Of a stretch of DNA of 34,606 bases, positions 1 through 34,606 are shown in pieces. The position numbers and the translations under genes were made by a program. Where the stretch lies: assembly GCA_012518415.1 (NCBI GenBank), contig JAAYSH010000037.1:1-34606 (forward strand), in the 5' to 3' direction. The notes under the pieces are model-generated. The model did not search any database and was not told the origin of the DNA. It saw only the letters and a program-made list of their open reading frames with translations. This stretch comes from Erysipelotrichaceae bacterium. Lineage in GTDB: Bacteria; Bacillota_I; Bacilli_A; RFN20; CAG-826. The first letter of the stretch is position 1. Every line of letters begins with the position of its first letter.

Positions 1-64
1 ACTGTTCCCAAGGGTCAGTAAATCCTTTGAACCGAATTGAAGGTTTTAATGCCTTTTTTGCCAT
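1..64 (-). CDS. hsdS: Type I R-M specificity subunit, 5' fragment (runs off the window)
   Basis: Not in the ORF track. The minus strand from ATG at 64 reads MAKKALKPSIRFKGFTDPWEQ, the typical HsdS N-terminal P-x-IRFxGF-x-x-x-WEQ motif. It starts 1 nt after the hsdM stop, with SD AAGAGG upstream. Confidence 0.88.
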   Translation of the reverse strand, partial: MAKKALKPSIRFKGFTDPWEQ

Positions 65-65
65 A

Positions 66-2822
66 TTAATTACCTCTTAGGAGTTTTTTGAACTCCTCGA
101 GCCCTTTCATGTCAAAATCATCGCCTTCGAGTTCATCGAGCATGGCCGCTAATTCAGATTCTGTATCAGCAATTTCATTATAGATATCACTTAAAGTTGC
201 TTCATATTTTAAGGACAGCATTTCAATTTGCTTAGATAATTCATCAACTAAATTATTAGGTAACATATATAGTTCATCGATCAAAGGAGTAATCCACTTT
301 TGTTTTAACAAATATAGGGCTCTTTCATCACTTAAAGATTTGATCATTTCTTGTGTATCTAAATCAATTTGTACAGTTTTTTCCTTAATATCAGCCTTAA
401 TACTCTTTTCATTATCTAACAATTTTTTTGCTTTGATAACATAATAAGGATACGTATTTTCCTCAAACTGATACTCATTAATAATTCGATTTATTTCTCT
501 AGTAACATTAGTTTTGCCAGGGGTTCCGTCACTATTTTTGACTATGTTCTCCCAGTTTTCAATATGATTTTTTTCAACAAACTCAAGTTTTTCTGCTTTT
601 TTTGCACCTGAATCATACAAAATCAAGTAGTTGTTAAGAACATCAAGTTCTGGGGATTCAATTTCTAATTTAAGACAATTTATTTCTTTATTTAACTCAG
701 TTACATTGAACTTAGTATAATCTTCTGAAATAAAACTCTTTTCTCTGTCATCTTCATCAAATTGTTCTATTAAATCAGTAATTTCTGTTCCGACTTCCTT
801 TAGTTCTTCTTCTAAGGCCGCAATTTCATTTACTTGCTCGCTTAACTCTTCTTGCTGAACTAATGTGAAAGGGAGCACTCTACCTTGCCATCCGTCTTGA
901 ACCTCATCGTTATTTTTATAGATCATTTTGGGATCAACTTTTTTGAGCGATTCAAAGCCTTCCTCTTGGATAATTTCTAAATCATTTGCAATCTCATACC
1001 ATCTCTCTGCAAATATTTGAAACGCGTCATATTTATCAATTAAATTAATGTTTTCAAAACGTCTAAATATTTCATCAGAAACTTTTATTTCGGTCCCTGC
1101 AATATTTATACTCATCGCTGAATCGATAAGATTTTCTTCTAAGAACTCGTCAAAATCATCAAAACTTTGTCTATAGTTATCATTGAAGTTGTTGATGTCA
1201 TCATTTTCATTAATTAGACTTTTAATATCTTTGGCTTTTAAAGAAACATAATTTTCATTAATTTCTTCAAATAATGCTCTTTTTAGGCTTGGAAATTCTT
1301 TCCAATATTGTTTAAGTTCGTTTACCTCTTGTTTTGGTATTCCGCCAAACATTAAGGAATAAATATCGTAAGTTTCCTTTTTGGTGCCTGAGTCAATATA
1401 ACGCGAAATATTTAGGTTATATTCATTTTCTCTAATTTTATCCAAAGAAACTAGTCTAGAGAAGTTTTCGATTTCCGCTCGATTTATAACTGTATCTGCG
1501 ATTCTTTTAATATCGCTTTCTCGTAATTTATTCTTATTGCCAGATTTAACAAAGTTTTTCGAAGCATCGATAAAATGAATATGATGTTCATCTTCTTCAA
1601 ATTCACCCTTTTTAAGAATCATAATGATTGTTGGAATGCCTGTCCCAAAGAAAATATTAGCAGGAAGGCCAATAACGGTTCGAATATTTCCGCGTTCTAC
1701 AAGGTTTTTTCTAATTTTTTGTTCTTCGCCACCTCTAAAAAGTACCCCGTGCGGTAAAACAATCGTAACAATTCCATCCGGCTTAATATGATATAAATCA
1801 TGTAATAAGAAAGCGTAGTCTGCCTTCGATTTAGGCGCGATTCCGTATTCAACGAATCGACTGTTGTTTATATTGTTTTTTGGCTCCCATTTAGCTGAAT
1901 AAGGCGGATTTGAAACAACCGCATCAACAAATACTGGCTCATATGTTCCTGCTGGATCTTCCTCATCAAAATATGGCCAATCTTCTGCTAGAGTATCACC
2001 TTGGCGTGCTTCGATGTTACTAACATTTATGCCTCGCATAATAAGGTTCATTCTTGTTAAGTTATATGTATTAGGTTCCAATTCTTGGGCATAATATTTG
2101 ATTTTATCCCGATCCTTCATTTGCCTTGAAACACTTTTACCAATGTTAATTAATAATGATCCTGATCCGCTTGTTGGATCATAAATTTTTATCTCATCTT
2201 TATCACGCAAGTGATGGGCTACTATTTCACTCATTAAAATTGATACTTCATTAGGAGTATAAAATTCTCCTGCTTTTTTTCCAGCATTAGCTGCAAAGTT
2301 ATGGATTAAATATTCATAAATAAATCCGAGCACATCATAATCATTACTACTTGTTGGAATATCTTTAATTAAATGGATTAAATCTCTGATTGCTTTTGAT
2401 TGTGCACTAGAAGTATCGCCTAATTTTGATAAACCAGTTTGAAGTGTTGAAAATATGTTTTTAAATAATTTCACATAGTTTCGATTATAAGTTCGATCGA
2501 ATGCACTTAAAGCATCCCTAACATCTGCTACTTGAAAATCAATTCCTTTATCGATCCATGATGAGAACAAATGTTCGTATGAAATAAAGTAACCGAGATT
2601 TTCCCTAATAAAATTAAATACATCTTTATTACTTTCTTCAACAGTTACAAGTTCTTCATCTTTCATTCCTGCTTTTATAGTTAAAAACTCAACTTCTTTA
2701 TCAGATAGAAATTTATAAAATATAAGTCCTAATATATAGTCCTTATATTCGCTTGCGTCGATCTTCGATCTCATTTTATTAGCAGATTCCCAAATTTTTG
2801 CTGCTAATTGTTGTTTGGTCAT
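66..2822 (-). CDS. hsdM: Type I R-M N6-adenine methyltransferase subunit, long form with C-terminal extension (918 aa)
   Basis: N-terminal HsdM domain (IWESANKMR..YKDYILGLIFYKFLS), GEFYTP, motif I DPTSGSGSLL, motif IV NPPY, VLPHGVLFRG, NLNISRY. SD AGGAGG. Followed by hsdS. Confidence 0.96.
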   Translation of the reverse strand: MTKQQLAAKIWESANKMRSKIDASEYKDYILGLIFYKFLSDKEVEFLTIKAGMKDEELVTVEESNKDVFNFIRENLGYFISYEHLFSSWIDKGIDFQVADVRDALSAFDRTYNRNYVKLFKNIFSTLQTGLSKLGDTSSAQSKAIRDLIHLIKDIPTSSNDYDVLGFIYEYLIHNFAANAGKKAGEFYTPNEVSILMSEIVAHHLRDKDEIKIYDPTSGSGSLLINIGKSVSRQMKDRDKIKYYAQELEPNTYNLTRMNLIMRGINVSNIEARQGDTLAEDWPYFDEEDPAGTYEPVFVDAVVSNPPYSAKWEPKNNINNSRFVEYGIAPKSKADYAFLLHDLYHIKPDGIVTIVLPHGVLFRGGEEQKIRKNLVERGNIRTVIGLPANIFFGTGIPTIIMILKKGEFEEDEHHIHFIDASKNFVKSGNKNKLRESDIKRIADTVINRAEIENFSRLVSLDKIRENEYNLNISRYIDSGTKKETYDIYSLMFGGIPKQEVNELKQYWKEFPSLKRALFEEINENYVSLKAKDIKSLINENDDINNFNDNYRQSFDDFDEFLEENLIDSAMSINIAGTEIKVSDEIFRRFENINLIDKYDAFQIFAERWYEIANDLEIIQEEGFESLKKVDPKMIYKNNDEVQDGWQGRVLPFTLVQQEELSEQVNEIAALEEELKEVGTEITDLIEQFDEDDREKSFISEDYTKFNVTELNKEINCLKLEIESPELDVLNNYLILYDSGAKKAEKLEFVEKNHIENWENIVKNSDGTPGKTNVTREINRIINEYQFEENTYPYYVIKAKKLLDNEKSIKADIKEKTVQIDLDTQEMIKSLSDERALYLLKQKWITPLIDELYMLPNNLVDELSKQIEMLSLKYEATLSDIYNEIADTESELAAMLDELEGDDFDMKGLEEFKKLLRGN

Positions 2823-2872
2823 TATTTTTCCTCCTAATAAACCTTATTTTGTTTATCTTACTTAATACTTAG

Positions 2873-2881
2873 ATTATATCA
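2873..2881 (-). promoter_or_regulatory. Extended -10 promoter (TG-A-TATAAT) for hsdM
   Basis: Minus strand reads TGATATAAT about 50 nt upstream of the hsdM ATG. No clear -35. Confidence 0.55.
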
Positions 2882-2975
2882 TTTTATTTGTTATTTATTG
2901 CTAAAAACCACTTAAAAGAGTAAGACATTACAAAAAATTATGGTTATCGTTAAAATTATATATACAATTATATTT

Positions 2976-4409
2976 TTAAACAATGCTTTTATATAACTTT
3001 AAATAAGACTGCGCAGAGCGACTCCAAGTAAAGTCGCTTTTCATTGCATTTAATTGAAGCTTCTGCAAAAGTGGCTTGTTTTCATATGTATCTAGCGCTA
3101 AATCAGTTTGTTTTTCGATTTCGCTAACATCATAGTCAAAGAAACCAAACCCATTCGCCTTCTTAACATTACTACCATCATAGCCAATAATTGTATCTTT
3201 TAAACCTCCAGTATAGCGAACAATTGGTAACGTCCCATATCTACAGGCGATCATTTGACCAATACCACAGGGCTCAAATAAAGATGGCATAAAGAAGAAA
3301 TCCGCTCCTGCGTAAATTAAATGAGCGAGTTCATTCGAATAACCGATATATATACCAACTTGGCCGGGGAATTCGTTAATTAAATTATTAAGCATTTGTT
3401 CAACTTCATACTCCCCGCTACCTAGAGCAATAAAATAACCGCCTCTTCTAAGTGCCTTTCTTGCCCCAGCAATAATTAAATCAACTCCTTTTTGCCAAGT
3501 GAGTCTTGTAACAATTGCAAAGATCGGTGCATCACTAATGGGTAGATTAAACCGCTTTAATAGCGCATCATGGTTTTCGACCTTATTTTGTTTAAAGTCA
3601 GTTTTGCTGTAGTTTTTTGCGATTAATGGGTCTTTGCTTGGGTCAAACTCTTCATAATCAATCCCGTTAAGAATGCCGCTAAAATCATCTTTTCTTGAAA
3701 GAATGACATGTTCTAGTCCCTTTGCACCTTCTTTAGTTTGTAGTTCTAAAGCATGTGTCGGGGAGACAGTTGTTAGTTTATCCGCTGCATAAATGCCTGC
3801 TTTTAAACTACTAACCGAATCATAAAACTTAAAATGATAGTTATCTAATAGTTCGTAGGTTAAATGATAAAATTCCTGCGCTCTAAATACATCAAGCACT
3901 CCTTGAAAGGCGGGGTTATGAATTGTAAGTACCGTTTTCGTATTTTTATAAAAATCAACGTATTCACCATTATGTTTAATAAGTAACGGAAGCATGCCAA
4001 CTTGCCAATCATGAAGATGAATTAGATCAAGTTTGATATTTAGTTGCTTAAATAATTCAACACTTGCTCTTGTAAAAAAGGCGAAGCGTTCATCATCATC
4101 ACCATATGAATATAAACTTTCCCGGCCAAAATAAAACTCATTATCAATAAAATAAAAGGTAATTCCTTCGTGGTTAAGTTTATAAACATCAGCGTCTTGA
4201 TAGCGCCAGCCAAGGCGAAGTGAAATTTTGCGAACAAACTCAACCTTTAAATTAGGATGTTTTATTTTAATAAGTCGGTAGTAAGGAAGAACGATATATA
4301 CTTCTTCTTTCATTTTGACTAGTTCACGGCTTAGCGCATAAACAACGTCAGCAAGTCCACCTGTTTTTGCAAATGGATTTGATTCGCTAGTAATCATGGC
4401 AATTTTCAT
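2976..4409 (-). CDS. glgA: Glycogen synthase (GT5)
   Basis: KTGGLADV, HLHDWQ, TIHNPAFQG, RLTWQKG, PSLFEPCG. ATGA overlap with glgD. Confidence 0.96.
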   Translation of the reverse strand: MKIAMITSESNPFAKTGGLADVVYALSRELVKMKEEVYIVLPYYRLIKIKHPNLKVEFVRKISLRLGWRYQDADVYKLNHEGITFYFIDNEFYFGRESLYSYGDDDERFAFFTRASVELFKQLNIKLDLIHLHDWQVGMLPLLIKHNGEYVDFYKNTKTVLTIHNPAFQGVLDVFRAQEFYHLTYELLDNYHFKFYDSVSSLKAGIYAADKLTTVSPTHALELQTKEGAKGLEHVILSRKDDFSGILNGIDYEEFDPSKDPLIAKNYSKTDFKQNKVENHDALLKRFNLPISDAPIFAIVTRLTWQKGVDLIIAGARKALRRGGYFIALGSGEYEVEQMLNNLINEFPGQVGIYIGYSNELAHLIYAGADFFFMPSLFEPCGIGQMIACRYGTLPIVRYTGGLKDTIIGYDGSNVKKANGFGFFDYDVSEIEKQTDLALDTYENKPLLQKLQLNAMKSDFTWSRSAQSYLKLYKSIV

Positions 4410-5527
4410 ACTTCATCTCCTTGATCAATGTAAATTGGTGTTTTTTCATTAGACACAAGTTTTTTTGTATGAATGACTTTCGCCCGTTTATCAACGATTA
4501 CATTATTTAAATGCACATCAGGACCAATATATGAGTTTGAAAAGATAATTGAATTTTCAATAACTGCGCCTTTTTCGACCGTAACGTTACGAGAAATAAC
4601 CGAGCCTCTTACTTTACCAGCGATATATGCCCCATTAGCAACAAACGCATTTTGAACATCGGCGCTTTCTTCATATTGAGCGGGCGGAGTATCATGAGTT
4701 ACTGTATAAATTGGCCAGTCACTTTGAAATAATTGTTTTCTTGTCCGATAATTTAGCATCTCTAGTGAGGCCGCCTTGAAGTTTTCCATTGTATCGATAT
4801 AGCGAATAAAGCCTTTATACTCATATGTATGAATTACTTCATCTTTACCAACACTATAAAGTAAGTAATCATGAAGTCCAAACAGTGATGAAATTGCTTG
4901 TGACTTATCCATAATTTCTATTAACTTTGTTCGATTAATAATAAATGATTGGAGTGAAATATTCGCCTTATTAGACGTACCTTTATTTTCGATTAGTTCG
5001 ACTACTTCATTTTTATCGTTCAACTTAACAATTGAAGAGCCAATAAATGAGGTTTTTGCATTATCAACTTCTGAATAAATAAGAGTAATTTCCGCCTCAT
5101 TGGCGATATGTTCCTTTAAAACATCACGGTAATCAATTCGGGTAATAAAATGAGCGGGTGCAAATACGATATAATCGGCACTGCTGCGGTCAAGGACATA
5201 CATATTCGCGCGAATATTCGCAAAATCTGTATTATAGCGCTCACTACCACCAGAAGCAGCTTCATTAAACATTACCGTTTCATAACCAATCTTTGTATTT
5301 ACATTAAATGTATTACGTGAGCCTAAGTGTTTATTAACTGAGCGTTGATGCTTTTTAACTAAAATACCAATTTGATCGATGCCTGAGTTAACAAAATTTG
5401 ATAAAGGAAAGTCCATTAGGGCATAGCGACCTAAAAATGACAGTGTCGCCATTGGGCGCTCTTTCGTTAATGGTCCAATTTCAGGTGAATAGTGTAAATT
5501 TAAAAATCCAAATAATTTCTTATTCAT
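4406..5527 (-). CDS. glgD: Glucose-1-phosphate adenylyltransferase non-catalytic subunit
   Basis: LTKERPMATLSFLGRYALMDFPLSN, no GGxGxR motif, C-terminal hexapeptide beta-helix repeats, located between glgC and glgA. SD AAGGAGG spacing favours ATG 5527 over 5533. Confidence 0.92.
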   Translation of the reverse strand: MNKKLFGFLNLHYSPEIGPLTKERPMATLSFLGRYALMDFPLSNFVNSGIDQIGILVKKHQRSVNKHLGSRNTFNVNTKIGYETVMFNEAASGGSERYNTDFANIRANMYVLDRSSADYIVFAPAHFITRIDYRDVLKEHIANEAEITLIYSEVDNAKTSFIGSSIVKLNDKNEVVELIENKGTSNKANISLQSFIINRTKLIEIMDKSQAISSLFGLHDYLLYSVGKDEVIHTYEYKGFIRYIDTMENFKAASLEMLNYRTRKQLFQSDWPIYTVTHDTPPAQYEESADVQNAFVANGAYIAGKVRGSVISRNVTVEKGAVIENSIIFSNSYIGPDVHLNNVIVDKRAKVIHTKKLVSNEKTPIYIDQGDEV

Positions 5528-5538
5528 AATCATCCTCC

Positions 5539-6660
5539 TTAAATAGCAACAAGTTTAATATCATCGGGGGTACCGATAATTTTTGTTCCTTCTTTAATAA
5601 CTTGTTCCGGTCCAACAACGGCATAAGCAATTTCACAGTTTTTCTCAATAATAACATTGGGCATAATAACCGAATGCGTAACATGAGAATCTCCGTGGAC
5701 TTCTACTTCATTAAAGATAATTGAGTTACTAACTTCGCCTAAAATTATCGCGCCCTGGTTTGTAACGCTGTCTTTAATTCGTGCTTCTTTACCAATGTAC
5801 TGCGGTAAAGAGTTTGTATCTTCAGTATAAATTGGTTTACCTAAAATACCTTTTTCTTTTTTAACGGAGCCAATTTCATCAACGATATCCATGGAAGCGC
5901 GCCAATACGATGAGATTGTTCCAACATCTTTCCAATACCCATCAAATACATAAGCATAAATTTTGTCATTAGCTTTTAGTAAGGAAGGAATAATATTTTT
6001 ACCAAAGTCATGACTACTATTAGGATCGCGTGCATCTTCCATTAACGCTTCGCGAAGTCGCTTATAATTGAAAATATATATTCCCATTGAAGCAAGTGTT
6101 GACTTCGGTTTTGCAGGTTTTTCTTCAAAATCAATTACATAACCGTCTTCATTTGTAATCATAATTCCAAATCTTGATGCCTCTTCAAGTGAAACATCTA
6201 AGACGGCGATTGTTAGAGCGGCATCATTTTCAATATGGGCATTAAGCATTAGTTCATAGTCCATATGGTAAATATGGTCGCCTGATAAGATTAAGACATA
6301 CGCTGGGTCTTTTTCATCTAACCATTCTAAGTTTTGATAAATCGCATCCGCGGTTCCGGCATACCACGCTTGACCTTGGTCGGTTTGTCTTGGTGTTAGA
6401 GTTGCAGTTAGCGACCTAACTCCGTTTAACCCCCACTTTTCACCGTTACCGATATACGTATTTAAAAACGTTGATTCATATTGGGTTAAGACGCCAACGA
6501 TGTTAACGTTCGAGTTCGCACAGTTTGATAAGGTGTAATCGATAATTCGATATTTACCTCCAAACGAAATACCTGGTTTCGCATTTTTATGCGTTAAAGC
6601 AAGTAACCGCGACCCCTTACCGCCTGCAAGAATCATGCCAACTATTTTAGTTTTTGCCAT
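5539..6660 (-). CDS. glgC: Glucose-1-phosphate adenylyltransferase (ADP-glucose pyrophosphorylase)
   Basis: ILAGGKGSRL, AKPGISFGGKYRIID, GTADAIYQN, SGDHIY, FEEKP, YWKDVGT. SD GGGAGGAG. Confidence 0.96.
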   Translation of the reverse strand: MAKTKIVGMILAGGKGSRLLALTHKNAKPGISFGGKYRIIDYTLSNCANSNVNIVGVLTQYESTFLNTYIGNGEKWGLNGVRSLTATLTPRQTDQGQAWYAGTADAIYQNLEWLDEKDPAYVLILSGDHIYHMDYELMLNAHIENDAALTIAVLDVSLEEASRFGIMITNEDGYVIDFEEKPAKPKSTLASMGIYIFNYKRLREALMEDARDPNSSHDFGKNIIPSLLKANDKIYAYVFDGYWKDVGTISSYWRASMDIVDEIGSVKKEKGILGKPIYTEDTNSLPQYIGKEARIKDSVTNQGAIILGEVSNSIIFNEVEVHGDSHVTHSVIMPNVIIEKNCEIAYAVVGPEQVIKEGTKIIGTPDDIKLVAI

Positions 6661-7081
6661 AATACTCCTCCCTTGAATTATATTATTATGTTGTCATCTA
6701 TTGCTTACAATTATTTAAAATATTATTTCATCGGCTAAATTGCTCTTAGTCATTATAATCATCACTTTTTGAAAGGAGATTTTTTTAGCTTTGCAATATT
6801 TACTAGCAACTTTCGCAAAAGTTAATATTTTCACTTTCCAAACAAATTATTAGTGCTTTTACTTCTACTATTAGTTTACTACGTAATCAGCTAAATTTAA
6901 TGTCATTAACCTTCAAATCACTTAACTTTTTTTTAAAACATAAAATAACTGCGTTTTTTTCTAACAGTGTTTGAAAAACTTAATTTTTTATCCTGACTTA
7001 GAAGATAAATTATTCAAATACAGCAATAAAACTAAAAATATTCACTAAATCTCACGGTAACAACATGTGATGCTCATAATT

Positions 7082-10000
7082 TTAATTTAAAACAAGCTTA
7101 TCTTCTTCTGCATATAAGCGAACATGGGAAGCGTTCCGGCCACGTAAGACAACAAGTGTTTCATCAACGTGTTCACTAATATCAGCGATTTTATCACTTG
7201 GGGCTGATACAATTGCTTGTAAGTTAAACTTTCTTAGTAACTTAATTGATTCACGGATTCGTCCACTGTCCATTTTTGAAAACGCTTCGTCAAAAATAAT
7301 TAAGCGGACCGTGTCCCCAAGTGTTCCTGTTTCATTAACGTGATATAGTTGGGCAAATGAAGCGAGGACGGAGATATAAAATGGTGTTTGCGTTTCTCCA
7401 CCTGATTTTTTCTTAATCATTTTTGATAGACGCTGCGAGCGACCTTCTTTATCTTTAACAACAAGATCAAAGTCTAAATAAGAACGATAATCGGTTAGTC
7501 GTTCAACATTTTTAAGGACTGCTGCACTTGTTTCTTCTTCATTACCAGAAACGATTTGGGCAAATAGTTCTTTCATTAAATTATCGTATTTTTCTAAGAA
7601 TCTTGTATCATCTTCATCAATTTCTAATAATAAATCATCAGTAATCATCTCATAATACGGTAAGTATGTTGATGAGGGTCTCACACTAAATTGGTAAGAG
7701 TCACTACCAAATGTTGAGGCACTTAGTGCATAGTTTAAATCTTCGATTTGATCTTCAACTGTTTCAATCGCTCCCCGAAGTTTAGCGATAAAGTCAGTTC
7801 TAAATTGATGGACAGCTTTAGAGTAAGCGTCATTAATTTTACCTTCATATTCAGGTAGTTTAACTTCGGAAAAGTCACTAAGTTCATCATCATAAATCTC
7901 ATTATCACTCTTATCAATATCGTATGTAAGCCGGTATTCGCGGACATAGTCACGGCGCTCTTTTTGGAGTGTTGAAAAAAGATTATTAACTAAGTACTGC
8001 GAATGCGTAACTTTGACGTTATATTCAGTAATAATTTCTAACGGTGATTTCCCGGCTTCGATTAACTCATTAAATGCTGGTTCAGCGACTTCAGCAATTA
8101 AAAACGGATCATATAGGGAGTTAATTCTTGTTTCGCGCTCATGAATGAGTTTTTCTTCGGCGGGAATTTTTTCTTCACGTAAGTTTGCAACAAGGTTCGT
8201 TAACTTACCTTTTTCTTCAAAGTATGTATTTTGACTTTGCTGCATTGCTGCAATATCTTCATCGATATCATCGATGCGCTTTTGCAGTGAATCTAGCTGC
8301 GCGGTATCATATTTTTCTAACTCTTCTTCTAAATAAGCGATATTTTTCTCAAGACCGCTGATCTTTTTAATATTTTCTAGAGAAACAATTGTTGCCGCGA
8401 TTTCGTTAGAGTTAATAATTTCTAACCGGTTACCTTCATCAATTGGGCGGGAAAGTGCGGTTAATTTATTATTTAGCGAGACGAGATTAGCAATTTCTTT
8501 TTCTTTTGCTTGAAGTTGCTCTTCACCAATTGAACGGCCAATAAAATGTTCAGCATAAAGTCTTGGGTTAAGTTTGCCAAACCCAAAGTTACGGTATAAA
8601 TCACCGTCTTTTGTGATCCCGTTACCGGAATTTCTTGCTGCTTGAATATTACTTGCTTTATGGAGCCGGCCTATGAGGAAGTTCGTGTAGGCTCTTGCAC
8701 CTTCATGGTTAGTAATAATCTCCGTTGCAAGCGAATTATGTTCAGCGACATAACCACGTTCGATAATTCTTGAATCATCGACTAAAGTCGTACCGTAGTA
8801 GTTTTCTTTATCAAGTAAGTTACGAAGTATTTCATAAGCTTCAAGATAATAAGTTGGATCAACGAATAAATTGAATTTTTGATTATGTAAAAATCCTTCA
8901 ATCGCATTCGCCCACTCTTCACTTTTAATATCGACTAAGTCAGCATATATGTCGACTTTAATATCTTTATTATGGCGGCGTGATAGTTCATCTTCAAGCG
9001 CACGCCGAATCGACGTTAATTTCCACTGGTATGATTTGCCGCCTTGTTTCATATCAATTAATTGCTGGCGTAGCAGGGCAAGTTTTTGCGAATTCTCGTT
9101 AATACTTTGACCAAGTGTTAAAGCGAATTTTGCTAGTGAGTCTTTAAATTTAACTAAACTATCGCGCCAGTTATGGAGTGATTCGCTCGAAAGTGAAAAC
9201 AAATCTTTTAACCCCTGGTCACGGAGCGCAAGACTTAAATTTAGGACCTCCGTTGCTTGATCTTGAAGTTCATCAAGTAAAGTAACATTTGCCCGAGAAA
9301 AAATTGAAACATCAACTTTACGTAATTCATCACTTAAAGACTGGGTAACTGCACTAAAAGATGCGATATAACGCGTTAAGTTACTTTGAATTAAGTCAGC
9401 TTCTTTATTAAGTGCATCTAAGTCTTTTTGCGCAGTTTCTTTTTGTTCGAGTAATTCATCGCGGAGCCGATATGTATCTGACATCGCTTTATCTTGAATT
9501 AAGCGCATTTTCTTGCGGTTTAATTCTTGAATATTAGTCTCTGCTTCTTTAACGTCATCATCGATTAAAGCAAGCCGCGCATTCGCTTGTTCAACTTCTT
9601 TTTTATAAGCTTCAAGCCGCTTTAAATCATTCGCATAGCCCGCTTTTTCAACGATATATGAGTTAACTTGCATATTATTATTTTCGCTAACATAGCGGTT
9701 ATGAATATCTTTGATTTTTTCGAGTCTTTCTACACGTTTACGCATATGTTGAGCTTCAACTTCAAGTTTACGGTACTGCATAATATTTTCTTGCATCGGG
9801 GCAATATCAATATTATCTTGCGGATCACAAACATATTCAGTAATAAATGTCGTAATATCAGTAATTGGTGAAAAAGAAACTGATTTCTTTAAAAGTGAGA
9901 AATACTTGTCTTTTAGTCCGCCGAATTGCCGTTTTAAAAATGATTGATACTGACGGTTAGAATCAAAGAAATTAAATTTATTTGGATAATGTTCACCTAA

Positions 10001-10462
10001 GTACTTATTAAGTGTTTTATAATCCATCGGAATATTATTTAAAATAAATTCGTTTTCCGGCATCGTGTCTTCTAAAACAAAGAAGCGATGTTCATGGGAA
10101 CCATCTTCATAAGAGTCAAATACTCCGCCTAAAACAAAATATGTATCATCAAGTGTATTTTTAAATTCAAGGGCAATATAACTTGTAAACCGACCGTTGC
10201 GTAAATAGTGGAAGCCGCCATCAACCGCATCACCTAGTTCACCACGAAGATAACCGCGTAATGTTCGGTTTGATTTATCCATCGCTGCTTTATTAAAGAA
10301 GCGACCACTTGTATCACCAAGCAAAACAACTTGAAGGGCGTCGATTAAAGTCGACTTACCCGAGGCGTTTAATCCAGTCAGGAAGTTTATTTGTTGGAAA
10401 TCAATCGTTTCATTCCAAAAATAATGCCAGTTGATTATTTTCATTTTTGTTAATAGTTTCAT
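7082..10462 (-). CDS. jetC: SMC-family ATPase, Wadjet JetC / MksB type (1126 aa)
   Basis: Walker A GLNASGKST, FNKAA..RTLRGYLRG, long coiled coils, signature KSGGETQTPFY, Walker B/D-loop LIIFDEAFSKMD. ATGA-coupled to the upstream gene. Confidence 0.9.
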   Translation of the reverse strand: MKLLTKMKIINWHYFWNETIDFQQINFLTGLNASGKSTLIDALQVVLLGDTSGRFFNKAAMDKSNRTLRGYLRGELGDAVDGGFHYLRNGRFTSYIALEFKNTLDDTYFVLGGVFDSYEDGSHEHRFFVLEDTMPENEFILNNIPMDYKTLNKYLGEHYPNKFNFFDSNRQYQSFLKRQFGGLKDKYFSLLKKSVSFSPITDITTFITEYVCDPQDNIDIAPMQENIMQYRKLEVEAQHMRKRVERLEKIKDIHNRYVSENNNMQVNSYIVEKAGYANDLKRLEAYKKEVEQANARLALIDDDVKEAETNIQELNRKKMRLIQDKAMSDTYRLRDELLEQKETAQKDLDALNKEADLIQSNLTRYIASFSAVTQSLSDELRKVDVSIFSRANVTLLDELQDQATEVLNLSLALRDQGLKDLFSLSSESLHNWRDSLVKFKDSLAKFALTLGQSINENSQKLALLRQQLIDMKQGGKSYQWKLTSIRRALEDELSRRHNKDIKVDIYADLVDIKSEEWANAIEGFLHNQKFNLFVDPTYYLEAYEILRNLLDKENYYGTTLVDDSRIIERGYVAEHNSLATEIITNHEGARAYTNFLIGRLHKASNIQAARNSGNGITKDGDLYRNFGFGKLNPRLYAEHFIGRSIGEEQLQAKEKEIANLVSLNNKLTALSRPIDEGNRLEIINSNEIAATIVSLENIKKISGLEKNIAYLEEELEKYDTAQLDSLQKRIDDIDEDIAAMQQSQNTYFEEKGKLTNLVANLREEKIPAEEKLIHERETRINSLYDPFLIAEVAEPAFNELIEAGKSPLEIITEYNVKVTHSQYLVNNLFSTLQKERRDYVREYRLTYDIDKSDNEIYDDELSDFSEVKLPEYEGKINDAYSKAVHQFRTDFIAKLRGAIETVEDQIEDLNYALSASTFGSDSYQFSVRPSSTYLPYYEMITDDLLLEIDEDDTRFLEKYDNLMKELFAQIVSGNEEETSAAVLKNVERLTDYRSYLDFDLVVKDKEGRSQRLSKMIKKKSGGETQTPFYISVLASFAQLYHVNETGTLGDTVRLIIFDEAFSKMDSGRIRESIKLLRKFNLQAIVSAPSDKIADISEHVDETLVVLRGRNASHVRLYAEEDKLVLN

Positions 10463-11091
10463 ACTTGTTCCCTTTCTTCCTCGCGAAGTGCTAGTGCGTC
10501 AAGTGTTTCACCCATTGTGACAATTTGCTCGTTAGATACAGCAAATGTAATTGATGGGAGTAAATAAAAGGCGACGTTACCTTGGTCATAAGAGCCACTA
10601 ACTTTGGCGATAATATTGTAATCAGCAAGTATTCTTAAGGCACGGCCAATTAAGCGGCCACTAAGTCTTCTTCCAGGTAGCGTAATTCCGCGGTCATACA
10701 TTACTTGTAGGACATGCGGAGTCGTTATATATAGTGATTCGCCCGTCTGCGCACTTTCGGAGCGTTCATTTTCATAAATTAAGCGTAAGACAAACGCGAT
10801 TAAACTTGTTTCGCGGTCAAGTTTAACCCGGTTATATTCATAATCATTTGATAAAGAAAATACACCCATAATTAAATCTCGTTCCAATGAGTAACCAATA
10901 AATGATAAGTAATCAGAGACAAGGTCATAGTTTTCCTCTAAGAAACGAAAATCTGGGTTAATTTTAATTGTTTTTGCCCGTGTGTCATATAAATCACGGA
11001 CAATAAACGATGTTGATAATAAGTTGTTTACCGCTTTAGCAAAATTATTTTGATCGCTTTGCGATAATTCAATAAAACGTTCTTCAAACAT
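10459..11091 (-). CDS. jetB: Wadjet JetB / MksE-like KITE subunit (DUF4194-like, about 210 aa)
   Basis: Size and position between jetA and jetC. Sequence pattern YLSFIGYSL..D..GV, SLIAFVLRLIYE, YLLPSI. Start moved to ATG 11091, 1 nt after the jetA stop, with AAAGGAG upstream. Confidence 0.82.
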   Translation of the reverse strand: MFEERFIELSQSDQNNFAKAVNNLLSTSFIVRDLYDTRAKTIKINPDFRFLEENYDLVSDYLSFIGYSLERDLIMGVFSLSNDYEYNRVKLDRETSLIAFVLRLIYENERSESAQTGESLYITTPHVLQVMYDRGITLPGRRLSGRLIGRALRILADYNIIAKVSGSYDQGNVAFYLLPSITFAVSNEQIVTMGETLDALALREEEREQV

Positions 11092-11092
11092 A

Positions 11093-12523
11093 TTAGGCTT
11101 CGAGCTCCTTTCGCTTAAAAGTGAAATTTGGGATGCGGTATTTACCATTAACGACATAATCTTCATGGTCTTCTACCGTATAAAATGATGTTTCATCATT
11201 ATTTTTTAACGAGGCTAAAATAAGTAAAATAAAAGCATCGAAATCGACAAGCGGAATTTCTTCAGCTTTTAAAATCGATGAATCGCCAAAGGCTGTTTCC
11301 ATAAAATCATAAACTCTGGCGTCGGTAAAAATATTCCGTGTTTCATCAAGAAATCCTTCCATTAGCATCGTTGAGACATCATCATAATCAACAATTGGGA
11401 GTGGTTCACCGACTTCACGGTATTTCCTCACGATTGGATACATAAGTGAATCACTACCGATATATCCTTGTTTCGTTAAATTAACAGCTTTTTGCATATT
11501 TGTTAAAATCGGACCTAAGTTATCTTCATTAACAACTTTTTCTGCATATGCTTTAAAAATTGTATCTAAATGACCTTTAATTGTTTTATCGGTGTTATTT
11601 AAATATAAAATCTTTGATGACATCGCTTTTGTGTAATCTTGGTGGCGCATGTCAATTTCATCGATCATATTTGAAAGCGTTTCATACATATCGCATATAT
11701 AGTTGATTTTTTCGATCAAATCTCTTTCTGCTTCTTCATCATCAAGCCGACGATTCCAAACTTTCGCCTGCTTAATTAGTGTTTCCCGTGTTTCACGGTC
11801 ATATAGCCAGCGCTGTAAAATTGAAATAATTGGTCGTTTAAATTTTGCAACACTATCAAAAGTCTTTAATGGGTGATAATAGCGGTCACTAACATATTCT
11901 TTATAATTATCAAAATAATCACGGAGAATATTATTTGTTGAAAAGACGCGGCCAAGCCGGTTTTGATAAATGCGAATTGAATGACCGAGTGTGACTAATT
12001 CGGTACGGAGTTTTTTCGTGTTTTCATAGGCACGTAAAAGCGTCGCGTACATGAATTCATCCGGTTCATCATCTTCGAGCCGTAATTCACTGTAAGTCGC
12101 GTGCACTAAGGAAACGTATTTTGCCTCTTCATCACTTGTTAATTTATAAAGTAATTCCATAAAGGCGATTGAGTATGTAGGTAGCGCGATATATTCTTCT
12201 AAAGACCGAGAATCAATTTCAACTTCAAACCAACCTGTCTCTTCAAGCCGGCGGACGATATAAGCAGTTTTAGTTGCAAGTGTTTGCTTACTTTCTAAAT
12301 ACTCATCTTCATCATCTTCATCAAGGTCTTCTTCAACAATATACGCCATGATTTGGTTCGTTGCTTTTTCTCTTAAAGCACGAAGATAATCACTTTTTTT
12401 AATACTCATTTCATCACTTTCAAGTGATTCGTATAAAACTAGGAGGGCATCTACGTATATTTCTCGGTTAGGACTAGCTAAAACGGAGAAAAAGTTTCCT
12501 GGTACCAAATTATAAAGCCGCAT
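11093..12523 (-). CDS. jetA: Wadjet JetA / MksF-like kleisin (DUF5716-like, 476 aa)
   Basis: N-terminal VPxNFFSVLASPNRxIYVDAL and IVRRLEETGW winged-helix motif, YHPLKT. First gene of a coupled three-gene operon ending in an SMC ATPase. SD GGAGGAG. Confidence 0.82.
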   Translation of the reverse strand: MRLYNLVPGNFFSVLASPNREIYVDALLVLYESLESDEMSIKKSDYLRALREKATNQIMAYIVEEDLDEDDEDEYLESKQTLATKTAYIVRRLEETGWFEVEIDSRSLEEYIALPTYSIAFMELLYKLTSDEEAKYVSLVHATYSELRLEDDEPDEFMYATLLRAYENTKKLRTELVTLGHSIRIYQNRLGRVFSTNNILRDYFDNYKEYVSDRYYHPLKTFDSVAKFKRPIISILQRWLYDRETRETLIKQAKVWNRRLDDEEAERDLIEKINYICDMYETLSNMIDEIDMRHQDYTKAMSSKILYLNNTDKTIKGHLDTIFKAYAEKVVNEDNLGPILTNMQKAVNLTKQGYIGSDSLMYPIVRKYREVGEPLPIVDYDDVSTMLMEGFLDETRNIFTDARVYDFMETAFGDSSILKAEEIPLVDFDAFILLILASLKNNDETSFYTVEDHEDYVVNGKYRIPNFTFKRKELEA

Positions 12524-12550
12524 TTAATCTCCTCCACGTATTCTGGTCTA

Positions 12551-12559
12551 ATTTTAACA
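12551..12559 (-). promoter_or_regulatory. Extended -10 promoter (TG-T-TAAAAT) for jetABC
   Basis: Minus strand reads TGTTAAAAT 27 nt upstream of the jetA ATG. Confidence 0.5.
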
Positions 12560-12730
12560 TATTAAAGTGGTTTTTGTAGTACTTTTTTAACAATTTCATC
12601 CTTATTTTTTCGATTATTTTCTCAATGTTTTTTATTATTTAACTTTGTCTTAATTTTTTTTCGTTTTTAGTTGTTTTAAGTGGTTTAAAACTTAAGCGAA
12701 ATTTATCCAAAAAATGTTTATACGAAGTTA

Positions 12731-12739
12731 TGTTATACT
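12731..12739 (+). promoter_or_regulatory. Extended -10 promoter (TG-T-TATACT)
   Basis: TGTTATACT just before SD GGAGG and ATG 12757. Confidence 0.55.
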
Positions 12740-12756
12740 AGTTGCGGAGGAAAGTC

Positions 12757-13203
12757 ATGAAATTATACCCAAGTGCAACAAAAACTCTACTTATGCATTT
12801 ACTCGTCGGCGGAGTAACTTCCGTCTTGTTTTTTTTACTATTTGGCTACCCTTATTCACCCTTTGACCCAGCGAAACATATACTTCTACTTGTCATTCCC
12901 CTTGTTATTGCACTTATTATCGCTTTAGTTGCAATAAGGACGACGTCATATGAAATTAACAAGAAGAAAATTATCCACCGTAGGGGTAGAAAAGTTTATG
13001 AATATAAGTTTTCGATGATTGTATATGTTGATGATGAATATACAAGGAAACATAAAATATTAAGATTTTATACGAATAAGGGTGATGAAATCTTTTTACC
13101 ACTTGATAAGAATATGTTACTTTATGAAATTGTTCAAAAAAACGTTGGCTATTTATGGAGTTTTGAACAACTAAAAGAAAAATTCCCAAAAGCAAGCAAA
13201 TAA
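12757..13203 (+). CDS. Hypothetical membrane protein, 2 N-terminal TM helices plus a basic beta-rich (PH-like) domain
   Basis: Two hydrophobic segments followed by YEINKKKIIHRRG..YEYKFSMI. SD GGAGG favours ATG 12757 over TTG 12742. The domain call is pattern inference only. Confidence 0.7.
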   Translation: MKLYPSATKTLLMHLLVGGVTSVLFFLLFGYPYSPFDPAKHILLLVIPLVIALIIALVAIRTTSYEINKKKIIHRRGRKVYEYKFSMIVYVDDEYTRKHKILRFYTNKGDEIFLPLDKNMLLYEIVQKNVGYLWSFEQLKEKFPKASK

Positions 13204-13213
13204 AATGTTTATG

Positions 13214-13242
13214 TTTACATTTACATAAGTTAATGGTAGTAT
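13214..13242 (+). promoter_or_regulatory. Sigma-A-like promoter of rpmB
   Basis: TTTACA (13214-19), 17 nt spacer containing TG, TAGTAT (13237-42). Confidence 0.65.
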
Positions 13243-13277
13243 TCTAAACGTTAAGCGAATTACACGGAGGTGAGATT

Positions 13278-13472
13278 ATGAGCAGAAAATGTCCAATTAC
13301 AAATAAAGGTCCACAAACAGGAAATAAACGGTCAAGATCACTACGGGCAACAAGGCGAAGTTGGGGCGTTAATGTCCAACCTTTTAAAGTTGAAGTAAAT
13401 GGCCGGATGAAAACTGTCCATATGAGCGCTAGAGCATATCGTTCTCTCACAAAATCACAACGTGGTCGCTAG
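13278..13472 (+). CDS. rpmB: 50S ribosomal protein bL28
   Basis: MSRKCPITNKGPQTGNKRS..ATRRSWGVNVQ..SARAYRS. SD GGAGGTG. Convergent to the rpe operon, as in Bacillus. Confidence 0.96.
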   Translation: MSRKCPITNKGPQTGNKRSRSLRATRRSWGVNVQPFKVEVNGRMKTVHMSARAYRSLTKSQRGR

Positions 13473-13488
13473 TAATTTATTTGTATAT

Positions 13489-13520
13489 AAAAATAACGCT
13501 CAATCGAGCGTTTTTTTTAT
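13489..13520. terminator. Intrinsic terminator, likely bidirectional
   Basis: AACGCTC-AATC-GAGCGTT stem followed by a T-run and preceded by an A-run, between convergent genes. Confidence 0.8.
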
Positions 13521-13543
13521 TGCCTAAATATATTTAAATGAAC

Positions 13544-14233
13544 TTAAAAGTAAACTAAATTAATAATATTTATAATAATAAATAAAGCCGCATTAACTAA
13601 AATAACTAACCATTCCGTATATGCTGGTGCATAATTATTCGGCCTCGTAATATCTAAGACGCCGTCTTGGCGAATGCGTTTATCAACGATTGTATATTTA
13701 TATAAATTTGGATTAACAATAAGTATGATCGTCACAAATGCGGGTATGTAAGTAATGATTGCAGTAAGACCAGAGTAGTGGTTACCGCCAAATAAATTAA
13801 AATAATGTGTACCTAAAAGTGATGATACCCCAATAACAGCAATTACATTAATGCCCATAACAACTAAACGAAGCCGTGGGTATTTAAGTGTTAATACAAA
13901 TAATAAAAACTGCGTACCCCCAATAATAACCCATAAGATTGAACCAATTATTTGGGTGACATTACTTATTTCATTCATTGCTGCGAGTTTATCAAAGTAA
14001 AAGTAGCCAAATGCCATCATACTTAAAGATATCCCGCCAACAAAAATATAATGAAACGGGACAAACCATCTTTTTGCACCTTGGGCAAGTTCAAAGGGAA
14101 ATAAATTTCTAAATGAGTACTTCCGCTTTTGGAGCAAGTTAAACGCATTCGTACCAAAAATTAATTCAAGTGCAAATAAAATGACAAAAAGTCCAAGGAT
14201 AAACGTAAATGTAGATTGACTAGTTGCGCCCAT
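13544..14233 (-). CDS. Hypothetical polytopic membrane protein (about 6 TM)
   Basis: 229 aa with about six hydrophobic segments. Overlaps the rpe end. SD AAAGGA. Confidence 0.75.
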   Translation of the reverse strand: MGATSQSTFTFILGLFVILFALELIFGTNAFNLLQKRKYSFRNLFPFELAQGAKRWFVPFHYIFVGGISLSMMAFGYFYFDKLAAMNEISNVTQIIGSILWVIIGGTQFLLFVLTLKYPRLRLVVMGINVIAVIGVSSLLGTHYFNLFGGNHYSGLTAIITYIPAFVTIILIVNPNLYKYTIVDKRIRQDGVLDITRPNNYAPAYTEWLVILVNAALFIIINIINLVYF

Positions 14234-14903
14234 GTTCGAGTCCTTTCAAGTAAGCGACTTTCTTTTCAAAATCTTTTCCTTTAAATAAATAACTACCGGC
14301 GACAAGCAAATCAGCGCCTGCATCAACCGCGATCTTTGCGGTTTCTTCATTAATGCCTCCATCAACTTCAAGGCGGATATTAGCGTCTGATTCATCGATA
14401 ATTTTTCTTAACCTTGCAAGTTTATCGGTCGCAATATCTAAATACTTTTGGCCGCCGAAGCCTGGTTCAACTGACATAACTAAAATTAAATCGATGCTCT
14501 CTAAATAAGGTAATAGCGCAGTTACGGGTGTATTTGGTTTTAAAGATAAACCAACCTTCGCACCTGCTGCTTTAATTGCTTTAATCGTTTTTGTAATCAT
14601 ATTTTGATTACCGTTATAAGTTTCAACATGAAAAGTAACAATATCGGCGCCCGCTTTAGCAAACTGTGGTCCATACATCAGCGGGTCTTCAATCATAATA
14701 TGAACATCCATAATAAGCGGATATTTACCTGCGATTGATTTTAAAACGGGAATTCCAAAAGAAATATTTGGGACAAAATGCCCATCCATAACATCAAAAT
14801 GGAGATATTGTGCCCCACTTGCAACGACCTTATTTATTTCTTTGTCAAGATTAGTAAAATCTGCAGCAAGTATTGAGGGACTTACATCAAGTGGATATGC
14901 CAT
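14220..14903 (-). CDS. rpe: Ribulose-phosphate 3-epimerase
   Basis: SPSILAAD, HFDVMDGHFVPNISFG, MSVEPGFGGQ, EVDGGIN, VAGS. Confidence 0.97.
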   Translation of the reverse strand: MAYPLDVSPSILAADFTNLDKEINKVVASGAQYLHFDVMDGHFVPNISFGIPVLKSIAGKYPLIMDVHIMIEDPLMYGPQFAKAGADIVTFHVETYNGNQNMITKTIKAIKAAGAKVGLSLKPNTPVTALLPYLESIDLILVMSVEPGFGGQKYLDIATDKLARLRKIIDESDANIRLEVDGGINEETAKIAVDAGADLLVAGSYLFKGKDFEKKVAYLKGLEHGRN

Positions 14904-14973
14904 AAGCCGAGTCTCCTTTGTTTGTTTTGTCTATCTTATTTTATCATATATTTACACGTTTTAAGTTGAGCCT

Positions 14974-15837
14974 TTAATATTGGATCTTTTGTTTTGCAAC
15001 TTCATCATATACTTTTTGGTAATTTTCATATGAAGTTTTTGCAAGTTTCCCTTCATTAACAGCCTCTTTAACTGCGCAGTTATGCTCACTTAAATGCTGA
15101 CAATCATTAAAGAAACATTCACCTAAATACTTATTAATCCCAGGATAATAAAGCGGAAGTTCTTCTTTTTGTAGTGGCAGCGTAAATGAAGAAAATCCTG
15201 GTGTGTCACTTAAAAATGTTTCTTCGCCAATGGGGAATAAAATTACTTCTCTTGTCGTATGTCGGCCGCGTCCGCCGCGAACACTGTATTCACCAGTTCT
15301 CCGATTAAAAGCAGGGTAAAGTGCATTAATAAGTGCAGATTTGCCTACTCCGGTTTGGCCCATCATCGCGGTTGTTTTACCTTTTAATAATCCGCGAATC
15401 GCTTCAACACCTTCACCGCTTAAATTGTTAACTAAATAATATTCAACTGCGAGTTTTTCTAAGATGTTTGTTATTTCTTTAAGTTTATCTTTGCTAACTA
15501 AATCAATTTTACTTATAACGACGAGTGGTTTTACATACTCAATTGAATTAGCGTACGTTAAAAACGTTTCAACTAAGAGTGAAGAAAAATCTGGTTCTTT
15601 CGCACTCATAATAATTAATAATTGATCGATATTAGCAATTTTTGGGCGGATGAGTAAGTTTTTTGCAGGAATTAATTCACTAATAATTAAGTCATCTTGA
15701 TTAAAAGTTACATAATCGCCAACAATAACATTACGGTTAAAATGTCTTAAGTTACCGCTTAAGTTAACATCATAAATTTCACCTTCAAAATATACTTTAA
15801 AGTTTGAGCGAAATGCACTAATAATTCTTGCTTTCAT
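14974..15837 (-). CDS. rsgA: Ribosome small subunit-dependent GTPase A (circularly permuted)
   Basis: VGDYV, SKIDL (G4), GQTGVGKS (G1), GRHTT, DTPGFS, zinc knuckle CFFNDCQHLSEHNC. Confidence 0.95.
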   Translation of the reverse strand: MKARIISAFRSNFKVYFEGEIYDVNLSGNLRHFNRNVIVGDYVTFNQDDLIISELIPAKNLLIRPKIANIDQLLIIMSAKEPDFSSLLVETFLTYANSIEYVKPLVVISKIDLVSKDKLKEITNILEKLAVEYYLVNNLSGEGVEAIRGLLKGKTTAMMGQTGVGKSALINALYPAFNRRTGEYSVRGGRGRHTTREVILFPIGEETFLSDTPGFSSFTLPLQKEELPLYYPGINKYLGECFFNDCQHLSEHNCAVKEAVNEGKLAKTSYENYQKVYDEVAKQKIQY

Positions 15838-16721
15838 TAATTTTCTTCCTCTGTTGCGAATCCAAAAAAGCGGACAAAAAAATTTACATGTGGCTTTAAT
15901 AATTCCGGGTTTTCTTTAATATTTTCTAAGTCTTTAACGAATAAATCAACACTTTTATAACGGTTTCTTGGCCGTTTTTTACATGCCCGCATAATAATTT
16001 TTTCTAATGCTTTTGGCATATTTGCAATATATTTTTTCGGGCTTGGGAAGCGTTCTTTTATATGCTTAAGCGCAATATCTTCATTAGTTTCACCGTCAAA
16101 AGGGAGTCTGCCGGTCACAAGTTCAAATAAAGTTACACCAAGCGAATATATATCACTTGCGTAAGTCGCTTCTTTGCCTTGGGCGACTTCTGGTGCTAAA
16201 TAGTGAGCTGAACCAACGATAATCCCATCTACTGGAGATAAATTTATTTTCGCGACCCCAAAATCACCTAACTTAATGACCCCATCAGTTGTTAAAAAGA
16301 CGTTTGTAGGTTTAATATCGCAGTGAATAATTTTATTTTGATGAGCGAAACTAACAGCTTTTCCTAATTGAATCATCGCATCAATTGCTTCGATGTAAGT
16401 AAAGCGGCGCCTTGCATCAAGTAACTCCTGGAGTGTTGCCCCAACAATAATTTCATTAATAATATAGGGACGACCAAGATGAGACCCTAAATTAATTACA
16501 TTAACAATATTTGGATGAGATAACTTTGCACTCGCGCTTGCTTCATTACGGAAGCGGTTTTTAAAGTTTTCATCACTAGCTAGTTGCTCATGCATAAGTT
16601 TAACTGCAACTCGCCGCTTATTTATTATATCAAAGCCTTCATATACTTCGGCCATCCCGCCTTCACCTAAAAAGGAAATTACCCGGTACCGTTCATCAAT
16701 TAAATGACCGATTTTAATCAT
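15837..16721 (-). CDS. prkC: Hanks-type Ser/Thr kinase, PrkC ortholog reduced to the catalytic domain
   Basis: GEGGMAEVY, VAVK, HCDIKPTN, DFG, YLAPE, SDIYSLG. Lies between prpC and rsgA. No TM or PASTA region. Confidence 0.9.
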   Translation of the reverse strand: MIKIGHLIDERYRVISFLGEGGMAEVYEGFDIINKRRVAVKLMHEQLASDENFKNRFRNEASASAKLSHPNIVNVINLGSHLGRPYIINEIIVGATLQELLDARRRFTYIEAIDAMIQLGKAVSFAHQNKIIHCDIKPTNVFLTTDGVIKLGDFGVAKINLSPVDGIIVGSAHYLAPEVAQGKEATYASDIYSLGVTLFELVTGRLPFDGETNEDIALKHIKERFPSPKKYIANMPKALEKIIMRACKKRPRNRYKSVDLFVKDLENIKENPELLKPHVNFFVRFFGFATEEEN

Positions 16722-17464
16722 ACATCCGCCTCCAATAAGGCAACTGCGATATTATCATCACCGCCATTTTCATTAGCTAAAACAACTAGCGTAGCAACTT
16801 TTTGCTCGACTGCATCATTAGTCGAAAGAATGTTACTTATTTGTGAAGTCGTTATGCGGTGATATAATCCGTCACTACATAATAAAATCGTTTCATTTTT
16901 ATACAGATAGTGATTAATTTCGATTGGAGTTTTTGCGTGGAGTCCAAGTGCATTTGTTAATATATGTCTTCTTGAATCACTTGAGCGTTCTTCTTCACTT
17001 ATATGCCCACTTTTAATTAAATAGTCGACATATGTTTGATCTTCACTTAAAAGTGTAAGTCCTTCAGACTTCTCAAATTTATAAGCTCGTGAATCACCGA
17101 CATTAGCAATAATTATACTATTTTTTAAAATTAGCGCACATATAAGTGTTGTCCCCATTCCACCTTTAATATTAGTTTCTTTTGCATGTTTAAATATACG
17201 TGTATTTGCTTTACGGATTGTTTTTCTTAACCATATTTTGGCTGATAAGGTCGTAAAAAACCTTGACTTTGCTCTAAACGTTTCAATAAGTGTATCACAT
17301 GCTAGTTGGGCCGCAATTTCGCCACCATCATGGCCTCCCATCCCGTCTGCAACAACCATTAAAACATCACCACGCGAATTAACGACAATATATCCACGAT
17401 CTTCATTTTTCTCGCGAACTTTACCTTTATCAACTTTTACACTGTAGCGCTTTGGGGTTCTCAT
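16718..17464 (-). CDS. prpC: PP2C-family Ser/Thr phosphatase (PrpC/Stp1)
   Basis: REKNED, VADGMGGH, GMGTT, NVGDSRAY, LCSDGL, GGDDNI. Start moved to ATG 17464 (SD AAGGAGG, ATGA overlap with the rlmN stop). Confidence 0.94.
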   Translation of the reverse strand: MRTPKRYSVKVDKGKVREKNEDRGYIVVNSRGDVLMVVADGMGGHDGGEIAAQLACDTLIETFRAKSRFFTTLSAKIWLRKTIRKANTRIFKHAKETNIKGGMGTTLICALILKNSIIIANVGDSRAYKFEKSEGLTLLSEDQTYVDYLIKSGHISEEERSSDSRRHILTNALGLHAKTPIEINHYLYKNETILLCSDGLYHRITTSQISNILSTNDAVEQKVATLVVLANENGGDDNIAVALLEADV

Positions 17465-18501
17465 GAGTTTTCCTCCTTCGCCCGAAGTTGACCACATGCC
17501 GCATCAATATCAGTTCCAAATTCTTTGCGCACGGTTGTTGTAATTCCCCGTTTAATTAAACGGTCTAAAAACGCAGATACGCGATTATTTGGCGTGCGCT
17601 GGTACGGAAGTTCTTCAACTGGATTAAATGGGATTAAGTTTACATATCCGTTTGTTCCGCGGATTAAATCACTTAATTCATCAGCGTCTGCAAGTGAGTC
17701 ATTAACGTCTTTAAGTAAAATATATTCATAAGTAACGCGGCGATTTGTCATTTTTTCGTAGTATTTAATCGCTTCCATTAACGCTTCTAATGGATAAGTC
17801 CGGTTAATTTTCATTAACCTTGAGCGCGTCTTATTATTTGCAGCGTGAAGCGAGATTGCTAAGTTAACTTGTAAGCCTTCATGGGCGAACTTTTTTATTT
17901 TATCTGGGATTCCGCATGTTGAAATTGTTAAGTGACGGGCGCCAATTTCTAGTCCGTATGGGTGATTAATCAAACGAATAAAGTTAAGAACATTATCATA
18001 ATTATCAAACGGTTCTCCTGTCCCCATAACAACAACATGAGTTACTCTTTCACCGTTACCTTCTTCACGGAGTAAATCATTCATGATAAGTACTTGAATA
18101 AGCATTTCACCAGTTGTAAGGTCACGGCGTTTTCTTAGTAAACCCGAGGCGCAGAAAGTGCAGGCCATATTACAGCCAAGCTGGCTTGTCACACAAACAA
18201 CATTCCCGTAACTATATCGCATTAATACAGCTTCTACGAGCGCGCCATCTTCAAGTTCGATGAGTAATTTAATTGTCCCATCACTACTTACTTGTTTTGT
18301 ATGAACTTTTCGCTGAGGAAAATAAAAATCGCTAAGTAGTTCCTCACGAAATACTTTTGATATATCACTCATTTCACTAAAATCAGTTACTTGTTTTTTA
18401 TATACCCACTTAAAAAGTTGGGTCGCGCGGTAATTACTTTGACCGCGGTTTGCTAGTTCTTCTTGAAGTAATTCGTAAGAAAAATCATAAAAATTAAGCA
18501 T
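17461..18501 (-). CDS. rlmN: 23S rRNA m2A2503 / tRNA m2A37 radical-SAM methyltransferase
   Basis: CNMACTFC (CxxxCxxC), MGTGEP, ISLHA, IDAACGQL. SD spacing favours ATG 18501 over 18507. Confidence 0.95.
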   Translation of the reverse strand: MLNFYDFSYELLQEELANRGQSNYRATQLFKWVYKKQVTDFSEMSDISKVFREELLSDFYFPQRKVHTKQVSSDGTIKLLIELEDGALVEAVLMRYSYGNVVCVTSQLGCNMACTFCASGLLRKRRDLTTGEMLIQVLIMNDLLREEGNGERVTHVVVMGTGEPFDNYDNVLNFIRLINHPYGLEIGARHLTISTCGIPDKIKKFAHEGLQVNLAISLHAANNKTRSRLMKINRTYPLEALMEAIKYYEKMTNRRVTYEYILLKDVNDSLADADELSDLIRGTNGYVNLIPFNPVEELPYQRTPNNRVSAFLDRLIKRGITTTVRKEFGTDIDAACGQLRAKEENS

Positions 18502-19747
18502 CTTCATCTTCCTTTCTTTTTAATAGCGCATAATAAAATATCGTGTCATATTTATCAAACGGGAGAAATTGTTTTTCTTTTACTAAGGTAAAGTTCGGAT
18601 TACTTTCTAAGAATTCACTTATAAGGGCGTGTGATTCTTTATTAGAAAATGTATCAACTAAATATAGTAAATGTCCCCCCTTAATTACGTGGCTAGCAGC
18701 CTCATTTAAAGTCGCTTCTTGGTGAGCAATTATTTGATCAAGTTTACTCATATCAAAATGCACAAAGAAGTCTGCCTCTTTTCTAATTTTATCAAAAGAT
18801 GAGGATTTCGGGAAAATAATAACTGCATCTTTTTTACTGCGGATAAATGTAATAAGTAAGTTATGATCGGCTTTATATAAAAACACATTAGATAAATCAT
18901 AGTATTTATCAATTTGTTCAAAATAAAGTTCATCTTGAAGTGAGGGCAAGGCTAGATCAATTTTTAGTTGCTTTGAAAATGTAAGCGATAAGTCCACAAC
19001 ACTATTAGAGCGGTTTTCATCAATAATTAAACATTCATCACCTTTTTTAAGCGGCAAATATTTTAAAGCTTGTTCAAGGGCAAAGTTATGTAAATAAATT
19101 TCATTATTTAAAAACGCTGCATCATTTTCAAGGTCAATTCCGGTGTAAGTAAAAGTATTTGTGACTGGACCTTTTTTGTATGCATAAGGTTTAGTTAAAA
19201 TATTTTCTAGCTTCCCGTCTTTAATATTTAATTTTACTTGTGGAAGTGCATCGTTATTAACTTTTCGCAGCAGCGGCATAAAAATCCGCGGATTAATATT
19301 TTTTCGCCACATCTTTATTAAGCCAGGTGGTAAATTATATAAAAGTCCAAAATACGCGTCACTTTCTTGTTCTTCTTTACTAACTTTTGGTAAGAGGCCA
19401 TTAAACTGAAGTGAGAGATTAAAAAGACTTTGTGCGGCTTCTAAATTAAGTTTATGCTCACTTATATAAAAGTTATTAAGATCACTGACAATTTCTTCTT
19501 TACTTAGTTTATGGCTAAAATGAACATCGGCTAAAATAATTAGCCAAAATAATTTTTCTTCACCTTGTAGTTTTTTTGGTGAGTGTTTATCAAGGAAGGC
19601 AAAAATTCTTAGGTGATACTTAAGCGCGGTATTTAAAATCATTGCTTCACGGTTATGCGTAAATAGTTCGCTTACTTCAGTGACTTTTTTACCTTGTTCA
19701 AAGATTGCGTTTAAACTTGCTAAAATGTTTTTACTTACTAATTTCAT
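18494..19747 (-). CDS. Highly divergent RsmB/Sun (m5C methyltransferase fold) homolog, catalytic motifs degenerate
   Basis: Occupies the sun position before rlmN and has RsmB-like length. The C-terminus follows the RsmB pattern (SFDKIRKEAD, Q..TL..A...V.KGGHLLY..DT...E....I..FL, QFLP), but both catalytic Cys are absent. Confidence 0.75.
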   Translation of the reverse strand: MKLVSKNILASLNAIFEQGKKVTEVSELFTHNREAMILNTALKYHLRIFAFLDKHSPKKLQGEEKLFWLIILADVHFSHKLSKEEIVSDLNNFYISEHKLNLEAAQSLFNLSLQFNGLLPKVSKEEQESDAYFGLLYNLPPGLIKMWRKNINPRIFMPLLRKVNNDALPQVKLNIKDGKLENILTKPYAYKKGPVTNTFTYTGIDLENDAAFLNNEIYLHNFALEQALKYLPLKKGDECLIIDENRSNSVVDLSLTFSKQLKIDLALPSLQDELYFEQIDKYYDLSNVFLYKADHNLLITFIRSKKDAVIIFPKSSSFDKIRKEADFFVHFDMSKLDQIIAHQEATLNEAASHVIKGGHLLYLVDTFSNKESHALISEFLESNPNFTLVKEKQFLPFDKYDTIFYYALLKRKEDEDA

Positions 19748-19755
19748 ACATTAAA

Positions 19756-19764
19756 AGTATACCA
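19756..19764 (-). promoter_or_regulatory. Extended -10 (TG-G-TATACT) 8 nt before the rsmB-like ATG
   Basis: Minus strand reads TGGTATACT-TTTAATGT-ATG. No SD. Confidence 0.5.
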
Positions 19765-19813
19765 TTATTAAATAAAAAAATAATCTGCGATTGTACAGAT
19801 TATCTTAAATTTG

Positions 19814-19849
19814 CAAACAAAAACGCCGCATTTCGGCGTTGTTTGTTTT
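19814..19849 (-). terminator. Intrinsic terminator after gmk-priA-ORF187
   Basis: Minus strand AACGCCG-AAATG-CGGCGTT followed by TTTGTTT. A second hairpin, ATAATCTG-N8-CAGATTAT with a T-run, lies at about 19780-19803. Confidence 0.7.
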
Positions 19850-19866
19850 ATTTGCTACTTTTTTCC

Positions 19867-20430
19867 TTAATCGTTGCAGCTGCAATCTTCATCTTCATCA
19901 CAGTCGCACTCATCATCACAGCATTCATCATCATCGCCTTCGCAACAAGATCCGCGTTTTGAATCTTCTACGTATTTACCTTCTTCAAAATCATATCCTT
20001 CGAAAACATTGCCTAAGTAAAGTGTATTTTCATCGACTTCACTTAGATCATCTTCTTCAAAGTAGTCATCATCATTAAATAAGTTTTGTTCACCAATAAA
20101 GCGAGGGAAGTCACTACTTGCACGCGTATATACTTTACCTTCAACGTATTCAAAATATAAGGCCATATTTAAGACGTAGTCTTTTGTTGCTTCTAAAATA
20201 TAATCGGCGATTTCTTCTTCGTACTTAGCATAATCTTTTGGCATATTAATAATTGTTACCGCGTGCCAGGAAGTTTGTTCAACGCCGTCATGGAAAATGT
20301 ATGAGCGAGGAGCATAGAAAAATACTTCCTCATCTTCATTACCAATTATTTTATTAATTGCTTGTCCGGCTTGCTTTGATAAGCGACCAGTAATATATTC
20401 ATCTAGTCCTAATATTTTAATAAAAATCAT
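19867..20430 (-). CDS. Hypothetical protein: possible DUF1904/tautomerase-MIF-like domain plus Asp/Glu/Cys-rich tail
   Basis: SD AAAGGAG. The first ~110 aa show a beta-alpha-beta repeat pattern resembling DUF1904 (tentative). Tail is GSCCEGDDDECCDDECDCDEDEDCSCND. Confidence 0.7.
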   Translation of the reverse strand: MIFIKILGLDEYITGRLSKQAGQAINKIIGNEDEEVFFYAPRSYIFHDGVEQTSWHAVTIINMPKDYAKYEEEIADYILEATKDYVLNMALYFEYVEGKVYTRASSDFPRFIGEQNLFNDDDYFEEDDLSEVDENTLYLGNVFEGYDFEEGKYVEDSKRGSCCEGDDDECCDDECDCDEDEDCSCND

Positions 20431-20461
20431 AACGTATTTACTCCTTTTTTATGTAGTTAGA

Positions 20462-22657
20462 TTAAATATCAAGTGTATCGACATCAATATTAATTGTAAC
20501 ACGAGTGTTTTCAATTAGTGGCCTGAACGCTTTAAATAATTCCGGTTTTATCTTAAAGTAATTTTTGTATTTAATAATAATATTTTGGAAGTAGTAACCA
20601 CCAAGATAATCAATGTATGGTAATAGTGGTCCTAGTACTTCAGCGTCATCTTTGAGTTTAACTTGTAAATCACTTGTAAGAATCGCAGCTGTTTTTGCGG
20701 TTAGTGTTTTATCTTTAGAAGAAATACTTACTTTCATTAAATATGAATAAGGCGGATAATTATGCATATTTCTTATGCGCATTTCATAGTTATAAAATGT
20801 TTCATAATCTTGTTTAGCAGCAAGATTAATAACGTAGTGGTTTGGCATATTTGTTTGAATATACGCACTGCCTATTTTATCACTTCGTCCGCTTCTGCCA
20901 ACCGCTTGAGTTATAAGCTGGAAGGTAGTTTCACTTGAGCGATATGAAGGGAAGTTAAGTCCTAAATCAGCAAGAACAACACCAACAAGGGTGACATTAG
21001 GGAAATCATGCCCTTTGGCAATCATTTGTGTCCCAATTAAGATATTTGCTTCTTGATCAGCAAATTGTTTCAACGTTTTTGCAATTTTTGAGCGTACTTT
21101 TGCACTATCACTATCAAGGCGAAGCGTTTTGGCATTCGGGACGAGTTTATTAACTTCTTCTTCAACGCGCTGTGTGCCAAATCCTGTTTTCCAAAGTGTT
21201 TTATTTTGACAGTTTGGACAAGTAGTTGGGAAAAATTCAACATGGTCGCAGTGATGACATTTAAGCATTTTATCAAACTCATGATATGTAAGTGTTGCCT
21301 GGTCATTTGGACATTTAAATACGTGATTACAGCTGCGGCAATTTACATACGTTGCATAACCGCGGCGATTAATAAGTAAAATTGCTTGTTCGCCCTTATT
21401 CACGACTTCTTTTAATTTACCTAGTAGTTGCCTTGAAAATATAACACTTTCTGGAGCGAAATTAGTTGGGTTTTGCATATCAATAATATGCGTGGTTGGT
21501 AAAGCTTGTTCATTAATTCGTTTTGGTAAGCGTAAGTGTTTATAAACCCCTTTAAGGGCTCGAGTTCTTGTTTCAAGTGAGGGGGTTGCTGAACCAAGTA
21601 AAACTTTGGCACCACTTAATTGCGCCCGGAAAAGGGCAACTTCACGAGCATGATAATAAGGATCAGTGCTTTGTTTATAACTTTCAACATGTTCTTCATC
21701 TAAAATAATTAAGCCTAAGTTTTTTACTGGTGCAAAGATTGCACTTCGGACGCCGACAACAATTTGAGCCTTACCACTTGCAATCCGGCGGTATTCATCG
21801 TAGCGCTGAGCGTTAGTTAACTCACTATGCAGGACTGCAACTTCTTCACCGTAGCGCGATAAAAACATCTTGACCATCATCGGAGTAAGGGCGATTTCTG
21901 GGACGAGCATAATAACTCCCTCGCCCTTTTTTACATATGCTTCGGCTATTGCTAAATAAACTTCAGTTTTCCCGCTTCCCGTTACACCTTCTAAAAGGGC
22001 AACACTTTGCGTAGCAACAAAAAACTCTTCAATAACTTTATTTTGATCGGTTGTTAATTTTGGTTTACTTTTGCGGTTAACTTTAGGTAATTCGTAGCGG
22101 CGTTTTTCTTTATATTCGAGCTTAAAATGACCGCTTTCTAGTAGTTTACTTACACGGTAGTCATTACCTGCATGTTTTCTTAGTGTTGGTCCATTACTTT
22201 TAACAAATAAATAAGTCTCCGTTAAAGCGGGGGTTAAGTCACTATCATCATCTTTAGCGATACTTACATACGTATCGTAGGCGATTTTTGGTCCGCTTAG
22301 TGCTCCCCTTGTTGGTCTTAGTGAAACGGGGAGCATTGCTTGTAAGACACTTATATGCGGGGCATAGTAGTAACTAGAAACGATTTCTGAAAGTTGGACT
22401 AATTCGTTTGATAATATCGGTGCCTCATCAAGGACACTAATGATTTTTTCAACAACGAATCCGCGCTTTTTTTCAACTTCTTCGATACTTAAATGAGTTT
22501 GTTCAACTTTTAGCACGTATCCAACGAGTTCTTGTTTATTAAACGGCACATATACGCGCATACCTGGTTCGATGGTTAAATCGCCATCGTAAGCATATAA
22601 AAAGGGGCGATCAAGTGACCGCGCTTTTAGTTCAATTAAGACATCGAGTAAAACCAA
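20462..22657 (-). CDS. priA: Primosomal protein N' (replication restart helicase)
   Basis: GVTGSGKTEVY, LVPEIALTP, DEEH, GSATPSLE, Cys-rich region, GTQMIAKGHDFP, QAVGRSGR. TTG start with SD GAGGTG. Confidence 0.97.
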   Translation of the reverse strand: MVLLDVLIELKARSLDRPFLYAYDGDLTIEPGMRVYVPFNKQELVGYVLKVEQTHLSIEEVEKKRGFVVEKIISVLDEAPILSNELVQLSEIVSSYYYAPHISVLQAMLPVSLRPTRGALSGPKIAYDTYVSIAKDDDSDLTPALTETYLFVKSNGPTLRKHAGNDYRVSKLLESGHFKLEYKEKRRYELPKVNRKSKPKLTTDQNKVIEEFFVATQSVALLEGVTGSGKTEVYLAIAEAYVKKGEGVIMLVPEIALTPMMVKMFLSRYGEEVAVLHSELTNAQRYDEYRRIASGKAQIVVGVRSAIFAPVKNLGLIILDEEHVESYKQSTDPYYHAREVALFRAQLSGAKVLLGSATPSLETRTRALKGVYKHLRLPKRINEQALPTTHIIDMQNPTNFAPESVIFSRQLLGKLKEVVNKGEQAILLINRRGYATYVNCRSCNHVFKCPNDQATLTYHEFDKMLKCHHCDHVEFFPTTCPNCQNKTLWKTGFGTQRVEEEVNKLVPNAKTLRLDSDSAKVRSKIAKTLKQFADQEANILIGTQMIAKGHDFPNVTLVGVVLADLGLNFPSYRSSETTFQLITQAVGRSGRSDKIGSAYIQTNMPNHYVINLAAKQDYETFYNYEMRIRNMHNYPPYSYLMKVSISSKDKTLTAKTAAILTSDLQVKLKDDAEVLGPLLPYIDYLGGYYFQNIIIKYKNYFKIKPELFKAFRPLIENTRVTINIDVDTLDI

Positions 22658-22670
22658 ACCAGTTCACCTC

Positions 22671-23258
22671 TTAGCGATTCCGTAGTTTTTTACTAATAAT
22701 ATTAGCAATTTCATCTGCGGCTTGTTCAATTGTTTCATTAATAACTGTATACATATATTTGTTGGTTAATTCCATCTCATTGCGGGCTTTGGTCAGTCTT
22801 TCTTTAATTACATCATCTGCCTCACTGCGGCGGCCACGGATGCGCTCTTCAAGCTTTGCAAATGATGGCGGCATTAAAAAGATTGTTAGAAGCCCCTTGT
22901 CACCTTTACAAGCCTGCATAACTTGATCAGCACCTTCGACTTCAATTTCTAGAATTACATTTTTTCCTGCTTCGCGAAGTTTATCGACATTTTGTTTCGG
23001 GGTTCCGTATTTATGACCGACGAAGGTTGCATGTTCTAAAAAATTTCCAGCTTTAAGACAAGAGTCAAATAATTGTTCAGTAACAAAAAAGTAGTCTTCA
23101 CCTTCGACTTCATGAACTCTAGGTTCTCTTGTTGTCATCGATATTGAGTATACAAGATTTAGTTGTGGGTGCTTTTCCATGAGCGTTTTTCTTACGCTAC
23201 TTTTACCAACTCCGCTTGGGCCAGAAATAATTATTAATAAGCCTTTGAAAGTAACCAC
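22671..23258 (-). CDS. gmk: Guanylate kinase
   Basis: SGPSGVGKS, SMTTREPR..E..G.DYFF, YGTP, ILEIEVEGA. Start codon uncertain. Confidence 0.95.
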   Translation of the reverse strand: MVTFKGLLIIISGPSGVGKSSVRKTLMEKHPQLNLVYSISMTTREPRVHEVEGEDYFFVTEQLFDSCLKAGNFLEHATFVGHKYGTPKQNVDKLREAGKNVILEIEVEGADQVMQACKGDKGLLTIFLMPPSFAKLEERIRGRRSEADDVIKERLTKARNEMELTNKYMYTVINETIEQAADEIANIISKKLRNR

Positions 23259-23282
23259 CTCGCTTATAAAACTAATATATTA

Positions 23283-23335
23283 ATTATTAGGGATGTAACA
23301 CATAAAGTCAATGTATATCATAAGTATGTTATAAT
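23283..23335. promoter_or_regulatory. Overlapping divergent promoters for gmk and rqcH
   Basis: Minus strand: TTGACT (23311-23306), 17 nt, AATAAT (23288-23283). Plus strand: TG-T-TATAAT (23327-23335) before GAGGT and ATG 23352. Confidence 0.6.
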
Positions 23336-23351
23336 TTTTTTGAGGTAATTT

Positions 23352-24869
23352 ATGGCTTTATCACACGCTTTTATTAGTACAGTTGTTAACTTAACTAAAG
23401 ATGAGGTTGTTGGTTCAAAACTTGGGCGACCACTTCATTTACTAACTGGACATTTTGCGATTCCCTTATCTTCGAATTGGCAAAATAAGTTTATTATTGC
23501 TCTAAATCATAGTGAACCATATATCGCTATAAGTGATGCCTCACTCCCTTCAAGTGGAGCGTCTTCACAGTTTTTTCAAATTTTACGGCGCGAATTAACA
23601 AATGCTTCCGTTGAAAATTATTTTATTTGGCCAAATGACCGGATTGTTGAGTTAGTTTTAACTAACTACACGCCTGCCTATGAATTAGTAAAAAGGCGGT
23701 TAATTATTGAATTAATCCCGATGCAGCCGAATTTAATTTTACTTGATGAAACAGGAAAAATCATTACGCTTTGGCGAAGATCAAAATCACTTAATGTTAA
23801 CCGGCCTTTAATGGTGAATTTAATGTATGAACCACCTAGTTATGGGGCGGTTAAGTCAATGTTTTCGAAGGCGGAGGCAAAAGAGTTAGAAACATTAAGT
23901 GAAGTTCCTAATACATTTAATCACATATATGTGACAAATAATAATGTATATTCAGTCATTCCCTTAACCCATTTAGGAGAAAGTAAACTTATAACTGTTA
24001 GTGAGTTTTTCTTAACCCGCTACGAGGCCCTACTTGCGCGGAGAAAAAAAGACTTATACGATGATGTTTTTAAAGTAATTCGCAGAAAAAATAAGCAACT
24101 AAAAGTTAAAGTTAAGCGCCAAGAAAATGATTTAACGAAAGCCAAAGAGCGGCTTAATTATAATGATATTGGTAATTTGCTTTTAACATATCAAAATGAA
24201 GTTCCTAAATATGCCAGTCAAGTTAATTTAGAATCGATTGAAATTAAACTTGATAATAAATTAAATGTATTTGAAAATGCGAATAAATATTTTGAAAATC
24301 ACCGCAAGGCCAAAGTCGCTGTTGTTAAAATTGCTGAGCAAATTAATAAAACAAAAGCAGAGTTAGAGTATTTTAACAACTTACAAAGTCAACTACTACG
24401 GGCGAATGAAAGTGATTTAAAAGATATTAAAACTGAATTAAATGAAGGCGGTTATTTAAGTTCAAACAATAAATCACCACGGAAGAAAAAGGTTAAAACA
24501 ATTTATCCATATATTACTACTTATGATGGCTTTGAAATTGGTTACGGTAAAAATAATTTACAAAACGATCATTTAACATTTTCACTTGCTAGAGGAAAAG
24601 ACTACTTCTTCCATGCCCTTAATTACTCTGGTGCGCATGTAATTATTTTTTCAAGTGATCCTTCAAAAGCTGCGATTGAAATGGCGGCATCAATCGCCCT
24701 TTATTTAAGTGGCGTTAGTAGCGGTGAAGTATATATCGCCGATAAAAAAGATGTAAAAAAAGCTCCAGAACGAGGCAAGGTCCATATATTAAAATTTGAA
24801 ACAATATATTTAAATAAATTGCATCCAGATTTAGAAAAAGTTATGCATAACTCAAAACGGATGAGTTAA
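23352..24869 (+). CDS. rqcH: NFACT-family ribosome quality control protein (RqcH/FbpA)
   Basis: NDRIVEL, LIIEL....NLILLD, coiled coil, ENANKYF, NFACT-R GKNNLQNDHLT..HALNYSGAHVII. Confidence 0.9.
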   Translation: MALSHAFISTVVNLTKDEVVGSKLGRPLHLLTGHFAIPLSSNWQNKFIIALNHSEPYIAISDASLPSSGASSQFFQILRRELTNASVENYFIWPNDRIVELVLTNYTPAYELVKRRLIIELIPMQPNLILLDETGKIITLWRRSKSLNVNRPLMVNLMYEPPSYGAVKSMFSKAEAKELETLSEVPNTFNHIYVTNNNVYSVIPLTHLGESKLITVSEFFLTRYEALLARRKKDLYDDVFKVIRRKNKQLKVKVKRQENDLTKAKERLNYNDIGNLLLTYQNEVPKYASQVNLESIEIKLDNKLNVFENANKYFENHRKAKVAVVKIAEQINKTKAELEYFNNLQSQLLRANESDLKDIKTELNEGGYLSSNNKSPRKKKVKTIYPYITTYDGFEIGYGKNNLQNDHLTFSLARGKDYFFHALNYSGAHVIIFSSDPSKAAIEMAASIALYLSGVSSGEVYIADKKDVKKAPERGKVHILKFETIYLNKLHPDLEKVMHNSKRMS

Positions 24870-24872
24870 AGG

Positions 24873-25376
24873 TTATAAAAAGTCATCACCTTTAATTGTT
24901 TCCATTTTGCTGAGCCCTTTAAAGTTTTGCTGCCTTGCTACTTCATAGGCCACGACTGCGACCGCATTAGCAAGATTTAGTGACCGGGTGTTAATTGCCA
25001 TCGGGATTCTTAAAAGGCGGTCGCGGTTATTTCGCAGGATTTCATGAGGTATCCCGCTTGATTCGCTGCCAAACATAAGAAAATAATTATGCCCGACTTT
25101 AGAAAAATCAAAGTCGCTATATGGTTTACTTCCGTAGCGGGTGATGTAGTAAATATCTGCGTGCGGATAAGCTTTATTAAAATCTTCATAAGATTCATAA
25201 TACGTAAACATCGATTTATGAATGTAGTCTAATCCGGTTCGCTTTAAGGAGTCTGTATCGAGTTTAAAAGTTAGCGGGCCGATTACATGAACATGAGCAC
25301 TTAGCGCATTCGCGCTCCTTAATATATTTCCCGTATTTGCAGGTTTTTCTGGCTTATATAAGACAATATGTATCAT
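24873..25376 (-). CDS. trmL: tRNA (cytidine/uridine-34-2'-O)-methyltransferase, SPOUT family
   Basis: IVLYKPEKPANTGNILR, GLDY, FGSESSG, RIPM..RSLNLANAV..YE..RQ. Confidence 0.92.
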   Translation of the reverse strand: MIHIVLYKPEKPANTGNILRSANALSAHVHVIGPLTFKLDTDSLKRTGLDYIHKSMFTYYESYEDFNKAYPHADIYYITRYGSKPYSDFDFSKVGHNYFLMFGSESSGIPHEILRNNRDRLLRIPMAINTRSLNLANAVAVVAYEVARQQNFKGLSKMETIKGDDFL

Positions 25377-25416
25377 ATGTAATTACCATCCTTTTGGGCT
25401 TATTTACTAAATGTAT

Positions 25417-25422
25417 TATAAT
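25417..25422 (+). promoter_or_regulatory. -10 element 7 nt before the ATG (leaderless geometry)
   Basis: TATAAT-ATAAAAG-ATG(25430). No SD. Confidence 0.55.
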
Positions 25423-25429
25423 ATAAAAG

Positions 25430-26278
25430 ATGAATGAAATTGAAGGATTTGTCGCGCATCGAATTGAAGCGACGCTAGGAAGAACACCAAAAAGTATCGA
25501 ATTACTCCCTGAAGGTATTACGCACCGTAATTACTTAGTCGATGGGAAGTATGTTTATAAGCGGAAAAACCCGCTTCGTCAACCCTTTTATAATGCAGAT
25601 GCGGATTTTCATGCGAATACTTTAATGGCCTCTTTAACGCATGGACCAAGAATTTTATATTTTTCAAAAGAAGATAATGAAATAATTTATGAGTTTTTAC
25701 CCGGTACAACAAGGCTTACTCTTCCAGTTGATGATAATGCTTTAAAGGCGGTCGCTGATACTTTATATAAATTACACACGTCAAATATTACATTACCAAA
25801 TACATTCAACTTAGGTGAAATGATTAAATATTATAAGGAAAATCGGGCACCTATTTATCCCGATGAAAGTTTTGAAACAAAGATTATCGCTAAATATGAA
25901 GATTATCATAAACAAGCAACACTCGTCCCTTGTCATAATGATGTCGTCCGCGGGAATTTATTATTCCGTGAATCGCATTTAACTTTAATTGATTATGAAT
26001 ATGCAGGAATGAATGATCCATTATTTGATCATATTTCATTTTTAAGTGAAAACAATCTTGATGATGAAGATACGGTGAAGCGCTACTTCGCCTTTGTTAA
26101 AGATATCCCGCGTCCCCTTGATGAAAACAAAGTTTTAACATATGTTTTAGCGATGGATTTACTTTGGTTTTATTGGGGCGGCTATTTATATGAGTTAACA
26201 AGCGAGCAAATTTTTAAAGATATAAGCGATGAAAAAGCCGCACGGATATCCATGCGGCGTAACAAACTAAATTTATAA
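25430..26278 (+). CDS. Choline/ethanolamine kinase-like phosphotransferase (APH/ChoK family)
   Basis: GITHRNY, Brenner motif PCHNDVVRGNLL, LIDYEYAGMNDPLFD, LWFYWG. Confidence 0.85.
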   Translation: MNEIEGFVAHRIEATLGRTPKSIELLPEGITHRNYLVDGKYVYKRKNPLRQPFYNADADFHANTLMASLTHGPRILYFSKEDNEIIYEFLPGTTRLTLPVDDNALKAVADTLYKLHTSNITLPNTFNLGEMIKYYKENRAPIYPDESFETKIIAKYEDYHKQATLVPCHNDVVRGNLLFRESHLTLIDYEYAGMNDPLFDHISFLSENNLDDEDTVKRYFAFVKDIPRPLDENKVLTYVLAMDLLWFYWGGYLYELTSEQIFKDISDEKAARISMRRNKLNL

Positions 26279-26305
26279 TAAGTCGTAGTAATACGGCTTA
26301 TTTTT
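26277..26305 (+). terminator. Intrinsic terminator between the convergent kinase gene and ppa
   Basis: AATAAGTCGTA-GTAA-TACGGCTTATT stem (one G:U pair) followed by a T-run. Confidence 0.6.
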
Positions 26306-26840
26306 CTTCTTTGCCAAAAATTCGCTTATAGCGATTAATTGATTGCTGGACGACAGCGATTGCTTCTTCATTACCTTCCATATGATGGACAACTGTCCGT
26401 TTCCCGCCTTCAAGTGCCTTATAAACACCGAAGAAATGTCGGATTTCATCGAATAAATGTGGTTGTAATTGTTCGATACTATATATGTCCATATATGTCG
26501 GATCATGGACAGCGACCGCGATAATTTTTTCATCTTCTTGGCCTTTATCTAACATCGAAAATAACCCAATTGGCCGACATGTAACAATTGTCATTGGATC
26601 AAGTGGTTGAGAGCAAATAATTAAAACATCAAGTGGGTCATCATCGCCAGCATATGTAAGCGGGATAAAACCATAATTATGCGGATAGTGAGTGGAGGTA
26701 AATAAAACACGGTCAAGTTTAATTAACCCGGTTTCTTTATCAAGTTCGTACTTGTTTTGACTACCTTTAGTAATTTCTACAACCGCATCAAATTCATGAG
26801 CATTAACCCGATTTGGATTCATAGCGTGCCAAATATTCAT
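26298..26840 (-). CDS. ppa: Family I soluble inorganic pyrophosphatase
   Basis: NKYELDK, LDRVL, YPHNYGFIP.T, DDDPLDV, DEKIIAV, HFF..YK.LE. SD AAGGAG. Confidence 0.95.
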   Translation of the reverse strand: MNIWHAMNPNRVNAHEFDAVVEITKGSQNKYELDKETGLIKLDRVLFTSTHYPHNYGFIPLTYAGDDDPLDVLIICSQPLDPMTIVTCRPIGLFSMLDKGQEDEKIIAVAVHDPTYMDIYSIEQLQPHLFDEIRHFFGVYKALEGGKRTVVHHMEGNEEAIAVVQQSINRYKRIFGKEEK

Positions 26841-26912
26841 ATGTGATAATCTCCTTCTCTCTTTATGTATTATAACAAAATTATAACATGAAGAAATAAA
26901 TATTAATTAGGG

Positions 26913-26918
26913 TATACT
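26913..26918 (+). promoter_or_regulatory. -10 element 6 nt before the ATG (leaderless geometry)
   Basis: TATACT-ATAAAT-ATG(26925). No SD. Confidence 0.55.
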
Positions 26919-26924
26919 ATAAAT

Positions 26925-27563
26925 ATGAAACGAAATTTACTTAGTGGGCTTTTACTAATTGCTTTAACAACTGCAAGTTGCGGCAAGCAAACAAGGGTGC
27001 CGCTTATTAGTTATAATGGCGATATTGTAGTAAGTAATGAGCCATCAACAATCAAATTAAGTATCGAATCTTTTGGTTATTTATACAATAACGATCTTGA
27101 TTTTATCTTGTTTTTAAGTAGTAATACTTGTCCAAGTTGTATCGAGTTTATTCCGACTTTAGAAGCGTATTTACTTGAACATCAAACTTTAATTTATGAA
27201 TTTAATGTCTCACTTAATTCATTTGAAGGCTTACTTGCAACTTATCCTGAGGCGATTAATTACTTTTATACGCCGTCAATACATTTATTTAAAGACGGTG
27301 AAGTTAGTTATGTATTTAGTAATCTTGCCTCTTTAAATGTTAAACAATTACATGCTAAGATCCGTGATAATAGCAAAATGATTAATCACTACTTCTTCCA
27401 AAGTGAAGCCTTAATTAATGGGCCTAGATTTAAAGAGAAGTATCCAAATGCTTTAACTTTAGATTTAAGTAATCCTAGTGAAGCGATAGCTTATAAAGAT
27501 TTAGTAACTGAGTCTAGTGACGAGCGAACTTATATTATTAATGAAGCCTTTCTATCAACTTAA
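26925..27563 (+). CDS. Lipoprotein with thioredoxin-like CxxC domain
   Basis: Signal peptide II MKRNLLSGLLLIALTTAS-C, TCPSC, cis-Pro loop YTPSIHLFKDG. Confidence 0.8.
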   Translation: MKRNLLSGLLLIALTTASCGKQTRVPLISYNGDIVVSNEPSTIKLSIESFGYLYNNDLDFILFLSSNTCPSCIEFIPTLEAYLLEHQTLIYEFNVSLNSFEGLLATYPEAINYFYTPSIHLFKDGEVSYVFSNLASLNVKQLHAKIRDNSKMINHYFFQSEALINGPRFKEKYPNALTLDLSNPSEAIAYKDLVTESSDERTYIINEAFLST

Positions 27564-27581
27564 ATATAATTTAGAGTAAAG

Positions 27582-27610
27582 AAAAACCGTCCAAATTATG
27601 GACGGTTTTT
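27582..27610. terminator. Bidirectional intrinsic terminator
   Basis: AAAAACCGTCCA-AATTA-TGGACGGTTTTT, a perfect 12-bp inverted repeat between convergent genes. Confidence 0.88.
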
Positions 27611-27620
27611 GTTGGTCTAA

Positions 27621-28514
27621 CTATTTTTCAAGAATAACAGAGTGTTTGAAGTATGAGAAGACGTACCCATTTTCTTGTAAGTATTTGGCAATCTTATCAT
27701 TAAATTCAAATTGGACATCCCAGAAGTCGCCAGTAAGAGTCCAATAACGTAACTGTGTATTAATTTGGTTTTCACCAAATCCAGTAACGACAAATTGGAC
27801 GGCTGGTTCATCTAAGACGCGTGAATCAGCGCGAACCATATCTAAGATGACATCGCGAAGTGGTTCGATAACCGTTTCTTCTGGAAATGCGATTTCAATC
27901 CGTGCTTGTCTGGTTGGGTAAAAGCCGTAGTTAATTTTATGGTTATTCATAACGGTTTTGTTAGGAATAATAACTTTTTGGCCAGTTGCACTTTTAAGTG
28001 ATGTTGTCATTAAGTCAACATCGGTAACTGAACCACTTACGCCTGCGATTTCAACCCAATCACCAGTAGCGAATGGTTTTGTTGATAAAATTTGGACGCC
28101 TGCCGCAAAGTTTGCCACTGTATCTTGAAGTGATAAACCGATTGCAAGAATCGCACTTGAGATTACATTAGCAAGTCCTGTTAACGGGATACCTAAGATC
28201 GCAATAACGGCGATTACGAGTAAGAATCGTAAAACAAATGAGACGACGTTAACAATAAAGCGGTTAACACTTGGGTCACGGCGTTTTTTATTAATTTTTA
28301 AGAATCCACCAAGGATACCCAAAATGGCTTTAATTAAAAAGTGGCCAACAATAATAACGATAATGACAATTAAGATGCGAGTAAAAATATTACCCCATAA
28401 GGCACCATCGCTTACTTGAGCCCATAAGTCTCGAAAAAATTGGCTAATTTGTTCACCAAAGCTCTCATTAGCAGGTTCTTGTGCTTGCGTTAATAAATTT
28501 AAAAACTTAAACAT
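27621..28514 (-). CDS. mscS: Small-conductance mechanosensitive channel
   Basis: Three TM helices, LAIGLSLQDTVANFAAG, KPFATGDWVEI..VSGSV, IIPN. SD AAGGAGG. Confidence 0.92.
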   Translation of the reverse strand: MFKFLNLLTQAQEPANESFGEQISQFFRDLWAQVSDGALWGNIFTRILIVIIVIIVGHFLIKAILGILGGFLKINKKRRDPSVNRFIVNVVSFVLRFLLVIAVIAILGIPLTGLANVISSAILAIGLSLQDTVANFAAGVQILSTKPFATGDWVEIAGVSGSVTDVDLMTTSLKSATGQKVIIPNKTVMNNHKINYGFYPTRQARIEIAFPEETVIEPLRDVILDMVRADSRVLDEPAVQFVVTGFGENQINTQLRYWTLTGDFWDVQFEFNDKIAKYLQENGYVFSYFKHSVILEK

Positions 28515-28541
28515 ACCTTCCTCCTTTTATATTGCCCTTAA

Positions 28542-28569
28542 ATTGTAGCAATTATCTTACATTTTGCAA
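28542..28569 (-). promoter_or_regulatory. Sigma-A-like promoter of mscS
   Basis: Minus strand TTGCAA, 16 nt spacer with TG, TACAAT. Confidence 0.55.
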
Positions 28570-28716
28570 TTGTTAGAATTTTAAGATTGACCAGAAACGA
28601 ATATTATTACTTATTTTTCGATTATTTTTCTTAGTTAATTTTGGGAATACGCTTTAATTGATGCGATTTTTCTTTAATTAGATTAAATCAATTACTTAAT
28701 ATTGCAAATTTTGTAT

Positions 28717-28745
28717 TTGCAAATTGTAACTTACTAACATATAAT
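28717..28745 (+). promoter_or_regulatory. Sigma-A-like promoter of the nucleoside-kinase fusion gene
   Basis: TTGCAA (28717-22), 17 nt, TATAAT (28740-45). Confidence 0.7.
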
Positions 28746-28778
28746 TATTATCATTAAGATTTTAGAAAGGTCGAAAAT

Positions 28779-30425
28779 ATGAAAATTACTTTAACTATTA
28801 AAGGGAAACCACGTGTTTTTCACGGCCGCGTCCCGCTTGAATCTTTGCTTCACGATGAAGGCAAAGAAATAATCGCGGCAAAAGTAAATAATCGAGTTCG
28901 TGAGCTTCGTTACGAAGTTTATTTCGATGCGAATATCGATTTTCTTAAATACCATGATAGTGAAGCGGTAAGAATTTATGAAACCTCTTTACGTTATTTA
29001 GTCGCTATGGCGATTGACCGTTTATATCCACAAACTGAAATTCGTTATTCTTATTCAATTTCTCGGGCGATTTCAATGCACATATTAGATGAAAGTATTG
29101 TCGTTGATGATGAGTTTGTCGCAAGGCTTAAAGAGGAAATTGATAGTCTAATTGCAAGGGATATTCCATTTAACCGTAAAATTGTTAGTAATGAAAAAGC
29201 GGCGGAGTTTTATCGCTCAAAACCTGAATTCCATGATAAACTCGCGATTTTAGATTACCGACCAGAAAAGACCGTCCACTTTTATGAGTGTGATGGCTAT
29301 TTAAACTATATGTATGGTTACATGGTTCCATCAACTGGTTACTTACACCGCTACAAAATCCAGCAATACAACGGTCACGTATTAATTCGCTACCCACGTA
29401 ATGAAACAAATGGTGAGATTCCAAAGTTTGAAGCGATGCCTAGTTATGCAAATACACTTAAAGAAGCGCAAGCTTGGGCGCTGAAAATGAATACTGATAC
29501 AGTTGCGGGTATTAATGAATATATTGAAAATGGTCAAGATGTTGAGTTAATTAATATGTCTGAAGCCCGGCATAATGATATGCTCGCAGAAATTGGCAAG
29601 ACAATTGCTGATAATAAAGATATTCGCTTAATTGCGATCGCCGGACCTTCTAGTTCTGGTAAAACAACTTTCTCAAACCGGTTACGGATTGAGTTAATGT
29701 CGCGGGGCTTACGACCAATAAGAATTAGTATCGATGATTACTACTTAAGTGATGAAGATACTCCGCTTGATGAAAATGGTGAGCGCGATTTAGAATCTGT
29801 AAATGCACTTGATTTAGATTTGTTTAATAAAAATATGAGCGATTTAATTGCTGGTAAAGAAGTTACGCTTCCGCGTTTTGACTTTATTAAACGGGAGCGG
29901 ACAAAAGGTCGCACACTTAAAGTTGCTAGTGATGAGCCAATTATTATTGAAGGAATTCATGCACTTAATGAGGTGATGACTGCTTCAATTCCAAAGAAAA
30001 ATAAATATAAAATATATATCGCTCCACAAGCACAGATGAATATTGATAACGATAACCCAATTTCTCTAACTGATCTTCGTTTATTAAGAAGATTAGTTCG
30101 CGATAAAGCATTCCGTAACTCTTCTGCCGAAGAAACAATCGCGATGTGGCCAAGTGTAAGGCGCGGAGAATTTAAGTGGATTTATGCAACTGAGGAAGAC
30201 GCTGATTATGTATTTAATTCCTTCCTCCCGTATGAATTACCCGTAATGCGTAAAGTTGCAATTCCGATGCTCCGTGAAATTGCTTACGAATCAGAATACT
30301 TCCCAACTGCTGAACGCCTTTTAAGGTTATTAAAATATTTCGTCGACTTAGATGAAACAAATATTCCAAACAATTCACTAATCCGTGAGTTTATCGGTGG
30401 TTCGGTGTTTGAGGAAACTAAATAA
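28779..30425 (+). CDS. Uridine-kinase-family protein with N-terminal TGS and ThrRS-editing-like domains
   Basis: IIAAKVNNRVREL (TGS-like), YMYGYMVPSTG, Walker A AGPSSSGKTT, ISIDDYY, IIEGIHALN, RLLRRLVRD, SV.RGE..WI. Confidence 0.85.
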   Translation: MKITLTIKGKPRVFHGRVPLESLLHDEGKEIIAAKVNNRVRELRYEVYFDANIDFLKYHDSEAVRIYETSLRYLVAMAIDRLYPQTEIRYSYSISRAISMHILDESIVVDDEFVARLKEEIDSLIARDIPFNRKIVSNEKAAEFYRSKPEFHDKLAILDYRPEKTVHFYECDGYLNYMYGYMVPSTGYLHRYKIQQYNGHVLIRYPRNETNGEIPKFEAMPSYANTLKEAQAWALKMNTDTVAGINEYIENGQDVELINMSEARHNDMLAEIGKTIADNKDIRLIAIAGPSSSGKTTFSNRLRIELMSRGLRPIRISIDDYYLSDEDTPLDENGERDLESVNALDLDLFNKNMSDLIAGKEVTLPRFDFIKRERTKGRTLKVASDEPIIIEGIHALNEVMTASIPKKNKYKIYIAPQAQMNIDNDNPISLTDLRLLRRLVRDKAFRNSSAEETIAMWPSVRRGEFKWIYATEEDADYVFNSFLPYELPVMRKVAIPMLREIAYESEYFPTAERLLRLLKYFVDLDETNIPNNSLIREFIGGSVFEETK

Positions 30426-30445
30426 TTTCATACATATTTTTTCAT

Positions 30446-30482
30446 AAAAAAAGCACATCATTGACAAGATGATGTGCTTTTT
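30446..30482. terminator. Bidirectional intrinsic terminator
   Basis: AAAAAGCACATCAT-TGACAAG-ATGATGTGCTTTTT, a 14-bp stem between convergent genes. Confidence 0.88.
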
Positions 30483-30502
30483 ACTTTATATATTTTTAAA
30501 AT

Positions 30503-31846
30503 TTAGACACCTTGGCGAATAAGTGCTTCAGCAACTTTAGTAAAACTATAGACGTTTGCACCAAACTCTAAATCATTTTCTTTGCCATATGTTTTAGCAG
30601 TCTCGTAAATATTAGAAAATATGTTTTCCATACTTTGCTTTAAAAAACCATCGACTTCTTCTTTATCATATGGGACAAAGCGGTGATTTTGGGAGATTTC
30701 TAAACCAGATGTTAAAACGCCTCCAGCATTTGCAGCTTTAGAAGGAATAAAAATAACTCCTGCTTCTTTTAAAATAGCAATCGCCTCAGGTTCAGTTGGG
30801 ACATTTGCCCCTTCACCAACGAGTTTAACTCCATTTTTAATAAGCGCCTTAACTCCATCAACTCCTAATTCATTTTGCGTTGCACATGGATGTGCGATAT
30901 CACATGGTAATTCCCAAATTTTAGTAAATTTATCATCAAATGTTGCCTCTTTATCATGTCTAACATAAAATTCTAAGCTATCATTTGGATCTTTTAAGTT
31001 ACTCACAATATAGTTCACATCTAAGCCGTTCGGACTGTAAATGTAGCCTAAAACATTACTTAAAGCGACGACTTTGCCGCCGAGTTCACTAATTTTTAAA
31101 GCAGCCGCGAGCGCGACTTCACCTGAACCTGAGATAACGACTTTTTTGTCTTTATATGAAGTATTTGCAATTTCATTTAATGCAGCATTAGTTATATAAG
31201 CAAGACCGTAACCTGTTGCAGTTGTTCTACCGTCAACACCGCCAAAACTAAGATGTTTGCCAGTAAAAGCGGCATCACTTTGATTAACTAATTTTTTATA
31301 ATAACCATACATATAACCGACTTCTTTAGCACCAACACCTAAATCACCTGCAGGAACATCCTTATTATCACCTATATGGCGGTATAATTCACTTATATAG
31401 GCCTGGCTAAAGCGCATAATATCTGCATCACTTTTACCGACAGGGTCAAAATCTGCTCCACCTTTAGCACCACCCATTAAAATTGGTGTGAGTGCATTTT
31501 TAAATGTTTGTTCAAATGCAAGTGATTTCAATACATCTAAATTAACACTTGGATGAAATCTAATTCCGCCCTTATATAAGCCAAGACTTGAATTATATTG
31601 GACGCGGTACCCTGTATTAACATGGGTTTTGCCAAATTCATCGACAAAACTCACTTTAAATTGGATCGTCCGTTCTGGTTCGAGTAATCTAGCGACGACA
31701 TTATGCTTTTCATATTCTGGGTGTTCATCCATAATTTCATCAACCGTTTTAAGCATTTTTAAAATCGTTTCATGAAACAATTTTTCATGCGGATATTTGT
31801 TTTTAATTATTTCAAATTGGTTTTTCAAATAATTGTTTTTTAACAT
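30503..31846 (-). CDS. gdhA: Glutamate dehydrogenase (about 450 aa hexameric type)
   Basis: GYRVQYNS.LG.YKGGIRFHPSV, EQTFKNALT, MGGAKGG, DVPAGD, ATGYG, PCATQNE, EGANVP, KAANAGGV. SD AGGAG. Confidence 0.94.
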   Translation of the reverse strand: MLKNNYLKNQFEIIKNKYPHEKLFHETILKMLKTVDEIMDEHPEYEKHNVVARLLEPERTIQFKVSFVDEFGKTHVNTGYRVQYNSSLGLYKGGIRFHPSVNLDVLKSLAFEQTFKNALTPILMGGAKGGADFDPVGKSDADIMRFSQAYISELYRHIGDNKDVPAGDLGVGAKEVGYMYGYYKKLVNQSDAAFTGKHLSFGGVDGRTTATGYGLAYITNAALNEIANTSYKDKKVVISGSGEVALAAALKISELGGKVVALSNVLGYIYSPNGLDVNYIVSNLKDPNDSLEFYVRHDKEATFDDKFTKIWELPCDIAHPCATQNELGVDGVKALIKNGVKLVGEGANVPTEPEAIAILKEAGVIFIPSKAANAGGVLTSGLEISQNHRFVPYDKEEVDGFLKQSMENIFSNIYETAKTYGKENDLEFGANVYSFTKVAEALIRQGV

Positions 31847-31857
31847 AATTATTACTC

Positions 31858-33561
31858 CTATTGTTCTAGTAAATATTGTAAAAGTATTTCACTTGCCCGT
31901 TGCGGTCCACTTGTTTCAAAGCCCGGTAAGGCAAGTTTTGTGTAAAGTTCACCAAGTAACACACCTCTTTGATCAAGGAGGTTAAAGTAATTTTCAAGTA
32001 AAACTTCGGTTTGCTCTTTTCTTTGCAAAGGTCCAAAGGGGTTAGCAAAATAAGATTCAACTAAGCCTTTTTCAGCGGTTGTCCCTTTTGCTCTTCTTCG
32101 GCCAGCTTTAAATACATCAAGTGCTTCATCCACATTATCAAATAATCTGAGCCCTTCTTTATCTTCATAGTTATTTGCGTATAAGACTAAATGAATTGGA
32201 TGTTTCGTTGAGATAAATTCATAACTTGATAGTGGCATAATTAAGCGCGCGTTAGTTTGGTCAGGATTCATAAATATCGCCCGATCAAATTCTTCATATG
32301 CATAGCCAGCATCTAAATCATCAAGACGGACGAATGCTCCAATTTCAGTTCCGCTGCCGGAGACGACTTTATTATTAATCGAAAATACACCCATATCATC
32401 AAATACTACTTCCATTGATTTAATATAGTCCTTTCCGATAACACGGAGTGCTTCAAGCGTTTCTGATTTACCTGCACCACTATCACCGATGATAACGACG
32501 TTTCTGCGTTTATTATTATTTAAATCAATTCTAACCATCGCACCATGAACGGGTAAATTACCGCGGTTAATCATTGCGACATTATGTAACGTTAGAACCA
32601 TTTTCTTTAAGTAACCAAAGTAATCATTTTTGGCTGCTCTTGAAACAAAGCCGATATATACATCATTTTCCTTATCATGATGAAATTTACAGTCAAATTC
32701 ATCTTCTCTAATCCCGTAGAGGAAAATTAAATCAGGTTTAGCGTTTTTACAGTAATCAGGTGATGCGATTTCAAATAAGTTTGTTAGTCCAATTCCTTGA
32801 TGGAGTAAATCGCGGTGAATATAACAAAAGGCGAGTAAATCACCAACTAAAAGCGGGAATATATAATAATGGGTATTATCAATACTTAAGTAATTAATCG
32901 GGTTATGATCAATTTCTTCAAAAACACCTTCACGAATATTACTTTTCGTATAAACGATAAATGGTGGTTGGGTTGCTACTGTTGTTATTAAAGGAATTCG
33001 GTATAAGTTTTCATAACCTTCTTCTAAATTAAGTCGATATGTTGCATATAAAAGTGAAGCATTCGTACCAGCAGGTAATTGACGGTATACCGTATGTGGT
33101 CTGCCTAATATTGTTTCTGTTATTGTCCGGTATAGGGCAATAATGTTTTCAGAAAACACTTCTGTAGCCGCAATCATTTCTGGATATTTCGCACTTTGTG
33201 GATGTGCCATTGATGAACGCATCATCCCAAAACGATTAAGCGCTCGCCAGTGATCATAAAACATATTTGTAAAATGTAGTAGCGGTCTACGCTTTGTGCG
33301 AAACTTGATTAAGTTTGGATCAATTTGAGATGCTTGATCAAAATTATGTGTAATTAACAGACGATAAAACCCGAGTAGTTCCTGAGTTGTTGGATATCCT
33401 AGTTGTTTAAGTATTTCATGGTCTTCCTTTTGCAAACGTGTGTAAAATTGCCGTAAAACATTTTGAAAATGCCATGAATTTATAATGGAAACTTTTGAAT
33501 CAATTTCACTTGAATCAAAGTTCATTAGTACGTATTCATCAGTTAAATGGAATTTTTTCAT
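31858..33561 (-). CDS. Divergent phosphoenolpyruvate carboxykinase-like protein
   Basis: Motifs collinear with PEPCK: YFGYLKK, PVHGA, P-loop GDSGAGKSE, FDDMG, GTEIGAF, TNAR. Start moved to ATG 33561 (SD GGGGG). Confidence 0.75.
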   Translation of the reverse strand: MKKFHLTDEYVLMNFDSSEIDSKVSIINSWHFQNVLRQFYTRLQKEDHEILKQLGYPTTQELLGFYRLLITHNFDQASQIDPNLIKFRTKRRPLLHFTNMFYDHWRALNRFGMMRSSMAHPQSAKYPEMIAATEVFSENIIALYRTITETILGRPHTVYRQLPAGTNASLLYATYRLNLEEGYENLYRIPLITTVATQPPFIVYTKSNIREGVFEEIDHNPINYLSIDNTHYYIFPLLVGDLLAFCYIHRDLLHQGIGLTNLFEIASPDYCKNAKPDLIFLYGIREDEFDCKFHHDKENDVYIGFVSRAAKNDYFGYLKKMVLTLHNVAMINRGNLPVHGAMVRIDLNNNKRRNVVIIGDSGAGKSETLEALRVIGKDYIKSMEVVFDDMGVFSINNKVVSGSGTEIGAFVRLDDLDAGYAYEEFDRAIFMNPDQTNARLIMPLSSYEFISTKHPIHLVLYANNYEDKEGLRLFDNVDEALDVFKAGRRRAKGTTAEKGLVESYFANPFGPLQRKEQTEVLLENYFNLLDQRGVLLGELYTKLALPGFETSGPQRASEILLQYLLEQ

Positions 33562-33712
33562 CGCTTTTCCCCCTATATAAACCATTATTATTTTAACTTA
33601 TTATGAAAAAATTTCCACCTTGAGTCCTAAAATTTTATGCTTCATTCTCTTAAAGATGTAAAAATATAGTACAATATCTACTAGTAATGAATTTAACTGG
33701 AGGAATATAAAA

Positions 33713-34606
33713 ATGGAATTTAGTAAAGAAATTGGTGAATCACTAACATTAAAATTTAGTGAACTAGCAAGAAAATATAAAGATGAAGGTAAAGAAATTA
33801 TTTCCATGGCAGTTGGTGAGCCAAACTTCCATACACCTGATTACATAAAAAAAGCAACCATTGATGCAATTAATAATAACTTAACAAAATACTCTTCTTC
33901 ACGCGGCTTATTTCCGCTTCGTGATGCGGTTGTTAAAGATTTAAACGAACGATTTAAAACTGATTATGGAGCAAGTAATGTTTTAATTACTCCTGGAGTA
34001 AAAAGTTCACTCCATCTAGCTCTTGCATCAGTCTTACTTCCTCAAGATGAGGTGATTGTGTTAAGCCCGTATTATGTTTCTTATCCAGCAATTATTAAAA
34101 TCGCTGAACCAAAAAGCAAAATAACTTATATCCCTAGTTTAGAAAATGGCCGACTTGATTTAGGGCTAATTTCTGGGGCATTTAATAAAAACACAAAAGT
34201 AATTATTGTTAACTCCCCTTCAAATCCAGCAGGAATTGTCTTAAATGAGGAAGAAATTGAAACAATTATTACGCTTGCAAAAAAATATAATACGTACATT
34301 TTAAGTGATGAAATTTATGATAAATTAGTCTTTGACGGTGTCGAATTTAATTCGTTTTTAGGTCGCGGAGTTAAAGACTTACTTATTTATACGAACGGAT
34401 ATTCAAAATCATATGCGATGACCGGGTTTAGAATTGGTTATACAGTCGCATCAAGTGAAGTAATTGAAAAAATGTTAAAGTTGCAGCAAAACATTAATAC
34501 TCATACTGCTACATTTACGCAGTATGGTGCGCTAAGTACATATGAGAATGAACCAACCCATTTAAAACCATACTTAAAAGACTTACAGTACCGTGTAAAT
34601 AAACTC
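33713..34606 (+). CDS. PLP-dependent class I/II aminotransferase (aspartate aminotransferase-like), 3' end beyond the window
   Basis: Not in the ORF track. SD GGAGG, ATG 33713: MEFSKEIGESLTLKF..SMAVGEPNF..KYSSSRGLFPLR..NSPSNPAG..SDEIY..NGYSKSYAMTGFRIGY (PLP lysine motif). Open to the window end. Confidence 0.92.
   Translation, partial: MEFSKEIGESLTLKFSELARKYKDEGKEIISMAVGEPNFHTPDYIKKATIDAINNNLTKYSSSRGLFPLRDAVVKDLNERFKTDYGASNVLITPGVKSSLHLALASVLLPQDEVIVLSPYYVSYPAIIKIAEPKSKITYIPSLENGRLDLGLISGAFNKNTKVIIVNSPSNPAGIVLNEEEIETIITLAKKYNTYILSDEIYDKLVFDGVEFNSFLGRGVKDLLIYTNGYSKSYAMTGFRIGYTVASSEVIEKMLKLQQNINTHTATFTQYGALSTYENEPTHLKPYLKDLQYRVNKL

Follow-up and report, generated by a model that had tools for sequence, protein, structure and literature searches.

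A JetD-less Wadjet-type operon as a probable chromosomal SMC complex in Bacilli without detected Smc-ScpAB

Within the stretch of DNA analysed here (34,606 nt, hereafter the window), we found jetABC, the core of a type I Wadjet system, which is intact, translationally coupled and encoded on the minus strand, in a genome in which neither the nuclease subunit JetD nor Smc-ScpAB was detected. We consider it probable that this operon encodes a nuclease-free chromosomal SMC complex resembling MksBEF and MukBEF. A chromosome-folding role is the most likely one because the operon is without a nuclease and the bacterium is without Smc-ScpAB. Smc-ScpAB is usually regarded as the near-universal folder of bacterial chromosomes, and MukBEF of enterobacteria is its classic replacement. 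An earlier reading made from the sequence only had proposed that this lineage may use a Wadjet-derived complex for chromosome organisation, possibly in place of Smc-ScpAB. The absence of JetD and of Smc-ScpAB, the JetC tree, synteny, codon usage and dN/dS all support this proposal, and it is from these that we infer the function.

The first gene of the operon, jetA (11093..12523, minus strand), encodes an MksF-like kleisin of 476 aa, which matched Pfam JetA (PF18982) over residues 30-472 with an E of 5e-95 and PADLOC JetA1 with 437 bits. It is followed by jetB (10459..11091, minus strand), encoding an MksE-like KITE protein of 210 aa (Pfam DUF4194, E 3e-15, besides a weak MksE match; PADLOC JetB1, 207 bits), and by jetC (7082..10462, minus strand), encoding an MksB-like SMC ATPase of 1126 aa (Pfam AAA_29 and SbcC_Walker_B; PADLOC JetC1, 1129 bits). 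All three proteins thus fitted the type I Wadjet models of PADLOC best. The start of jetB was assigned to the ATG at 11091 from an alignment with 80 homologues and from the junction sequence, the ORF caller having extended it to 11166. The jetA/jetB junction reads TAA-t-ATG and the jetB/jetC junction is an ATGA overlap, which indicates that the three genes are translationally coupled. Together with the ORFs and their Pfam and PADLOC identities, these junctions bear out the coupled kleisin-KITE-SMC order described in the sequence-only reading. The ATPase motifs of JetC that it described as intact were also found, namely Walker A (GLNASGKST), the signature motif (SGGETQ) and the Walker B/D-loop (FDEAFSKMD), with conservation of 90% or more within every group among 81 aligned JetC sequences. 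In a sequence search against solved structures, the nearest chains to JetC were the JetC chains 9qxt_A and 8as8_A (E 1e-15 to 1e-16), and JetA had no match at E 0.001. The match of JetC to the MukB N-terminal Pfam family scored 19.7 bits, below the cut-off of 23, and at E 0.001 Pfam assigned JetA and JetB to neither the MukF nor the MukE family.

Downstream of jetC lies an AT-rich, non-coding spacer of 421 bp (6661..7081), which is the site expected for JetD in a Wadjet operon and which carries the ribosome-binding site of glgC and a promoter-like site at 6710-6682. It is bounded by glgC (5539..6660, minus strand; NTP_transferase, E 1e-66), the first gene of glgC-glgD-glgA. On the other side, an intergenic region of 218 bp (12524..12741, from the ORF layout) separates jetA from the divergent orf153 (12742..13203, plus strand), which encodes a protein of 153 aa with two hydrophobic segments in its translation and no Pfam match; rpmB (13278-13472) follows. 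Both glgC and orf153, the latter lying outside the system, served as context anchors. The short flanks of about 420 and 230 bp reported earlier therefore agree with the measured distances. The operon promoter is presumed to lie within 12524..12741, although no consensus promoter was singled out above shuffled expectation: a promoter and terminator scan returned 30 sites against 28.9 expected, without excess. An Rfam scan of the whole window returned no family at threshold. Parts of jetC and jetA, as well as the jetB/jetC junction, are matched at 95-100% identity by contigs from RNA libraries (two studies) and from a further run whose kind is not recorded, and the spacer is left uncovered at 6770-7043. 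Because such libraries may contain DNA and contigs cannot show transcripts, neither the coverage nor the gap is taken as evidence on expression.

Subsequently, JetD was sought in the genome, which is 96.3% complete. Neither Pfam JetD_C nor DUF3322 had a match there, and an unfiltered six-frame search with an HMM of 26 JetD sequences gave a genome-wide best E of 0.83 at a position outside the spacer. Within the spacer, the same HMM revealed no JetD remnant in any frame, in line with the earlier statement that the flanks contain neither a Toprim ORF nor a recognisable remnant of one. A cognate jetD next to the operon in close relatives was looked for as well, and none was present in any of the 64 loci with enough flanking sequence. 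Throughout the order, JetD_C was detected in only 14 of 151 sampled genomes. Furthermore, no nuclease or other gene was consistently linked to the operon among 44 flanking ORFs from 23 loci, these ORFs being housekeeping genes or mutually unrelated. The IFDR motif of JetB has been named as a contact of JetD (PMC10586767, as far as the available part of that paper goes). When the IFDR region was compared, the N-termini of JetB were alike in JetD-linked and JetD-less Firmicute sequences, and the alignment yielded no sequence feature separating the two forms.

The search for Smc-ScpAB gave a similar result. In the bacterium's own genome, the ScpA, ScpB, TIGR02168 and SMC_hinge profiles were all without a match, JetC itself falling short of the latter two, and the SMC_N matches were confined to ORFs of RecF size (361 aa), of RecN size (554 aa) and of ABC type. 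Among relatives, Smc and ScpB were each found in 0 of 101 genomes of the family, and Smc and ScpA in 0 of 151 genomes of the order over the cut-off; the genomes are a sample, most of them MAGs, and absence therefore means not found in the genomes searched. In each family of the class, the occurrence of ScpB follows that of Smc. SMC_hinge was rejected as a marker of Smc in the order: all 33 of its matches lie 2.5-3.6 kb from a JetA match on the same contig and are therefore inside jetC, as JetC hinges, three of them having been checked by Pfam.

The operon behaves as part of the core gene set, with vertical inheritance, purifying selection and a fixed locus; the exception is its loss in about 60% of its own family. 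JetA was found in 125 of 151 sampled genomes of the order (107 of 110 outside that family), and full-length jetABC orthologues occur in all families of the order. In the JetC tree, family-specific subclades fall within one clade of 100% support, congruent with the families. The arrangement jetABC-glgCD(A) is common to three families (f1, the bacterium's own, f3 and f7), and in 57 of 64 loci from relatives no more than 1.5 kb separates jetC from a downstream glgC; the surroundings shared with glgC and rpmB are conserved among relatives, and the gene context of the operon differs between families. The omega values were 0.007-0.041 for jetA, 0-0.044 for jetB and 0.011-0.052 for jetC, as low as those of housekeeping genes in the same genome pairs, including the neighbouring ones (glgC/D/A, rpe, rsgA and pknB, 0-0.089). 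Compared with a relative of the same genus, JetA, JetB and JetC are 79, 86 and 76% identical, and the products of glgC, glgD and glgA 74, 66 and 59%. The contrast in arginine codons that had been spot-checked earlier held in full counts: CGN accounts for 54 of 64 in jetC and 28 of 36 in priA, whereas AGA accounts for 17 of 34 in hsdM, whose GC3 stands at the 11th percentile of the genome. The codon usage of jetABC is native.

Patchy distribution had been named beforehand as evidence that would speak against a chromosomal role, and here the outcome was divided: the operon is near-universal in the order outside its own family and patchy inside it. Only 34 of 101 genomes of the family keep the orthologue. 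Five relatives without jetABC were examined, and in each of them the site is otherwise preserved and jetABC has been removed cleanly; orf153 still adjoins glgC in three of them (L178, L179 and L181), and no other MksB-like SMC was found in any of the five. Because about 60% of the family has deleted the operon and is then without any SMC complex, the operon is not indispensable. Twelve families of the class have little or no Smc, and eight of these carry JetA: f19 (15/15), f33 (4/4), f26 (5/5), f10 (5/8), f7 (3/3), f8 (1/1), f31 (1/1) and f1 (4/16). The remaining Smc-less families, f16, f22, f24 and f25, have no JetA either, so Smc loss needs no JetABC substitute. Among 16 families with Smc, JetA is present in most genomes of f12 only; the operon of this Smc-containing family is JetD-less too, so the presence of such an operon is not bound to the loss of Smc.

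We infer the following mechanism largely by analogy with the solved type I Wadjet and MukBEF complexes. A nuclease-free complex of Wadjet origin would have joined the vertically transmitted core genes of a lineage of uncultured Bacilli that have small genomes and no Smc-ScpAB. The kleisin JetA, together with a dimer of the KITE protein JetB, would close a dimer of JetC, two such complexes would probably be paired through the N-termini of JetA, and JetABC would extrude DNA loops driven by ATP. As there is no JetD to cut DNA, the complex would be expected to compact the chromosome of about 1 Mb and to assist its segregation.

Plasmid defence is the best-surviving rival, and we regard it as rather unlikely. 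The complex might still act on plasmids, either without a nuclease, for example by fully extruding, compacting or mis-segregating small DNA circles, or together with an unlinked and unrelated effector supplied in trans. Such a role would fit the type I Wadjet assignment given by all profiles, the intact ATPase motifs, and the fact that part of the family has lost the operon with nothing taking its place, as is seen for accessory genes. The nearest relatives that carry JetD differ by only about 60%: Clostridial JetABCD operons (L109-L113 and L117) fall in the same JetC clade of 100% support at 39-42% identity. In a genus of the family (g25), moreover, a divergent JetD-less operon adjoins a helicase-REase gene, which suggests that effector swapping may occur. 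However, near-universal, family-congruent inheritance and housekeeping-level omega are unusual for defence, and no effector gene is consistently linked to the operon. Restriction is also reported to require all four Wadjet subunits (PMC10586767, in the part of the paper available). Copies that are linked to JetD behave differently in the very same genomes. Where a genome also holds a full JetABCD, that copy belongs to a different JetC clade; such copies are near-identical across different families, which indicates horizontal transfer, and their omega is higher, at 0.02-0.16. Counting against a chromosomal complex are its dispensability in part of the lineage, the Smc-less families without JetA, the JetD-less operon of the Smc-containing f12, and the identity of about 40% to nuclease-armed Clostridial JetABCD, from which no sequence feature sets the JetD-less forms apart.

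A chromosomal role narrower than global compaction, such as replisome positioning, repair or sister-chromosome resolution at the terminus, appears improbable. It draws on the same conservation evidence, and dispensability in many relatives fits an auxiliary function. In f33, the operon has ychF on one side and the division gene sepF on the other, and mycobacterial MksB has been reported to position the replication machinery (PMC11329512, according to the portion available). On the other hand, the sequence indicates no specific partner, and the context varies among families. A decaying remnant of a JetABCD island, having lost JetD and heading for pseudogenisation, would account for the missing JetD and for the loss of the whole operon in many family members, but can practically be dismissed in view of three intact ORFs with invariant catalytic motifs, omega of 0.00-0.05, full-length orthologues in all families of the order and native codon usage, and a truly decaying JetABCD copy (G037 contig C32) looks different, with stops and a split JetA.

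Returning to jetABC as a nuclease-free chromosomal complex, we hold more tentatively a wider proposal, which we judge to be a real possibility somewhat short of an even one: Smc-ScpAB may have been replaced repeatedly in Bacilli by JetD-less complexes of the Wadjet group. At least five separate JetD-less JetC clades would be involved (the bacterium's own order; f19; f10; f26, f33 and f31 together; and genus g25), each fixed where Smc and ScpB are lacking, and the own order might represent a living intermediate on the path from defence to condensin proposed for the origin of MukBEF. As regards the number of JetD losses within the own order, a constraint placing the 33 JetD-less rows in one clade was disfavoured with JetC alone (delta lnL 20, p-AU 0.018), for a group that was named after the tree had been seen and with long branches and composition bias flagged. 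In a quick tree of concatenated JetA, JetB and JetC, four branches parted without resolution.

Smc, ScpA and ScpB were not detected in a whole order of Bacilli, nor in several other families of the class, and most such Smc-less groups retain a nuclease-free Wadjet core among their core genes. Should these complexes indeed fold chromosomes, nature would have repeated the proposed step from a plasmid-defence SMC to a condensin several times independently. The complex of the own order is near enough to its armed relatives to ask which changes matter, and the relatives without jetABC are natural examples of bacteria without any SMC complex.

Compared with known systems, jetABC shares its core families, gene order and coupling with type I Wadjet JetABCD (E. 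coli GF4-3 JET, PDB 8as8 and 9qxt, and the Clostridial operons). It differs in that the operon, the genome and the loci of close relatives are without JetD, and in that it is inherited as part of a core set, unlike a mobile defence island. Nuclease-less operons of this kind are already known, including one from the same clade: MksG-less 'FEB' operons were catalogued by Burmann et al. (2025, Cell, PMC7617805, Data S1), who list JAFLUZ010000005.1 (locus L094), with a JetC 56-57% identical to that described here. The accessible part of that paper records the operon structure and holds no statement that we found on the absence of Smc-ScpAB, order-wide inheritance or selection in this lineage.

MksBEF of Pseudomonas aeruginosa likewise belongs to the Wadjet group, combines kleisin, KITE and SMC genes in one operon and has no MksG/JetD, although the proteins described here score as type I Wadjet rather than as members of a distinct Mks family. 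In P. aeruginosa, MksBEF coexists with Smc-ScpAB, whereas Smc-ScpAB was not found in the present genome, nor Smc and ScpA in the 151 sampled genomes of the order. Finally, MukBEF of Escherichia coli and its relatives is a nuclease-less member of the Wadjet group said, in the available parts of two papers, to have replaced Smc-ScpAB in the ancestor of its clade (PMC10586767, PMC7617805), which is the same evolutionary pattern as that proposed here for jetABC. The sequences of the two are far apart, as the sub-threshold MukB_N score and the lack of MukF and MukE matches illustrate, and jetABC is an event independent of MukBEF, in Bacillota.

A jetABC operon, encoding the JetA kleisin, the JetB KITE protein and the JetC SMC ATPase of Wadjet, was found on the minus strand of the window. 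jetA (11093-12523) matched JetA PF18982 (E 5e-95) and PADLOC JetA1 (437 bits), jetB (10459-11091, 210 aa) matched DUF4194/JetB (E 3e-15) and JetB1 (207 bits), and jetC (7082-10462) encodes a 1126-aa SMC-like ATPase with AAA_29 and SbcC_Walker_B ends (JetC1, 1129 bits); the top PADLOC models for all three were type I. The ORF of jetB was called as 10459-11166, and its start was placed at the ATG at 11091 by alignment with homologues. The junctions read TAA-t-ATG and ATGA, and hence the three genes are translationally coupled. The Walker A, signature and Walker B/D-loop motifs of JetC are all intact, and the ATPase motifs were at least 90% conserved across all four groups when 81 JetC sequences were aligned. 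The nearest solved chains were JetC of 9qxt and 8as8 (E 1e-15 to 1e-16). By analogy with Wadjet and MukBEF complexes of known structure (PMC10586767 and PMC7617805), the product would share their architecture and extrude loops. Contigs near-identical to positions 5400-13600 occurred in two biogas-fermenter metatranscriptome libraries (two studies) and one further run; the biogas-fermenter matches suggest an anaerobic-digester habitat.

JetD, the nuclease subunit, was searched for in the genome containing the window as contig C69 (956,844 bp, 78 contigs; estimated 96.27% complete and 0.33% contaminated). Neither JetD_C nor DUF3322 (Pfam) gave a match there at E up to 1. When a custom HMM built from 26 collected JetD sequences was used unfiltered on all six-frame pieces of the genome, the top match had an E of 0.83 (8.8 bits), and none was observed in the spacer between jetC and glgC. 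A related-locus search yielded 80 loci, including 71 family-like ones (L038-L108), of which 64 were usable (complete jetC, with 1.5 kb or more of downstream sequence) and 7 were left out for short flanks or partial jetC. JetD was absent from 64/64 usable loci, and glgC lay within 1.5 kb downstream of jetC in 57. The observation of the sequence-only reading, that jetABC stands without JetD, was confirmed. JetD_C was present in 14/151 genomes of the order (11 over the cut-off) and in 8/101 of the family; the inspected JetD genes adjoin a second, divergent jetABC, the JetC of which was 25-29% identical to that of the window (e.g. in genomes G006, G050, G012, G052, G073, G200, G112, G136, G164, G175 and G209). 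In genome G037 (contig C32, ~2965-5026), a second Wadjet copy is visibly decaying, with JetA split in two frames and a stop codon in JetD, in contrast to the intact JetD-less operon of the same genome.

ScpA, ScpB and SMC_hinge gave no match in the window's genome, TIGR02168 gave nothing above 26 bits, and the SMC_N matches were confined to ORFs the size of RecF (361 aa) or RecN (554 aa) or of ABC type. In a family sample of 101 genomes from 48 genera, Smc (at E 1e-20) and ScpB were each found in 0/101. In an order sample of 151 genomes from 8 families, TIGR02168 (top 55 bits vs a cut-off of 567) and ScpA exceeded their cut-offs in 0/151. SMC_hinge matched in 33/151, each time 2.5-3.6 kb from a JetA match on the same contig, and the three matches opened were JetA-JetB-JetC operons with JetC bearing a weak hinge match. 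Among 14 control genomes, the same searches detected Smc in 9-11, and in many sister families every genome sampled was positive (e.g. 15/15, 12/12 and 20/20), indicating that the method detects Smc when present; since the genomes are samples and mostly MAGs, absence here means not found in the genomes searched. JetA was found in 125/151 order genomes, namely in f2 11/11, f3 41/41, f4 2/2, f5 12/12, f6 1/1, f7 29/31 and f8 11/12 among the other families of the order. We consider that jetABC probably has a chromosomal role, as an SMC complex of the type of MksBEF or MukBEF, domesticated and devoid of a nuclease. A 282-aa ParB homologue (ParB_N, E 8e-16; contig C75:5248-5499, locus L172) is kept in the window's genome, although Smc, the factor loaded by ParB in B. 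subtilis, is absent.

The surroundings of the operon were as the sequence-only reading had described them: 421 bp separate jetC from glgC-glgD-glgA, and 218 bp lie between the operon and a divergent gene (orf153), the 153-aa product of which has two hydrophobic segments; rpmB comes next. The remaining genes of the window are housekeeping genes (rpe, rsgA, Ser/Thr kinase, PP2C phosphatase, rlmN, priA, gmk, ppa, gdh and others), with the sole exception of a 918-aa type I restriction-modification methyltransferase just beyond glgA (66-2822, minus strand; N6_Mtase and HsdM_N; PADLOC MTase_I, 1133 bits). Its gene, at 31.6% GC, with GC3 at the genome's 11th percentile and AGA as 17 of 34 Arg codons, was probably acquired horizontally. 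The Arg-codon contrast drawn earlier holds; jetA and jetC scored at the 81st and 65th percentiles of synonymous usage relative to the genome, with mid-range GC3. The order rpe/rsgA/pknB - orf229 - rpmB - orf153, jetABC, glgC-glgD-glgA (orf229 being a neighbour gene near rpmB) recurs through the window's own family, f1, and jetABC-glgCD(A) is present in f3 and f7 too; other families have different but all housekeeping surroundings (pheT, asnB, rsmE and others).

A JetC tree of 81 rows was built using IQ-TREE (LG+G4, quick search), with 6 of the 71 L038-L108 loci included to limit size. All JetD-less copies of the order formed one clade (100% support) with a long stem, within which starred subclades were specific to families. 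The same clade took in six Clostridial JetABCD operons, 39-42% identical and each followed directly by JetD, without a resolved branching relative to the order's families; JetD may have been lost once or several times. The JetD-linked second copies lay elsewhere and were nearly identical between families (L150 of f7, L153 of f5 and L148 of f1; L133 of f33 and L152 of f7), with JetC identities of 96% for L150/L153 and 87% for L133/L152. Such near-identity in different families indicates an apparently recent horizontal spread of armed JetABCD among these bacteria. Defence without a nuclease, or with an effector in trans, would suit the kinship with the Clostridial JetABCD operons; no recurrent nuclease was found beside jetABC among 44 flanking ORFs (23 loci), and we regard defence as unlikely. 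Genus g25 of f1 (L158-L162) carries a divergent JetD-less jetABC, with JetC ~25% identical to that of the window and sister to the mobile JetD-linked copies, and JetD was not found in 11 sampled g25 genomes. In L159, this operon is preceded by a possible alternative effector, a 939-aa ORF (3-2822) that combines AAA_11/AAA_12 helicase domains with REase_MTES_1575.

Within f1, JetA was found in only 17/40 genomes of the order sample. With the window JetC as the query, 38/101 family genomes matched, 34 of them at 47-100% identity; the matches came from 17/48 genera, and presence was consistent within genera. Five jetABC-less f1 genomes, 97-100% complete (G026, G039, G024, G048 and G019; loci L178-L182), were examined. 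The region from priA to rpe/orf229 is conserved in them and abuts glgC-glgD-glgA, only jetABC being gone; rpmB and orf153 were each matched in 3/5. The flanking gene order is kept, with 130-430 bp from glgC to the nearest upstream flanking gene, and this is a clean excision of jetABC. The top AAA_29 matches in these genomes were 28-31 bits (ORFs of 290-570 aa and ~890-920 aa), JetC giving 60 bits; accordingly, they seem to be devoid of any SMC complex. This loss speaks against an essential role of jetABC and would agree with a narrower chromosomal task, which we consider improbable.

Nei-Gojobori dN/dS (omega) was calculated for 18 close pairs chosen from the tree; nine f1 pairs had unsaturated dS, and one further f1 pair was saturated and uninformative. 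In the nine pairs, omega was 0.007-0.041 for jetA, 0-0.044 for jetB and 0.011-0.052 for jetC, alongside 0-0.089 for glgC, glgD, glgA, rpe, rsgA and pknB and 0.053-0.103 for orf153; three JetD-linked pairs gave 0.02-0.16. Identity to a same-genus relative was 79/86/76% for JetA/B/C, 74/66/59% for glgC/D/A and 63/62% for rsgA/pknB. Decay, which the missing JetD might bring to mind, is very improbable beside such omega values and the intact ATPase motifs.

In a class sample of 200 scored genomes, 111 had Smc, 110 had ScpB (the family tallies of the two being near-equal) and 52 had JetA; family tallies are given as counts with no statistic because related genomes are non-independent. The JetA-bearing families with little or no Smc-ScpB were f1, f7, f8, f10 (5/8), f19 (15/15), f26 (5/5), f31 (1/1) and f33 (4/4), and the fetched loci of f19 (n=6), f10 (n=4), f26 (n=3), f33 (n=3) and f31 (n=1) were all JetD-less. 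The JetD-less groups of the class formed separate clades interleaved with JetD-linked ones, the starred branches forcing at least six state changes. The JetD-less operon of L131 and L134 (f33) has ychF, which encodes a GTPase, on one side and the cell-division gene sepF on the other. JetA is present in the majority of genomes in just one of the families with Smc, f12 (10/12), which carries both JetD-less and JetD-linked operons. Smc and ScpB are present in 12/12 f12 genomes, and JetD-less jetABC is kept as well, several genomes having a separate JetABCD too (L137, L138, L140, L142, L143 and L146, JetD-less, vs L136, L139, L141, L145 and L147); hence nuclease-free JetABC can coexist with Smc-ScpAB. 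In four f12 genomes, smc and a JetA match share a contig at a distance of ~16-25 kb, and in three (G267, G303 and G224) this match corresponds to a JetD-less locus. In f16, f22, f24 and f25, Smc and JetA were each 0/8, 0/13, 0/12 and 0/1, and ScpB was absent save in 1/13 f22 genomes; these families may be without any known SMC complex or have one missed by these profiles.

The proposal of the sequence-only reading, a domesticated condensin possibly replacing Smc-ScpAB, was supported by every computational check that it proposed (JetD, Smc-ScpAB, JetC phylogeny, synteny, codon usage and dN/dS). The kind of system is already known, and the clade's operon is catalogued: contig JAFLUZ010000005.1, an FEB operon in Data S1 of PMC7617805, is our locus L094. 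Full-text searching found no literature linking the lineage's operon to the absence of Smc-ScpAB; Figure S1A of PMC7617805, outside its coverage, may bear on this. What merits following up is the link to the order-wide Smc-ScpAB absence, together with the recurrence of this pattern across Bacilli. According to PMC7617805, MksG/JetD is missing from several Wadjet-group members, and according to PMC10586767, MukBEF replaced Smc-ScpAB in an ancestor of enterobacteria. Taken together, the comparative picture is that expected of a domesticated, nuclease-free complex such as MksBEF or MukBEF; neither a defence island nor a remnant in decay would be expected to give it.
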